Assembly: GCA_963710605.1 (NCBI GenBank)
Contig: CAVQBA010000007.1
Span: 128,001-192,000, forward strand
Length of the DNA: 64,000 nucleotides
Direction: 5' to 3'
Source: an uncultured cyanobacterium
GTDB taxonomy: Bacteria; Cyanobacteriota; Cyanobacteriia; Cyanobacteriales; Cyanobacteriaceae
Part shown: in pieces, positions 1 to 64,000 of the stretch
Numbering within the stretch: the first letter of the stretch is position 1
Layout of the letters: each line of letters starts with the position of its first letter
Notes under the pieces: generated by a model
The model's database searches: none
What the model was told of the DNA's origin: nothing
What the model saw: only the letters and a program-made list of their open reading frames with translations
Translations under genes and position numbers: made by a program

Positions 1-358
1 TAAAGTTACGGCGAAAAGTCTTTCTCTTTAAATCTCAAAAAGAAACACTACTTAAAATAAGCGATCGTTTTTGGTCAATATGTAACCGTTTGATTTTTTT
101 AACCTGAGTTATATTATTGACTGAATATTGATCAGTATCAGAAAACTACTTTTGAGAGATAAATATATTTAAGGGCAAATTTAGACAATGAAGATAGGCG
201 GATACTTTTATCTTTTCTCTGATTTTCGACTTGATTAATACTTATTTTTTCTTAGTTTTCTCAAAGTTTTATTCGTTAATTAGATATATTCTGAATCTCG
301 ATCGACATTTGGTTAAAATAGAAAACTGAATCAAACAAAAGTAAGTCTGAGAAATCCC

Positions 359-2974
359 ATGCAATCCCCTTATCAACCCAGTGACATTGAATCGAAGTGG
401 CAAAAACAATGGTCAGACACTGGATTATATGATACAGAAGAAAATAAAGAAAAACCGAAATATTATGCCCTTTCCATGTTTCCCTACCCTTCAGGAAAAT
501 TACACATGGGACACGTTCGTAACTACGTAATCACTGATGTTATTGCTCGTTTCAAAAGAATGCAAGGACATCGTGTTTTACATCCTATGGGATGGGATGC
601 TTTTGGTTTACCCGCAGAAAACGCCGCTATAGATAGAGGAATACCTCCTGCTGAATGGACGTATCAAAATATTGCTCAGATGAGAGAGCAACTCAAAGAA
701 TTAGGATTATCGATCGATTGGAGTAAAGAAGTTGCTACTTGTTCGCCTGATTATTATAAATGGACGCAATGGCTCTTTTTACAATTTGTGGACGCAGGAC
801 TAGCATACCAGAAAGAAGCCGCCGTAAATTGGGACCCCGTCGATCAAACCGTACTGGCTAACGAACAAGTAGATGGTGATGGTTACTCATGGCGAAGCGG
901 AGCGAAAGTAGAAAGAAAACTATTAAAACAATGGTTTTTCAAAATTACCGACTATGCCGAACAACTATTACAAGACTTAGACAAACTAGATGGATGGCCA
1001 GAAAGAGTCAAAACCATGCAGGAAAACTGGATCGGTAAATCTGTTGGTGCTTATCTGGAATTTCCTGTCGTTGGTAGCGATGAAAAAATTGCTGTTTTTA
1101 CCACTCGCCCCGATACTGCCTATGGTGTCACCTATGTCGTACTCGCACCCGAACATCCTTTAACCTCCGTTATCACCACTGACGAATACAAGGAAAAAGT
1201 AGCTAACTTTATTACCGAAGTAAGCGAAGAAAGCGAAATGGAGCGTACTGCCGATGATAAACCAAAAAAAGGTACATTGACAGGAGGCAAAGCCATCAAT
1301 CCTTTTACAGGAGACGAAATACCTATTTTAATTGCTAACTATGTCTTGTACGAATACGGTACGGGGGCAGTTATGGGTGTACCCGCTCACGATACCAGAG
1401 ACTTTAAATTTGCCAAGGAAAACAATTTACCCATCAAAGTAGTCATCTCTCCCGATGATGGTGACGACGGCGAAAATGGCAAGATTGAATTACAAGAAGC
1501 CTATACCGAAGCAGGGACAACGATCGATTCTGGTAAATTTACAGGGATGAATTCAGTAGAAGCAAAAGAAGCCATTATTGCTTACGCCGAAGAGCAAGGT
1601 TACGGTAAAAAACATATTCAATATCGTCTGCGAGACTGGTTGATTTCTCGTCAGCGTTATTGGGGTTGTCCGATTCCCATTATTCATTGTGATGATTGTG
1701 GTAGCGTACCCGTACCCGAACAAGATTTACCAGTCAAATTGCCAGAGCAAGTAGAATTTAGTGGTAGAGGTCCTTCTCCTTTAGCTAAGATGGGTGATTG
1801 GGTTGATGTACCTTGTCCTAAATGCGGTAAACCTGCCAAACGAGAAACAGACACGATGGATACCTTTATCGACTCTTCATGGTATTTTTTGCGTTATACC
1901 GATGCTAACAACGAAGGTGAGTCTTTTAACCTTGAATCCGTGAATGATTGGATGGGGGTTGACCAGTATGTAGGTGGTATTGAACACGCTATCTTACATT
2001 TACTTTATTCTCGTTTCTTTACCAAGGTAGTGAGAGATAGAGGTTTAGTTAATTGTGACGAGCCTTTTAATCGTCTTTTGACTCAAGGTATGGTACAAGG
2101 TTTAACTTACAAAAATCCTGAAACTGATAAATTTGTTTTAGCTGAAAACGTTGAATCTCTAGAAGAGGAAAACGAAAAAGGCGAGATGGTGACAACTTAT
2201 TACGACAAGCAAAACAAAGCTAAATTGTCTTTAGTGTATGAAAAGATGTCTAAGTCTAAATTTAATGGAGTTGACCCTAAAGACGTTTTAAGCGATTATG
2301 GTGCTGATACTGCCAGAATGTTTATTTTGTTTAAAGCACCACCAGAAAAAGATTTGGAATGGCAAGAGGCGGATGTTGAAGGGCAATATCGTTTCTTGAA
2401 TCGTGTTTGGTTGTTGGTGAATGAATTTATTGATAACACCGAGAGTGCGAAGGAGAAAACTTGTGAGAAGGATAAATTAACTAAAGATGAAAAAGACTTA
2501 AGAAGGGCGATTCATACCGCAATCAAAGAGATAACCGAAGATTTAAATGGTGATTATCAATTTAATACGGCAATCTCTGAGTTGATGAAACTTAATAATG
2601 CTTTACGGGAAACAAAGGCAAAAACTTCTGCTGTTTATCGTGAAGGTGTAGAAACTTTACTTGTCTTGTTAGCACCTTTTTCCCCTCATCTAACTGAGGA
2701 GTTGTGGCAAATGTTGGGTAATAGTGATTCTATTCATACTCAAGATTGGTTGACTTTAGATGAATCTGCTTTAGTGGTGGATGAGATTACTTTGGTGATT
2801 CAGATTATGGGTAAAACTAGAGGTACTATTTCTGTACCCGCTTCTTCGAGTAAGGATGAGTTAGAAAAATACGCTCGTGAATCGGAGATTGCTCAAAAAT
2901 ATATTGCAGATAAGGAAGTGAAGAAGGTGATTGTTGTACCTAATAAGTTAGTTAATTTTGTTGTGCCGAAATAA
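359..2974 (+). CDS. leuS: leucine--tRNA ligase
   Basis: 871 aa; [13 protein letters not shown] (HIGH), KMSKS and [11 protein letters not shown] motifs. Confidence 0.98.
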
Positions 2975-2986
2975 AAAATAAGGTGT

Positions 2987-3039
2987 GCCTTGAATTCAGT
3001 CATTCAAGGCTAATAAAATTCGTTTAATAAATTAAACTT
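2987..3039. repeat. hairpin-plus-tail dispersed repeat (copy 1); may also act as the leuS terminator
   Basis: GCCTTGAA..TTCAAGGC hairpin followed by TAATA-N5-CGTTTAATAAATTAAACTT; same tail at 26109-26158. Confidence 0.6.
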
Positions 3040-3399
3040 GAAAATCGATCGTTTTAATATTATTTGTGTATCAGACAAACATTTAAAACAAAATTAGCAT
3101 TGTAATTTGAAATAATCATGAAAAAGTTTTTGATTACTGTGGTTTTTTTGGTCACTATTGATATTTTTATTTTTTTGTATAAATTATGCTCAACCATTAC
3201 CAATACAAAAACAAGAAATAGTTAAAATACAGATATTTGAAAAGTTTGAAATCAAATATAAAAAACGTAAAAATTATTTAATTGATAAGAGTTAAAAAAT
3301 ACGTAAGATTATCAGATTTAAAACTTCATAATTTAATTGTGCTAAACCTATAGTAAACACTTACTATAAAAATAGGTAATATAATACTCACAAAAATAG

Positions 3400-4746
3400 A
3401 TGAATCAAAATACTATCTCGACAGACAAAATTATCAGTGCGTCTTTACTTCGGTTAAGAATGAAGTCACCATTTTTTGCTACCTTAGCTTTATTTGCTCG
3501 TTTTATTCCTACTACTTCAACTCCTACCGCCGCTACAGATGGGAAGGATATATTTTTTAATCCAGATTTTTTGCTGTCTTTACCTTCAGCACAACAAGAT
3601 GGTTTGTTTTTACATGAAGTTTTACACGCGGCTTTGCTTCATGTTTTACGTCGAGGTGTCAGAAACCCACAATTATGGAATATTGCCGCTGATATAGTCG
3701 TTAATGGTACTATTTCTGCTCAAGGTTGTTTTGAGTTACCTGCTAATGCGATTCGAGATCAGAAATTAGAACATTTAAGTGTCGAAGAAATTTATGAGTT
3801 GTTATTGCAAGAAGAAAAATGTAGTCATGATTTAATCATGCCCGATTTGTTAGATAATCCTCCTTCTGGTGGCGAGGGCGATGGTAGTAATAATTATCAA
3901 AATCTACCTGATGATGTCAAAAATGATAATAATCAAGGAGAAGAAGATAGTAATAATCAACAATCAAAAGGTGACGATAGCCAAGGCAAAGGAAAAGGGC
4001 AAGATTCTGACGGAGAAGACACTCAAGGAAAAGGGCAAAATTCTGACGGAGAAGATACTCAAACAAAAACAACTAACAATACAGATAGTTTATCCGAGGC
4101 AAAAAAAGCTCAGTTAGAATCTCATTGGCAAAATGCACTACAACAGGCGACAGTTATCGCCCGTACAACGAATCAAGGAAATTTACCCGCAGGAATGGCA
4201 AGAGAGTTAGGAGTATTAAATCAAGCCCAGTTAGATTGGCGTAGTTATTTGTGGCGGTATTTAGTCAAAACACCCACGGATTTTACTAATTTCGATCGTC
4301 GTTTTGTGGGTCGTGGTTTATATTTAGAGACATTAGAGGGTGAATCGGTAAAAGTATATGTAGCGATCGATACTAGTGGCTCGATCGATAATCAGCAGTT
4401 AAAAATGTTTCTTAGTGAAGTTAATGGTATTCTTAATTCTTATCCTCATTTAGAATGTGAATTATATTATGCTGATGCTGATGTATATGGTCCTTATGAA
4501 GTAGATGCGAATAGTGATATACCACAACCAGAAGGTGGTGGAGGTACTTCTTTTATTCCCTTTTTCGATCGGGTTAGTAACAGTTGGGATGGTATGACAA
4601 CAGGAGTTTGTGTTTATCTCACTGATGGTTACGGCTCGTTTCCCGATACTTTACCTGAATTACCTGTGTTGTGGGTGGTGACACCAGGGGGTTTAGATTT
4701 ATCGCAGTTTCCTTTTGGGGAAGCGGTGAGATTGTTGTCAATTTAA
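3400..4746 (+). CDS. DUF2201-type putative metallopeptidase with C-terminal VWA-like domain
   Basis: TAATDG, HEVLH (HExxH), WNIAAD, acidic linker, AIDTSGS (MIDAS), GGGGT, YLTDGYG. Confidence 0.88.
   Translation: MNQNTISTDKIISASLLRLRMKSPFFATLALFARFIPTTSTPTAATDGKDIFFNPDFLLSLPSAQQDGLFLHEVLHAALLHVLRRGVRNPQLWNIAADIVVNGTISAQGCFELPANAIRDQKLEHLSVEEIYELLLQEEKCSHDLIMPDLLDNPPSGGEGDGSNNYQNLPDDVKNDNNQGEEDSNNQQSKGDDSQGKGKGQDSDGEDTQGKGQNSDGEDTQTKTTNNTDSLSEAKKAQLESHWQNALQQATVIARTTNQGNLPAGMARELGVLNQAQLDWRSYLWRYLVKTPTDFTNFDRRFVGRGLYLETLEGESVKVYVAIDTSGSIDNQQLKMFLSEVNGILNSYPHLECELYYADADVYGPYEVDANSDIPQPEGGGGTSFIPFFDRVSNSWDGMTTGVCVYLTDGYGSFPDTLPELPVLWVVTPGGLDLSQFPFGEAVRLLSI
3989..4060 (+). repeat. 2 x 36-bp in-frame tandem repeat in the linker
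   Basis: AAGGAAAAGGGCAA(G/A)ATTCTGACGGAGAAGA(C/T)ACTC twice; encodes GKGQ(D/N)SDGEDTQ. Confidence 0.9.
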
Positions 4747-4917
4747 TTAATGTTGTAATTTGTGATTATGTTGAATTGTAATTATGATAATTATGAGTCG
4801 AAAAAAAGTATTCAAATATTACAAAACAAAAATAATTTGATGTTCAATCGATGATAAATAGCTACACAAAATTTTGTTTATATTAAGAAAAAATAGCATC
4901 GTGATTGGGATAATAAA

Positions 4918-6273
4918 ATGAATATAGAACAACAAAGAATTGAAGCACAAAACGATAATACTACTGCAAACAGATTAGTTGAGTTAGCGAAAAATCAAGA
5001 TTATCTTACCCGTCGATATGTTACTTCTAACCCTAATACTCCTAAACAAACATTATTTAATTTAGGTGTTTTATTTCCTAGAGAATTAATCAATAATCCT
5101 ATTTTTGATTTGTTTATTTTAGAAGATATTAATTTTGTTGAGAATATGCCATTACCTACTTTAATCGCTATTTTGCGTCAACAGGATGTACCAGACTTTG
5201 TTTATCAAGGAGCAACTAATCGTGCTGAATTAGAAACTCAATTATTATTAGCTAATAAAACAGATACCTCTCAAGATACTTTAGAAAAACTAACTAAAAG
5301 TAAGTATTGTGAAGTTAGACAAGTTGCAAATCTCCATATTAATTTGGCAGGAGAATTAGAAGATGAATATGAAGAAAAAGGACAAAAATCAATTAGAAAA
5401 TTGTTTAATTGTTTAAAACATTCTCATTTAAAAGTACAAAAATTGCAATTGTTATGTGAAATAGTTTTGTTACCAGATTTTATCGTTGAATATTTAATCT
5501 ATAACGGTTATTATTCTATTTTGATCAATATGGCTAAATGTATTCATTCTTTACCGACAGTTTTTGAACAAATAGCGACATATAATAAGTATCAAAAAAA
5601 ATTTAAGTTAACTAAACAAAACTTTAATTTAATCAGAAGAAATTTAGCTGAAAATCCGCACCTTTCTACAGATACTTTTTATCTCTTAATGAAAGAAAAT
5701 AAAGATAGTGTTGTTACTAAAAATTTGGCTGAAAATCCTCGTACTCCAGTAGATATTTTAAAAAAATTAGCTAAAAGTCAAAATAAATGGGTTCGTTATC
5801 GGGTGGCTAACAATCCTAATACCTCAATCACGGTGTTAGAAGATTTAACAAAAGATAAAATGTCTCTAACTGCCAAATCTGCTCAAAAAAATATTCTTAG
5901 TCAAACAAATAATAAAAGTACTTTATTGTCTGATAATTATGAATTAAAAAACTCATCTCAATTTTCATGGCAGAATTTTAAAGAAATTATAAGTCAAGAT
6001 ACTTATTTATTTAAAAATGATCACGATCGTTTAGCCGAAGTATTAAATTACTATATTCTATCTAAATGTCCGTTGACTCGTTATGTTGTCTTATCACAAC
6101 CTCAGCTATCTCAAGAAAGACTAACAGAAGCTACTTTTTCTGTATGTTGGAGCGATCGATTTGCTGTCAGTCAAAATCCTAACACTCCTTTGGATGTCTT
6201 AAAAAAATTAGCCCAAGACAGCAATCAATTAGTACGTGCAGGGGCTAAAAATAATTCTAGTTTTAGTCAATAA
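4918..6273 (+). CDS. leucine-rich-repeat-variant (LRV/HEAT-like) protein
   Basis: Repeated A.NP.TP...L..LA.D units. Confidence 0.8.
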   Translation: MNIEQQRIEAQNDNTTANRLVELAKNQDYLTRRYVTSNPNTPKQTLFNLGVLFPRELINNPIFDLFILEDINFVENMPLPTLIAILRQQDVPDFVYQGATNRAELETQLLLANKTDTSQDTLEKLTKSKYCEVRQVANLHINLAGELEDEYEEKGQKSIRKLFNCLKHSHLKVQKLQLLCEIVLLPDFIVEYLIYNGYYSILINMAKCIHSLPTVFEQIATYNKYQKKFKLTKQNFNLIRRNLAENPHLSTDTFYLLMKENKDSVVTKNLAENPRTPVDILKKLAKSQNKWVRYRVANNPNTSITVLEDLTKDKMSLTAKSAQKNILSQTNNKSTLLSDNYELKNSSQFSWQNFKEIISQDTYLFKNDHDRLAEVLNYYILSKCPLTRYVVLSQPQLSQERLTEATFSVCWSDRFAVSQNPNTPLDVLKKLAQDSNQLVRAGAKNNSSFSQ

Positions 6274-6373
6274 AACCTAATCTATATCAGTGATATGAAA
6301 TAATAAAATAAAGTAATCAAACTCGAATCTATCAAATAGATTGATTTACTCATTTATTAGTTAATTTTAGAAG

Positions 6374-6937
6374 TTAATCGATCGTTATTTCTAACCCTAA
6401 TAACATATCCTCCCCAGACAAAACCACAGGCATATTAACTACTTCTACTTCTTGCTTAGGGCGATAGATTTCGACTTGTTTTTGATGAGGATTAATTAAC
6501 CAGCCTAACTGTAACCCTGAATCTAAATACTCTTGCATCTTTTCTTGTAATGGTTTGAGTCGATCGCTTTTTGATCTTAATTCAATGACAAAATCAGGAC
6601 AAATGGGCGGAAAACCTTCTTTTTGGGCTTGAGTAAGATTATTCCATTTTTGGGCAGATACCCATGCTACATCAGGAAACCTGTCGCCACCGTTTGGTAA
6701 ACTAAAAATAGCGGAAGAACTAAAAACAAATCCTAATCGACTTTGATTATTCCATAAACTAACTTGAAATATTAAATTAGCTTCTTCTCTACCACTTTCT
6801 CCACCAACTGGCGACATAATAATTAATTTCCCCTCGGGGTTTCTTTCTATTTGTAAATCTGGATTTTTCAAGCAAAGTTGATAAAATTGTTCTCTACTTA
6901 AAGAGGTAATTGGTTCAAGGTTTATTACTGTTTGCAT
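6374..6937 (-). CDS. Uma2 family (DUF820) putative endonuclease
   Basis: PDVAWV, CPDFVIELRS and LGWLINP motifs. Confidence 0.93.
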   Translation of the reverse strand: MQTVINLEPITSLSREQFYQLCLKNPDLQIERNPEGKLIIMSPVGGESGREEANLIFQVSLWNNQSRLGFVFSSSAIFSLPNGGDRFPDVAWVSAQKWNNLTQAQKEGFPPICPDFVIELRSKSDRLKPLQEKMQEYLDSGLQLGWLINPHQKQVEIYRPKQEVEVVNMPVVLSGEDMLLGLEITID

Positions 6938-7093
6938 CTTTAATTTACCTCCATGATTTGATTTTTCTATTTTACATCTGATTTTAAGTGTAATTGTTGA
7001 AGTTCGATCGAGTTTGTATTATATGAGTTAATACGATCGAACTTTATTTACAATAGATCAAAAATCTGGGTTATTTTTTCTTCAAGATAAATA

Positions 7094-7834
7094 ATGGATA
7101 TCAGACAAAAAAAGCAATTAGCGATCGCAGAAGATACACCTGCTGATACTTTAGAACAATTAAGTAAAGATATAGATGAGGAGATACTAAAATTAGTAGC
7201 TCGTAATCCCAACACAGATATCAAGATTTTAGAAAAATTAAGTTACAAATTTCCTGAAGCAGTAATTGGAAATCCGATTTTTGATTTATTGATTTTAGAG
7301 AATACTGATAGTTATCTTGTCAAATCAACTTTAGCTAGAAGCTCAACTACACCACAACCAGTATTAAAGAAACTCGCAAACGATCGAGATTCTTCTATTC
7401 GTCGCATCGTCGCAGAAAATAGGCAAACTAACGTAGAATTATTATGGCTACTAACTAAAGACGTTGATAGTGGCGTTCGTCGAGGAGTGGCAAGTAATAC
7501 AAATTTACCTCTAGAGATATTTTTATATTTAGCTAAAGACAAAGATATTAGTATTCGTGAAGCTGTCGCCCAAAATTCTCATACACCAACTGATATTCTT
7601 GAAAGTTTAGCCCGAAATCAACACACTCGTATTCGTCTGGCGATTGCGAATAATCACGATACTCCTTTAGAATTACTGAACAAATTAGCTAAAGATAAAT
7701 CTCATGAAGTATGTTTGGCTGTGATTCGCAATCCGCAAACATTATTAATCGGTAGAAAGATTTTAAAAAGACTAACTAGAAACAAAAATAGAGAGATAGC
7801 AAGGGCGGCACAAGAGGTTTTAAATATAGCTTGA
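7094..7834 (+). CDS. LRV/HEAT-like repeat protein
   Basis: ~24-aa repeats (VARNPNT, VAENRQT, VAQNSHTP, IANNHDTP). Confidence 0.82.
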   Translation: MDIRQKKQLAIAEDTPADTLEQLSKDIDEEILKLVARNPNTDIKILEKLSYKFPEAVIGNPIFDLLILENTDSYLVKSTLARSSTTPQPVLKKLANDRDSSIRRIVAENRQTNVELLWLLTKDVDSGVRRGVASNTNLPLEIFLYLAKDKDISIREAVAQNSHTPTDILESLARNQHTRIRLAIANNHDTPLELLNKLAKDKSHEVCLAVIRNPQTLLIGRKILKRLTRNKNREIARAAQEVLNIA

Positions 7835-7890
7835 TTTTCGATCGATGAAACTATATTTTTAAATCTGTGCGTCTAATTAATTAAAGATAT

Positions 7891-7998
7891 TATAGCAATT
7901 ATTAGTATGATGAAGTACATCTCGATCCCCCTAAATCCCCCTTATAAAGGGGGACTTGCAAATAATTAATGTACCTCATAATGATGGTAAACGCTATA
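7891..7998. mobile_element. MITE-like element, TATAGC-N14-TGA(A/G)GTAC ends, internal GC hairpin
   Basis: Left end TATAGCaattattagtatgaTGAAGTAC; right end (reverse complement) TATAGCgtttaccatcattaTGAGGTAC; internal CCCCCTAAATCCCCCTTATAAAGGGGGACTT. Confidence 0.7.
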
Positions 7999-8149
7999 TA
8001 GTTTTACTATATAGACGATCGTATTTTACTCCAACGGTTGAAAACTCCTCAGTCAAAGTATTTTCAACTAATGTTTGATGATTATTCCTCTCCTCAAAAT
8101 AAAAAATCATCGCTTTAACTCAAGAAAAATTAACTTTTTTTGATACACC

Positions 8150-8655
8150 TGAATTAAATTAAACCCTAGTTAGATTAAAAATAGAAATTGGGTGTTTGGT
8201 ACCAGAAATAGCGGTTAAAGCTGGTATAATTTAATAAATCACGAAGATACTCCTAATAAGTAAGACAGATTAAACAAAAAGGTAATAGAAGCCTAATTAA
8301 TACCGACTTATATAGCAGGAGTAGTCAAGGGAAAAATACCTAAAAATGTCTTTTTAAGAGGCATATTTACTTATTTAAGAAGTAAAAAGGAAAATGTTCC
8401 TATCGTAATATGTATTTTAAAAGTGGAGACTTAATGGAAATTGACCAGATAAAATCTAAAATATTAGATGGTGAAAATAACATTAAGAATAGACAATTAC
8501 TCCACAAACGTTGTCACGACGAGCAGATTGTTAAATACAGCAGTTTGCATTGTCTCCATGACTAGGGTTCTAATCAAAAAGAGTATGGTGAAAGAAAACT
8601 TTCATACCACGTTCTGAAGACAAGTCTAGATAGCGATATCTTAGCTTGGTTTGAC
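8150..8655 (+). pseudogene. degenerate group II intron 3' remnant (maturase domain X/HNH fragments plus domains V-VI)
   Basis: Broken frames give NRNWVFG, KGKC..F.SGDLMEID and N.QLLHK.CHD; followed by GAGtatggTGAAAGAAAACTTTCAtaccacGTTCTGAAGAC...GCGAT..AGCTTGGTTTGAC, resembling DV/DVI. Confidence 0.75.
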
Positions 8656-8692
8656 CCCAATTATAACCGCTCAACTTTAATTAGGAAAAATA

Positions 8693-9613
8693 TTGATGCC
8701 TAAAATCGGCGTAATCTACAATGATATTAAGCCTATTGCTTGTCAGGTAGCTAAAGACTTGCAAATAGAATTAGAACAAAAAGGTTATCAGGTTGTGTTA
8801 GGTACGGGTATGGCAGGTATTTTAGGCTATTCTCGTGGCGATCGTCCTGTTTGTTTTACAGCGATCGATCAAATTGCGACTTTTGGATTCGATGCCGAAA
8901 TGGAGTGTGCGATCGTATTAGGTGGTGACGGTACTGTTTTGTCCGCCGCTAGGCAAGTTGCCCCTTATAATATCCCTCTTTTATCTATCAACACAGGACA
9001 TTTAGGTTTTCTGACTGAATTATATCTTAATCAATTATCTACAGGAATCGAAGCTTTACTTGCTCAAGATTATCAAATCGAAAATCGTTCTTTGATGAGA
9101 GTACAAGTATATCGTGATCAATCTTTGTTATGGGAAGCATTATGTTTGAATGAAGCTGTAATTCATAGAGAACCATTAACCAGTATGTGTCACTTTGAAA
9201 TTACAATAGGTAATCATGCTTCTGTAGATATAGCCGCAGATGGTGTGATTTTATCGACTCCGACAGGTTCAACTGCTTATTCTTTGAGTGCGGGAGGTCC
9301 CGTTGTTACCCCCGATGTGCCTGTGTTTCAATTAGCCCCTATTTGCCCTCATTCTCTTTCATCTCGGGCATTAGTTTTTAGTGATAAGGAATCGGTAGTT
9401 ATTAATCCTGCTACTCGTAATCAAATGGTGTTGATTGTTGATGGTAATGCAGGTTGTTATATTTTACCTGATGATAAAATTATGATCAAACGATCGCCAC
9501 ATGATGCTCAGTTTATCCGTTTACAATCACCTGAATTTTTCCGTTTACTACGAGAAAAACTAGGCTGGGGATTACCTCATACTGCTAAACCCACTTCGGT
9601 TGAATTACCATAG
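8693..9613 (+). CDS. nadK: NAD(+) kinase
   Basis: LGGDGT, GHLGFL, LNE and [15 protein letters not shown] motifs. Confidence 0.96.
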
Positions 9614-9855
9614 ATTAGAATATTAGTTTTTCAGTAAAAAAAAGCTGAGTCAATATCACCTCTAATTTTTTCAAATCAAGTTAAAATTCTGATGGTGATC
9701 TATTTCAATTTTAGTTGAGATAAAATGTTTAGTAGAAAGAGTTGTCAAATAATCGTTAAAATATACAGATATTTTGTCACAATCACTGATATAATCACAA
9801 AAATTATTGCTATTTTTTGTCCCTGATTTTTCTTTTAAAAATAAACTAACTAAGA

Positions 9856-11541
9856 ATGACGATCGCTAACTCTAATAAAACTAATATCAGTCTAATTTTG
9901 TTAGATGAAGATCCTATTTTTACACTAGGATTAAAAGAGATTTGTAAGAGCGAAGAATATACCGATGTTAATATCACCGCTACAGGTAAAGTCAAAGATA
10001 TATACAGCTTAATTAAACGATATCAAGTTGATTTATGGGTTGTTGCTTTAGACTTCGATCGATTTTCTACTTTAGCCAACAAATTTATTAATTCAATACC
10101 TAAACTAACTCAAGAATATCCACAGCTAAATTTAGTGATTATTGTTAATCCTGAAAGTTTTGTCAATGATTTTCAACAGATAACGATGATTAAAGGATGT
10201 TGTTATAAATATACTGATATTGATGAATTAATTAATACATTTAGAGTTTGTGCTAGAGGAGAAATTTATTTTAGTACCTCAAATATCTCAACATCTAAAA
10301 ATCGCCGTTTTAATACTTGGTTTTGTAATCAATGTAATATCGGCATCAACCAAATTAGTAATCAGATAAACGAACTAAATAGTTACACTAAAAGCCAGCA
10401 ATTAGCCACGATCGATTTAATTTATTGGCAAGGAAGAAAAAGAGAATTAAAACTAACAAAATGGTTAATAGAAAAAGCGTTACCCAAAAATAGATTAAAT
10501 TTACCAGAAGACTTATCTAACAACTCTATATCATTACAAAAACAACCTTCAGAAGCAGAAAAATTAGTCAATACTGATACTGATAATAGTCAGATAATTT
10601 TAAGCGATCAACCATTTAGTACCTATAATTTTGCTTTAGCAAAAATAAATAATTCTTTAATAAATTTGACAGGTAAAATCCAAGAAACTGATATTTTAAA
10701 ACCGACGAAAAAAAAAGAATTATTTATCACGATTTTGCAACAATGGTATCAGCTAATTGCCGAGCTTAAAAATAATAATGTTAGCGATTTAGAATTGATA
10801 AAAAATGTTAATAGTGAAGTATTTATTAAGCAATTATATCAAGATTTACTTAGTCTTTTTTTGGGTAATATAATTGAAGAAAAAGCAGTAATTAAATATC
10901 AACCATCAACGATTTTACCAGAAAATATTAACTTAAATGTTTATGATTTGGAAAAAATATATTTTTGGGAAGAATTGATTTTATATCAGGTATTAGAGAG
11001 AGACTTTTTAGTTGATGATCAAATTTATCAATATGGTTCAGAAGAAGCTCAAGAAATAGAAGCGATAGTCTTAGAAAACTTAATTATTTCGATCGCTAAC
11101 TATATGATGCAATATGTTTTAAATAACTTTTACGATAATCTCAACCTCAAAGATAAATTATTTGAAAAAGAACTAAAATCATCAAGAAAAGTAGCAATGT
11201 TTCGTAACAACCTAGATTGGAAATATCGACAAGAAAAATATTGGCGTAATCCAACTAATATCTTTGAAGACAAATACGAAATGCTAAAATTTACTTATCG
11301 AGGCATGGAAATAATCAAAATTCATCATTCTCGGCATCTAGAATTAAACCAAATACGAGGTATCCCTTGGCTAGTAACAATTTTGATTGAATTACGAGAT
11401 AGCCTTGCTCGTGGAGTGAGAGCCTTTGGAGATACCCTCGGACAAATAATAGTCTATTTGTTAACCGAAGTAATTGGTAGGGGAATTGGACTAATTGGTA
11501 AAGGCATACTTCAGGGTATAGGCAGTAGAATAAAAAATTAG
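9856..11541 (+). CDS. DUF3685 / Ycf55-like protein with degenerate N-terminal receiver domain
   Basis: Receiver-like N-terminus; C-terminal R..FRN.L.W and GRGIGLIGKGILQGIG. Confidence 0.82.
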   Translation: MTIANSNKTNISLILLDEDPIFTLGLKEICKSEEYTDVNITATGKVKDIYSLIKRYQVDLWVVALDFDRFSTLANKFINSIPKLTQEYPQLNLVIIVNPESFVNDFQQITMIKGCCYKYTDIDELINTFRVCARGEIYFSTSNISTSKNRRFNTWFCNQCNIGINQISNQINELNSYTKSQQLATIDLIYWQGRKRELKLTKWLIEKALPKNRLNLPEDLSNNSISLQKQPSEAEKLVNTDTDNSQIILSDQPFSTYNFALAKINNSLINLTGKIQETDILKPTKKKELFITILQQWYQLIAELKNNNVSDLELIKNVNSEVFIKQLYQDLLSLFLGNIIEEKAVIKYQPSTILPENINLNVYDLEKIYFWEELILYQVLERDFLVDDQIYQYGSEEAQEIEAIVLENLIISIANYMMQYVLNNFYDNLNLKDKLFEKELKSSRKVAMFRNNLDWKYRQEKYWRNPTNIFEDKYEMLKFTYRGMEIIKIHHSRHLELNQIRGIPWLVTILIELRDSLARGVRAFGDTLGQIIVYLLTEVIGRGIGLIGKGILQGIGSRIKN

Positions 11542-11586
11542 AGCAATTATTGTTTATATTTAACAAATACTTCAAGGAATTACAGA

Positions 11587-13479
11587 ATGAAGAATATTGA
11601 TCAAGGTAGAAGAAAGAAAAAAAATCAACGTCATAAACTACTAAATTTATTAGCAGGTACTTTGCTTTTTGGGCAAACACTTTTAGGTGGTGGTAGTATC
11701 CTTGCCCAAGACAAAGAGAGTGATTATAGCTATAGTGATCTTTTAAAAGGAATCGATGCAGGAAATGTTGAAAGAATTGTTTCTGATCCTTCGACCAATG
11801 TTGCTAAAGTTTATTTAAAAGGGGGCGATGAAAAAAATCCTGAAAGAGTTGCTCTGTTTTATCAAAACCCTGAATTAATTAAAACTATTAGAGAAAAAGA
11901 TATTGAATTTGTAGTTGATTCCTCGGTGGAGAAAACTACAGCCGTTATCAATATGATTCAAGTGGGTATTTTGTTGATGTTGATTTTGGGTTTGTTTTTA
12001 CTTATCAAACGAAGTGCTAACAGTGCCGCAGGAGCGATGAATTTTGGTAAATCACGAGCCAAATTCCAAATGGAGGCGGCGACTGGTGTTGGCTTTAATG
12101 ATGTGGCAGGAATTGAAGAAGCAAAGGAAGAATTAGAAGAGGTAGTTACTTTTCTGAAAAATCCTGAAAAATTTACCGCTATTGGTGCAAGAATTCCTCG
12201 TGGTGTCTTGTTAGTAGGACCTCCAGGGACTGGTAAAACTTTACTAGCTAAAGCGATCGCCGGGGAAGCACAAGTGCCTTTTTTCAGTATTTCTGGTTCG
12301 GAATTTGTTGAGATGTTTGTTGGAGTTGGTGCTTCTCGTGTGCGAGATTTATTCCGCAAAGCTAAAGAAAGTGCTCCTTGTCTCATCTTTATTGATGAAA
12401 TTGATGCGGTTGGCAGACAAAGGGGTTCGGGTTATGGCGGTGGTAACGATGAACGAGAACAAACTTTAAATCAGTTGTTAACAGAAATGGATGGTTTTGA
12501 GGGTAATACGGGGATTATCGTTATTGCGGCGACTAACCGCCCTGATGTACTTGATAGTGCCTTGCTTCGCCCTGGTAGATTCGATCGACAAGTGTTAGTT
12601 GATTACCCTGATTTAGATGGGCGTTACTCCATTTTGCAAGTTCATGCCAATGACAAAAAAGTTGATCAAGAAGTTAGTTTACATACCATTGCTAAACGTA
12701 CACCCGGTTTTTCAGGAGCAGACTTAGCTAATTTACTTAATGAGGCGGCTATTTTGACGGCGAGAAGAAGAAAAGACGCTATTACTATGTTAGAGATAGA
12801 TCAAGCGATCGATCGAGTTATAGCAGGCATGGAAGGTGTACCATTAGTAGATAGTAAAAGTAAACGTCTAATTGCTTATCATGAAGTTGGTCATGCGATT
12901 ATTGGTACTATTACCCAAGGTCACGATCGTGTTGAGAAAGTTACATTGATACCCAGAGGGCAAGCCGCTGGATTAACTTGGTTTACTCCTGATGAAGAGC
13001 AAGGATTGATTTCTCGTAGCCAACTTTATGCTCGTATTACTGGTTTGTTAGGCGGAAGAGCGGCAGAAGAAGTCGTTTTTGGTCATGATGAAGTAACTAT
13101 CGGTGCAAGTAATGACATTGAAAAAGTAACTAGTCTTACTCGTCAGATGGTAACTAAATATGGAATGTCTGATCTTGGTCCCTTAGCTTTAGAAGGTAGT
13201 CAGCAACCAATCTTTATCGGTGGAGAATCGGGTAATCATTCAGAATATTCTCAAGATATAGCGGCAAAGATTGATGAGCAAATAAGAACGATCGTTTTTG
13301 GTTGTTATGAGAATGCAAAACAAATCATCCGTGAGAATAAAGCTGTGGTTGATTATTTAGTTGATCTTTTAATCGAACAAGAAACGATCGACGGTGATAC
13401 TTTTCGCAAAATTGTGGAAAAATATTTAGCCCAATCCCCTGTCTTGACAAAATCACCAGTATTAACAAAAATAGTTTAA
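11587..13479 (+). CDS. ftsH: ATP-dependent zinc metalloprotease FtsH
   Basis: [21 protein letters not shown] ([10 protein letters not shown]), HEVGH. Confidence 0.97.
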
Positions 13480-13510
13480 TCTTATTTCAAACTAAATATT
13501 CAATAATAAT

Positions 13511-13540
13511 AGGGTGCAATTAAATTTTTCTTTGCACCCT
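13511..13540. terminator. stem-loop between convergent genes
   Basis: AGGGTGCAA-N12-TTGCACCCT; no clear U-tract. Confidence 0.5.
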
Positions 13541-13614
13541 TAGATCGATCGTTTCTTTAAATTTTTATGATGAGCAATACTTATTATCTGTTGTCTATCT
13601 GGAAATCGTAGCAA

Positions 13615-13899
13615 CTAATTAGCATTAGCTAGATCGTAACCTGCATCTGTAAAATAATCTTGTTTGAATCTAGGTAAATAATTTTGATCATGTTCTAAAT
13701 TAAAGACGATCGGTGTCGAGACTTCGGCTACTAAAACCATTGTTTGCGGATCGATTATCTTACCCCAATGAGACAGACTGTTATAAAATCCTTTTAATCC
13801 ACCTACTAATTCCACAGCTTTAGCCGAAGAATCGTCTAAGATTTTATCGATGTATTTTTGATCGATTTTGGTTTGTTGTTTTTTGATCTCTAATTTCAT
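13615..13899 (-). CDS. hypothetical protein
   Basis: 94-aa ORF filling an intergenic gap, ATG start. Confidence 0.55.
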   Translation of the reverse strand: MKLEIKKQQTKIDQKYIDKILDDSSAKAVELVGGLKGFYNSLSHWGKIIDPQTMVLVAEVSTPIVFNLEHDQNYLPRFKQDYFTDAGYDLANAN

Positions 13900-14099
13900 T
13901 TTTATTCTGTATCTTTTACTACACCTTCTCTAATATAGTATAAATTGATACCGAATGTTGTGTATTTTTATGTACGGTTTCCACGATCGTCAAGTTAAAT
14001 GATTAGGAATTAACAACAGAGAATTATTCACTATTAGGTTTTAGGTTTTAGAAATAAAAGAGGAAGGAGTATTAATTGCTAATTCCTAATTACTAACTG

Positions 14100-15515
14100 C
14101 TAATTTTCCACTGTTATCTGTTCACCATTTACTGTTGGAGTAGATTGTACAAGTAAAGTTAAACCAGCGGCGATAACTAAGAAAACACCACCTAAAACAA
14201 CTGCCATCAGCCGATTATCATTGAGTAGATAATTCATCACCCAACCAAAACATAGAGATACAGCAATTTCAGGTAAAACAATAAAAAAGTTAAATATTCC
14301 TTGATAGATACCTCGACGTTGAGGGGGAATTGAGCCTGTAAGCATCGCATAAGGCATTACTAAGGCACTTGCCCAAGCGACACCAAAACCAACCATTACA
14401 ATTAAAAGTAAATATTTATTAGTGATAAAAAGTAACGAAATTAAACTGATTCCACCACAAAGTAAAGACAGAGAATGAGTAGTTTGACGACCAATTTTTT
14501 GACCTAGATAGGGTAAGACAAAAGAAAAACCAATACAAACAGCATTAAACACAGCAAAACAAATACCTGCCCATTCAATTCCTTCACTATAAACGATCGA
14601 ATCTTGAGTTAATGCCCCAAAAATATTTCGGGCTACAGCAGGAGGAAAATAAAGGAAAAAACAAAATATACCCAACCAAGTAAAAAACTGTACCTTTGCC
14701 AACTGACTCATTATCGGCGGCATTTGTTTGAGTGCATACCAACTTTCACGGATGCTACTTGTTATCCCTCCTCTTTCTTGTTTTAAAACCTCAAATTTAT
14801 CTAAATCGGCGGGAGGATACTCAGGGGTTGTCACCACCGTCCAAATTACTGTACCTAAAAAAAGTATTGCTCCTAGATAAAAAGAATACTCTACAGTAAG
14901 AGGAATAGTATGAACCGAATCACTAGTATTTTGTACCGAGAAAAGATGACTTAAAATCCAAGGTAAAGCCGAAGCACAAACCGCACCCATCCCCACCATA
15001 ATACTTTGAAGAGCAAATCCTTTTGTTCTTTGTTCTTTCGGTAACAAATCGCCGACAAATGCCCGAAAAGGCACCATACTTACATTAGCACTAGTATCTA
15101 ATATCCATAATAAAACTGCCGCCATTGCTAAATTAGAAGAGCGAGGCATAAAGATTAAAGCAAAAGCCGCTAAAATTGCTCCACCTAGAAAATAAGGTCT
15201 TCTTCTACCTAACCAAGTCCATGTATAATCGCTCAAGTTACCAATAATAGGTTGTACAATCAAACCCGTTAATGGTGCGGCTATCCATAAAATCGGTAAC
15301 TGATGGGCATCTGCACCTAAATATTCAAAAATAGCACTCATATTCGCCATTTGTAGCCCCCATCCAAACTGAATACCTAAAAAACCAATATTCATATTCC
15401 ATAGCTGTAATAAGCTAAATAAAGGTTTTTGGGAGGCTGAATTTAAGTCGGGTGCTGATTCTTCTACTTGATTAATTGATGTTTCTTGAGTATTCATGCA
15501 GTTGTTTATGAGCAA
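14100..15515 (-). CDS. MFS sugar (maltose/sucrose, SLC45-like) transporter
   Basis: WNMNIGFLGIQFGWGLQ and GRRRPY motifs; ~12 hydrophobic segments. Confidence 0.9.
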   Translation of the reverse strand: MLINNCMNTQETSINQVEESAPDLNSASQKPLFSLLQLWNMNIGFLGIQFGWGLQMANMSAIFEYLGADAHQLPILWIAAPLTGLIVQPIIGNLSDYTWTWLGRRRPYFLGGAILAAFALIFMPRSSNLAMAAVLLWILDTSANVSMVPFRAFVGDLLPKEQRTKGFALQSIMVGMGAVCASALPWILSHLFSVQNTSDSVHTIPLTVEYSFYLGAILFLGTVIWTVVTTPEYPPADLDKFEVLKQERGGITSSIRESWYALKQMPPIMSQLAKVQFFTWLGIFCFFLYFPPAVARNIFGALTQDSIVYSEGIEWAGICFAVFNAVCIGFSFVLPYLGQKIGRQTTHSLSLLCGGISLISLLFITNKYLLLIVMVGFGVAWASALVMPYAMLTGSIPPQRRGIYQGIFNFFIVLPEIAVSLCFGWVMNYLLNDNRLMAVVLGGVFLVIAAGLTLLVQSTPTVNGEQITVEN

Positions 15516-15700
15516 TTAATATTCAATCAGCTCAATTGTAAGGTTTTTCTTAGGAATATTTATTTTATCAACAATTTTTAAACTTAACATATTTTAATAA
15601 TTACTTATTTACTGAAGGAGGAAAAATCTAAATATTTAATTCTTAATTCTCAATTAGATCTTTATCTGGTATAGTTAAACAAAATTTTTGAGGATGAAGA

Positions 15701-16060
15701 ATGACCAATATAGAATCGATTATTGATACTTATGTTTTGGGTTGGAATAGCAATAATTCTGAACAAAGAAAAGAGTTAATGAAGCAAGTTTTAACTCAAG
15801 ATTGTCTTTACTTTGATTCTCATTTACCTGAGCCGACTGAAGGTAAGGATTTACATTGCCAATTTATCGATCGTTTTCGGTCAAAGTTTGATGATTTAAG
15901 TTTGAAATTAACTTCTACCCCTACTACTCATCACGGTTATTTTCGTTTTACATGGCAAATGGTGAAGGCTGATCAAAGTATTTTTGTTCAAGGTAACTTT
16001 TTCGGTGAGTTAGATCAAGAAGATAAAATTACTAAGTTAGTTGGTTTTGTCGATAGTTAG
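15701..16060 (+). CDS. SnoaL-like / NTF2-fold protein
   Basis: Y..GWN....R, RFTW, G.FFGE and KITKLVGF pattern. Confidence 0.75.
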   Translation: MTNIESIIDTYVLGWNSNNSEQRKELMKQVLTQDCLYFDSHLPEPTEGKDLHCQFIDRFRSKFDDLSLKLTSTPTTHHGYFRFTWQMVKADQSIFVQGNFFGELDQEDKITKLVGFVDS

Positions 16061-16202
16061 TTAACCTTAATTAGGTTTAAGAATTACTAATTTTGAATCA
16101 GTTTTAGGTAATGGAGAATGGAGATGAATTCTTGCTCTTCGAGCAATTATTCGAGGAGAATTAAAAATGATTGTTATACTTTTAACTTTTAACTTTTAAC
16201 TA

Positions 16203-18653
16203 TTAGTTGTCTCTTTTAATACCATCAACTACTGGTGTAATACCTGTTCCTCCCTCAAAAGGGGCAGAATTGCCATCCCAATTAAAGTCACTAATTTGGA
16301 AATTGATTGAGCCAATTTCTAACACAGGATTGTAACGTAAGATTACATTGTAAGTGCGACGGCTGTATTCAAGAAAATAATCAGTACTAATTTCTTCGCT
16401 ATTATCGATACTATAAAATGTTTGTAAACCAGCTCTAAATGGTCCATACAATTGCTGAGTCAACCCTGCTGATAATACTTGAGAATCGACAGCTCGATCG
16501 AATAAAAAGGGTGATTCGTCCCCGATAATTCCTTGACTAAAACTAAGATTAAAACCTGTATAATCGAAAAATGGACGAGAAAAATAACCAAATTGTCCTT
16601 CTAAGCCAATAGTCGCTGTCAAATTAGGTTGATTATCTCCATTGCTGTAATAACTAGCTACACCTGTCAAATTTGTATTTAGCCTTAAATAAGGTGCAAC
16701 AGGAGTAGAAGTATATTTTAAACCTTCTTCAGCAGTGGCAGGTAATGGTTCACTTGACCATAATAAGAAATTACCACTGATTAAAGCGGCGGCTTGATAA
16801 CGTGTGAGATTGGTTAAATTATCATCTCGAATAGGCTCTAATAATTCAACTCGATCGGTATCAGCAAGAACATTTTGAATTGAGCCTTGATATTGAATAT
16901 TAAAACGAGTATTGCCAATGGGGATATAAGGTGAAGAAATTACCGCCCCAAAACTTTGTTGTACCGTTCTAAATCCTAACGAACCATTAAAAAGTCGATC
17001 TCGATAGTTGTATTGTAAACTTAGATTGTATGGTGCGGATAAATCACCTACTTTTTGGTTTAATCTAATTGTGGCACGTAAACGATCGTCAATATTATCA
17101 AAATCTAAGCCAGTCAAATTACCAATCGCTCTTAGATTAGTACGTTCTGAAAAATTAGCTTCTAGTCTGCTAACCAAACCATAACTTGAGCCACTTAATA
17201 AACTACCATCGTCATCTTCCTCATCTTCATCGGGAAAAAATGCTCTTTGAAGTAAAATTTGTGGTGTTAAAGAAAAGAAAAAGTTTTCGTTGCTATAAAT
17301 ATCAAATTCTCTTTCGATATATAATCCGCCTAAATCTTCACCATCAAAACCAATGGTAAATAAACCCGGATTTCGCTCACGACGATCGAATACTAAACGG
17401 TTACGAAAAATAGGTATCGAAAAACCTTGGTCGAATACTAACCGAGAATTAGTTGTTACTAACTCATCTCTCAAAGGAGATATTTTGGTTAGATAAGCAG
17501 TATCAGCTCTAATTTCAAATTCAGGAGGAGAAAAAGGATCATTTGTAATTCTAATATTAACTGCTTCCCAACCATCGCTATCAAAATTTACTTTTTCAGC
17601 TTGAAAACGAAAACGATTAATTTTTCCTCCAGTGGCATTAGTGCTATTTCGATTTCTGCCTGATTGTTCTAAAATTGCTAACTCTCTCACACTTCCTACC
17701 ACAAAGCTATAACCACCTTCAGAAACGACTCTTCTTAATGGTTGATTCACTTGTAGTTGAGAAGTTAGTGGTTGTGATTGAATCGGATTATTATTATTTT
17801 CAAAATCAGTATCTTGATTCAAACTTGGTTGATATATTTCTCCACTAGCGTTAAAAATAACTCCTTTATCTTCGACAAAATAATACTCAAATCGATCGCC
17901 TTTGAGTAATTGCTCTCCTCTTTGTAAATTAACATTATCTTGAGCTACTGCTACTCTATCTACTAAATTTACTAATACTTGATCAGCAATTAAAATACCA
18001 TTAGCAAAACGAATAACAACATTTCCTTTCGCTCTAATAATTTGTTCTCGATCTAAATATTCCTGCTCGTCTGCTAAAATTTCGACTACATTTAGAGGTG
18101 TTTCAATCTGATTATTAATTGTTTCTTCTTCTATGTTATTTTCTAAATCTTGGTTATCTTCTTCCTCTGTGTTATTTTCCAAATCTTGGTTATCTTCTTC
18201 CTCTATAATCGGTTCTATAATCAAATCATCTTGAACCAATTTAAATTTTTGAGAATCTACCTCAAATTTAAAATGACGAATCTTGCCTTGACGAGTTTTA
18301 GTGACTAAAATACGATCGCCCATCGCCGTTTCTTTAACACGATCGGGTTTTTTCCAGTTAACCGACGATTGAGACTGTTCTAAATTGGATGTTTCTTCAT
18401 TTACTGTTATTGGTTGCCCTAAAGATTCAGCCGTCGTATTTGGATCGATAGGATGTTCGATCGTGATTGGGATGTTTTCTGGTGACAAGGAAGAATCAGC
18501 AATAATCAACGGTGGATTTTGAGGCTCATCTACTCTATCTTCTGCCAAAATAAGAGACGATCGATTTTCGTCCGTAGTCGAACGCTCTTCAATTAATGAA
18601 GCATCAGCAGGTAGAGAAATTAAAATACTACTTAAAATAGGTATCATCATCAC
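16203..18653 (-). CDS. DUF3769 domain protein (cyanobacterial LptD/OstA-like outer-membrane protein)
   Basis: ADEQEY..A.GNV, RITNDPFSPPE and FLFDR motifs; C-terminal LRYNPVL..GS..ISDFNW. Confidence 0.85.
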   Translation of the reverse strand: MMMIPILSSILISLPADASLIEERSTTDENRSSLILAEDRVDEPQNPPLIIADSSLSPENIPITIEHPIDPNTTAESLGQPITVNEETSNLEQSQSSVNWKKPDRVKETAMGDRILVTKTRQGKIRHFKFEVDSQKFKLVQDDLIIEPIIEEEDNQDLENNTEEEDNQDLENNIEEETINNQIETPLNVVEILADEQEYLDREQIIRAKGNVVIRFANGILIADQVLVNLVDRVAVAQDNVNLQRGEQLLKGDRFEYYFVEDKGVIFNASGEIYQPSLNQDTDFENNNNPIQSQPLTSQLQVNQPLRRVVSEGGYSFVVGSVRELAILEQSGRNRNSTNATGGKINRFRFQAEKVNFDSDGWEAVNIRITNDPFSPPEFEIRADTAYLTKISPLRDELVTTNSRLVFDQGFSIPIFRNRLVFDRRERNPGLFTIGFDGEDLGGLYIEREFDIYSNENFFFSLTPQILLQRAFFPDEDEEDDDGSLLSGSSYGLVSRLEANFSERTNLRAIGNLTGLDFDNIDDRLRATIRLNQKVGDLSAPYNLSLQYNYRDRLFNGSLGFRTVQQSFGAVISSPYIPIGNTRFNIQYQGSIQNVLADTDRVELLEPIRDDNLTNLTRYQAAALISGNFLLWSSEPLPATAEEGLKYTSTPVAPYLRLNTNLTGVASYYSNGDNQPNLTATIGLEGQFGYFSRPFFDYTGFNLSFSQGIIGDESPFLFDRAVDSQVLSAGLTQQLYGPFRAGLQTFYSIDNSEEISTDYFLEYSRRTYNVILRYNPVLEIGSINFQISDFNWDGNSAPFEGGTGITPVVDGIKRDN
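18134..18205. repeat. 2 x 36-bp in-frame tandem repeat
   Basis: TGTTATTTTC(T/C)AAATCTTGGTTATCTTCTTCCTCT(G/A) twice; encodes EEEDNQDLENN(T/I). Confidence 0.9.
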
Positions 18654-18828
18654 CGAATTGATTTTTAGCTAAATGGGTAGTCAACGAAATAATTGGTTCA
18701 CCAGAATAATTGACAATAATTAAACATTAACAAGTATAGACGATTGTAATTGATAATTGATAATACTATACTTGATACCCGCCTTATCGATATACTAAGA
18801 TCTATAATCTATTTTTTCTTTCTTTCAA

Positions 18829-18867
18829 TCCCCCTCCTTCGGAAGGAGGGGTTAGGGGTGGTTGATA
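18829..18867. repeat. left inverted repeat / GC hairpin flanking the DUF559 gene
   Basis: TCCCCCTCCTTCGGAAGGAGGGGTTAGGGGTGGTTGATA; near reverse complement of 19308-19345; degenerate tandem copy at 18868-18895. Confidence 0.9.
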
Positions 18868-18912
18868 CCTTGACAAGCAGGGGCTAGGCGTGGTTACTAT
18901 AGACAAAAAAAA

Positions 18913-19305
18913 ATGAGTGATAAATCAGCTAAAGAGACACCATCATATAAATTAGTTAGTAACCTTAAACAGAAAAGAAAATTAAGACGATCGTTACGCA
19001 ACAACGCCACACAAGCCGAACAAATACTTTGGAAATCGATACAAGGGAAAAAACTAGATGGTTTTAAATTCAGGAGACAAAACTCGATCGATCGATACAT
19101 ATTAGACTTTTTTTGTCCTGGTGCTAATTTAGCGATCGAATTAGATGGTGACACTCATTATACTGACGAAGCGATCGAATACGATCGAATTAGGGATGAA
19201 TACTTGCAAGCAGTAGGAATTAAAGTGATTCGTTATCCCAATCATCAAGTACTTGAAAATCTAGATGGTGTTTTAGAAGATATACGCAAATATTTACCAA
19301 TTTAA
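18913..19305 (+). CDS. DUF559 endonuclease-domain protein (Vsr/YcjD-like)
   Basis: LR.N.T.AE..LW, FKFRRQ, YILDF, IELDGDTH, D..RD.YL and G..VIR motifs. Confidence 0.93.
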   Translation: MSDKSAKETPSYKLVSNLKQKRKLRRSLRNNATQAEQILWKSIQGKKLDGFKFRRQNSIDRYILDFFCPGANLAIELDGDTHYTDEAIEYDRIRDEYLQAVGIKVIRYPNHQVLENLDGVLEDIRKYLPI

Positions 19306-19307
19306 AT

Positions 19308-19345
19308 TATCAACCACCCCCAGCCCCTCCTTCAAAGGAGGGGAG
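19308..19345. repeat. right inverted repeat / GC hairpin flanking the DUF559 gene
   Basis: TATCAACCACCCCCAGCCCCTCCTTCAAAGGAGGGGAG, starting 3 bp after the stop codon. Confidence 0.9.
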
Positions 19346-19400
19346 TAGTTCTTCTTTTAATAAATAATATCTCAATAATTTTCACCTTTAACTAACTAAT

Positions 19401-22400
19401 ATGAATAGCGATCGAATTATTACTAAACTCAAAAATTTAACTGAATTAGACGTTCAAAATAATTGGTATTTTACAGATGAAAATTTAACTAATCCTCCTT
19501 TAGAAATATCATCACAATGGCAAAAAGCAGTAGTTAACGAAAATAAATATTTAGTTTGGGAAAAAGGCGATCGAGTTAGATGGTTTGCTCAAAAAATTAC
19601 TATTCCTGTTAGTTTAAATAAAGATAATTATCCCCTCAAAGATTTATCATTAAGAATAAAATTAACTTGGTGGGCTCAATCTGCTCAAATATTTGTTAAT
19701 GGTAAATTAGTTAATGAAGGCGATCTTTTTGATTCTTCTTGTCGAGTTTTGTTAACCCAAAAAGTAGTCGCTAATCAAGAATTTTTGGTCGCTTTACGTT
19801 TAGTTAGTCCCAGCCACGATATTGGCGGTTTAATGTTTTCTCAGTGTCTTTATGAGAGCGAATACGACAAGTTAGATCCTAGTTTTGTCGCTAACGAAAT
19901 TGCTATTATCGATAAATATATTACTAACTTTCATCCCGAAGAAAAAAGCTTTTTCGATGAGTATCTTCAACAAATTGATTGGCAAGTAATTAGTAATCGA
20001 TCGTTATTTAATCAACAATTAAACCAATTTAGACAAACTATTTTACCTTTAGCAAAATATATCAAACAAAGAAGTTTTAATTTACTAGGTCACGCTCATT
20101 TAGATATGGCTTGGTTATGGACGATTGAAGAAACTTACGATGTAGCTGAACGTACTTTTAATTCTGTTTTAAACTTACAAAAAGATAACGAAAATTTAGT
20201 ATTTGGTCATACAACCGCTTATCTTTATCAATGGATAGAAGAACACAATCCTGACTTATTTAATAAGATTAAAGACGCAATTAGTAAGGGAAAATGGGAA
20301 GTTTTAGGAGGAATGTGGGTTGAGCCTGAAGTTAATTTAATTAGTGGCGAATCGCTGGTAAGACAACTGTTATACGGGCAGAAATACTCTCTCGAAAAAT
20401 TTGGTAAATACGATCGAGTCGCTTGGTTGCCCGATACCTTTGGTTTTCCTTGGCAGTTACCGCAAATTTTACGACAAGCGAACATAGAATACTTTGTCAC
20501 AGGAAAACTACATTGGAATGATACTAATAAATTTCCTCATGGTTGTTTTTGGTGGCAATCTCCCGATGGCAGTCAAATTTTTACCGCTATGTCTCCCCCC
20601 AATGTAGCAGGCGTTATGGACACTCATCCGCTTGTGATGACAGATTATAGCGTAGAGTGGGAAAATCAAACAGGCTTGCAAGATAGCTTCTGGTTGCCCG
20701 GTGTTGGCGATCATGGTGGTGGTCCTACTCGTGATATGTTGGATGTAGCTAAACGTTATCAAGATTCTCCTTTTTTTCCTCAGCTCAACTTCAGCACTGC
20801 TAGTCAATATCTAGATAAAATCAGTCATACTTCTAATCATGATGATTTTCCTGTTTGGGATAACGAACTTTATTTAGAATTACATCGAGGTTGTTATACT
20901 ACTCATGCTGACCAGAAGTATTACAATCGTTACGCCGAAAGATTACTCTATCAAGCTGAGTTATTTGCGACGATCGATTATATCTTAGCTCAGAAATATC
21001 AAGCCGACTTTAAAGCGAATAATGAGACTCAACAACAAATTAAGCATATATGGCAAAAAGTACTGTTGAACCAATTTCATGATATTCTTCCTGGTACATC
21101 GATTCCACCTGTTTTTACTGCCAGTAATCAACTTTGGGGTGAGGTGATTGAAGAAGGAGAAACTATATTGAATAATAGCTTACATTCGATCGCTTCTTAT
21201 ATTGATGTTCCTACCTTACCAGATCTATCAGCACAAGTAATTGTTGTGTTTAATAGTCTTAACTGGAAACGATCGCAAATCGTTGAATTAGAAGTTAATC
21301 CTACTCAATATACTATTTACGATTCACAACATAGTCAATTAATAACACAAGTATCTCACGATGAAAAATTACTATTTTTAGCCGAAGATATTCCTAGTGT
21401 CGGCTACAAATTATTTTATCTGGTTTCTACAAATTCACCTAAAAATATTGACGAAATTAATCAAGAAACTTCTATCTCCGAATCTTCATTTATGATGAAA
21501 AACGATAATTTAAAAATTATTATCGATCGTCAAACAGGAAATTTAACTAATGTTTATGACATAGTAAATCAAAAAGAAATTGTCAAGGGTCAAGCAAATG
21601 AATTACAATTATTTCAAGATTCTGGTCAATATTGGGATGCTTGGAATATCGATCCTAATTATGAACAACATTTGTTAGATACTCCTGAGGTAAAATCGAT
21701 TAAATGGTTAGAAAAAGGAAAACTTAGACAAATAATTAGAGTAGAAAAAATATTTAATAAATCTTCTTTTATTCAAGACTACATTTTAGAAACTAATTCG
21801 CCAATTATCAAAATAAAAAATCAGGTTAATTGGCAAGAAGATTACACCTTATTAAAAGTTAATTTTCCTTGCAAGATTGAAAGTGATTATGTAACCTACG
21901 AAATAGCTTGTGGTAGTATCAAAAGGACAACTAAACCCGTCACAGCCACCGAAAAAGCCCAATGGGAAGTTTATGGACATCAATGGGCAGATTTAGGTAA
22001 TGATGATTATGGTGTTAGTTTAATCACTGATAGTAAGTATGGATATGATAGTAAGCCTAATCAGTTACGGTTGAGTTTATTAAGAAGTCCTAAATGGCCA
22101 GATTCTCAATGCGATCGAGGTCAACATAATTTTACTTATGCTTTATATCCTCATCAAAATAGTTGGCAAAAAGCCCAAACAGTACGTCAAGGTTATCAGT
22201 TAAATACTCCTTTACAAACTATATTTTTATCCTCATTAAATAATCAATTAACTAATTTGTCTTCTACAGAAACTTTTATCGATTTTGGTTCAGATAATTT
22301 AATTTTAATATCTTTTAAACAAGCTGAAGATTGTAGTAATAAGTTTATTCTTCGTGGTTATGAATCTCACCATCAACCAGCATTATTTACTTCAACAAAA

Positions 22401-22517
22401 ATGTTAGATTTATCTATTTTAAAACCTGTTAATTTGTTAGAAGATAGTTTAGATAATCACGATCGTGATTTTAAGACAATTAAACCGAGTAGTATTTTTA
22501 CTTTCTTACTTAGTTAA
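19401..22517 (+). CDS. alpha-mannosidase (GH38)
   Basis: GHAHLDMAWLW, WLPDTFG, GDHGGGP, ELYLELHRG and QFHDILPG motifs. Confidence 0.95.
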   Translation: MNSDRIITKLKNLTELDVQNNWYFTDENLTNPPLEISSQWQKAVVNENKYLVWEKGDRVRWFAQKITIPVSLNKDNYPLKDLSLRIKLTWWAQSAQIFVNGKLVNEGDLFDSSCRVLLTQKVVANQEFLVALRLVSPSHDIGGLMFSQCLYESEYDKLDPSFVANEIAIIDKYITNFHPEEKSFFDEYLQQIDWQVISNRSLFNQQLNQFRQTILPLAKYIKQRSFNLLGHAHLDMAWLWTIEETYDVAERTFNSVLNLQKDNENLVFGHTTAYLYQWIEEHNPDLFNKIKDAISKGKWEVLGGMWVEPEVNLISGESLVRQLLYGQKYSLEKFGKYDRVAWLPDTFGFPWQLPQILRQANIEYFVTGKLHWNDTNKFPHGCFWWQSPDGSQIFTAMSPPNVAGVMDTHPLVMTDYSVEWENQTGLQDSFWLPGVGDHGGGPTRDMLDVAKRYQDSPFFPQLNFSTASQYLDKISHTSNHDDFPVWDNELYLELHRGCYTTHADQKYYNRYAERLLYQAELFATIDYILAQKYQADFKANNETQQQIKHIWQKVLLNQFHDILPGTSIPPVFTASNQLWGEVIEEGETILNNSLHSIASYIDVPTLPDLSAQVIVVFNSLNWKRSQIVELEVNPTQYTIYDSQHSQLITQVSHDEKLLFLAEDIPSVGYKLFYLVSTNSPKNIDEINQETSISESSFMMKNDNLKIIIDRQTGNLTNVYDIVNQKEIVKGQANELQLFQDSGQYWDAWNIDPNYEQHLLDTPEVKSIKWLEKGKLRQIIRVEKIFNKSSFIQDYILETNSPIIKIKNQVNWQEDYTLLKVNFPCKIESDYVTYEIACGSIKRTTKPVTATEKAQWEVYGHQWADLGNDDYGVSLITDSKYGYDSKPNQLRLSLLRSPKWPDSQCDRGQHNFTYALYPHQNSWQKAQTVRQGYQLNTPLQTIFLSSLNNQLTNLSSTETFIDFGSDNLILISFKQAEDCSNKFILRGYESHHQPALFTSTKMLDLSILKPVNLLEDSLDNHDRDFKTIKPSSIFTFLLS

Positions 22518-22601
22518 TCTGGTTGTATTTACGTTATATAGCAAATTCAAAAATGTTATTTATCTACGACTTTTTATGCTTAATGAGTTTATAGCTGATT
22601 A

Positions 22602-22898
22602 TCACTGAAAACTTTCTGTATTGATTTGTTCAACAGGATTATCTTTAATCAAAGAAGCAAAAACCGTCGTCATAACTACTGTCATCGGTCCAGTTGGTCC
22701 TGAAATTTGAGAAGGTATTCCACCACATAAAGCCGCAAAAAAGCCAACTATAACCGCTCCATAAAGCCCTGTGATAGCTCCTGCACCAGATGAGACACCA
22801 AAGGCTAATGCTAAAGGTAATGCAACGATCGCCGCTGTAATTGCGCCAAACAAATCGCCTCGTAAATTTCGCAAGTGTATTTTATTGATTAATCCCAT
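22602..22898 (-). pseudogene. truncated SulP/BicA-family anion transporter (5' fragment only)
   Basis: GDLFG.ITAAIVALPLALAFG and QISGPTGPM, then unrelated tail and stop at 98 aa (family is ~550 aa). Confidence 0.85.
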
Positions 22899-23237
22899 AA
22901 AAAATTAAACTTTCCTAAATCACTAATTTATTAATTGACGTGAGTTCAAGGATTAGTAAAATAAGAAAAACTTACGTCTAACTAAGTCTATATCTAAATT
23001 CGATTAATCCTCACAATTTGTTGATAAACATTTATTGACGCTCTTGAATACGATAAAGTATCCTCGCTATTAGTGAAAAATCGTCATAATTGTTGTATTT
23101 CAATCCCAACCGAAAATAAGAACAGAAACTATTTATCTGTAAAGTTTTTGATGAATTATTAGTTAATTATTCTCAATTACTAGTCAACTGTTATATGATC
23201 AAAGTTAAAACGCAATTATTTAAAAAAATAGACAATT

Positions 23238-23360
23238 ATGGATGTAAAAGTAGTTTTATTAATTTTGACTGGTTTGTTTATTGTTTCTGCACTCTATTTC
23301 GGTACCAAAAATGGTTATTATGACTCTGACAACTATGATGGTAATGGTTCAGCTCATTAA
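23238..23360 (+). CDS. ndhP: NDH-1L complex small subunit NdhP (missing from ORF track)
   Basis: Hand translation MDVKVVLLILTGLFIVSALYFGTKNGYYDSDNYDGNGSAH; one TM helix plus the FGT.NG.YD...Y.GNGSAH tail characteristic of NdhP. Confidence 0.9.
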   Translation: MDVKVVLLILTGLFIVSALYFGTKNGYYDSDNYDGNGSAH

Positions 23361-23372
23361 TTTCCTTAGCAG

Positions 23373-25037
23373 ATGATGAAACGGCAAGAATTTAATTCTA
23401 TACCTGATGATATTACTATATCGTGTTATCCCTTTAGTGTTGGCAATAATACTGAGGGGGTTGCCGTTTTGCTACAAATTGCTGATTATCGGATTTTGTT
23501 AGATTGTGGTTTAGAAGACATTTCTACTTTATCAGCACCAGATACAACAACAACATCTTCTCTGAATTGGGTTTTTTGTAGTCATGCTCATCATGATCAC
23601 GCTTATGGGTTATTATCTCTTCATCAGAATGCACCTGATTTGCCCATTTATACTAGTGAAGTAACTGCGAAATTATTACATCTAAATTGGTTAGATAACG
23701 ATCGTCTTAATGGTTTATCTTTTGCTCAAATTATACCTTGGCGATCGCCTATTTATCTTCAACCAGATTTGAGTGTCGAATTATATCCTGCTGGGCATTT
23801 ACCCGGTGCGGCTTCTTTTTTGTTTAAATATTATCATCAACAAAGAGTAATCCAAGTTTTTTATACAGGTGATTTTTGCTTATCTAATTTGCAATTAGTT
23901 GAAGGTTTATCTTTAGACAGCTTAAGAGGTTTAAGCCCGGATATATTAATCATTGAAGGTACTTACGGTACAGCTCGGCATCCTCATCGTCGGCAACAAG
24001 AAAAGCATTTAATGGAGAGAATTAAAACTGCTTTAGCTAATGACGTAAACGTTATTTTACCTGTACCGATATTTGGTTTGGGACAAGAATTATTAAAATT
24101 ATTACGATCGCATCACGCTTTTACAGGTACAGATGTTGATATATGGGTAGATGGTAATTTACCGATTGCTTGTGACTTGTATTTAGAATTACTCGGTTAT
24201 TTTCCTGAAAACGTCCAAAATTTTGCTAAACATCAACCACTTTTTTGGGATGAGAAAATCAAACCGAGAATGTATCGAGTTAGTGAACAAATCGATCGAA
24301 ATCAATTGTTAACTCAACCTTCAATAATATTAACCGACAACTTACAACATTTATCTGTCTATTGCCAAGAAAGTGAACAAAAATGGTTAGTTTTGATGCC
24401 TGAGCATTCTAGAATCAGACAAAACAAACAATACCTCGATTTTCAGGAAAATTATGATGCTGAAAATATCATCATTGAAGATTACTTATTAGCTCAACAC
24501 AGCGACGGCAAAAATACAACTCAACTAATTCATAATTTACGTCCTCAACATATCGTTTTTGTTCACGGTTTGGCTAGTTACTTAGCCGATTTGACTAGCT
24601 TAGAAGAATTACAAAATCGTTATCAATTACATTCCCCTGCACAAGGAGTAAAAGTTGATTTACCAGTAAGTACACCTTTTATTCAACCTAAAGTATTACC
24701 AAAAACCAATTACGAAGGAGAATTAAACGAAACAGGAGCATATATTACTATTAGTTTACCCGAACAAATGAATCGAGATCCACGCTGGCAAAATTTTGCG
24801 GATACAGGATTAATTGAGGCAAGATGGCAAGGAGACGAATTAGTTTTAAGAGGTTTATCTCAACGAGAATTATTACAACAAAATAGCTCGTTACGTCGTC
24901 AATTAAATACCGAATCTTGTGGTAATTGTTCTCATTATGATTACCATGACTCTGTTTGTCGCAACCGGGAATCTCCTTTAAAAGGTTTTACTGTGCCTGT
25001 TGATGGCTATTGCCCTTTGTTTGAAAATTTACTCTGA
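23373..25037 (+). CDS. MBL-fold metallo-hydrolase, beta-CASP-like RNA-processing family
   Basis: LLDCG, SHAHHDH, AGHLPGA, YTGDF and EGTYG motifs; C-terminal Cys cluster. Confidence 0.85.
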   Translation: MMKRQEFNSIPDDITISCYPFSVGNNTEGVAVLLQIADYRILLDCGLEDISTLSAPDTTTTSSLNWVFCSHAHHDHAYGLLSLHQNAPDLPIYTSEVTAKLLHLNWLDNDRLNGLSFAQIIPWRSPIYLQPDLSVELYPAGHLPGAASFLFKYYHQQRVIQVFYTGDFCLSNLQLVEGLSLDSLRGLSPDILIIEGTYGTARHPHRRQQEKHLMERIKTALANDVNVILPVPIFGLGQELLKLLRSHHAFTGTDVDIWVDGNLPIACDLYLELLGYFPENVQNFAKHQPLFWDEKIKPRMYRVSEQIDRNQLLTQPSIILTDNLQHLSVYCQESEQKWLVLMPEHSRIRQNKQYLDFQENYDAENIIIEDYLLAQHSDGKNTTQLIHNLRPQHIVFVHGLASYLADLTSLEELQNRYQLHSPAQGVKVDLPVSTPFIQPKVLPKTNYEGELNETGAYITISLPEQMNRDPRWQNFADTGLIEARWQGDELVLRGLSQRELLQQNSSLRRQLNTESCGNCSHYDYHDSVCRNRESPLKGFTVPVDGYCPLFENLL

Positions 25038-25141
25038 CGATCGATTTTTTTGAATTTGGTACAACTTACAAAGTTAAATGGTTAAAAGACAGATTAAGCA
25101 TAGACTAAATCCCCTGCCCCCTAAATCCCCCAATTCTGGGG

Positions 25142-25305
25142 CAGGGCTGATTCATTCTCGTTAGCCGAAAATAGCTAGAAGCTATTATTACAAAACGATC
25201 TAGCGACTTAGATACACGATTGTTTTACTATTAGAAAAAAATGGCTAAATTTACTGCTATTTTTTAGTTGTAAAAATTACAAAAATAAGACATGAAACAG
25301 CCCTG
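25142..25305. mobile_element. ~164-bp MITE with CAGGGCTG(A/T)TTCAT ends (copy 1), 12-bp TSD
   Basis: CAGGGCTGATTCAT...ATGAAACAGCCCTG; CCAATTCTGGGG at both 25130-25141 and 25306-25317. Confidence 0.88.
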
Positions 25306-25320
25306 CCAATTCTGGGGGAG

Positions 25321-25474
25321 GATAGTAGTATTCGTTTAACCGAGGTTAATTTAAGCGATATTAATTTGAGTGGGGCTGATGAGCGAACAGGCTTCTTTAA
25401 CTAAAGTAAATCTCGATCGAGTTATCATGCCAGACGGAACTATTGTAACCGATGATTGGGCTTTTCCTGATTAG
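25321..25474 (+). pseudogene. pentapeptide-repeat protein C-terminal remnant
   Basis: LTEVNLSDINLSGAD, frameshift, then EQASLTKVNLDRVIMPDGT. Confidence 0.6.
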
Positions 25475-25529
25475 ATTTTTATCATATTATATATTAGTTT
25501 CTCTTGATAATATTGGTTACTTTAAATTC

Positions 25530-25880
25530 TTAATTAGCTATATCTACTTCATCAGAAGTATTGTTATTAGAAGGCTGAGATTGTTGCATTTGCATTAATC
25601 TTTGTTGTTGTTGCTTTTTAAAATCGGTAGTAGCATTATCTAATTGTTTATTTGTATCGTCTTTAAATTCGCTTCCGCTACGAATATTACCAAAATTAGC
25701 ATTGTGAATAAAATCCATTGGATCAAATCCACTACTACCTACAAAGGGGTCAACTTCGTTAGATTGAAAAGCAGGAGGTTGGTTTAGGTCATTTTGAGCT
25801 TGAGCTTGTACAGGATTATTCGTTACTGCTACAAAACCCAAAGCAATTAATAAAAAAGAAATATTTTTATAATTCATCAT
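25530..25880 (-). CDS. conserved cyanobacterial exported hypothetical protein
   Basis: Signal peptide (..PVQAQA), QSNE.DP and D.IHNANF. Confidence 0.7.
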   Translation of the reverse strand: MMNYKNISFLLIALGFVAVTNNPVQAQAQNDLNQPPAFQSNEVDPFVGSSGFDPMDFIHNANFGNIRSGSEFKDDTNKQLDNATTDFKKQQQQRLMQMQQSQPSNNNTSDEVDIAN

Positions 25881-26043
25881 AGTAGTTAGTTGTTAAAAAA
25901 GAAAAATCTTGATATTAGTTATTTTAAAATAGCAATTATTAGTCAACGATAGCTATTATTATCGTTCATCAATTAATGACGAAATACTCATAATTAGAGT
26001 TTCATCAATAATCTTTATTTTAATTCTATGTTGTTTTAATTAT

Positions 26044-26068
26044 GTAGGGGTTTATGGCATAAACCCTA
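26044..26068. repeat. GTAG-type REP-like palindrome
   Basis: GTAGGGGTTTATGGCATAAACCCTA. Confidence 0.55.
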
Positions 26069-26108
26069 ATATTATATACAAATAATTGCTTGGCTTCTAT
26101 ATTAACCA

Positions 26109-26158
26109 CCGTGCAATGAATTACACGGCTAATAGATGTCGTTTAATAAATTAAACTT
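26109..26158. repeat. hairpin-plus-tail dispersed repeat (copy 2)
   Basis: CCGTGCAAT..ATTACACGG followed by CTAATA-N5-CGTTTAATAAATTAAACTT, as at 2987-3039. Confidence 0.6.
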
Positions 26159-26245
26159 AGACTTCCCTAAATCTACCCTGGGCTGATTCAAAATTAAAAA
26201 GTAATAATAGCTCTGATTATTCTTTGATTTGTAAAATACGAGTTT

Positions 26246-27642
26246 GTGAACTACCCACACTAAAATTAAAAATTTATAGTGTAGGCTTCATCCTTCACAG
26301 ATTCATGCCTCAAGACAGACTTACGCCCACCTTTTGGTCTTACTGATTCTCCAGATGCAGAAACGGCTGTTCCATCCGTTTGTATTATTCTTATTCCTTC
26401 GGCTCTTATATTTTTTGAAGCATTTTCATCCCTGTCATGGATAGTACCACAACTAGGACAAGTCCACTCTCTTACGTCTAAAGGCATTTCAGACATTTGC
26501 TCTAAGCAGTTGGAACAAGTTTTTGAACTCGGAAACCATCTGTCAACTTCAACTAATAACCCACCTTTAAGTTTGAGTTTATAGTCCAAGAAATTGATCA
26601 AAGTTCCCCATCCAACATCAGATATTGCTTTGGCTAAACAGTGATTACGAACCATACCCTTGATATTTAGTTTTTCGACGCAGATTACTTGATTATTATC
26701 AACAATCTTTCTCGAAAGTTTGTGCACGAAATCGTGACGGGCATTGCTTGTATGTTCGTGTACTTTAGCTACTAACAGTCGTGCTTTTTCTCTTTGTTTA
26801 GAACCTTTTTGCTTACGAGCCAGTTTTTGCTGTTTTCGCCGTAAGTTCCTTTCATGTTTTTTAATCTGTCTAGGATTAGAATACTTGCTTGTTTTAGTAC
26901 CATCATTGACGATAGCAAAATGTTTAATCCCTAAATCAATACCAGCTATCTTACCTGTCACAATAACCTTTGGGAGTTCCTCTTCTGTCTCAAATAGAAG
27001 ACTCGCAAAGTATTTACCTGTTGGTGTTTTACTTACAGTAACCGTTTTAATCTTACCCTCAAAGATACGATGAATAGAGGCTTTAACTAAACCTAATTGT
27101 GGTATTTTCAAACATCCATCAATGATCAAAACACTTTGTGGATACTGACAAGACTGTTTACCATGGTAACTTTTAAACCGTGGGTATTTTGCTCGTTTCT
27201 CAAAGAAGTTTTTAAATGCTTTAGTGAGATTAAGAGTTGCTGACTGTAAGACTTGAGAGTAGCATTCTTTTAACCAAGCTGTCTGTTCATCGCTTTTTAG
27301 TTTGGGCAAATAGGCATTTATAGCTGAACGATTGAGCCCCTTACCTGTTTCTTTATAAGTTTTATTACATAAATCCAGTGCATAATTATACCACCAACGA
27401 CTGCAACCCATTACTTGAGTCAGTTTTTGGGCTTGAGTACTAGTTGGATACAATCTGATTTTGATAGCTCTGTGCATTTATCATTTACTATAAATCATGA
27501 GAAAATAATCTTACCACAAGATTGTAATTTTGGAACTAATGTCTTAATCAGACTTTGCTTTGTTGGTTGAAATTCATCCCATCACTCATTTTATGGGTAT
27601 GTTAATCGAAAAATAGAGTGTGGGACTTCTTTCTCCATTTTG
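26246..27642 (-). mobile_element. IS200/IS605-family (IS1341-like) tnpB-only element
   Basis: Subterminal hairpins at both ends (minus strand: GAAGTCCCACACT..AGTGATGGGATG; GAAGCCTACACTA..TAGTGTGGGTAGTTCAC); no tnpA; exact ends inferred. Confidence 0.75.
26266..27477 (-). CDS. tnpB: RNA-guided endonuclease TnpB
   Basis: N-terminal HTH (KIRLYPT), RuvC-I GIDLG, RuvC-II VEKL, zinc finger CSNC..CPSC, RuvC-III DRDENA. Confidence 0.96.
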   Translation of the reverse strand: MHRAIKIRLYPTSTQAQKLTQVMGCSRWWYNYALDLCNKTYKETGKGLNRSAINAYLPKLKSDEQTAWLKECYSQVLQSATLNLTKAFKNFFEKRAKYPRFKSYHGKQSCQYPQSVLIIDGCLKIPQLGLVKASIHRIFEGKIKTVTVSKTPTGKYFASLLFETEEELPKVIVTGKIAGIDLGIKHFAIVNDGTKTSKYSNPRQIKKHERNLRRKQQKLARKQKGSKQREKARLLVAKVHEHTSNARHDFVHKLSRKIVDNNQVICVEKLNIKGMVRNHCLAKAISDVGWGTLINFLDYKLKLKGGLLVEVDRWFPSSKTCSNCLEQMSEMPLDVREWTCPSCGTIHDRDENASKNIRAEGIRIIQTDGTAVSASGESVRPKGGRKSVLRHESVKDEAYTINF

Positions 27643-27809
27643 TTAAATTACTAAGGGTTTAATGTTGTGACATACTCCCAACCCCACTTTTTTGCTCAAT
27701 TTTGCACTGCCTTCATTTCTATCCACTGAAACATGAAAAATTATGCTCCCGTTATTTTTCTTCGTATTTAATCAAAACTCATTACTTATTACTCGTTACT
27801 CGTTACTCA

Positions 27810-29072
27810 TTATTCGTTCATTTGTGTGAAAAAATCGATCGTCTCTTTTAAGGCATCAACAAAAGCGTCTATCTCAGCAAAAGTATTATAAAAGTACAAA
27901 CTAGCTCTAGCACTACCAGAAGCACCTAAATAACGATGTAAAGGTTGAGTACAATGATGTCCAGAACGAATTGCTATACCTTCATGATCTAACAATGTGG
28001 CTAAGTCGCTACTATGAACATCATCAATATTAAAAGCGGCTAAAGCGGCTCTACCTTTTCCTTCAGGAGTTGGTTGTTTACCGTAAATAGTTATATTAGA
28101 AACTTGATTAAGTTTTTTGAATAAATAAGCGGTTAACTCTTCTTCGTAGTCGTGAATATTATCCATGCCTATATTATTAAGATAATCGATCGCCGCACCA
28201 AGTCCGATCGCTTCACCGATGGCGGGTGTACCTGCTTCAAATTTATGGGGTAAATCACCATAAGTAGAATGATCTAAATATACCTCAGCAATCATTTCGC
28301 CACCGCCTAAAAAAGGAGGCATGATTGTTAATATTTCTTCTTTACCATACAAAAAACCAATTCCTGTCGAAGCACACATCTTATGCCCTGAGCCGACTAA
28401 CCAATCACAATCCATTTTTTGAACATCGATCGGCATATGCGGTAAACTTTGGCAAGCATCTATTAATACTTTCGCACCCTGTTGATGTGCTAATTCAATA
28501 ATTTCGTTGACTGGGTTAACACATCCTAAAGTGTTAGAAACATGAACGATCGAAACTAACTTTGTTTTAGCCGATAATAAGGATTGATACTGAGTAAAAT
28601 CAAATTCTTGTTCGGGGGTTAATTCTACGTATTTAATCACAGCCCCTGTTTTTTGAGCAATCATTTGCCAAGGAACAATATTACTATGATGCTCCATTAC
28701 CGATAAAATTATCTCATCATCTGGTTTTAGATTATCCAAACCCCAACTATAAGCGACTAAATTAATTGCTTCACTGGCATTACGAGTATAAACAATTTCA
28801 TTACGACTACGAGCATTAATAAATTGAGCAACTTTATCCCTTGCACCTTCATAAGCAGTGGTAGCCCTACCACTTAAGCTATGCGCACCACGATGAACAT
28901 TTGCATTATCACATTCGTAGTAATGGCGTAGAGTATCAATTACCGCACTTGGTTTTTGAGATGTTGCCGCATTATCTAAATAAACTAAAGGTTTGTCGTG
29001 AATTTTTTGAGACAGAAGAGGAAAATCATCACGAACTCGATCGGCGATTGTTTTACTATGAATAAGAGTCAT
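27810..29072 (-). CDS. sufS: SufS-family cysteine desulfurase
   Basis: [27 protein letters not shown] and RSGHHC motifs. Confidence 0.96.
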
Positions 29073-29138
29073 CGGTTAAATAATGAATAATGAATAATTA
29101 ATAATGAAGTCTTAATAGTTTAGTGGTTAAAACACTTA

Positions 29139-29179
29139 AGCTAAGAGCTAAGAGCTAAAAGCTAAAAGCTAAAAGCTAA
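29139..29179. repeat. heptameric short tandem repeat (STRR-like)
   Basis: AGCTAA(G/A) x~6. Confidence 0.85.
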
Positions 29180-29196
29180 TCCTAATTATAACAATC

Positions 29197-29240
29197 GACG
29201 GTGGACAATTTTATGAATTGATAAGTAAATGTTCACCGTC
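29197..29240. terminator. stem-loop downstream of ycf39
   Basis: GACGGTGGACA...TGTTCACCGTC. Confidence 0.45.
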
Positions 29241-29268
29241 TAATCGATACTAAAATTGAGTTTGATGG

Positions 29269-30243
29269 TTATTTAAAGAAACTATTTTTTTTCTTACTTT
29301 TTTTGCCTTTACTTTTTTCGTAATCAATTTCTCTGATTTTTTTGGTGATACGCTCAAAATATTCTTTGAGATAACTTTCTAGGGTAGTTGTTTTCTCAGC
29401 ATCTAAACCAAATGTTTGATAAACTTCTTCCATCTCACTATCCATTGGTTTACCACTTGCTAAAACTTCGGCAAAAGCTAAACGATCGGATGTATTAACT
29501 GTCCATTTAAACCAACGAGTAAATCCTCGTAAAGAGCGGAGTAAAGGTAAGGGAATACGAGAAATTTTGGCTTTTTTACCTGAGAGTTTTTCACAAAGCT
29601 CAATAATTTGATTTGCTGTCCATGCACGTTTACCCGCTACAGGATAAGTTTTATTGGCTGTTTCAGGAATTTCGATCGCTTTAATGGCAAATTTAGCAAT
29701 ATCTTGAGTATTCATATAAGCAATGGGTGTATTTTCTCCACTTACCCAAACTGCTTGATTATCTAAAATAGGGATACCATATTGCCCAATCAAACCTTGC
29801 ATAAATCCAGCTAGTTTCAAAATGGTATAGTCTAAACCAGATTCAGCTAAAAATGTTTCTGTACATTGTTTGATATTCATCAAAGGCACATTATTAAAAT
29901 CTTCAGCATTCATAATCGAAAAGAAAACATATCTTTTAATATTCGCTTTAGCCGCCGCTTGAATTAAATTAACCTTTCCTTCCCAATCTATTTCTTTGAT
30001 ACTTAATGAATCAGTTGCCCTCGCTGTTGCCGCATCTATAACCACATCAACACCTTCTAAGGCTTCATCTAACGTGCTAGGATTACAAATATCACCTTTA
30101 ACTAATTCTGCTCCCCATTCTTTTAAAAACGAAGCTCTACCTTGGTTTCTCACTAAACAACGAACTGTGTATTCTTTGTCGATTCCGTGACGAACAATTT
30201 GTCTTCCTAATGTTCCTGTACCACCAACTACTAATATTTTCAT
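29269..30243 (-). CDS. ycf39: Ycf39 atypical SDR / NAD(P)H-binding PSII assembly factor
   Basis: GGTGTLGRQIV, FLKEWGAELV, DWEGKVNLIQAA and DRLAFAEV motifs. Confidence 0.9.
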   Translation of the reverse strand: MKILVVGGTGTLGRQIVRHGIDKEYTVRCLVRNQGRASFLKEWGAELVKGDICNPSTLDEALEGVDVVIDAATARATDSLSIKEIDWEGKVNLIQAAAKANIKRYVFFSIMNAEDFNNVPLMNIKQCTETFLAESGLDYTILKLAGFMQGLIGQYGIPILDNQAVWVSGENTPIAYMNTQDIAKFAIKAIEIPETANKTYPVAGKRAWTANQIIELCEKLSGKKAKISRIPLPLLRSLRGFTRWFKWTVNTSDRLAFAEVLASGKPMDSEMEEVYQTFGLDAEKTTTLESYLKEYFERITKKIREIDYEKSKGKKSKKKNSFFK

Positions 30244-30525
30244 CTTATTATATTAAGTTTGTTTACGTTTTTTTAAATATCTTTAAGATTTTATCAGAAA
30301 TAGGGCTGTCAATCGGAATTGAGAATTGAGAACGAAGTTTAATTGATATCTTATCCCTCATTTATACTGAGCGTAGCCGAAGTATCCTTCACCCTTCAGC
30401 CTTCATTCTTTTTCCCTATCCTTCATCCCTCATCTTTCTCTATATCTGTTATTGTTAAGTTTGGTTAAGTAATTAATGGTTTGAATTAATCAACTTGTAA
30501 CAACTAAATAATTTTGTAGGCAATA

Positions 30526-31413
30526 ATGGATGTTATTCTTGGGGCGGTATTGCCTGTAGCACTAATAATCACGATCGGTTATATTGCAGGGGCGAGGTTA
30601 GGTTTAGATCAATCTACATTATCTAGATTAAGTATTTATGTTCTGTCTCCTGCTTTAGTAATCAATAGTCTTTATCGTACAGAAGTTTCTGGAGGAGATG
30701 CTTTATTATTAGTACTTGGTTTTTGCTTAATTTCGCTAATTCTTTACGGTATAGCTACAGGTTTAGGTTATTTATTGAAATTAGAGGGTGAAGATAGGCG
30801 TAGTTTGTCGGCGGTCATTCTTAGTGCTAATAATGGTAATATGGGTCTTTCGATCGTTGCTTTTGCTTTAGGTGAAGGAGGATTAGAAAGAGCAATTATT
30901 TATTTAATTTGTTCGAGTATCTTTTTGTTTGGTGTTTTACCCGGATTATTCAAAGGTAGTGGTTTATTGGTTGGATTGAATATGACTTGGAAACTACCTT
31001 TGTTTTGGTCTATTTTAGTTGGGCTGAGTTTGCATTTAACTAAGATTGAATTACCATTTAACTTGGGTACAAGTATTGAATGGTTAGGAATGGCGGCAAT
31101 TCCGATGGCTTTAATTATTTTAGGAATTCAGTTGAAAAAAACAAAATTTAGTTTTAGTTTGCCAGAAATCGGTTATAGTTTTGTTAAATTAGCGATCGCT
31201 CCTTGTGTTGCTTATGGTGTTGCCTTATTCTTGGGTTTAACAGGTTTAGATTTACAAGTTTTGGTTTTACAAACCTGTATGCCGACGGCAGTAAATACTC
31301 TTGTTGTTGCCAAAGAATTTGGTGGTAATGCGACAATGGTAGCAAGAACAATTATTATTTCTACTTTGATTAGTTTTGTTACTATTCCTGTCGTGATTGG
31401 TTTAGTAACTTAA
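30526..31413 (+). CDS. AEC (auxin efflux carrier) family transporter
   Basis: Hydrophobic; N.GNMG, P.ALI.LG, MPTAV. Confidence 0.88.
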   Translation: MDVILGAVLPVALIITIGYIAGARLGLDQSTLSRLSIYVLSPALVINSLYRTEVSGGDALLLVLGFCLISLILYGIATGLGYLLKLEGEDRRSLSAVILSANNGNMGLSIVAFALGEGGLERAIIYLICSSIFLFGVLPGLFKGSGLLVGLNMTWKLPLFWSILVGLSLHLTKIELPFNLGTSIEWLGMAAIPMALIILGIQLKKTKFSFSLPEIGYSFVKLAIAPCVAYGVALFLGLTGLDLQVLVLQTCMPTAVNTLVVAKEFGGNATMVARTIIISTLISFVTIPVVIGLVT

Positions 31414-31469
31414 TTTTAAACAAATAAATTTTTGATTAATCAATACCATTTGTCGCAAGTCGCAATATT

Positions 31470-32474
31470 CTAACTATTAAATAGTCTTTGTCTAACTAAT
31501 CTAACAGCAGGTATTTGAATATATTTAGTCAGTAATTTAATTTCTTTTTTATCTAACTCATCTTTGAGGTGAGGAAAATCTTTAAAAAAATCTTCAGTAA
31601 TATCTTGATTTAACATCTTTAAAATTTGACCAAAATCTTTTTCGGTTACTTCACCAATTTTACTAATAACATTATCAAGTCTATTTTCGGTTACATAAGC
31701 TGATATTTCTTCTTGCCATTTGAGTACTTTTTCAGAAGCTACATTTTCTTTTTTGGTTGAGGATTTATTTGCCCTTCTATTTTTTTCTGACCATTTTTCG
31801 TTTTTATTTTTTAAAATAACTCTAGTACCATTAGGAAGATAAGTATTTTGAATTGGTTTAATAACCACACCTTCGCAGATATTTGGTTGAATTTCAGGTA
31901 ATCCTAAATCCAAAGCAATAGTTGATGAGAAATTGTTAGGATATGCTAAACATTCATCTAAGTTACCTTGAAATAATGTTTTAGCATAAAGTAATTCTTC
32001 TTGTGCAAAATATTGATTAGCTTCGGTGACATCAAGATAATTATCTTCATCAATTAAAATATCAAAAGCATAAAACAAATTATCAGGGCTATAGTGAATA
32101 CCTTTTTGTACTTTACTGGCTTGAAAATTAGCTTTAATATCGGGATGAGGATAATTTCCACCAATAACTTCCCCAAAAATAGTCATTTGACTCATCTGAG
32201 GATATTTTGCTTTTAAATCGTGCCAAATACTGATAAATTTTGGTTTTAGTTCAGCTAAGATAATGTCGTAGTTATAAAATTTCTCATCTTCATTTAAGAT
32301 ACCGTTTCTTTTAGCCGTAACAAAATCAACTCCATCATCAGTGATATAACTTAAATTTGAACCGTGAGCTTTTTCTTGGACAATATATTTACTTTCTCCT
32401 AATCCGTATTCTTTGATTTTCTGGATAAATTTTGTTTGATAGCTATTTTCGATCGATCTATATTTATTAAACAT
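31470..32474 (-). CDS. RNA ligase, Rnl2 family
   Basis: Motif I QEKAHGSN, FGEVIG, FYAFDI, EGVVIK, LKNKNEKW; C-terminal YVTENRL.NVISKIG. Confidence 0.9.
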   Translation of the reverse strand: MFNKYRSIENSYQTKFIQKIKEYGLGESKYIVQEKAHGSNLSYITDDGVDFVTAKRNGILNEDEKFYNYDIILAELKPKFISIWHDLKAKYPQMSQMTIFGEVIGGNYPHPDIKANFQASKVQKGIHYSPDNLFYAFDILIDEDNYLDVTEANQYFAQEELLYAKTLFQGNLDECLAYPNNFSSTIALDLGLPEIQPNICEGVVIKPIQNTYLPNGTRVILKNKNEKWSEKNRRANKSSTKKENVASEKVLKWQEEISAYVTENRLDNVISKIGEVTEKDFGQILKMLNQDITEDFFKDFPHLKDELDKKEIKLLTKYIQIPAVRLVRQRLFNS

Positions 32475-32831
32475 GACAGCGATGATACATTATTAAATTT
32501 TCAAGGTACGATTAAGAATTGAGAATTGAGAGTTGAGAATTACCGATACCAAAAGTTATCAACTTTAAGGTCAAATTCTAGCTTTTATATTTTCTTCGCC
32601 TTATGAAAACGAGGTAGATACTTTCAATTTTTTTCGGTGAGTTTACTAACAATAATATTCACCTACAAGTTTGGATACTCAGATTTAGTTACTCGATCTA
32701 TTATAATGATTTATTAATAATGTGGCGATCGTGTATTCAATATTCATTTTTTGGTAATGGTGATATTTACGATCTTTAAGTATCTAAATGGTATTAGTAG
32801 AATTGAATAGTGTTGAAGAATTTGAATGATA

Positions 32832-32859
32832 GTAGGGTTGAACGGTTTTCGACTCCTAC
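32832..32859. repeat. GTAG-type REP-like palindrome
   Basis: GTAGGGTTGAACGGTTTTCGACTCCTAC. Confidence 0.55.
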
Positions 32860-32914
32860 GGATGAAAACGATCGAATTATTAATTATTAATTATTAATTA
32901 TCAATTATTAAACC

Positions 32915-34192
32915 ATGTCTGAACTAACTAAGATTGCTCAAAATACCCAAATAGCTTCAATTCAATTAGCAATTTCTACGGCCCAAGAGCGAAACCAAGC
33001 CCTAGAAGCGATCGCATCTGCCTTAGAAAAGCAACAAGCAGAAATTATTACAGCTAACGAAAAAGATTGTAATCAGGCTAAGGATGTGATTCCTTCGGCT
33101 TTATATGCTCGTTTAAAATTAGGTGAATCTAAATTACAAGGTAGTATCAAAGGTATTCGAGATTTAATTAATTTACCTAATCCCATCGGTACACTTTCGA
33201 TGAATAGGGAGTTAGATGACGGGTTGGTATTACAACGGATTAGTTGTCCTGTTGGGGTCTTAGGCGTTATTTTTGAAGCTCGTCCTGATGCTTTGATCCA
33301 AATCGTTAGTTTGGCGATAAAATCAGGTAATGGAGTGATTTTAAAGGGCGGAAAGGAAGCTTTAAATACTTGTTCGACTTTAATCAAAATTATTCACAAC
33401 AGTCTTCGATCGACGAAAGTTAGTTCAGATTGCGTACAATTATTGACTACTAGAGAAGAAATTAAAGAATTACTTGCTTTAGATAAATATGTTGATTTGA
33501 TTATACCCCGTGGTTCTAATGAATTTGTTCGTTATGTGCAAGATAATACCAGAATTCCTGTTTTAGGTCATGCTGATGGTATTTGTCATCTATACATCGA
33601 TCGATTTGCTAATTTAGAGCAAGCGGTTAAAATTACTGTCGATTCTAAAACACAATATCCAGCCGCCTGTAATGCGATCGAAACTCTTCTAATTCATAAA
33701 ACGATCGCTTCTGAGTTTTTACCAGCAATTGCCGAAGCTTTAGAAGAAAAAGGAGTTAAGTTGAAAGGAGATAGTCTTACTCAACAAATTATCCCTTGTC
33801 AAAATGCCACCGATGAAGATTGGCAAACTGAATATAGTGATTTAATTTTAGCAATTAAAGTAGTTGATGATATGACACAAGCGATGGCTCATATTAATCA
33901 ATATAGCTCTAAACATACAGAAGCGATCGTGACTGATAATAAAGATAACGCCGAAAAATTCCTCGCACAAGTTGATTCAGCGGGAGTGTATCATAATTGC
34001 TCAACTCGTTTTGCTGATGGTTTCCGTTATGGTTTTGGAGCAGAAGTAGGTATTAGTACTCAAAAAATGCCCCCAAGAGGTCCAGTTGGTTTAGAAGGTT
34101 TAGTTACTTACAAATATAAAATTAGAGGTGAAGGACAAATCGTTAGTGAATATGGTAATGGTGGTAAAGAATTTACCCATCGGGATATTTAA
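32915..34192 (+). CDS. proA: gamma-glutamyl phosphate reductase
   Basis: [36 protein letters not shown] and RGPVGLEGL motifs. Confidence 0.97.
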
Positions 34193-34307
34193 ATAATCAA
34201 TCAATAATTAATAAGGGTTTTTTTTGCGTATAAATAAAATACCGTTCAAATGCGTTTTTTCAAACTATAACTCATACGATTAAGTATATCTCCAATAGTT
34301 TGACGGC

Positions 34308-34449
34308 TATAGCAGTAAACTAGTTAATTACGACAAATATTGTGAATCGAAATTTTTGATTTAAAATCCATATTTCTCTGCGTTCTCTGCGTTCTCTGCG
34401 GTTGTATAATTACTCAATAAATGTCCTAATCAAATCGTTTTTTGCTATA
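34308..34449. mobile_element. MITE-like element, TATAGC-N14-TTA(C/G)GAC ends, internal TTCTCTGCG x3
   Basis: Left TATAGCagtaaactagttaaTTACGAC; right (reverse complement) TATAGCaaaaaacgatttgaTTAGGAC. Confidence 0.72.
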
Positions 34450-34455
34450 CAATAA

Positions 34456-35397
34456 TTATTTGTTTTTATCGAGATTAACTCGTATTTTGTAAATAGAAGT
34501 ACGAGCGGTAATATATAAAGTTTTATCGTCTTCATCACCCCAAGCACAGTTAGCGGCTATTTCTGGCGTGACGATTGTGCCTAAATGATTTCCATCTGAA
34601 TCTAATACCCAGATTCCTCCTGCGGCTGTACAATAAAGATTATCTTCAATATCGACTACCATACCATCAGGACAACCCGGTCGATCGATTTTAAGATCGT
34701 GAAATATCCGACTATTTGTAAGTGTACCATCGTCATTGACATCAAAAACTCGAACATGATGCCGAGTCGAGTCATCAATATACAATTTTTTTTCATCTAC
34801 TGAGAAAGCCAAACCATTAGGGCGATCGAAATCATCAGCAACTAAGACTAATTCTTTTGTCTGGGGATGATAGCAATAAACACCATTGACTGGTTGTTCT
34901 TGTTCTTCTGGTTTGATACCATAAGGAGGATCAGTAAAATAAATTAAACCGTCACTTCTAACTACAACATCATTAGGACTATTTAATTTTTTCCCTTCAA
35001 ATTGATCAACTAAAATAACGATCGAAGCATCTTTTTTGACAATACTAACTCGTCTAGTTTGATGTTCACAAATAATCAGTCTTCCTTGATTATCTCTAGT
35101 TAAACCATTAGATTTATTACTGGGTTTTTGATATATTTTAAATTTACCATTTTTTTTCAACCGATAAATTTTATTAGCCGGTATATCACTAAACAAAAGA
35201 TAGTTTCGCTCACTAAACCAAACTGGTCCTTCAGTAAATTCAAAACCACTTGCAACACGTTTTATCTTAGTTTTTGGCGGAAATAATCGATCGAACTCTG
35301 GTGACTTTGTTTCTAAATAACCTTGCTTTAATTTTAAACTTATTTTTGATGTTCGATCTTTAATAAATGCTTGAATTTTTTGTTTTAAAGATAACAT
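34456..35397 (-). CDS. SMP-30/gluconolactonase/LRE family protein
   Basis: FTEGPVW, FSDIP, NSPND, FTDPPYG, PNGLAFS and PDG motifs. Confidence 0.93.
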   Translation of the reverse strand: MLSLKQKIQAFIKDRTSKISLKLKQGYLETKSPEFDRLFPPKTKIKRVASGFEFTEGPVWFSERNYLLFSDIPANKIYRLKKNGKFKIYQKPSNKSNGLTRDNQGRLIICEHQTRRVSIVKKDASIVILVDQFEGKKLNSPNDVVVRSDGLIYFTDPPYGIKPEEQEQPVNGVYCYHPQTKELVLVADDFDRPNGLAFSVDEKKLYIDDSTRHHVRVFDVNDDGTLTNSRIFHDLKIDRPGCPDGMVVDIEDNLYCTAAGGIWVLDSDGNHLGTIVTPEIAANCAWGDEDDKTLYITARTSIYKIRVNLDKNK

Positions 35398-35402
35398 TTT
35401 AG

Positions 35403-35864
35403 CTAAAAACTTTGGTCAATACGATAATTATATAATGGTAATCCCGCATTAATATTAAGCGTAATTCCAGTAGTAAACCGAGAAAAATAATCAGATGCGA
35501 GATAAACTACTCTTTTACCAATATAATCGGGATCGATCGTACTTTTTCCTAAAAGGTTGTGTTTAAAATATTTAATCTTATCATCTTCATCGGTATTAAC
35601 TACACCTGAGGCTATTCCATTCACTCTAATTTGATAAGAAGCAAAATCCACGGCTAACTCTTTAATTATCATTTTCAATGCCGCCTTAGATGCACTATAA
35701 GCCATTTCTCGAAAAATCATTGATTGATATACAGAAGTTGTAAAAATAATTGAGCCTTGAATATTACGATCGATCATAATTTTACTAATCTTTTTAGTCA
35801 ACAGAATCGGGGCAAAAATATTAGTAGTTAGCAAGAGCTTTGACAAGTCTAACTTAAGTACCAC
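35403..35864 (-). pseudogene. SDR oxidoreductase lacking the N-terminal Rossmann motif (probable fragment)
   Basis: YSASK catalytic motif and IRVNGIA.G present; no TGxxxGIG; only 153 aa. Confidence 0.7.
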
Positions 35865-36212
35865 CTATTGAACAAATGCAAGTTGATGTAGTCAGTGATG
35901 GTGGTATAAGCGAATAAACCAGACAAAAAATAGAATCTATAGTTAAACAACTAGGAAACGATCGAGTAACATATTATCCTCATTCAGAAAATATTGATCA
36001 TCCTCATATATTTAATTTATGTATCGACAGCTTTCTACAGATAATTGTATTTTAATAGTTTTGTCTTTTAGTTTTTTAGCTTTATTTATCTATATTAATA
36101 TTTCGATCGCTTTTGATAAATATATTAATATAATTTCTTTTAATCTCTTAGAGTCTTTAATTTGTTATAAAATCAATAAGTTTGCTATGGGTAAAAGAAA
36201 ACAAATTTATTT

Positions 36213-37343
36213 ATGCGTATATTTATTAGTACAGGAGAAGTATCAGGAGATTTGCAAGGTGGTTTATTAGTTACTGCTCTTTTTCGACAAGCTGAAAAAT
36301 TAGGTATCAAGCTAGAGATTGAAGGTTTAGGTGGACAAAAAATGCTCACCGCAGGAGCAAATATTATTACCGATACTAGTGCAATTGGTTCAGTTGGTTT
36401 ATGGGAAACTGTCCCTTTTTTATTACCTACTTTTAAATTACAAAAAAAAGCGATCGATTATCTAGCCACAAATTTACCTGATTTAATTATTCTAATCGAT
36501 TACGTAGGACCTAATTTAACGATTGCTACCGCCCTAAAGAAAAAATTTCCGCAAATACCCATCATTTGGTACATAGGGCCACAATTTTGGGTTTGGACTC
36601 CTTTAGGACAAGATTTAAAACAATTACTTAAAGTTACTGACAAACTACTAGCAATTTTTCCTCAAGAAGCAAAATTTTATCAAGAAAAAGGATTAGATAC
36701 TACGTATGTCGGACATCCTTTAATCGATCGAATTAAACAAGCACCAGACAGAGAATCAGCCAGAACAAAACTCGGTATCAAACCAGACGAAACACTTATT
36801 GCTTTATTACCGGCTTCTCGTAAACAAGAATTAAAATATCTTCTACCTGTAATGTGTGCTTCAGCGGTCAAAATAAAAAAACAGTTACCTAATAGTAAAT
36901 TTTATTTACCTATTTCCTTACCTCAATATCGAGAAACGATCGAAAATACGATCGCTCAATACGATTTAGAAGTTAACTTATTTAGTGGTGAAACTTTAGA
37001 TGTTTTAGCAGGTGCAGACTTAGCCATCACCAAGTCAGGTACAGTAAATTTGGAGTTAGCATTACTGAAAATACCTCAAGTCGTGATTTATAAAGTCAAT
37101 CCTTTTACTATCTGGATAGCACGTAAAATTTTACGTTTTGAGATACCCTTTATGTCTCCTACTAACCTCGTGCCGATGCGAGAAATTGTGCCTGAATTAT
37201 TACAAGAAAAAGCTAGTCAAGAAAATATTGTCAATTTGTCATTAGATTTGTTATCCAACCCCATTACCCAACAACAATTACAAACTGATTATCAAGAATT
37301 AATTGATACTTTAGCTCAAGATACCGACTCAATTTGCGATTGA
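36213..37343 (+). CDS. lpxB: lipid-A-disaccharide synthase (last ~13 codons cut off by TGA, possibly an error)
   Basis: STGEVSGDLQG, YVGHP, LLPASR.QE and KSGTVNLE; frame continues VAQEIL after the stop. Confidence 0.93.
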   Translation: MRIFISTGEVSGDLQGGLLVTALFRQAEKLGIKLEIEGLGGQKMLTAGANIITDTSAIGSVGLWETVPFLLPTFKLQKKAIDYLATNLPDLIILIDYVGPNLTIATALKKKFPQIPIIWYIGPQFWVWTPLGQDLKQLLKVTDKLLAIFPQEAKFYQEKGLDTTYVGHPLIDRIKQAPDRESARTKLGIKPDETLIALLPASRKQELKYLLPVMCASAVKIKKQLPNSKFYLPISLPQYRETIENTIAQYDLEVNLFSGETLDVLAGADLAITKSGTVNLELALLKIPQVVIYKVNPFTIWIARKILRFEIPFMSPTNLVPMREIVPELLQEKASQENIVNLSLDLLSNPITQQQLQTDYQELIDTLAQDTDSICD

Positions 37344-37542
37344 GTTGCCCAAGAAATACTAAAAACAATGAACGATGAACGATGAACAATGAACAATGAA
37401 CAGATAATAGATAACAATAGAATTAATACTTTTTACTTTCATCTTCTTAATCCCTAATCTCTATTAACTATCAACTATTTACGTTATATCATAAACAGTA
37501 AGTACGAAGAACACGATCGATAACCGAAAAAAAATAAAATTA

Positions 37543-38455
37543 ATGAGAGAAAAAATTACCATCCTCAAAAAAAATCTTGCCCGTACAATAGTGGGTAAAG
37601 ACGAAGCAATTAAACTAGTTATCGTTGCCTTATTAAGTGGTGGTCATGCTTTGCTCGAAGATGTACCGGGGGTAGGAAAAACTTTGTTAGCTAAATCATT
37701 AGCACGCTCGATTAACGGTAAATTTCAACGAATACAATGTACTCCAGATTTGTTACCTAGTGATGTTACAGGTACTAATATTTGGAATCCTAACAGCAGA
37801 GAATTTGAATTTTTATCAGGACCGACTTTTACCAATATACTCTTAGCTGATGAAATTAACAGAGCGACTCCTCGTACTCAATCAGCTTTACTTGAAGTAA
37901 TGGAAGAAAAACAAATCACGATTGATGGTGTAGCCCGTTTAGTGCCATCACCGTTTTTTGTGATTGCGACTCAAAACCCCGTCGAATATCAAGGTACATT
38001 TCCTTTACCTGAAGCTCAAATGGATTCGTTTTTCTGTTTGTCTGAGTTTGGGTTATCCTAGCCAGCAAGAAGAGTTACAAATGCTAGAAAACCAATTCAA
38101 TCCCACTCCTTTAAGCCAAGTTGAGCCTTGTATTAGTTTAGAAGATATTCAAGCTTTACAAAAGCAAATAACTCAAGTGAAAGTAGCTAAAGAAATTCAA
38201 AGATATATTGTTAATTTAGTTAGTGCTTCTCGCTCCTCCGAACATTTGAGTTTAGGTGTTAGCCCTCGTGGTACAGTTGCTTTACAAAAAGCGGCTCAAG
38301 CATTAGCTTTTATCGAAGAAAGAGATTATGTTATTCCTGATGACCTCAAATTTATTGCTTCTGCGGTACTTGCTCATCGTGTAATTCCAAATGGTGGCAC
38401 AAATACTAAAGTAGTTATCGATCGTCTTTTAGATACAGTTGCCATTGAAGCCTAA
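37543..38455 (+). pseudogene. MoxR-family AAA+ ATPase split by a +1 frameshift (possibly a sequencing error)
   Basis: [19 protein letters not shown]; removing one T at 38025/38026 restores PEAQMDRF and fuses both ORFs. Confidence 0.85.
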
Positions 38456-38510
38456 TAATCATCGAGTGCCGTTAGCAACTATTAACTATCAAATTAGTAA
38501 CTTTTAAAAA

Positions 38511-39023
38511 ATGTTATCAAAAATGACCAAAAAACGTTTATCGTCGCTTATCTTAATATTTCTAGTAGGCTGTAGCGTTATTTTAGGGTGGGGTGTAGCT
38601 CATAGTATTGAATCCACACAGATTGCTTTAAATACAAAATCAGTAGATAAAGCAACAGGTAATTTTGTGATTGGCAAAAATTTATATTTAGAAAATTGTG
38701 CAACTTGTCATATACCTATTCCACCTGCGGTATTACCTGAGCAAACATGGGAAGAAATTTTAGAAAATCCAGGTAATCATTACGGTGTCAGAATAGAGAA
38801 TTTGATCAGTTTCAATCAAAATATAATTTGGCAATATCTACGACGATATTCTCGATCGTTACTTAAAGAAGAAGCTACACCAACTTATATCGCTGAATCT
38901 CGTTACTTTTTTGCCTTGCACCCTGATGTTGAATTTTCTGCCCCCATAACTCATACTAGTTGTTTAGATTGCCATTCTCAAGCCCGTAACTACAATTATC
39001 GTGTTGAATACGAACTAGAGTAA
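38511..39023 (+). CDS. dihaem cytochrome c family protein
   Basis: N-terminal TM/signal; CATCH and CLDCH haem motifs; W..IL...HYG. Confidence 0.85.
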   Translation: MLSKMTKKRLSSLILIFLVGCSVILGWGVAHSIESTQIALNTKSVDKATGNFVIGKNLYLENCATCHIPIPPAVLPEQTWEEILENPGNHYGVRIENLISFNQNIIWQYLRRYSRSLLKEEATPTYIAESRYFFALHPDVEFSAPITHTSCLDCHSQARNYNYRVEYELE

Positions 39024-39055
39024 AGGGCACTCGTGCAAAGATGATCGAAGTATTC

Positions 39056-40126
39056 TCAATTATTACCGTATGCTTGTTGATAATATTTTTGATATTCTTC
39101 TGAGAGTAAAGGTTGCCACCATTGAGGATTATCGATATACCATTGAATCGTACTTCTTAAACCTGATTCTACTGTTGCTGATGGTTGCCAGCCTAATTCA
39201 TTTTTGAGTTTGCTACTATCTATAGCATATCTTCGATCGTGTCCTGCTCTATCTTTGACAAAGGTAATTAATTCATTAGATGGTTTGACTGGTAAATCGG
39301 TGGCAATTTCATCCATTATTTGACAAATCAATTTAACTAAATCGATATTTTTAACTTCGTTGTTGCCACCAATATTATAAGTTTCCCCTGTTTTTCCGCC
39401 GTTTAAAACAGCTTCTAAGGCACTACAATGATCTTTAACATAAAGCCAATCACGAATATTTTGCCCATCTCCATAGACAGGTAGAGGCTTACCCAACATA
39501 ATATTAATACACATCAAAGGGATTAATTTTTCAGGGTAATGTAATGGACCATAATTATTAGAACAATTAGTAATTATGGTTGGTAAATTGTAGGTATGAT
39601 AATAGGCACGAGCTAAATGATCGCTTCCTGCTTTTGAAGCTGAATAAGGGCTATTGGGAGTATAAGCTGTTGTTTCGGTGAATGCGGGATCGTCTTTTTC
39701 TAAGCTACCATAGACTTCATCTGTAGATACGTGGAGAAAACGATAGTCTTCTGGTTGATTATTATCCTGCCAATAATGACGGAAACTTTCGAGTAAGGTA
39801 AAAGTACCGATTACATTTGTTTGAATGAAGGCTTCAGGGCCTAGTATAGATCTATCTACATGAGATTCGGCGGCAAAGTGCGCAATCTGGGTAATAGCTT
39901 CTATCGCTAAAACTTGATCGACTAAAGTACGATCGCAAATATCACCATGAACAAAAACAAAATTAGGATTATTTTCTAATTTACTCAAATTTTGACGATT
40001 GCCGGCATAAGTAAGTGCATCTAAGACAACTATTTTGTCTTCTGAATGTTGCTCAGCCCAATAATTAACAAAATTAGAACCAATAAAACCTGCACCGCCT
40101 GTAACTAAAAGATGTTTTTTACTCAT
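39056..40126 (-). CDS. rfbB: dTDP-glucose 4,6-dehydratase
   Basis: GGAGFIG, FAAESHVDRS, STDEVYG, YSASK and SNNYGP motifs. Confidence 0.97.
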   Translation of the reverse strand: MSKKHLLVTGGAGFIGSNFVNYWAEQHSEDKIVVLDALTYAGNRQNLSKLENNPNFVFVHGDICDRTLVDQVLAIEAITQIAHFAAESHVDRSILGPEAFIQTNVIGTFTLLESFRHYWQDNNQPEDYRFLHVSTDEVYGSLEKDDPAFTETTAYTPNSPYSASKAGSDHLARAYYHTYNLPTIITNCSNNYGPLHYPEKLIPLMCINIMLGKPLPVYGDGQNIRDWLYVKDHCSALEAVLNGGKTGETYNIGGNNEVKNIDLVKLICQIMDEIATDLPVKPSNELITFVKDRAGHDRRYAIDSSKLKNELGWQPSATVESGLRSTIQWYIDNPQWWQPLLSEEYQKYYQQAYGNN

Positions 40127-40131
40127 TATAA
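39917..40131. repeat. 215-bp identical direct repeat (copy 1; rfbB 5' end)
   Basis: Identical by eye to 46863-47077; diverged homology extends ~60 bp on each side. Confidence 0.92.
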
Positions 40132-40208
40132 CTATTAAAAATACCTAACCGAAAAATCAAAATTGTTTTTTGTTGCATCCATAGTGTATCATCTCTTTTA
40201 AAATTATT

Positions 40209-40735
40209 GTAACTACCGAGGTAGCCGATAAGTGAAGTATTAGTAACAAAAAAATGATAAAATTATTTTTGTTATGGCAAATAAACAAAATCCCAAAATA
40301 GTCGCCCTAGAAAAAGAAAATCAGGCACTCAAAAAACAAGTTGAGCTTTTACGCGAAAAAATAGCTCAACTGGAAAAACGTTTGGGTTTAAATAGCCAAA
40401 ATAGTTCTAAGCCTCCATCAAGTGATGGATTACACAAACCTCAACGAACTCAAAGTTTGAGAATATCTACTGGAAACAAAAGTGGTGGTCAATTAGGACA
40501 CAAGGGTCATACCCTTAATCAAGTATTAAACCCAGACAAGATTATAAAACATTTGCCGCCCCAGTTTTGCCCTCAATGTGGTTGTGGTGTTCAATCTCAA
40601 AAAGTAATTTCGGTTCAGAAAAGGCAAGTATTTGAGATTCCAAAACCGACCATGGAAGTAACAGAACATCAAGTATTGGTAAAACAATGTTCTCACTGTC
40701 AAAGCAAAATCAAAGGTCAATTTCCTCAAAGGTCG
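40209..40735 (+). mobile_element. IS66-family element, left end plus truncated transposase (ORF 40274-40789)
   Basis: Starts GTAACTACC; coiled coil, NSQNSSKPPSSD, GGQLGHKG, CPQCG, RQVFEIP, C..C; DDE domain missing. Confidence 0.88.
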
Positions 40736-40764
40736 ATCGAGATTGACTCATCAATAATTAAATC

Positions 40765-40824
40765 AACTTATTATAATAAGTTAGGATAACCTCTATTAAG
40801 ACCACTTGTTATAATAAGTTAGGA
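40765..40824. repeat. pair of 18-bp palindromes
   Basis: AACTTATTATAATAAGTT (perfect) and CACTTGTTATAATAAGTT, both followed by AGGA. Confidence 0.8.
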
Positions 40825-41188
40825 GCAACTCCAAGAATCTTTAGAATTAACCTCAGTTCGATTTATCAATTATCAATTGTCAATTTTTCAACCCGAAAAA
40901 TGCCACAACTTAAATAAGATTACTATACTTACTCATCCAAGTCGGAAAGGTAGGTATTTTTTGTTTTTATTATTGTCTCGCAAAAAGAGACAATATGTCT
41001 TCAAGATAGATAATTGTCTTTTTTAAAAAAATAATAAATAATATAATTAATTACTTAGTATTGTTTTGAACAAGGAGATTTAAATGATGATAGCTATCGA
41101 TGTAACTTGTTTTTTCTTAATTTTGTTTTCGATCGATCAAAACGATCGCTTATTCGGTATTGCATTTTTTCAAATAGGCTAATCGATT

Positions 41189-41797
41189 ATGAATTTTTTA
41201 ATACCCGATCGTCTTCCTCCAGAATTAAAAAAAGAAGCAAGATACCGAAAACTGCTTCCCGAACAAATCTTATTTCACTGTCGGGATACAGCAGAATATA
41301 TCTTTGCTCTTGAGCAAGGACGGATTAAATTACTAAGATATACTTGCGAAGGAAATCTGGTTATTTTTCGCATCGTTAGAGCTGGTGAAAGTTTTGCCGA
41401 ATCTACTCTTTTTACAGAAAAATATCTATGTAATGCTGTTGTCGAAAAACCTTCGACAATTATTTATTATCCTAAAAATGTTGTTCGTCAAGCTCTACAG
41501 GCAAAACCTAGTCTGGCTTTAAGTTTATTACCATTACTAGCTAGTAAGAATCAAGCTCTCAAAAATCTGATTGAATTACGCAGTATTCGCTCTGCAAACG
41601 ATCGTATTTTACAGTATCTATTTTTTTCAGTTACTTCAGGACAAAATCATATCATTTTCGATCGATCGTACAAAGATATTGCACTCGAATTAGGTTTGAG
41701 TGCAGAAGTCTTATACCGTAGTCTTGCTAAATTAGAACGTTCTGGTGCTATTAGCCGTCAAGGAAAAGAAATAAAACTTTTGATTTCTCAAACATGA
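41189..41797 (+). CDS. Crp/Fnr-family transcriptional regulator
   Basis: cNMP-like domain (G.IKL.R, GESFAE) plus C-terminal HTH (IALELGLSAEVLYRSL). Confidence 0.92.
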   Translation: MNFLIPDRLPPELKKEARYRKLLPEQILFHCRDTAEYIFALEQGRIKLLRYTCEGNLVIFRIVRAGESFAESTLFTEKYLCNAVVEKPSTIIYYPKNVVRQALQAKPSLALSLLPLLASKNQALKNLIELRSIRSANDRILQYLFFSVTSGQNHIIFDRSYKDIALELGLSAEVLYRSLAKLERSGAISRQGKEIKLLISQT

Positions 41798-41836
41798 TTT
41801 GAATCATATACTCAGCACTTGAAAAAGATATATATT
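41794..41836 (+). promoter_or_regulatory. Fnr-like box and putative -10 element upstream of the ycaC-like gene
   Basis: ATGAT-TTGA-ATCAT palindrome, with TATATT 23 bp downstream. Confidence 0.5.
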
Positions 41837-41953
41837 GTTGTGGATCGACTTCACAACTTTAGGAATAAATTAACTCGATCGAATCTCAACAAAAATTTAT
41901 TACTAATACGAATAACCAAGACAGTATCAACAATTTAATCAGGAGCAAATATT

Positions 41954-42580
41954 ATGACCGACTCTTTTAAATACAAACGTCTTAATAAAGATGATGCCCT
42001 TGTTTTACTAATCGATCATCAAGCAGGTCTAATTTCCCTAGTACAAGATTATTCTCCGAACGAATTTAAAAATAATGTTTTAGCTTTGGCAGAATCAGCT
42101 AAATTTTTCAAGCTTCCTACAATCTTAACTACCAGTTTTGAAAATGGACCAAATGGACCATTAGTACCCGAACTCAGAGAATTTCATCCCGATGCACCTT
42201 ATATTGCTCGCCCAGGTCAAATTAACGCTTGGGATAACGAAGACTTTGTCAAAGCGATCAAAGATACTGGTCGTAAACAACTGATTATGGCGGGAGTGGT
42301 AACTGATGTTTGCGTTGCTTTTCCTGCTTTGAGTGCAATTGAAGAAGGTTTTGAGGTATTTGCCGTAGTAGATGCTTCTGGTACTTTCAATAAAGATGTT
42401 CGAGATGCTGCCATCTTGAGAATGCAAGGGGCAGGAGTACAAATGATGAACTGGTTTAGTGTTGCCTGCGAACTTCATCGTGATTGGCGTAACGACATAG
42501 AAGGTTTGGGTGCTTTACTTTCTAAATATATTCCTAACTATCGTAATTTGATGACTAGCTATTTTACGACTGAGAAATAA
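41954..42580 (+). CDS. ycaC: YcaC-like isochorismatase-family cysteine hydrolase
   Basis: IDHQ.GL, TTSFE.GPNGP, RPGQINAWDN, GVVTDVC and ELHRDWR motifs; AGGAG RBS. Confidence 0.9.
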   Translation: MTDSFKYKRLNKDDALVLLIDHQAGLISLVQDYSPNEFKNNVLALAESAKFFKLPTILTTSFENGPNGPLVPELREFHPDAPYIARPGQINAWDNEDFVKAIKDTGRKQLIMAGVVTDVCVAFPALSAIEEGFEVFAVVDASGTFNKDVRDAAILRMQGAGVQMMNWFSVACELHRDWRNDIEGLGALLSKYIPNYRNLMTSYFTTEK

Positions 42581-42633
42581 ATATATCTTTTAACAACAAC
42601 AATAGTTTCACTATAAAACCGATCGTGATTGAC

Positions 42634-42665
42634 GTAAAGACGTTATATCGTAAAAACGTCTCTAC
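42634..42665. repeat. GTAG-type REP-like palindrome
   Basis: GTAAAGACGTT...AACGTCTCTAC. Confidence 0.6.
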
Positions 42666-42698
42666 CGAATTATGTTCAAACTAGTACAAAAATATCTA

Positions 42699-43333
42699 AA
42701 AACGTTATGGTGCTGATACCGCCGAGCAGACTCCTCCAATCAAAAAAATGATGGCGATGGGTGTCCCAGTTTCTGGCGGTACAGATGGCACGAGAGTGGC
42801 TAGTTATAATCCTTGGGTAGGCTTATACTGGTTAGTTTCAGGGAAAACTGTTGGCGGAACAACTATTTATTCTGAAGCTAATCGTCTCGAGCGGATGGAA
42901 GCTTTAAGATTATATACGACTGCCGTAGCGAGTGTTTTCTAATCAAGAGGGTAATAAAGGATCGATCGTACCAGGGCAATTAGCAGATTTAGCGGTATTA
43001 TCCGAAGACTTCTTTTCTATTCCCGAAGAGAGAATCAAACATTTGGAATCGGTTTTAACGATCGTTGATGGCAAACCTGTTTATGCGAAGGCTGAATTTA
43101 GCAATTTATCACCACCAGCAATTCCTGTTAGTCCTAATTGGTCGCCTGTTAAATATTTTGGAGGCTATCACAACGAATCTAAAATTAGTTTATCACGATT
43201 GAATAATTTCAGTTCCACATATCCTTTAGAGAATAACTTCCATCAAAGACAAAATATCAATTTATCATCTGCGAGTCTGAAAGGTAATTTAGCTCAGTTT
43301 TGGGGCGGGTTGGCTTGTGCTTGTTGTTATTAG
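42699..43333 (+). pseudogene. YtcJ-like amidohydrolase 3' remnant (5' deleted, frameshifted)
   Basis: RYG...EQTPP, GTDGTRVASYNPW, KGSI.PGQLADLAVL, PVSP.WSPV and terminal FWGGL.CAC; frameshift near 42920-42940. Confidence 0.85.
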
Positions 43334-43372
43334 TTTAGACTGTTGAAGTATTTATAATATCAATTATATCTT

Positions 43373-43413
43373 TACTTGTTATGACAAGTTTACGTAAGTT
43401 GTTATAACAAGTT
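43373..43413. repeat. second pair of 18-bp palindromes
   Basis: TACTTGTTATGACAAGTT and AAGTTGTTATAACAAGTT. Confidence 0.75.
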
Positions 43414-43452
43414 CGCATAAATAGTTATAAATAAACAAAAGCTAGTAACTTC

Positions 43453-43773
43453 TTAGTTATCAAATCGATAAATAACATTACTTAAATTTTCAACTTGATT
43501 ATTTTTGATAACGATACCTTCTTTTTCTAATAAGTCTTGTTTTCGGGTTTTTCCTAATCTATAGTTACCAATTTCACCATTACTTTTGACTACTCTATGA
43601 CAGGGAATTACAATTGGTTGGGTATTCTTAGCCATGGCATTTCCTACCGCTCTGTATGCCTTTGTATTTAAAGCAGTGGCAATTTCTTTGTAAGTAGTAA
43701 CTTTACCCGAAGGAATTTGTTGTAAAAGTTGGTAGCATCGATCGTTAAAACTAAGATTTGTATTTTCCATCAA
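43453..43773 (-). CDS. MGMT family (O6-alkylguanine DNA alkyltransferase) protein
   Basis: IP.GKVTTY, RAVGNA and PCHRVV motifs. Confidence 0.92.
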   Translation of the reverse strand: MMENTNLSFNDRCYQLLQQIPSGKVTTYKEIATALNTKAYRAVGNAMAKNTQPIVIPCHRVVKSNGEIGNYRLGKTRKQDLLEKEGIVIKNNQVENLSNVIYRFDN

Positions 43774-43795
43774 TTTTCGATACTCTTTTTTTATC

Positions 43796-44380
43796 TTGAC
43801 TATGAATTTATCACAAACTGACGATCGACAACCTAATAATTCTAATCAACAGGTAACGGCTGTTATTTCTCATTATATTCGTCCCGGTCGAGAATCAGGT
43901 TATGAGCAATGGTTAAAAGATATTTCTCAAGTTGCCAGACAATTTGAAGGTCATAATGGTATAACTATTTTACGCCCTCAAGCAGGTACAAGAAAAGAAT
44001 ATGTGATTATTTTACGATTCGATCGATACGATAACTTATGTCGATGGATGCGATCGCCCGAAAGAAAAGAATGGATCGATCGAGCAAAACCTTTAACCGA
44101 AAAAGCGGAAAACGTACAAGTATTAACAGGATTAGAAGCCTTGGTTTCTCTTCCTAATACTGCTTATCTACCGCCACCGAAATATAAAACAGCTCTGGTT
44201 ACTTGGCTGGGTGTTTTTATCTGTTCGTCTATTTTAGGTTATTTTTTAGCCCCTCGTTTAGTATTTTTACCTTACCTATTACGTCAAGCAATTATGACGG
44301 GATTGGTGGTTATCTTACTTGCTTATATAGTCATGCCCAGATTAACTCGTCTGTTTTCTAAATGGCTTCATGGCAGTTAA
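43796..44380 (+). CDS. antibiotic biosynthesis monooxygenase-like protein with C-terminal TM helices
   Basis: Y..W...F.GH.G, W..SPER..W, PPKYK.A..TW and MP.LTR.F..WL. Confidence 0.82.
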   Translation: MTMNLSQTDDRQPNNSNQQVTAVISHYIRPGRESGYEQWLKDISQVARQFEGHNGITILRPQAGTRKEYVIILRFDRYDNLCRWMRSPERKEWIDRAKPLTEKAENVQVLTGLEALVSLPNTAYLPPPKYKTALVTWLGVFICSSILGYFLAPRLVFLPYLLRQAIMTGLVVILLAYIVMPRLTRLFSKWLHGS

Positions 44381-44418
44381 AAAATAATCAATTAGGCATT
44401 TTCAACAATCACCAAAAT

Positions 44419-44439
44419 AAGGGCTAAAGCCCTTACTAC
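44419..44439. repeat. GTAG-type REP-like palindrome
   Basis: AAGGGCTAAAGCCCTTACTAC (minus strand GTAGTAAGGGCTTTAGCCCTT). Confidence 0.6.
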
Positions 44440-44583
44440 AAACTTACCGAATAATATTATATACGATGACAAAGAGGTTTTGAACTTTAAAATGATCCCA
44501 ATTATGTACTTAGATTAAGTATTAAACAATAATATGGTGAAAAAATACTACTGTTAGTACGTTAAGTATTATCAAAACGCTTA

Positions 44584-44704
44584 TATAGTAGGAAAGGAAT
44601 TGCTTAGGATATGTATAGATTAAAGTCTCCCCTTCCCAAGGGGAGATTTAGAGGGGTTGTATTTAAGATCGAAAAACGTCCTGACTAATTCTTGTATTGC
44701 TATA
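44584..44704. mobile_element. MITE-like element with TATAGC-N14-TTAGGAC-type ends, internal GC hairpin
   Basis: Left TATAGTaggaaaggaattgcTTAGGAT; right (reverse complement) TATAGCaatacaagaattagTCAGGAC; internal CTCCCCTTCCCAAGGGGAGATTTAGAGGGG. Confidence 0.72.
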
Positions 44705-44762
44705 TATCGCTCATTAAACCTTTGCTCTTTGCGATCGTCTTAATTGCTCAAAAATTATTAAT

Positions 44763-46436
44763 ATGTTAAATCTACTTAAAAATTGGCAAACTTTCCTCTT
44801 TACCAGTATTTCATTTTTGTGCTTTTGTTTGCCTAGTATCGCCGCCGAAAAAATTAAGATTATTTATGGCCCTCTTAACTTAACATTAGAAGTCGATTCC
44901 TTAGAAAAATTTGCTCAAGAAGGAATTGTCGATCGAGAGCTAGAATTTTATCTCAATGCCGCGGGTTTAAAAGACGAGCAAAAAGAAGCTTTACGAGAAA
45001 CTTTATCGACGAAGTATCCGATCGATGGTGTAAGATTATCAACTTTTTTGAATACACCTACAGGAGAAATGCTATTAGAAAAAATGGGTACTTTAATATC
45101 CGTACCTGGAGGCAGAAATGGTAAGTATATATTAAGAGGTGGATTAGTTAAAGCGGCACTAGAAAATGAAGACGGATTGACTGTGCTTAATTTTTTACAA
45201 TCTGTGGCTACCGATATTCAACTCAATACAAGTGAAATTGAAGAGATATTAGATTATCAAAAGCGTTTATCATTAGCAACGGAATCTCTAACTAAAGATG
45301 CCGATCGATTATCTAGTCAGGAAATAGCTAAGCAGAATCTAGACTATACCAAGATTAAGGATATCAGAGAAAAAGGAGAGTATGGATTCAAACCCCTAGA
45401 AGTTTTACAACTAAGAGATCAAAAACGCCAACGAAATTTTGCCGTAGATATTTATCAACCACAACGTTGGAAACAAGGAAAAACACCCGTTGTCATCGTT
45501 TCTCATGGTTTAGGTTCTAATCCTGATGAATTTGCTACATTAGGCAAACAATTAGCTTCCTATGGCTTTTTGGTGGCGATTCCTCAACATATTGGTAGCG
45601 ATGGGAAAAAATTAGCGGAAATAATTAACGGTTATACCCGTGAATTATATGATTTAGAAGAATTCATTAATCGCCCTTTGGATATTAGTTACGTTCTAGA
45701 TGAATTAGAAAAAAGAAACAAAACAGAATTTAATAATAGACTAAATTTAGATAATGTTGGCGTTTTAGGTCATTCTTTTGGCGGTTATACTGCTTTAGCT
45801 TTGGCTGGTGCAACTTGGGATTTCGAGCATATTAAAACTTATTGCGATCGTCGTGTTTGGGAAGCAAACTTGTCTATGTTATTACAATGTCGAACATTAG
45901 ACTTACCCGATCGAGAATATAATTTTCACGATGAAAGAGTAGGTGCAATTGGGGTTATGAATCCAGTCAATAGTGTTATATTTGGCTCGCAGGGTTTGAG
46001 TAAAGTTAAGATTCCGATCGTGATTGGTGCGGGTACAAACGATCCTGCAACACCAGCAATTATCGAACAAATTAGAACGTTTGCTTGGGTGAGTAGTGAA
46101 GATAAATATTTATTTGTTATCGAAGGTCAAGCTCATTTTTTGATAAGCCCTGATTCTAATTCCCAAATTAATAATTTACTCAATTTGTTAGTCGATTTTC
46201 AAGATACTGAGGAAAATATATTCACTACTTACGGTAATACTCAAGCTACGGCTTTTTTGCAATATTATATTGCTCAAGAAGAAAGTTTTCAGCCTTATCT
46301 TCAACCAGGTTATTGGCAATATATAGCGGATGAATCTTATCCTGTTTACTGGCTCGATCGTTTTGCTGTAAATACTTTGACCGAGACCTATAATCGTTTT
46401 AAACCGACAGAAATTCCTACTCTCTACCCCAACTAA
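44763..46436 (+). CDS. DUF1400 plus alpha/beta hydrolase
   Basis: Signal peptide ..AAE.I; SHGLGS, RPLDIS and GHSFGG nucleophile elbow. Confidence 0.9.
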   Translation: MLNLLKNWQTFLFTSISFLCFCLPSIAAEKIKIIYGPLNLTLEVDSLEKFAQEGIVDRELEFYLNAAGLKDEQKEALRETLSTKYPIDGVRLSTFLNTPTGEMLLEKMGTLISVPGGRNGKYILRGGLVKAALENEDGLTVLNFLQSVATDIQLNTSEIEEILDYQKRLSLATESLTKDADRLSSQEIAKQNLDYTKIKDIREKGEYGFKPLEVLQLRDQKRQRNFAVDIYQPQRWKQGKTPVVIVSHGLGSNPDEFATLGKQLASYGFLVAIPQHIGSDGKKLAEIINGYTRELYDLEEFINRPLDISYVLDELEKRNKTEFNNRLNLDNVGVLGHSFGGYTALALAGATWDFEHIKTYCDRRVWEANLSMLLQCRTLDLPDREYNFHDERVGAIGVMNPVNSVIFGSQGLSKVKIPIVIGAGTNDPATPAIIEQIRTFAWVSSEDKYLFVIEGQAHFLISPDSNSQINNLLNLLVDFQDTEENIFTTYGNTQATAFLQYYIAQEESFQPYLQPGYWQYIADESYPVYWLDRFAVNTLTETYNRFKPTEIPTLYPN

Positions 46437-46582
46437 TCCAAATTAAATATCTATTTAAAATATTTGTGATGACGATCGATAGTCATTAAAAAAAAATTAA
46501 GTGGTAAAGTAATACCAATTCAAATAAAATTTGTAACCGTTGTTATTAGCAAGTAAGTACCTTTGTCTCTCCGAAGACAAAG

Positions 46583-46748
46583 CAAGGCTATTTCATGTCT
46601 TATTTTTGTAATTTCTATAACTCTCGAAATAGCAGTAAATGTAGCTGTTTTTTTCTAATAGTAAAAAGAAAATGTAACCAAATCGCTCGTTCGTTTCGTA
46701 GTAATAGCTTCTAGCTATTTTTTTGCGAACGTGAATGAAACAGCCCTG
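46583..46748. mobile_element. CAGGGCTG-ended MITE (copy 2, inverted relative to copy 1, no matching TSD)
   Basis: CAAGGCTATTTCAT...ATGAAACAGCCCTG; interior is a diverged reverse complement of 25142-25305. Confidence 0.85.
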
Positions 46749-46794
46749 CCTTGGAAGGGAAGATGCCGCTCAGAGGCAGAGGGGTTGATAGATA

Positions 46795-47072
46795 AATCGA
46801 TCGACATGAGATTCGGCGGCAAAGTGAGCAACTTGGGTAATTGCTTCTTCTGTTAATATTTTATCGACTAAAGTACGATCGCAAATATCACCATGAACAA
46901 AAACAAAATTAGGATTATTTTCTAATTTACTCAAATTTTGACGATTGCCGGCATAAGTAAGTGCATCTAAGACAACTATTTTGTCTTCTGAATGTTGCTC
47001 AGCCCAATAATTAACAAAATTAGAACCAATAAAACCTGCACCGCCTGTAACTAAAAGATGTTTTTTACTCAT
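46795..47072 (-). pseudogene. rfbB: truncated duplicate of the rfbB 5' end
   Basis: First ~70 aa identical to 39056-40126; homology stops after SHVDR. Confidence 0.92.
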
Positions 47073-47678
47073 TATAATTATCAGAAATACCTAATCAAAA
47101 AATAAAGCTAATTTTTTATTGCATCCATAGTTTATCATTTCTTTTCGACTATCAATTGTTGAATTTTTGTTTCTTTTATTTTTATCAGAGAATTGAAACT
47201 GATAGTCATTTAAGATAACAATGTGATGGTGATGATAATTTGTTGTCTTTTATAGTTATTTAAAATAACGGTAAGACATCTTGAAGCTAAAATTACAGTT
47301 TAATTTATTAAACGATATCTATTAGCCTTGTAATTCATACTCAAGGTGAGGTAAAGACTCAAGTTTTAAATATGATTGATACTGTAATTTTAATTGAAAA
47401 TTTTAGTTGACAGATTCGGCTTTTGGACAAGTTTAGAATAAAACAGGCGGAAGTTTAGTGCGTAGCTGATGAGTGGTGGGGTACGTTGTAATAATCATTA
47501 CTTGTCGGGTTTTATACTTCTATTTGAAATATTATAATTACTATCTTGGTAAAATATTGAAATGACTATATCTGTATTTTTCGATCGAAGATGAGAAAAT
47601 TAAATAAATTGTGGGTAAGATCAAATTGTATGCAAAAATAACTAAAAGTAATTTGATCAACTAGCAGGAAAACAATTC

Positions 47679-47936
47679 ATGGCGAGAAAACCAGATGAAT
47701 ATGTTGTACATATATTAATTAATGGTGGTCATCGAGAAGAGGTTCGCTTTCCTACAATCAAGGAATTTCAAAAATGGTACAGTGGCGAATTAGTACCAAA
47801 AGCTGATTCTCATGATTTTATTAGTGTACCGATTAAAAATATTCAAGGAGAATATATGGTTATACGCCCTTCTAGTGTACTTTGCTTGAGAGTCGAACCT
47901 GTATTTTTTGGTAGCGTCGATCGAAATTTTAATTAA
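47679..47936 (+). CDS. conserved cyanobacterial hypothetical protein
   Basis: 85 aa, AGGA RBS, GGHREEVRF..FQKWY. Confidence 0.78.
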   Translation: MARKPDEYVVHILINGGHREEVRFPTIKEFQKWYSGELVPKADSHDFISVPIKNIQGEYMVIRPSSVLCLRVEPVFFGSVDRNFN

Positions 47937-48050
47937 AATACTAATCTTGGTGAATTGTATTACCTACTAATATTTTCTGACGAGCACAAATTTATTTGTT
48001 TTGAATAAATACTTGAGATTAAATTATCAAACATAATTTTTAATCTTCAA

Positions 48051-48452
48051 TCAACTTATTAATTGACGACGTTTTTGTTCAAATTCATTGTCAGAGATTA
48101 AACCTTCTTGACGTAGTTTTTCTAATTCTCTAATAGCTGTAGCTATCTGTGTTACTTGCTCCGCTGGGAATATTTTTTGCGTAGTCGTAGAAATCAAATG
48201 AGGATTAAAACGTTGATTGAATTGTTCTTGATTTTGAGCTAGATACAATACTATATCGACTATACAGGCAATTCTCGCCATCGGACTTTGCCAACCGATA
48301 ACTAAATAGATAATTCCCCATAAAGATTGACCGAGATAAAATTTGTGTAAACCAGCTAAAGGAAGAGCAGATACTGCACCAATCAAAGCTAAGATAAGAG
48401 CAAATTTTTTGTTTTTGGATTTAGACTGAGTCGTAGTAGTAGGATTGTTCAT
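48051..48452 (-). CDS. TM2/NINE domain protein with C-terminal SHOCT
   Basis: GLHKFYLGQ..WGIIYL; LEKLRQEGLIS..EFEQKRR. Confidence 0.85.
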   Translation of the reverse strand: MNNPTTTTQSKSKNKKFALILALIGAVSALPLAGLHKFYLGQSLWGIIYLVIGWQSPMARIACIVDIVLYLAQNQEQFNQRFNPHLISTTTQKIFPAEQVTQIATAIRELEKLRQEGLISDNEFEQKRRQLIS

Positions 48453-48719
48453 TGTTCATCGGTTACGGAAATCCGTATGTAGTCAATGATAAGGATAATC
48501 TTATAATTAGATTTGTAGCAATTAAATAATTAACAATAAACTTATTCAAGAAGAAGTTAACTAATCATTAAAAAAAATTGTTAGTTTGATGATTACAACT
48601 TAAAAAACTTAATCTAGTTTTGTTTTATTGTTTTGATACTAAGTAATTAAATGATTGCTATATGTTAGAACTAATTATTCAAAAAGACAATAAGTACATA
48701 TTATTAGTAGGTTGTAAAA

Positions 48720-49034
48720 ATGGGATTTTTTGATTCAGAAGTAGTACAAGAAGAAGCTAAACAACTTTTCACTGATTATCAATCTTTAGTCCAATTAGGT
48801 GGTGAGTTTGGAAAATTCGATCGTGAAGGTAAAAAGATTTTTATCGAAAAGATGGAAAGCATGATGGAAAGATACAAAATTTTTATGGCTAGATTTGAGT
48901 TATCAGACGATTTCACAGCGAAGATGACTGTTGAACAGTTAAAAACTCAATTAAGTCAGTTCGGTACAACTCCTCAGCAAATGTTTGAGCAAATGAATAT
49001 GACTCTTGAGAGAATGAAAAAAGAGGTTGAGTAA
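48720..49034 (+). CDS. DUF1825 family protein
   Basis: MGFFDSEVVQEEAK.LF.DY, FDREGK and RFELS.D. Confidence 0.85.
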   Translation: MGFFDSEVVQEEAKQLFTDYQSLVQLGGEFGKFDREGKKIFIEKMESMMERYKIFMARFELSDDFTAKMTVEQLKTQLSQFGTTPQQMFEQMNMTLERMKKEVE

Positions 49035-49156
49035 AGGCAAAAGCCGATGTTGTTTAGTTCGGTTTTACTCCAACAGACAATTTAGGGAAACTGATACATT
49101 ATAAATGTCGTCGATAATGACGAACTAAGTATAAATTATAACAGGGGTTTACGATC

Positions 49157-49537
49157 GTGAATTATAAATCTAATAATAATAGTAATAATAGCGAAACAAA
49201 ATTTTTGAATCAAAAAAATAGTCAAAGTAATTTTTTAAATTATATCCAATCATTAGATCCTGAAACCATTCTCCAACTTTCTAAACCTGATTCTTCAGAG
49301 GTACTTAAAGTTATGGAACATAATATCATTGGTATGCTCGGTAATTTACCTTCAGAGCATTTTAATACCATGATTACAACGAGTAAAGAAAGTATGGGTA
49401 GATTATTAATTTCGGCGATGATGAGTGGTTATTTTCTACGTAATGCCGAGCAAAGAATGGATTTTGAACAAGCATTAGTAATGACAGATAGCTCAGATGA
49501 TGATGAAACAGAAGCTAATTTCAACCCAGAGTTATAG
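49157..49537 (+). CDS. DUF760 family protein
   Basis: Y.QSL.PE, G.LP.E.F and SAMM.GYFLR.AEQR. Confidence 0.85.
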   Translation: MNYKSNNNSNNSETKFLNQKNSQSNFLNYIQSLDPETILQLSKPDSSEVLKVMEHNIIGMLGNLPSEHFNTMITTSKESMGRLLISAMMSGYFLRNAEQRMDFEQALVMTDSSDDDETEANFNPEL

Positions 49538-49594
49538 GTTACTTAAGATTAGTCAAATCATCTATTTTGAGTCGAATCTTTTGCGAATGAATCA

Positions 49595-49635
49595 AGCCAT
49601 CAATATTTATTAAATGTTTACTGATGGCTATTTTT
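49595..49635 (+). terminator. putative intrinsic terminator between convergent genes
   Basis: AGCCATCA...TGATGGCT followed by ATTTTT. Confidence 0.5.
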
Positions 49636-49646
49636 ATCTCTCTAAA

Positions 49647-51755
49647 TTAACTTAACTGATAACGATCGGTTAATTTTTCTAATTGTTGGACTAAAAGACT
49701 AAGGAATAAACCTACATCAGTAACAATACCGACTGATTCAACTGAACCTCGATCGCTTAATTTAGTCACTACCGCAGGGTTAATATCGACACAAACCATT
49801 TTCACCCCTGAAGGTGTCATATTACCAACACCGATCGAATGAAGCATGGTTGAGAGCATTAAAATCATATCCGAACCATCAATTAAACGAGCATATTCTT
49901 CTTGAGCTTTAATCAAGTCCATATAAGTATCAGGTAATGGGCCATCATCACGAATTGAACCTGCTAAACAAAAAGGTATATTATTTTTAATACACTCATA
50001 CATTACTCCTTTAGTGATAATACCTTCTTCAACCGCTTGAGCAATACTACCGGCACGGCGAACTGAATTAATTACTTTAAGATGGTGACGATGCCCACCA
50101 CTGACAGGTGTACCTTTACGCATATCTACACCTAAAGATGTACCCATAACTGATTGTTCCATATCATGAACAGCGATCGCATTACCGCCTAAAAGGCATT
50201 GTACATAACCGTTACGAATTAAACCAGATAAATGTCCTGAACCACCTGTATGAATGACAACAGGACCTGCTACGACGGCTACTTTACCGCCTTGATCACG
50301 AATATGACGCATTTCCCAAGCGATTTGCTCAACTAATAATTCAACACGTCGCTCACTAGAAACGCCACCACTCATGAAGCTAAATTCTTGAGTTTTATTT
50401 CTTTTTTCTCTTGATTGAGCAGAGCGTACAGTACGAATGCCTTCAACACCGACAACTACTTCTTCTCCTACTTCTAAATCTCGTAATAGTTTACAACTAG
50501 CAGTAGTTTGATGATCTTTTTTGTTAATAACGATCGCTCCATCCATTCTTTGATTATCAACTCTTATCCATTCATCATCAACTCTAACTTCAGTTGGGTA
50601 AATAGTAGTAACATAAAAGTCATCAGGAGAAACACCAGCTTTATTCACCGACTCTAAGTGAACATCGACTTGTTTTTCAGGAGCAATGATTGCACCTAAA
50701 TCAATCAATTGACTAACAATATCTTCCATTAGTTGAGCAGAAGGTGCAGAAATACGAACTTCGGCAGTAGAGGGGCTTTGTCTTTCTATACCTAAGTTGA
50801 AATTAAGTACTTTAAAGCTACCACCTTCAGAGATAATTAAATCTAAGGCACGATTCATCATACCTGTATCTAACAAATGTCCTTCTAGTTTGATGGTTTT
50901 ACTAACCACTGAAACATTAGCATGAACGTCTTCTAAGATTGGTTCAGTTACTCTTAATGTCAAACATTTTGCCGCACCACCTGCTTTTAAAAATTCACCT
51001 AATGGTGTTTGAATTACCTTAAAGCCTTTTTCACTAATACGTTTTTCTAAGTCATCACTAATTTTATTCATGATGACAATGTCATTGATATTTACTGTAT
51101 TACAAGCAAAATTGACTGCATCTGCTTCTTCAATGGCGATTCTTTTTTCTTCAGGTACACGCATTTCAATCAAACGATTAGAATAACTATCAAATGCTTG
51201 AGGATAATAAAGCAGATAACCATTAGATAAAGGACAAAAACAAGTATCAAGGTGATAAAAACGATTATCAATTAGGTGGAGTGATAAAACCTCTGTATCC
51301 AACCATTTAGCAAGATAAGGATGAGAATCTAATTCTGAACGAAAACCATATCCTGCCCATAACCAACGCCCTTCTCGATCGAATAAAGCATCTCCTGCAC
51401 CTTCAAAAGGCAAATCTTGAGGTAACTCGTAAACATGAAAACCATTATCTTCAAACCATTTTTTAAAATAAGGCTCTTCTCCTTGTCTTTCAGCGTGATA
51501 AAAACGACTCAGAACAACATTTTCTCCTAACACTAAACCAGCATTAGCGGTGAATACCATATCAGGTACACCTTTTTCTGGTTGAACTAGATCAACAGTA
51601 GCGTGTTCTTTAATCGCTTTATATAATTTATTCCATTGCTCTACAGCACGATCTTTAGTTGATTTGTGTATATTGCCTTCCATCCAAGGATTAATTACAT
51701 AATCCACATCATAATGATCTGGTGCGCACATTAAAATACGTATATCTTCGGTCAT
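49647..51755 (-). CDS. argZ: arginine dihydrolase / ornithine cyclodeaminase bifunctional enzyme (ArgZ/AgrE)
   Basis: Amidinotransferase domain (YVINPWM, FEGAGD, YHLDTCF, GGAAKCL) plus TIGR00300-like C-terminus (GNAIAVHD, GSIRDDGPLPD). Confidence 0.92.
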   Translation of the reverse strand: MTEDIRILMCAPDHYDVDYVINPWMEGNIHKSTKDRAVEQWNKLYKAIKEHATVDLVQPEKGVPDMVFTANAGLVLGENVVLSRFYHAERQGEEPYFKKWFEDNGFHVYELPQDLPFEGAGDALFDREGRWLWAGYGFRSELDSHPYLAKWLDTEVLSLHLIDNRFYHLDTCFCPLSNGYLLYYPQAFDSYSNRLIEMRVPEEKRIAIEEADAVNFACNTVNINDIVIMNKISDDLEKRISEKGFKVIQTPLGEFLKAGGAAKCLTLRVTEPILEDVHANVSVVSKTIKLEGHLLDTGMMNRALDLIISEGGSFKVLNFNLGIERQSPSTAEVRISAPSAQLMEDIVSQLIDLGAIIAPEKQVDVHLESVNKAGVSPDDFYVTTIYPTEVRVDDEWIRVDNQRMDGAIVINKKDHQTTASCKLLRDLEVGEEVVVGVEGIRTVRSAQSREKRNKTQEFSFMSGGVSSERRVELLVEQIAWEMRHIRDQGGKVAVVAGPVVIHTGGSGHLSGLIRNGYVQCLLGGNAIAVHDMEQSVMGTSLGVDMRKGTPVSGGHRHHLKVINSVRRAGSIAQAVEEGIITKGVMYECIKNNIPFCLAGSIRDDGPLPDTYMDLIKAQEEYARLIDGSDMILMLSTMLHSIGVGNMTPSGVKMVCVDINPAVVTKLSDRGSVESVGIVTDVGLFLSLLVQQLEKLTDRYQLS

Positions 51756-51970
51756 AATAAATAATTAGTCTATTTTCTTTAAAATTACGTTCTACAAACT
51801 ATGAAGGGTTTTAGCCAATCTACAATTATATATCTATTTGGCGATCGATTTTATGTTTGTGCTGATCTTAAGTAAAGAAATGATGACGTAAGACTGAATT
51901 GATTAAGGAGTAATGAGTAAGGAGTTTTAACTGTTCATTGCTAATTACTCATTGTTCGCACGTTTACTGT

Positions 51971-52987
51971 TTAATATTGATGAATAAAATCTTGAAACTG
52001 TTGAAACAAAATTGGGTTTCGCCATCCCTTGGTTACTTCTCGTGCCAAAATAGCTAAAGATTCTTTACGGCTATAAGCTACCTTGTAAGAGCGTTTACTA
52101 GTAAGAGCATGATAAATATCAATTACTTGAAAAACTTGAGCAAGGTAGGGAATATTGTCGGCGACAAGATTATCTGGATAGCCACTACCGTCGTATTTTT
52201 CGTGGTGATGACGGATAATTGCTTGCAGATTAGGATTGTTATGACAAAGTGGTTGACAAATCTGCTCACCAATAATAACGTGTTGACGAACAATTAGTTG
52301 TTCAGCGGGGGTTAGTTTTCCTTGCTTAGTTAAAATATTTTCAGGAATATTAACAGTACCAATATCATGAAGATAGGCAGCAAAAACTAAATCTTCAATT
52401 TCTTCATTCTTTAATTTTAAGTATTCGGCAAAACCCATAACTAAATTAGCTAAATTAAATGATGATTTTTGTTCATTAGCGACTCTATTTTTGATAGCTG
52501 AGGCTAAAGTCAAAAGTACTTGTTGGGTTTGATTTAAACCTTCATTTAAACGCTTTTGCTGAGCTAAATTTCTTAGTTTGGCAGATAAAGTAGTTCGTTG
52601 TAGTGGCTTCATTAAGATATCTTCTACACCAATCTCTAAAGCTTGATCACGCAAATGTGGCTCGTCGGTTACTGACATCAAAACGATCGGTATTGATTTG
52701 GTATGAGGATGTAACTTAAGTTTTTTGGCTATTTCTAAACCATTAGCTAATGGCATCATTACGTCCATCAAGATAATGTCGGGTTTTTGTTGATATGCTA
52801 GAGATAAAACTTGTGTACTATCATTTACTTCGATAATCTTATGACCTTCATAACTAATTAAATCTACTGCATGTAACAAACTCAAGGGATGATCATCTAC
52901 TACCATTACACAACTATTTTCAGAGGAAGCACGAACAATATATCTTCCTTCTTTATTAATTTTGGTCATATCTTCGTGATTAATCAT
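51971..52987 (-). CDS. response regulator with HD-GYP (c-di-GMP phosphodiesterase) domain
   Basis: REC (VVDD, DVMMP, KP) plus LHDIG and HHEKYDGSGYP. Confidence 0.92.
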   Translation of the reverse strand: MINHEDMTKINKEGRYIVRASSENSCVMVVDDHPLSLLHAVDLISYEGHKIIEVNDSTQVLSLAYQQKPDIILMDVMMPLANGLEIAKKLKLHPHTKSIPIVLMSVTDEPHLRDQALEIGVEDILMKPLQRTTLSAKLRNLAQQKRLNEGLNQTQQVLLTLASAIKNRVANEQKSSFNLANLVMGFAEYLKLKNEEIEDLVFAAYLHDIGTVNIPENILTKQGKLTPAEQLIVRQHVIIGEQICQPLCHNNPNLQAIIRHHHEKYDGSGYPDNLVADNIPYLAQVFQVIDIYHALTSKRSYKVAYSRKESLAILAREVTKGWRNPILFQQFQDFIHQY

Positions 52988-53185
52988 ATCAACCGTGAGT
53001 CCTATAAATTGATGAATACTTAATGTTGTTTACTTTCCCATTGACCAAACCAAAATATACAATCGTTCAAGTATATTTATGTATCGAGTAGATGAGATTA
53101 TAATTTTTTTTGTTTTCTTGGCTACATCACTATAGTGAACAAATTCAGTTAAAAAGTAATCAGTTGATTTACCTATCTTTTGTAC

Positions 53186-54052
53186 TTATCTCAAATAATG
53201 TCTTTTTTTCCACTTAGTAGTAGATTCAAGAATACTTTGAGATTGTTCTTCTATTCGTCTTTGTTTAATGGTGATGGCATTATCAGTTAAATGTGGATCT
53301 CGATAAGGGATAGACGCACGTGTTTGTAAGTGTTCTTGCTCCATTGCTGATAAGCTCGGTAAGGGGGAAAACTGGTAAGATGCGATCGTGCCTGCGGTTC
53401 TTTGTCCAACTTGATAATTATGTCCTATTTTTAAATTAATTAAGCTCAAAGCTTTACGTACTGAGGCAGAGCAAGAATAAGTAGCGATAATACCTTCTGG
53501 TTTAAGTGCATTAGCTAATAATTGTAAAAATTCTATTGTCCATAGTTGAGGACACTTAGGTGGCGAAAAAGGATCTAAAAAAATAGCATCAGCTAAAAAG
53601 TTATTTTTAATTAATTGTTGAATTGTTTGTCGAGCATCACCGATTAATAATTCTAACTTTAAGGATGAATCATTTACTTTTTTATCTGTCAGTAGTTGGG
53701 TTAGTAATTCAACAGTATGAGTTGAGAAGGTATTTTCTAATAAACCTCTTTCTATGGCTTGTCTTGGTACGGTTTCGTCTAATTCTAAGGCTACAATTTG
53801 TAGTTGACATTGAGGATTTATTTGCTGATAATAACAATCGATCGCTTCTGCGGTGTTATACCCTAGCCCGTAACAGACATCAATTATTTTAACTTGATCT
53901 TGTGTGCGGATTTTTTCAGCTAAACGACAACCTTGAATATAAGTAATTTGAGCTTCTGTCTTTGCACCATATTGACTATGAAACTTCTCATCAAATTCTG
54001 GGGAGTAAAAAGTTTCACTACCATCAGCGGTTAGTTGGGTTTTAAACATCAT
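53186..54052 (-). CDS. MnmC/MnmD-like SAM-dependent methyltransferase
   Basis: T.DGS.T, FHS..GA, GLGYN and FLDPFSP..CPQLW. Confidence 0.85.
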   Translation of the reverse strand: MMFKTQLTADGSETFYSPEFDEKFHSQYGAKTEAQITYIQGCRLAEKIRTQDQVKIIDVCYGLGYNTAEAIDCYYQQINPQCQLQIVALELDETVPRQAIERGLLENTFSTHTVELLTQLLTDKKVNDSSLKLELLIGDARQTIQQLIKNNFLADAIFLDPFSPPKCPQLWTIEFLQLLANALKPEGIIATYSCSASVRKALSLINLKIGHNYQVGQRTAGTIASYQFSPLPSLSAMEQEHLQTRASIPYRDPHLTDNAITIKQRRIEEQSQSILESTTKWKKRHYLR

Positions 54053-54170
54053 AACTTTTGTCCGAGTGCTACCGTCTTTTGATAAGTGATTTTAAATTAT
54101 TGACGATCGATTTTGCTAATTTCTCAACTAAGGCATAAATTTTAAATACAACTGAGAGCTTAATAGCTTA

Positions 54171-54623
54171 CTATAATTGAGTTGGTTTTAACTTAGTTAA
54201 TTTCAATTTAAAGTTACCACTACCTGTTTGTCCAAATGCTCTAACTCTAACTATATATTTTCCGGCGGCGACAATGCGAGTAAATAATAAAGAATTAGAA
54301 GTAGTGTCTGGTGCATCATCATTTTCGGCTACTGTTGTACCATCTTCGGCAATCAACACGAGAATACTATCAAAATCTTCTGAAAGTAAATCTATCGCTA
54401 TTTGATCACCTTCTTCTAAATAGATAAAATAATCTCTAGCAAATCCTCCTTCTCCTGTTGGTATATCTTTTGCGGTTAGTTGATCGTTAATTGATTGGTT
54501 TTCGACAATTGCGATCGGTTGATACATTTTTGATTGTGCTAAAGCACTAAATGTTAACCAATGAGAGGGGATTATTACTAACATCGCCAGATTAACAGTT
54601 AGAGTATATAAATTCTTCACCAT
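54171..54623 (-). CDS. PPC (pre-peptidase C-terminal) domain protein
   Basis: Signal peptide; GD...IDL.S.DFD, ENDD, G.Y.VRV. Confidence 0.8.
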   Translation of the reverse strand: MVKNLYTLTVNLAMLVIIPSHWLTFSALAQSKMYQPIAIVENQSINDQLTAKDIPTGEGGFARDYFIYLEEGDQIAIDLLSEDFDSILVLIAEDGTTVAENDDAPDTTSNSLLFTRIVAAGKYIVRVRAFGQTGSGNFKLKLTKLKPTQL

Positions 54624-54888
54624 CGATTAAGAGTAATAATATTTTTATTGCTTAATTTCATCTTAAAGAATCGATCGTCATTAAATCAATAATCTAGCAA
54701 TAATTTTAACAGTTAGTTGTTTTTTATACTCTAAATTGCACAACACCCAATTATCAATCCTTATAACTCAAATCAAATCAATAGCTAAATAATTGACTAT
54801 TACCAAGAAAAAAGAGCCGATTATCTATTCTCAATATTGCATAAAACACTATTTACCTCAGGAAGAATAGTTAACGCTAATTATAAAG

Positions 54889-56320
54889 TTGAGATTAATG
54901 ATCAATTTAGAACAACAAAGACTAGAAGCTCAAAATGAAACAACATCCACAGAAAGATTAAAAGAATTAGCCGTTTGTAATGATTTGATTACTCGTAAAT
55001 ATGTAGCAATGAACCCTAATGTACTACCATCTGTTTTACAAAATTTAGCAGGGCAATTTTTAGAGCCAGTTTTTAAAAATCCCGCAATCGACTTATTGTT
55101 GTTAACTAATCCCGATTTACTGTCGCAAATACACCATCGAAATCTGGTTCAAATAGCTCAAACAACTACCTCAGTTAATATTTTAAATGTATTAGCTAAA
55201 CATGAAAATAAAAAAGTCCGTCAAGCCGTGGCAAAAAATACGGAAGTAACAATTGAAATATTAAAAAAATTAGCCCAAGATTTTAGCTATGAAGTGAGAC
55301 AATTAGTAGCAGAACATCCTCAAATCAATCGAGAAATTATTAAGACAATTCTTTTTTACAAGTCTGCTGTTACAAAACTAAATTCACTCCAAATAGAAGA
55401 CAAAAAAACATCAATTTCAATATTTATCGATGGTCAAAATTGTATCATAGCAACTCCTCAACCTTGAAAGAGGTCATTTGAGCGGAGATGCTTATGTACT
55501 TGAAACTATTATTAGCCATCCAAATTTACCTTTAGTAAATTCTTGATCAGTTAAATTAAAAAAGTACCGGAAATTCTTAAATGGACTAAGGCTATTCGAT
55601 TAATTTTAGGTATTCTTGCTAATCCTAATATTTCTGTTTTGACCTTAAAATGGTTCGCAGGAAGAAAATATCATCAAATTCATAACGATATTATTTTTGA
55701 AACTAATATTCGGCATCTCGCACCATTTAGTAAAAATTCTGACAAAAACAAAGTATTACCTATTTCAACGAATCGACTAAAGGTTTATCGTATGAGCAAG
55801 TTGTTGATTATTTTAGACACAATAGAGAAGTACGTCAAATTCATTATAGTCAAGCTACACACTTAATTGGTCAAATATACTGGGCAATAGTACAACATCC
55901 AGCGACTCCAGAAAATGTAAAATCTAAATTATTACTGAAATTAACTAGCAATTCTGAGATACTTTTTTCCGTTCGTTATTATATGGCACAATCTTTAGAT
56001 ATTCCACCAATAATTTTTAGAAGATTGGTAAAATTTGGTTGTTATTTTGAGGTGAAATCGTTAATAGAAAATCCTCATACTCCTAATGACGTTTTAGCTG
56101 TACTAGCAAATAGCAAACTTGTCGAAACTCGTCTTATTCTTGCCGAGCATTGTAGTACGCCTAAAAATATTTTAGAGCTACTAGCCAAAGATACTCATTA
56201 GAAAAAATACGTACAATCATAGCTAATAAAGCGGCTACTCCTCGCCATATTATAGAGATGTTACGTGAAGACAAATCTCCACAAGTGCGTCAAGCCGCAT
56301 TTGGCTCACGTAATTACTAA
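54889..56320 (+). pseudogene. fragmented LRV-repeat protein
   Basis: N-terminus resembles the 4918 ORF (EQQRLEAQNE, TRKYVAMNPN); LRV-like pieces in several frames interrupted by stops. Confidence 0.7.
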
Positions 56321-56410
56321 GTTATTTCACAATATAAGAAAGTCGAGACAAATAATTAAGATAGATAACTCAAATAAATAACGAGATCTATATATAGCTC
56401 AAAATAAACT

Positions 56411-57178
56411 TTAGGCGATTAAACTAATATTTAAATCCTGATAAAATTCGTCTTGATGTAACTCTACTTTGGATTGAGAAGAAAGTAATAATAAAGCCCA
56501 AAATATACCCACTTTATCCGTTTTTTCTTCAGCTAAATGAGTTTGCCATTCACTAACTAATTTATCGAGTTGAATATTATTATCTGATTCTTGATTTAGT
56601 AAATTATGATTTAAAAATGTACTCAGTTGTTCAGCTAATTGAGTCAGATTTTCGTTATGAGCAAGTTCAATGATAGTCTTTAATGCTTGCTTACGGGTAT
56701 AACCTTTTTTCTTTTTTTGTAAAGTAAGCTGATGATTTATTTTCTTTTTACTAATTTGCTGATCAATAATTTGTAATTGAGTAATAAATTCGGCTAAAGT
56801 TACTTTTCTTTTTTTTTGTGGTGGTGCACAAGTACGACGTTTTATCTTTTTAGTAAGGTTATTATTGATATTTTTACGCTCATCTTCGGCTATTTCGATA
56901 GATTCTAAATATTCAGCAGAAAATTCGCTTTCTTCTTCTGGTTGATTTAGTCTTTCTAAGGTTTCGGCTTTGAATAATACTAATTTGGATGCCCATAACA
57001 TTACTTGCCCTGATTGCGATAAATCAGTTTCTTCTATCCCTAAATTATCGCTTCCATCAACTCCGACTTCGGCAAGAAAACGATCGATTATTTCGATTAC
57101 TTGTACATCCCAAGGGTTGATTTCTCCTGTTTGGGCTAATTCAATTAATGTAGCGATTGCTTCACTTGCTGGGCTCAT
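56411..57178 (-). CDS. scpA: segregation and condensation protein A
   Basis: GEINPWDV.VI..ID; FWALLLLS.Q.KVEL.Q.EFY.DL. Confidence 0.9.
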   Translation of the reverse strand: MSPASEAIATLIELAQTGEINPWDVQVIEIIDRFLAEVGVDGSDNLGIEETDLSQSGQVMLWASKLVLFKAETLERLNQPEEESEFSAEYLESIEIAEDERKNINNNLTKKIKRRTCAPPQKKRKVTLAEFITQLQIIDQQISKKKINHQLTLQKKKKGYTRKQALKTIIELAHNENLTQLAEQLSTFLNHNLLNQESDNNIQLDKLVSEWQTHLAEEKTDKVGIFWALLLLSSQSKVELHQDEFYQDLNISLIA

Positions 57179-57186
57179 TTTTTAAA

Positions 57187-57221
57187 GAGTAAGGAGTAAG
57201 GAGTAAGGAGTAAGGAGTAAG
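57187..57221. repeat. heptameric STRR-like repeat
   Basis: GAGTAAG x5; other heptamer runs near 16178, 27782, 29080, 32876 and 37368. Confidence 0.9.
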
Positions 57222-57260
57222 AAATTTTGATTGTTAATTGTCTCAATTATCAATTGTCAA

Positions 57261-58298
57261 TTATAATTGTCGTCTATTTTGACACAATGAAGTTGCTAAT
57301 TCGATCGCACTAATCATACTACTAGCATTAGCAATACCTTGACCTGCGATATCAAAAGCAGTACCATGATCAGGGGAAGTACGTACAAAGGGTAAACCAA
57401 TCGTTGTATTAATAGCTTGGTCAAATGCGATCGCTTTAACGGGTATTAAACCTTGATCATGATATAAAGCTAAAAAAGCATCAGCAACTTTAATATCAGT
57501 AGAATGAAACCAAGCAGAAGTCGGTTTTGTCCACATAGTATCAGGAGGAAGCAAACCAATTAATTTGGCTTGAGGATATTTTTGTTGTGCTTGAATTAAC
57601 CAATCATTTAACCATTCTTTTTCTTCTGTACCTAATTTACCCTCTTCTCCACTATGAGGATTTAAACCCGCTATGGCAATTGTCGGCTCAAAAATAGTAA
57701 AGTCTTGTTTTAAAGTATTAATCAACAAATCTAATTTCAAATTCATTAACTCTGGGTTAAGAGTGTCAGAAACTGCCTTAAGAGGAATATGAGTAGTTGC
57801 TAAAAGCGTTTTTAATACCCAACCTGTATAAGGAGATTTACCCACAAACATCATGCCGAATTTATCAACACCACTTTTTTGAGCTAAAACTTCAGTTTGC
57901 CCAGGATAATTATAACCGGCTTTTTGCCATAAATATTTAGCAATAGGGGCGGTAACGATACCATCAAATTTACCTTGTTTGGTTAATTCGATCGCTTTTT
58001 CTAAATAAAGAAAACTTGCTTTACCTGTTTCGGCATTACCTTCACCCCAATTAACATTATTTGGAGTGTAAACATCAATAACATCAAATTGATCTAGATG
58101 TGCTAGATTAGCACTATCAATTTTTTGTAAATGAACATACATCTGTTCTAAACAAAATTTTGAACCAACGATCGTTAAATTAGCATTATCAGCTAAAGTT
58201 TTATTAGACAGGGCTTTGAGGATAATTTCTGTACCTATACTAGCAGGATCACCCAAGGTAATGGCTAAATTAATTTTGGACTGAGAAGAAAATGTCAT
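57261..58298 (-). CDS. pdxA: 4-hydroxythreonine-4-phosphate dehydrogenase
   Basis: [25 protein letters not shown] and [14 protein letters not shown] motifs. Confidence 0.97.
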
Positions 58299-58406
58299 TA
58301 AATTGCGATCAAGATATTTCTAATTGGCATTGATTGTAACTTAATAAATCAATAGACGATCGTTTAATTAATACAAAAATTTGGGCAAACGAGGGAAATA
58401 GTATCG

Positions 58407-58985
58407 GTGATTACACAAGAATTGACAATAATTCAAATATTAGCTATTTTATCCGCATCTGCGGCAGGAGGTATGAGAATTGGTTTACCCTTACTAGTTA
58501 TCGGTATCAGCAATCTTGATCAATTATGGACACAAGTACCTTTTTTAGCTAATTTTCCTCCCAAAATTTTAGTCGGTATTTTAACTAGTTGGTCGTTATT
58601 TGAATTATTAGGTACAAAAAAATTAGTTGGTTTGCGTGTTTTACAATTGATTCAATTAATCTTAAGCCCTCTGACTGGTGGAATTCTGGCTATTGGAGTT
58701 GCACGTTTACTGCAAGTTTCTTTTTCACCTTTATGGTTGCTAGGTATTGTTGGTGGTTTGTTTGCTTTAGTTTTAAAATTAGTTCAAGTTGGTTGGTTTT
58801 TTCGTTGGGGTAAAATGCCAATAGCTTTAATTTTCTTCGAGGATTGTTTATCGGCAATTTTAGTTTTACTTGCCATCAAAGCACCTGAAAACGGCGGCTT
58901 AATTGCCATGTTATTATTATGGATTGCTTTACGTAGCTCAACTGAATGGAAATATCGGTTTCAGAAAAAAGTGACTCAACAGTAA
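58407..58985 (+). CDS. DUF4126-like membrane protein
   Basis: SAAGG.R..LPLL; multiple TM segments; F.ED. Confidence 0.7.
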   Translation: MITQELTIIQILAILSASAAGGMRIGLPLLVIGISNLDQLWTQVPFLANFPPKILVGILTSWSLFELLGTKKLVGLRVLQLIQLILSPLTGGILAIGVARLLQVSFSPLWLLGIVGGLFALVLKLVQVGWFFRWGKMPIALIFFEDCLSAILVLLAIKAPENGGLIAMLLLWIALRSSTEWKYRFQKKVTQQ

Positions 58986-59583
58986 ATATCTTCGTAGATA
59001 ATTTAGAGAAATTATTATTAAGTTAAATACGATTGAATAAAGATGCTTTGCCAATATAAATTGTCGTTTTAGTAATCAAAATTTTGGTGGAAACGATCGT
59101 TTTTTAATCATTTATCAAAATATTATTTTAATTTTTGTAGTAATTAATATTAGAAGATATCGTAATGTTGTTATCTATAATGTTAGATAAATTATTCAAT
59201 TAATTAAAACATTAAAAACTCCCATTACTAAATTTATAAAGCTTATTGAAAGTAATTATTATTAAATAAATTTCGATTATAATTGTACAATTTTTCTTCA
59301 AAAAAAACTAAATAATATAAGTTTATGAAAGTTTTTAAAGTCGTTATCATCAAACTTCTATTTCTGATTTTGATCAGATAATTCTGCTGAAAAATTTAGT
59401 TATAACTTTTTTTAGTTGATATGTCGCTGTACTTTCTCTTTAACTAAATAAGTGATCTCACCCTTCAGTACATAAGATAAGCTTATTCTAATTGTATAAA
59501 ATATAAACTTTACAAATCATTAAGAATATGTCAAGATAGATAAATAATACTTAAGTAAAACTAAAAACCTATCGATATAACTT

Positions 59584-61314
59584 ATGACTACATTTATTGA
59601 TCAGAATAAAACAACTCAATCGACAAAAAGATTAACTATACAAACTGTAGAAATTGGCTCAGAAACTACGGCAATTCGTTGTTTGGATTGGGATCGAGAT
59701 CGCTTTGATATTGAGTTTGGTTTACAAAATGGCACAACCTACAATTCTTTTATCATTCAAGGTGAAAAGTTAGCTTTGGTTGATACAACTCATGCTAAAT
59801 TTCGTCAACTCTATCTGGATTTATTAACCGGTTTAATCGATCCATCTCAACTCGATTATTTAATTATCAGTCATACAGAGCCTGATCACAGTGGTTTAGT
59901 TAAAGATATTTTAGCATTAGCACCTCAAGTTACAGTAGTTGCGGCGAAGGTAGCAATTAAGTTTTTAACCGATATGGTGCATCAACCTTTTAATCATCAA
60001 ATTGTTAAAAATGGCGATCGTTTAGATTTAGGTAATGGGCATGAATTAGAGTTTGTTTCTGCCCCTAATTTACATTGGCCCGATACAATGTTTACTTACG
60101 ATTACAAAACACAAGTTCTTTATACTTGTGATGCTTTTGGGATGCATTATTGTGATGAGCCTACTTTTGATGAAAATTTAGAACTAGTTGAAGCCGACTA
60201 TGAATACTACTATAACTGTTTGATGAAACCTAATGCTCGATCGGTTTTAGGTGCGATTAAACGCATGGCAAAACTAGAACTAGAAACGATCGCTACAGGA
60301 CATGGTCCATTATTGCAATTTCATCGTGCTGAATTAGTAAATCGTTATCAGCAATGGAGTCAGGCACAAACCAAAACGGAAACTTTTGTTGCATTGTTTT
60401 ACTCGGAAGAATATGGCTACAGTGAAATTCTCGCCAGAGCGATCGCCCAAGGGATTATAAAAACAGAAGTAGCAGTAGAATTAGTTGACTGGAATAATAC
60501 CGAACCGCAATTGGTTAGAGAATTGGTATCCGAAGCCGCTGGTTTAGTTATCGGTATGCCTTCTCAATCAGATTCAGAAGCTCATATTATTCTCAATACT
60601 ATAGTTGCAACAGCCCACGGCAAACAATCAATTGGTTTATTTGAATCTGGTGGTGGAGAAGATGAGCCTATTTATCCTTTACGTAATCGGTTTCAAGAAA
60701 TTGGGCTGACTGAAGCATTCGAGCCAATTTTAGTTAAGCAATCGCCTAACCCTGTAGTTGAGCAAGTCTGCGATGAAGCTGGGACAGATTTAGGACAATG
60801 GTTAACTCGTGATCGTACTGTTAAAAAAGCTAAAGCGATCGATAATGACTTACAAAAAGCTTTAGGTAGAATTAGCAACGGCTTATATATCATCACTGCC
60901 AAAAAAGGCGAAATATCGAGTGCAATGGTTGCATCTTGGGTAACACAAGCTAGTTTTACTCCTTTAGGGATTGCGATCGCCGTAGCTAAAGATCGGGCGA
61001 TTGAATCTTTTTTACAAGTTGGCGATCGTTTTGTTTTGAATATCTTAGAAGAAGGAAATTATCAAAATCTAATTAGACATTTTCTCAAACGCTTTCCACC
61101 TGGTGTCGATCGCTTTGAAGGAATCAAAACTGTACCCGCTAGTAATGGTTCACCAATTATTGCCGAATCTTTAGCTTACATTGAATGTGAAGTTGAGAGT
61201 CGAATCGAATGTAGCGATCACTGGATTGTTTATAGTAATGTGCAAGCTGGTAGAGTTGCCAAACTAGATATTTTAACAGCCGTTCACCATCGCAAGGTTG
61301 GTAATCACTATTAA
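59584..61314 (+). CDS. flv4: flavodiiron protein, Flv3/Flv4 clade (Flv4 by context)
   Basis: Canonical di-iron ligands (HTEPDH, LHWPD, CDAFG, GHG), flavodoxin and flavin-reductase domains; first gene of a flv-PsiE-flv triad. Confidence 0.82.
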   Translation: MTTFIDQNKTTQSTKRLTIQTVEIGSETTAIRCLDWDRDRFDIEFGLQNGTTYNSFIIQGEKLALVDTTHAKFRQLYLDLLTGLIDPSQLDYLIISHTEPDHSGLVKDILALAPQVTVVAAKVAIKFLTDMVHQPFNHQIVKNGDRLDLGNGHELEFVSAPNLHWPDTMFTYDYKTQVLYTCDAFGMHYCDEPTFDENLELVEADYEYYYNCLMKPNARSVLGAIKRMAKLELETIATGHGPLLQFHRAELVNRYQQWSQAQTKTETFVALFYSEEYGYSEILARAIAQGIIKTEVAVELVDWNNTEPQLVRELVSEAAGLVIGMPSQSDSEAHIILNTIVATAHGKQSIGLFESGGGEDEPIYPLRNRFQEIGLTEAFEPILVKQSPNPVVEQVCDEAGTDLGQWLTRDRTVKKAKAIDNDLQKALGRISNGLYIITAKKGEISSAMVASWVTQASFTPLGIAIAVAKDRAIESFLQVGDRFVLNILEEGNYQNLIRHFLKRFPPGVDRFEGIKTVPASNGSPIIAESLAYIECEVESRIECSDHWIVYSNVQAGRVAKLDILTAVHHRKVGNHY

Positions 61315-61355
61315 AAATTTCAGGGTGAAGTATCAAATTACTCTTTTGACTATTA

Positions 61356-61461
61356 TATAGCAAGTAACGGGTGAGTTAGGACACTTTAATTGTATTTCCC
61401 CGTTTATAAGGGGGACCCGTGGGAGATCGATAACGTCCTAACCATCTTGTTTTCTGCCATA
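61356..61461. mobile_element. MITE-like element, TATAGC-N14-TTAGGAC ends, internal GC hairpin
   Basis: Left TATAGCaagtaacgggtgagTTAGGAC; right (reverse complement) TATGGCagaaaacaagatggTTAGGAC; internal TCCCCGTTTATAAGGGGGA. Confidence 0.72.
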
Positions 61462-61580
61462 GCTATTAGTAGTTATTTTGTTCACTTCACTAATTTCTCA
61501 GATCGACTTTCAAGATTGAATTGTATTTTACCTAACTATTCAATAACTAATCATTAACAACTAATAACCAAATATAACTC

Positions 61581-62135
61581 ATGAGTACGTTTAATAATTC
61601 ACAGGAGATTAAAACTCCATCCGTTGAAGGCAAAAATACTTCTTCATCAACTCCTTGGTATAAATGGTTAAACAGCCGTGGTGTGATTAAATTTTTGGAA
61701 TTTATCCAAGACCTTATTATCATATCTCTATGTATCGGTTTATTTGGCTTCATGACGCTTCAGTTAAAAGAGATGTTTGTTTCTCTGTTACCGCCTTTAA
61801 ATTTTACGCAAGTAACGGCTGATATTCTCTTTGTACTGATTTTAGTTGAGTTATTTCGCTTATTAATCATTTATTTACAAGAGCGTCGAGTTTCTATTGG
61901 AGTTGCTGTTGAAGTTTCTATTGTTTCGGTTTTAAGAGAAATTATTGTTAAGGGAATTTTAGATATTCCTTGGACTCAGGTATTAGCTACTTGTTCTTTT
62001 TTGTTAGTTTTATCAGTTTTGTTAGTAGTTAGAGTTTGGCTACCGCCTACTTTTGAAGGGGTCGATCCTGAGCAAAAAATATCTGAGCAATATAAAAAGA
62101 AAACCGAAAGTAATAAACAAAGTATCAGTCATTAA
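61581..62135 (+). CDS. PsiE-family membrane protein (Sll0218-like)
   Basis: Four TM helices, ILVELFRLL..YL, S.LREII; lies between two flv genes. Confidence 0.82.
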   Translation: MSTFNNSQEIKTPSVEGKNTSSSTPWYKWLNSRGVIKFLEFIQDLIIISLCIGLFGFMTLQLKEMFVSLLPPLNFTQVTADILFVLILVELFRLLIIYLQERRVSIGVAVEVSIVSVLREIIVKGILDIPWTQVLATCSFLLVLSVLLVVRVWLPPTFEGVDPEQKISEQYKKKTESNKQSISH

Positions 62136-62137
62136 TC

Positions 62138-62290
62138 ATACCAAATTCAAAAAAGAACAAGATAAATGAATGAGGACTAAATCCACGGGGCGTATTCCAT
62201 TCACCTGAAACTTCTTAGGTGAGGTGCCCCTCCTCTTAGAAAAGGGGACTTACTAAAAGCAACTGTAGCAAATTTAATTTGAATTGTTAT
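62138..62290. mobile_element. degenerate MITE-like element with ATACCAATTC-type ends and internal hairpins
   Basis: ATACCAAATTCAAA...TTTGAATTGTTAT; internal CCCCTCCTCTTAGAAAAGGGGACTT; similar end at 46512. Confidence 0.5.
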
Positions 62291-62318
62291 TACATTAAAC
62301 ATCAAATCATTAATAATC

Positions 62319-64000
62319 ATGACACAAACAAATATTCAGAAAATACCAGCTAAAAAAAGAGACGTTCAAGTAGCAAAGATTGGCACCAATACTCAAGTGT
62401 TACGATCGCGCACTTGGGATAGATTAAAGTTTGAAGTTGAATATTCACGTCAAAAAGGCACAACTTCTAATTCCTATTTAATTCAAGCTGATAAGACTGC
62501 CTTAATTGATCCACCTGGAGAATCTTTTACTCAAATTTATTTAGAAACATTAGAGCAACATTTGGATTGGCAGAAATTAGATTACATTATCTTACAGCAC
62601 GTTAATCCTAATCGCTTGGCAACCGTGCAAATGTTATTACAAAAAGCACCTCAAGCTCAAATAATTTGTTCTCAACCAGCAGTTAATGCCTTTAAAGCGA
62701 CTTCTATTTTCACTGAACAACGATCGAACAGTGCCACATCACAGACGCGATCGCCACGAGTAGTTAGAGATAATGATACTTTGGATTTAGGGCAAGGACA
62801 TCAACTTAAATTCATCCGTGTGACAACTCCTCGTTGGGTAGATGGATTGTGTACTTACGATCCTCAAAGTAAAATTCTCTACACCGATAAGTTTTTTGGT
62901 GCTCATTTATGTGATGAACCAATTTTTGATGATAACTGGAAAGAATTAGATCAAGATCGTCGTTTCTATTTTGACTGTCTTCATGCTTCCCAAACAAAGC
63001 AATTAGAAACAGCTTTGACTAAATTCGCCCCTTTTCCCAGTACAATTTATGCTCCTGCTCACGGTTCGTTGGTTAAATATAGCCTTAGCCGTTTTAGCTA
63101 CGATTATCAGCAGTGGTGTCAAGAACAAAAACAAAAAGCTCAAGAATTTAGAGTCGTTCTTCTTTATGCTTCAGCTTATGGTAACACCGCAACTGTATCT
63201 AGTGCGATCGCTCATGGATTAGTAAACTCAGGAGTAGCAGTAGAATCAATTAATTGCGAACAGGCTTCCTCTGAAGAAATTACTACCGCAATTCAAGCTT
63301 GTGATGGTTTTATTATTGGTTCACCAACATTAGCAGGGCATGCACCTACCCAAATTCAAACAGCATTAGGAATTGTTCTAGCTAACGCCGCCAAAACTAA
63401 ATTAGCTGGTGTTTTTGGTTCTTATGGTTGGAGTGGTGAAGCGATCGATATTTTAGAAAACAAACTCAAAGATGCTTCTTACAACTTCGGTTTTGAACCA
63501 ATTCGGGTTCGTTTTAGCCCCACGGCGACTATTTTAGAAGAATGTGTACAAGCAGGAGAAGAGTTTACTCAAAAACTGAAAAAAACCAAAAGACTACGTA
63601 CTCCTCGTCAGGCGGTAACAGAAACCCAAATCGATCGTACCGAACAAGCAGTTGGTCGAATTGTCGGCTCTATCTGCGTTTTAACTACTTGTCACAATGG
63701 TGTTCATAGCGGTATCCTTACTTCTTGGGTATCTCAAGCAACTTTTAACCCTCCTGGTGTCATGATTGCACTGAGTAAAGAACAAAATACGGAATTGATC
63801 AGTAATCCAGATAGTAAATTAGTTCTAAATATCCTCAATGAAGGTAGAAGTGTCAGAAGGAATTTTAGTGATCAAAGTACTAATTCTTTTGACAATGTAA
63901 CGACAAAAACTGCTGATAACGGTTGCTTAGTTATTGAAGAAGCCTTAGCTTATCTAGAGTGTACTGTCCAAAATCGTTTAGACTCTGGTGATCACTTTTT
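62319..64000 (+). CDS. flv2: flavodiiron protein, Flv1/Flv2 clade (Flv2 by context); runs off the window end, absent from ORF track
   Basis: Hand translation: MTQTNIQK..RSRTWDRLKFEVEY..GTTSNSYLI, non-canonical ligands QHVNPNR/PRWVD/TDKFFG, YASAYGNT, GSYGWSGEA. Confidence 0.85.
   Translation, partial: MTQTNIQKIPAKKRDVQVAKIGTNTQVLRSRTWDRLKFEVEYSRQKGTTSNSYLIQADKTALIDPPGESFTQIYLETLEQHLDWQKLDYIILQHVNPNRLATVQMLLQKAPQAQIICSQPAVNAFKATSIFTEQRSNSATSQTRSPRVVRDNDTLDLGQGHQLKFIRVTTPRWVDGLCTYDPQSKILYTDKFFGAHLCDEPIFDDNWKELDQDRRFYFDCLHASQTKQLETALTKFAPFPSTIYAPAHGSLVKYSLSRFSYDYQQWCQEQKQKAQEFRVVLLYASAYGNTATVSSAIAHGLVNSGVAVESINCEQASSEEITTAIQACDGFIIGSPTLAGHAPTQIQTALGIVLANAAKTKLAGVFGSYGWSGEAIDILENKLKDASYNFGFEPIRVRFSPTATILEECVQAGEEFTQKLKKTKRLRTPRQAVTETQIDRTEQAVGRIVGSICVLTTCHNGVHSGILTSWVSQATFNPPGVMIALSKEQNTELISNPDSKLVLNILNEGRSVRRNFSDQSTNSFDNVTTKTADNGCLVIEEALAYLECTVQNRLDSGDHF

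Follow-up and report, generated by a model that had tools for sequence, protein, structure and literature searches.

Catalogues of BoxC/PIT/TM repeats go back to the 1990s, and these repeats form stable triplexes in vitro. Small cyanobacterial repeats were reportedly described by Elhai in 2008. A second kind of system, REP/REPIN-RAYT, consists of a short structured repeat present in hundreds of copies, together with a few genes that are flanked by inverted copies of it, and where several gene clades share a genome, they differ in the repeat type with which they go. In-frame insertion in genes is seen with Rickettsia palindromic elements and other MITEs, i.e. short structured repeats are tolerated in protein loops, and these elements are not known to contain a gene of their own.

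According to Holder et al. 2015 (PMC4666352), BoxC/PIT (potential intrastrand triplex)/TM repeats are abundant in cyanobacteria and are tied to genomic instability and polymerase stops. The same paper gives Hoyne and Maher 2000 as earlier work on these repeats, and according to its Discussion the surroundings of the motifs yielded no mobility gene. The class II triplex motif (TM) is defined there as three blocks in a row on the same strand, linked by short loops: first pyrimidines, then their purine complement, and last a G/T(A) block mirroring the purines in antiparallel fashion. Among the nucleases relevant here, I-Bth0305I is a proven homing endonuclease of the EDxHD/Vsr-like type (PMC3239194, PMC2677866; it is also a table row in PMC3424549), and a Caulobacter DUF559 protein has been proposed to be a Vsr-like repair nuclease (PMC12907096).

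In the window (i.e. the whole stretch of 64,000 nucleotides of cyanobacterial DNA that was analysed), positions 18829-19345 hold, in this order, a triplex motif, a DUF559 nuclease gene and an inverted triplex motif (Table 1). This anatomy is established directly. The inverted arms (18842-18867 and 19308-19333) are 26 nt long and 92% complementary, and the right repeat begins 3 nt past the DUF559 stop codon, which, together with the match to PF04480, confirms the first description of the locus as a 130-aa DUF559 gene between inverted GC-rich repeats, each made up of a hairpin and a tail. Both ends are matched by the strict motif finder with 0 mismatches (in stem and mirror at 18831-18863 on the left; at 19313-19343 on the minus strand on the right), and the third block of the left end is oriented towards the gene. 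When folded as single-stranded DNA, the arms give hairpins of 9 or 8 bp, with -9.3 (left) and -8.4 (right) kcal/mol and z-scores of -2.2 and -3.1, respectively. The 25-nt core of the repeat, allowing up to 3 mismatches, has 2 matches in the window and is found in 0 of 100 dinucleotide shuffles. Next to the left end a degenerate tandem copy had been noted as well. It is a decayed copy, with an identity of 60% and no significant fold (z -0.8), but is homologous to a decayed second copy at the same position in the cassettes of two other genomes (G004 and G009), which is translated there as SKSLKDGLGV. One DNA sequencing run (share 0.07) was placed on the window, with a single 203-nt contig at 18544-18744, outside the cassette.

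Table 1. Positions of the cassette parts and of solo triplex motifs in the window.
Feature	Position	Strand	Remarks
Left end: type A triplex motif	18829..18867	+	Inverted partner of right end
Blocks of the left end			C-block CCCCTCCTT, loop CGG, G-block AAGGAGGGG, loop TTA, mirror third block GGGGTGGTT, GATA
Decayed second motif copy, in tandem with left end	18868..18895	+	60% identity over 25 nt to left copy
DUF559 gene, 130 aa, intact	18913..19305	+	PF04480 profile match
Right end: type A triplex motif, third block towards gene	19308..19345	-	Strict motif finder
Solo triplex motif, type C, outside cassette	7925..7954	-	AAGGGGGA / TTT / AGGGGGAT
Solo triplex motif	44626..44658	+	AAGGGGAGA / TTT / AGAGGGGTT
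Solo triplex motif, type C-like, one mismatch	61397..61427	+	

Judged by its architecture, of which the hairpin part was folded computationally, the repeat belongs to the class II intrastrand-triplex motifs, alongside BoxC, PIT and TM. Its block order (C-block, loop, G-block, TTA, mirror G/T block) is the one described by Holder et al. for TM_ECO, down to the second loop, which is TTA in TM_ECO type A as well, and both occur as many dispersed, mostly intergenic copies. The block sequences are different (AAGGAGGGG and GGGGTGGTT here, versus other sequences in the E. coli copy beside ycjD), as are the presence of several types per genome and of motifs that bracket a nuclease gene. The repeat is not REP-like, as the earlier note had it, but has the architecture of a family that was already published (PMC4666352). 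The asymmetric tail that had been described is indeed present and faces the gene, and it is the mirror third block of the triplex motif.

Throughout this genome (G000), the strict motif finder gives 240 copies, compared to 0 and 1 in two shuffled genomes, while a generic motif pattern gives 370 matches versus 8 for the reversed control. The 25-mer repeat has 78 dispersed matches with up to 6 mismatches, and the 14-nt core of the repeat 113 with up to 2. The mirror rule (i.e. the third block mirrors the purine arm) was assessed for 159 asymmetric hairpins of the genome, 136 of which score at least 7/8 with their own tail; over 200 tail permutations, the number of hairpins that do so averages 68 and never exceeds 82. 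Several motif types co-exist within the genome, and motifs cluster, with several of them within 1.5 kb near C6:868362-869417. Of all 240 motifs, 14 are located in long open frames. The type A motif is 33 nt long here, and the tandem units inside a methyltransferase gene of G002 are 36 nt long; both lengths being divisible by three, a motif or even an entire cassette can be maintained in frame within the loop of a protein. With their toleration in frame (in methyltransferase genes and in the long open frames of this genome) the motifs resemble Rickettsia palindromic elements and MITEs, from which they differ in that a nuclease gene travels with the repeats and that there is no fixed target duplication.

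The protein matches the Pfam profile PF04480 (DUF559) with an E-value of 3.2e-33 and 114.3 bits (cut-off 20.6), and a Pfam scan gives DUF559, MTES_1575 and DUF2726 only. All residues that are invariant in a 16-sequence alignment (D65, E76, D78, H82, D91, R94, R107 and N110) are present in it, and D65, E76, D78, H82 and D91 are predicted to have a catalytic role. A profile of the protein and its relatives finds, in the PDB, 3hrl at an E-value of 2.6e-28 and 3r3p, the catalytic domain of I-Bth0305I, at 0.002. From its sequence, the protein is predicted to be a nuclease of the Vsr/EDxHD type within the PD-(D/E)XK group. By the Pfam scan this is a DUF559 protein and not an HUH transposase, and membership of the REP-RAYT systems was ruled out by enzyme family. 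The inverted layout, on the other hand, is that of REP-RAYT, as had been recognised: on either side of the gene stands a copy, one inverted relative to the other, of a repeat that is dispersed in the same genome. Apart from the enzyme (PD-(D/E)XK and Vsr-like rather than HUH/Y1), the differences are the mirror third block, which is absent in REPs, and the occurrence of cassettes and motifs in frame inside genes.

The association between gene and motif is specific and oriented. In this genome, a strict TM lies within 120 bp of a gene end at 4 of 4 DUF559 loci, versus 168 of 2886 proxy ORFs, and 7 of the 2886 (the present DUF559 gene among them) have one at both ends. It is the only one of the four DUF559 loci with strict motifs on both sides, the others having decayed, truncated or interrupted partners. 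The 6 other small genes flanked on both sides, among which we take, by look, one to be a YraN-like and one a Uma2-like PD-(D/E)XK gene, have mixed motif types and orientations and are therefore taken as chance.

The association was also examined at 80 loci from Cyanobacteria, Bacteroidota, Patescibacteria, Chloroflexota, Nitrospirota, Proteobacteria and others, which are the best matches to an alignment of the cyanobacterial copies, more distant DUF559 groups lying outside the sample. A strict TM is present within 260 bp at 73 of these 80 best-match loci (on both sides at 46, none at 7), and in terms of density, 187 TMs fall in the 41,090 bp close to the gene versus 46 in 186,137 bp of flanking DNA. 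Of the 140 ends belonging to stand-alone DUF559 genes, 90 (64%) lie within 120 bp of a TM, compared to 4 of 141 ends (2.8%) of neighbouring ORFs. The tails point towards the gene in 34 of the 46 two-sided loci (with other orientations in 12), and the same sense prevails in one-sided loci (13 versus 1 for left motifs, 9 versus 4 for right ones). Left and right motifs have the purine block in common in 32 of the two-sided loci. In a 22-kb stretch of E. coli K-12, the sole strict motif is found 168 bp past the stop of ycjD, the DUF559 gene of that stretch. With all 4 DUF559 genes of this genome, 73 of the 80 loci across phyla and the oriented tails in agreement, the proposal that the gene and its two repeats form one unit is upheld.

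Besides inverted motif pairs in the flanks of DUF559 genes of other phyla, co-variation of motif type and nuclease was found, both of which the earlier note had suggested looking for. There are three nuclease clades, each with its own TM type, and the pairing of clade and type is also seen inside genomes that have two or three clades (G000, G002, G004, G007, G009 and G012). On a tree of 24 DUF559 domains, the TM type labels need 5 changes (the minimum being 4), compared to a mean of 11.9 when shuffled, and a number as low was reached in 0 of 200 shuffles. When 21 relatives are divided into genome-by-type cells, cognate motifs are found in 19 of 20 cells with the gene and at least 8 motifs in 9 of 43 cells without it, with the cell thresholds having been set after the data were seen and the relatives not being independent of one another.

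A correlation between repeat copy number and DUF559 presence, which had also been put forward, is supported by these cells, but the dependence is not strict: 4 of the 8 relatives without a DUF559 match over the family cut-off are still motif-rich, the generic pattern versus control being 316 vs 62 in G014, 129 vs 14 in G015, 99 vs 28 in G011 and 63 vs 12 in G001. From such genomes it follows that motifs persist, or spread, in the absence of the gene. G014 is split over 510 contigs, many of which have a motif at their end, and the completeness of G001 is 67%, so that a DUF559 gene may have escaped detection in these two.

The closest relatives of the gene (74, 72, 70 and 68% identity) lie in frame inside a methyltransferase gene, accompanied by a type A motif and the decayed second copy, and DNA similarity to the window begins at the left motif. 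Host frames in relatives are open across the cassette, without a stop (1205, 1120 and 1289 aa). Presence and absence at orthologous sites are observed directly: at the methyltransferase site HGNALQIDW...GNPPF, the orthologues of G034, G156, G140, G067 and G072 (flank 73-86% identical) are empty, that of G010 has a motif doublet only, and those of G009, G004 and G019 have the whole cassette, while empty, motif-only and cassette states are likewise seen in a second methyltransferase family. In the present genome the cassette is intergenic, between a DUF3769 and a mannosidase gene. It thus occurs in unrelated genomic contexts and is absent from orthologous sites, in line with the mobility that was proposed for it. 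Relatives were also inspected, as suggested at the outset, for a direct junction of the DUF3769 and mannosidase genes. No exact empty site of this kind was found in 13 relatives: their mannosidase gene has other upstream neighbours, and 0 of them have DUF559, DUF3769 or a TM there. Near-identical DUF559 copies were not found in this genome, the other paralogues being 42-51% identical to this protein, and consequently there is no sign of recent movement within it.

Target-site duplications of a fixed length were not found among 93 loci, nor any at this locus, where the best direct repeat is 11 nt. Direct repeats of 16 to 81 nt are present in 11 of the 93 loci, and most of those inspected are repeated motif-doublet modules (L117, L128, L137, L151); at L010 and L026 the end of the host gene is duplicated over 22-29 nt. 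Of the two hallmarks of an IS/MITE-type transposon, the inverted ends are present here and a fixed-length target-site duplication is not.

Following these results, it seems probable (at roughly 0.6) that positions 18829-19345 are a three-part mobile cassette, in which the motif ends are the substrate of the cassette's own Vsr-like nuclease and of which the solo motifs are non-autonomous relatives. We infer both the action of the nuclease on the motifs and the manner of copying: the DUF559 nuclease would recognise its own TM type, either as folded or as duplex DNA, and would cut at or beside it, whereupon repair or copying at the break would move the cassette. The ~240 solo and doublet motifs would then relate to the cassette as MITEs do to IS elements, or REPs to RAYTs. 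Whether this can be extended, with DUF559 nucleases as the missing partner enzymes of BoxC/PIT/TM repeats throughout bacteria (i.e. a new class of mobile DNA, with ends recognised as folded hairpin/triplex, clade-matched types, and both intergenic and in-frame colonisation), is a matter of about even odds.

The motif-rich genomes without DUF559 (G014, G015, G011) and the 9 of 43 cells in which a motif type lacks its cognate clade would also fit a different, unlikely scenario, in which the motifs spread by another route and DUF559 is a free-standing homing-type endonuclease that targets them: it would cut a motif or motif pair and be inserted by recombination, with the motifs as homology arms and without propagation of solo motifs. 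The motif-only alleles at the same sites as cassette alleles speak for it as well, and the occupation of one site in methyltransferase homologues from four genomes is homing-like; occupied and empty alleles at one site of homologous host genes are what homing endonuclease genes display, and the DUF559 family is related to I-Bth0305I, sharing its nuclease superfamily with a detectable sequence relation (E 0.002). Unlike intron- or intein-borne homing endonuclease genes, however, the cassette is intergenic or read through in frame, the open frames suggesting no intron or intein residence, and unlike in I-Bth0305I-type systems its flanks are structured repeats with hundreds of solo copies. In fact, all 3 type A pattern matches per genome in G004 and G009 are located at the cassette, and with type A motifs confined in this way it appears that the gene brought the motifs along rather than finding them in place. 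Furthermore, what flanks the gene is a complete, inverted motif on each side, as opposed to the two halves of a single split target. Facing motif pairs in the present genome were considered as empty homing sites and dropped: gene-less pairs within 100 bp are not enriched (5 convergent, 10 divergent, 6 direct) and are of mixed types, with no facing empty pairs of one type.

If DUF559 fulfilled a host function instead, as a Vsr-like repair or processing enzyme for damage or stalled replication at the triplex/hairpin, with the adjacent motifs being regulatory or protective, a housekeeping gene in a syntenic position would be expected, whereas this DUF559 gene is not syntenic and its relatives are found in frame within other genes, the orthologous sites being empty. 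The family is moreover patchily distributed (14 of 21 relatives), and DUF559 pseudogenes turn up often (in-frame stops in L020, L021, L027 and L028). A host function thus seems quite improbable, even with the copy number (usually one to three per clade per genome), the proposed repair role of the Caulobacter protein (PMC12907096) and the reported association of the motifs with instability of the genome and with polymerase stops (PMC4666352) in its favour. That motifs and small accessory genes simply share permissive, fast-changing spots, without a molecular link, is very improbable, since the clustering of motifs (near C6:868362-869417) and the 6 other small genes flanked on both sides, which could suggest as much, are set against the mixed types and orientations of those 6 genes and the recurrence of the pairing across phyla, and since it is poorly compatible with the clade-type pairing (left and right motifs being of the same type, which follows the nuclease clade within single genomes), the orientation bias, the tree and the end counts (64% versus 2.8%).

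The repeat family was already known, and it is its pairing with a DUF559 nuclease gene that appears to be new: no paper linking DUF559/YcjD to these repeats was found among the titles and abstracts listed, and the main text of Holder et al. (PMC4666352) contains neither 'ycjD' nor 'endonuclease'. The origin of BoxC/PIT/TM repeats becomes testable with a nuclease partner that is specific, oriented and co-varying, and such a partner would account for the odd in-frame inserts in methyltransferases and other proteins. It might possibly also yield structure-specific nucleases as tools. Finally, it would add an element with PD-(D/E)XK only to the known kinds of mobile DNA and assign a role to DUF559, a large family of unknown function.

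The pair of repeats that the earlier note, written from the sequence alone, had seen bracketing the DUF559 gene is indeed present, with arms at 18842-18867 and 19308-19333 (26 nt, 92% complementarity), and for each copy a G/C hairpin of 8-9 bp is predicted by folding. The repeat core occurs in two copies in the window, versus matches in 0 of 100 shuffles. At 18868-18895, the supposed degenerate tandem copy proves to be a decayed version of the repeat in which the folding is lost. The enclosed protein is a DUF559 member, with all residues that are invariant in the DUF559 alignment intact, and with profile matches to PDB 3hrl (E 2.6e-28) and 3r3p (E 0.002). According to a table in PMC3424549, the Vsr branch of PD-(D/E)XK nucleases includes both DUF559 and the EDxHD homing endonuclease I-Bth0305I. 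The source genome of the window (G000; 3.93 Mb, 33% G+C, 7 contigs; the window being C7:128001-192000) contains 1416 copies of the HIP1 octamer GCGATCGC, which, like the neighbouring DUF3769 family, points to a cyanobacterium. The HIP1 core, CGATCG, is found at six sites in the 393-bp DUF559 gene (~ 15 per kb, versus 2.15 per kb genome-wide), and an 18-nt stretch of this gene (GCGATCGAATTAGATGGT) has a near-unchanged second copy in the mannosidase gene (19567-19584).

Motif types, located features and allele states of the two methyltransferase sites (G-numbers are compared genomes; unprefixed positions are those of the window)
Feature	Position or genomes	Strand	Remarks
Motif type A			AAGGAGGGG/GGGGTGGTT
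Motif type B			AGGAGAGGGG/GGGGTGAGGT
Motif type C			AAGGGGGA/AGGGGGAT
Motif type D			AAGGGGGG/GGGGGGAT
DUF3769 gene	16203-18653	-	one neighbour of the DUF559 ORF
DUF559 gene	18913-19305	+	130-aa ORF, Pfam DUF559 E 3.2e-33
GH38 mannosidase gene	19401-22517	+	other neighbour of the DUF559 ORF
TM_ECO-type motif, locus L165	E. coli K-12 NC_000913.3 1351204-1351239
HGNALQIDW/GNPPF site, empty	G034, G156, G140, G067, G072		20-odd residues, without motif; orthologues, 73-86% identity over preceding 250 residues
HGNALQIDW/GNPPF site, motif doublet only	G010
HGNALQIDW/GNPPF site, motif-DUF559-motif	G009, G004, G019
Second methyltransferase family, empty	most of 20 loci read
Second methyltransferase family, motifs only	G019
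Second methyltransferase family, full cassette in frame	G002
Second methyltransferase family, full cassette, frame broken	G009

The repeat has the block order CCCCTCCTT-CGG-AAGGAGGGG-TTA-GGGGTGGTT, of which the tail, read 5' to 3', mirrors the purine arm (G opposite G, T opposite A). With this mirrored tail it qualifies as a class II (purine-motif) intrastrand-triplex motif, a kind earlier named BoxC, PIT elements and TM_ECO. In Holder et al. 2015 (PMC4666352), a control oligonucleotide has the same block order and TTA second loop, and many G/C-rich triplex motifs are reported for cyanobacteria. The cassette repeat is not a REP, contrary to what had been proposed, the asymmetric tail being the mirror block (i.e. 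the third block) of a triplex motif; on all sequence criteria it belongs to the BoxC/PIT/TM kind, with the triplex itself being predicted. With a strict finder based on Holder-type rules (stem of 7 or more, no more than one mismatch, both strands), which is blind to decayed and interrupted motifs, 240 motifs were found in G000, versus 0 and 1 in two shuffled genomes; long open frames contain 14 of the 240. The mirror rule was also tested without assuming the tail, on all 322 perfect 8-bp pyrimidine/purine hairpins of the genome, 144 of which had a mirror block that agreed at 7 or all 8 of its 8 positions. Where the arm is asymmetric and the tail G-rich, the hairpin's own tail matched in 136 of 159 cases, compared to a mean of 68 and a maximum of 82 when tails were swapped among hairpins of other types. 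The repeat family is thus real, abundant and of an already known kind, and several types (A to D) exist side by side in G000, the type A motif being 33 nt long. In type B motifs another small repeat is often nested in the hairpin loop, its core GGGAACGCT[GC]ACCAAGAC being present in 11 copies in G000. In type A motifs a second small repeat, with 26 pattern hits, lies ahead of the third block. Insertion of one small repeat into another thus appears to occur in this genome (e.g. at C6:216523, C4:140114 and C6:261915).

By tblastn, G000 has four DUF559 loci, all of which have G/C hairpin motifs near both ends when read by eye. A strict motif is found within 120 bp of an end at all four, versus 168 of 2886 proxy ORFs (a set that is not a gene call). 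Strict motifs at both ends are found for 7 of these proxy ORFs, one of which is the DUF559 gene of the window. At the other three DUF559 loci the partner motif has decayed, is cut short by the start codon or is interrupted by a nested insert. A second DUF559 gene on the same contig, outside the window (C7:411852-412167, L027/L029), belongs to another clade and is broken by an in-frame TGA. The motifs on its two sides are of type C and directly oriented, and a further small hairpin repeat splits the upstream one. The seven proxy ORFs include two small genes (C2:181062-181505 and C4:40176-40739) with motifs of mixed type in direct orientation, which presumably belong to PD-(D/E)XK families (YraN/UPF0102-like and Uma2/DUF820-like).

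DUF559 matches over the family cut-off were found in 13 of 20 relatives, and the stand-alone genes of these 13 give the same motif picture as G000; at one locus (L003) a near-perfect inverted motif pair lies immediately past the stop codon. A wide scan (one genome per species, alignment of 16 DUF559 proteins, peptide patterns falling within the protein and outside the repeats) gave 80 loci from Cyanobacteria, Bacteroidota, Patescibacteria, Chloroflexota, Nitrospirota, Proteobacteria and others, these being the best matches to an alignment of cyanobacterial copies, with related genomes not independent. A strict motif lies within 260 bp of the DUF559 domain at 73 of the 80 loci, on both sides at 46, and 7 have none; motif density is 187 per 41,090 bp near DUF559, compared to 46 per 186,137 bp elsewhere in the same loci. 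To control for intergenic position, gene ends were compared: a motif lies within 120 bp at 90 of 140 ends of stand-alone DUF559 genes, versus 4 of 141 for neighbouring ORFs. The third blocks face the gene, as in the window, at 34 of the 46 two-sided loci (reverse at 7, direct at 5), and in one-sided loci the facing sense prevails, by 13 to 1 where the motif is on the left and by 9 to 4 where it is on the right. A 22-kb stretch of E. coli K-12 holds a single strict motif, 168 bp past the ycjD stop, with no motif on the other side of the gene; the interval between ycjD and the motif holds a short CCCCTAACCC remnant.

The anticipated co-variation of hairpin and protein was also found, each DUF559 clade of the relatives having its own motif type. 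The clade of the window's gene goes with type A (except in G019, which has a G-run variant of the motif), a second clade with type B (8 of 8 loci), and two further clades with types C/D (10 of 11 loci, L012 being without a strict motif), a pairing that is kept in all six genomes holding two or three clades. On a maximum-likelihood tree of 24 DUF559 domains the type labels need 5 changes (minimum 4), compared to a mean of 11.9 for shuffled labels, which came as low as 5 in 0 of 200 shuffles. Since clades span several genomes and genomes several clades, genome kinship does not explain the pairing; either descent of the gene and its ends as one unit, or recognition, would explain it.

The proteins most similar to that of the window (74, 72, 70 and 68% identity) are all embedded in N6-adenine methyltransferase open frames of 975 to 1205 aa, none being free-standing. 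The motif is translated within the frame (…PPLKEGLGGV…), as is a decayed second copy at the position of the window's decayed copy, and the DNA of these loci starts to resemble that of the window at the left motif. The site, between HGNALQIDW and GNPPF, exists in three allele states (see table), and at L085 the GNPPF context recurs beyond the right motif. The same three states occur in a second methyltransferase family, at another loop and with the type B clade, the tandem motif units in G002 being 36 nt; with motifs of 33 nt (type A) and units of 36 nt, reading frames are kept. At L033 (G002 C1:1661703-1662422) and L007/L034 (G009) the tandem 36-nt units read as SPxGExLxVRx repeats in a type ISP-like methyltransferase, which in G009 is split at the cassette, where its frame is broken.

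For the window's own locus no exact empty site was found among 13 relatives, in which different genes precede the mannosidase gene, with no DUF559 and no motif there; the DUF559 gene is therefore not syntenically fixed. Against present activity of the cassette are the lack of near-identical DUF559 copies in G000, of a fixed-length target duplication at the loci examined, and of any enrichment of facing motif pairs without a gene in G000. Nearly identical DUF559 cassettes are present in two genera (L010 in G010 and L026 in G012), in both cases bordered by the last codons of the upstream gene (…MGRELDSD*), duplicated over 22-29 nt, the clearest target duplication among the loci of this analysis.

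Motif copy number, which had been expected to track the gene, does so in one direction. When a generic motif pattern was counted against its own reversed control, all 13 relatives with the gene showed a clear excess, but so did four without it (G014, 316 vs 62; G015, 129 vs 14; G011, 99 vs 28; G001, 63 vs 12). No excess was found in G003 (73 vs 68), G008 (69 vs 56) and G017 (46 vs 50), likewise without DUF559, and G006, with a weak partial match only, gave 9 vs 2. With thresholds set after the counts were known, cognate motifs are present in 19 of 20 genome-by-type cells with the gene, and at least 8 motifs in 9 of 43 cells without. From these counts, the gene is never without its motifs, whereas motifs are sometimes without the gene. 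Many of the 510 contigs of G014 start or end in triplex motifs, which indicates that the assembly breaks at motifs; a DUF559 gene in G014, if present, may be unassembled.

DUF559 and its motifs form a unit of three parts, whose structured ends are oriented and matched in type. This unit is found at unrelated sites, some of which have empty orthologous counterparts, and gene-less copies of the ends far outnumber the cassettes. The preferred reading (probability roughly 0.6) is that DUF559 is the partner enzyme of the triplex motifs: the nuclease would recognise its cognate motif type and cut beside the third block, which adjoins the gene at both ends, after which repair or copying at the cut would transfer the cassette, while solo motifs and doublets may have been propagated in trans or left behind. 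The main rival reading, rather unlikely, is that the DUF559 gene only homes into motifs which have spread in some other way. It is favoured by the motif-rich genomes without the gene, but the type A motifs of G004 and G009 (three hits per genome), all confined to the cassette itself, speak against it. A host repair role of DUF559 is less likely again; pseudogenes, in-frame insertions and a lack of synteny are all hard to reconcile with it. Passive co-location is highly improbable in view of the motif orientation and the clade-type co-variation.

A partner-enzyme unit of this kind would resemble REP-RAYT in layout and numbers, although it does not belong there, as its enzyme is not an HUH transposase. 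With homing endonuclease genes it shares the nuclease family and the occupied and empty alleles, but the cassette has no intron or intein. Mobility functions near triplex motifs were never found according to Holder et al. 2015 (PMC4666352), and no link of DUF559 or YcjD to triplex repeats was found in the titles and abstracts that searches of the open-access literature listed. What is new would be a system of repeat plus partner gene in which the enzyme is of a different class and the repeat an old orphan.
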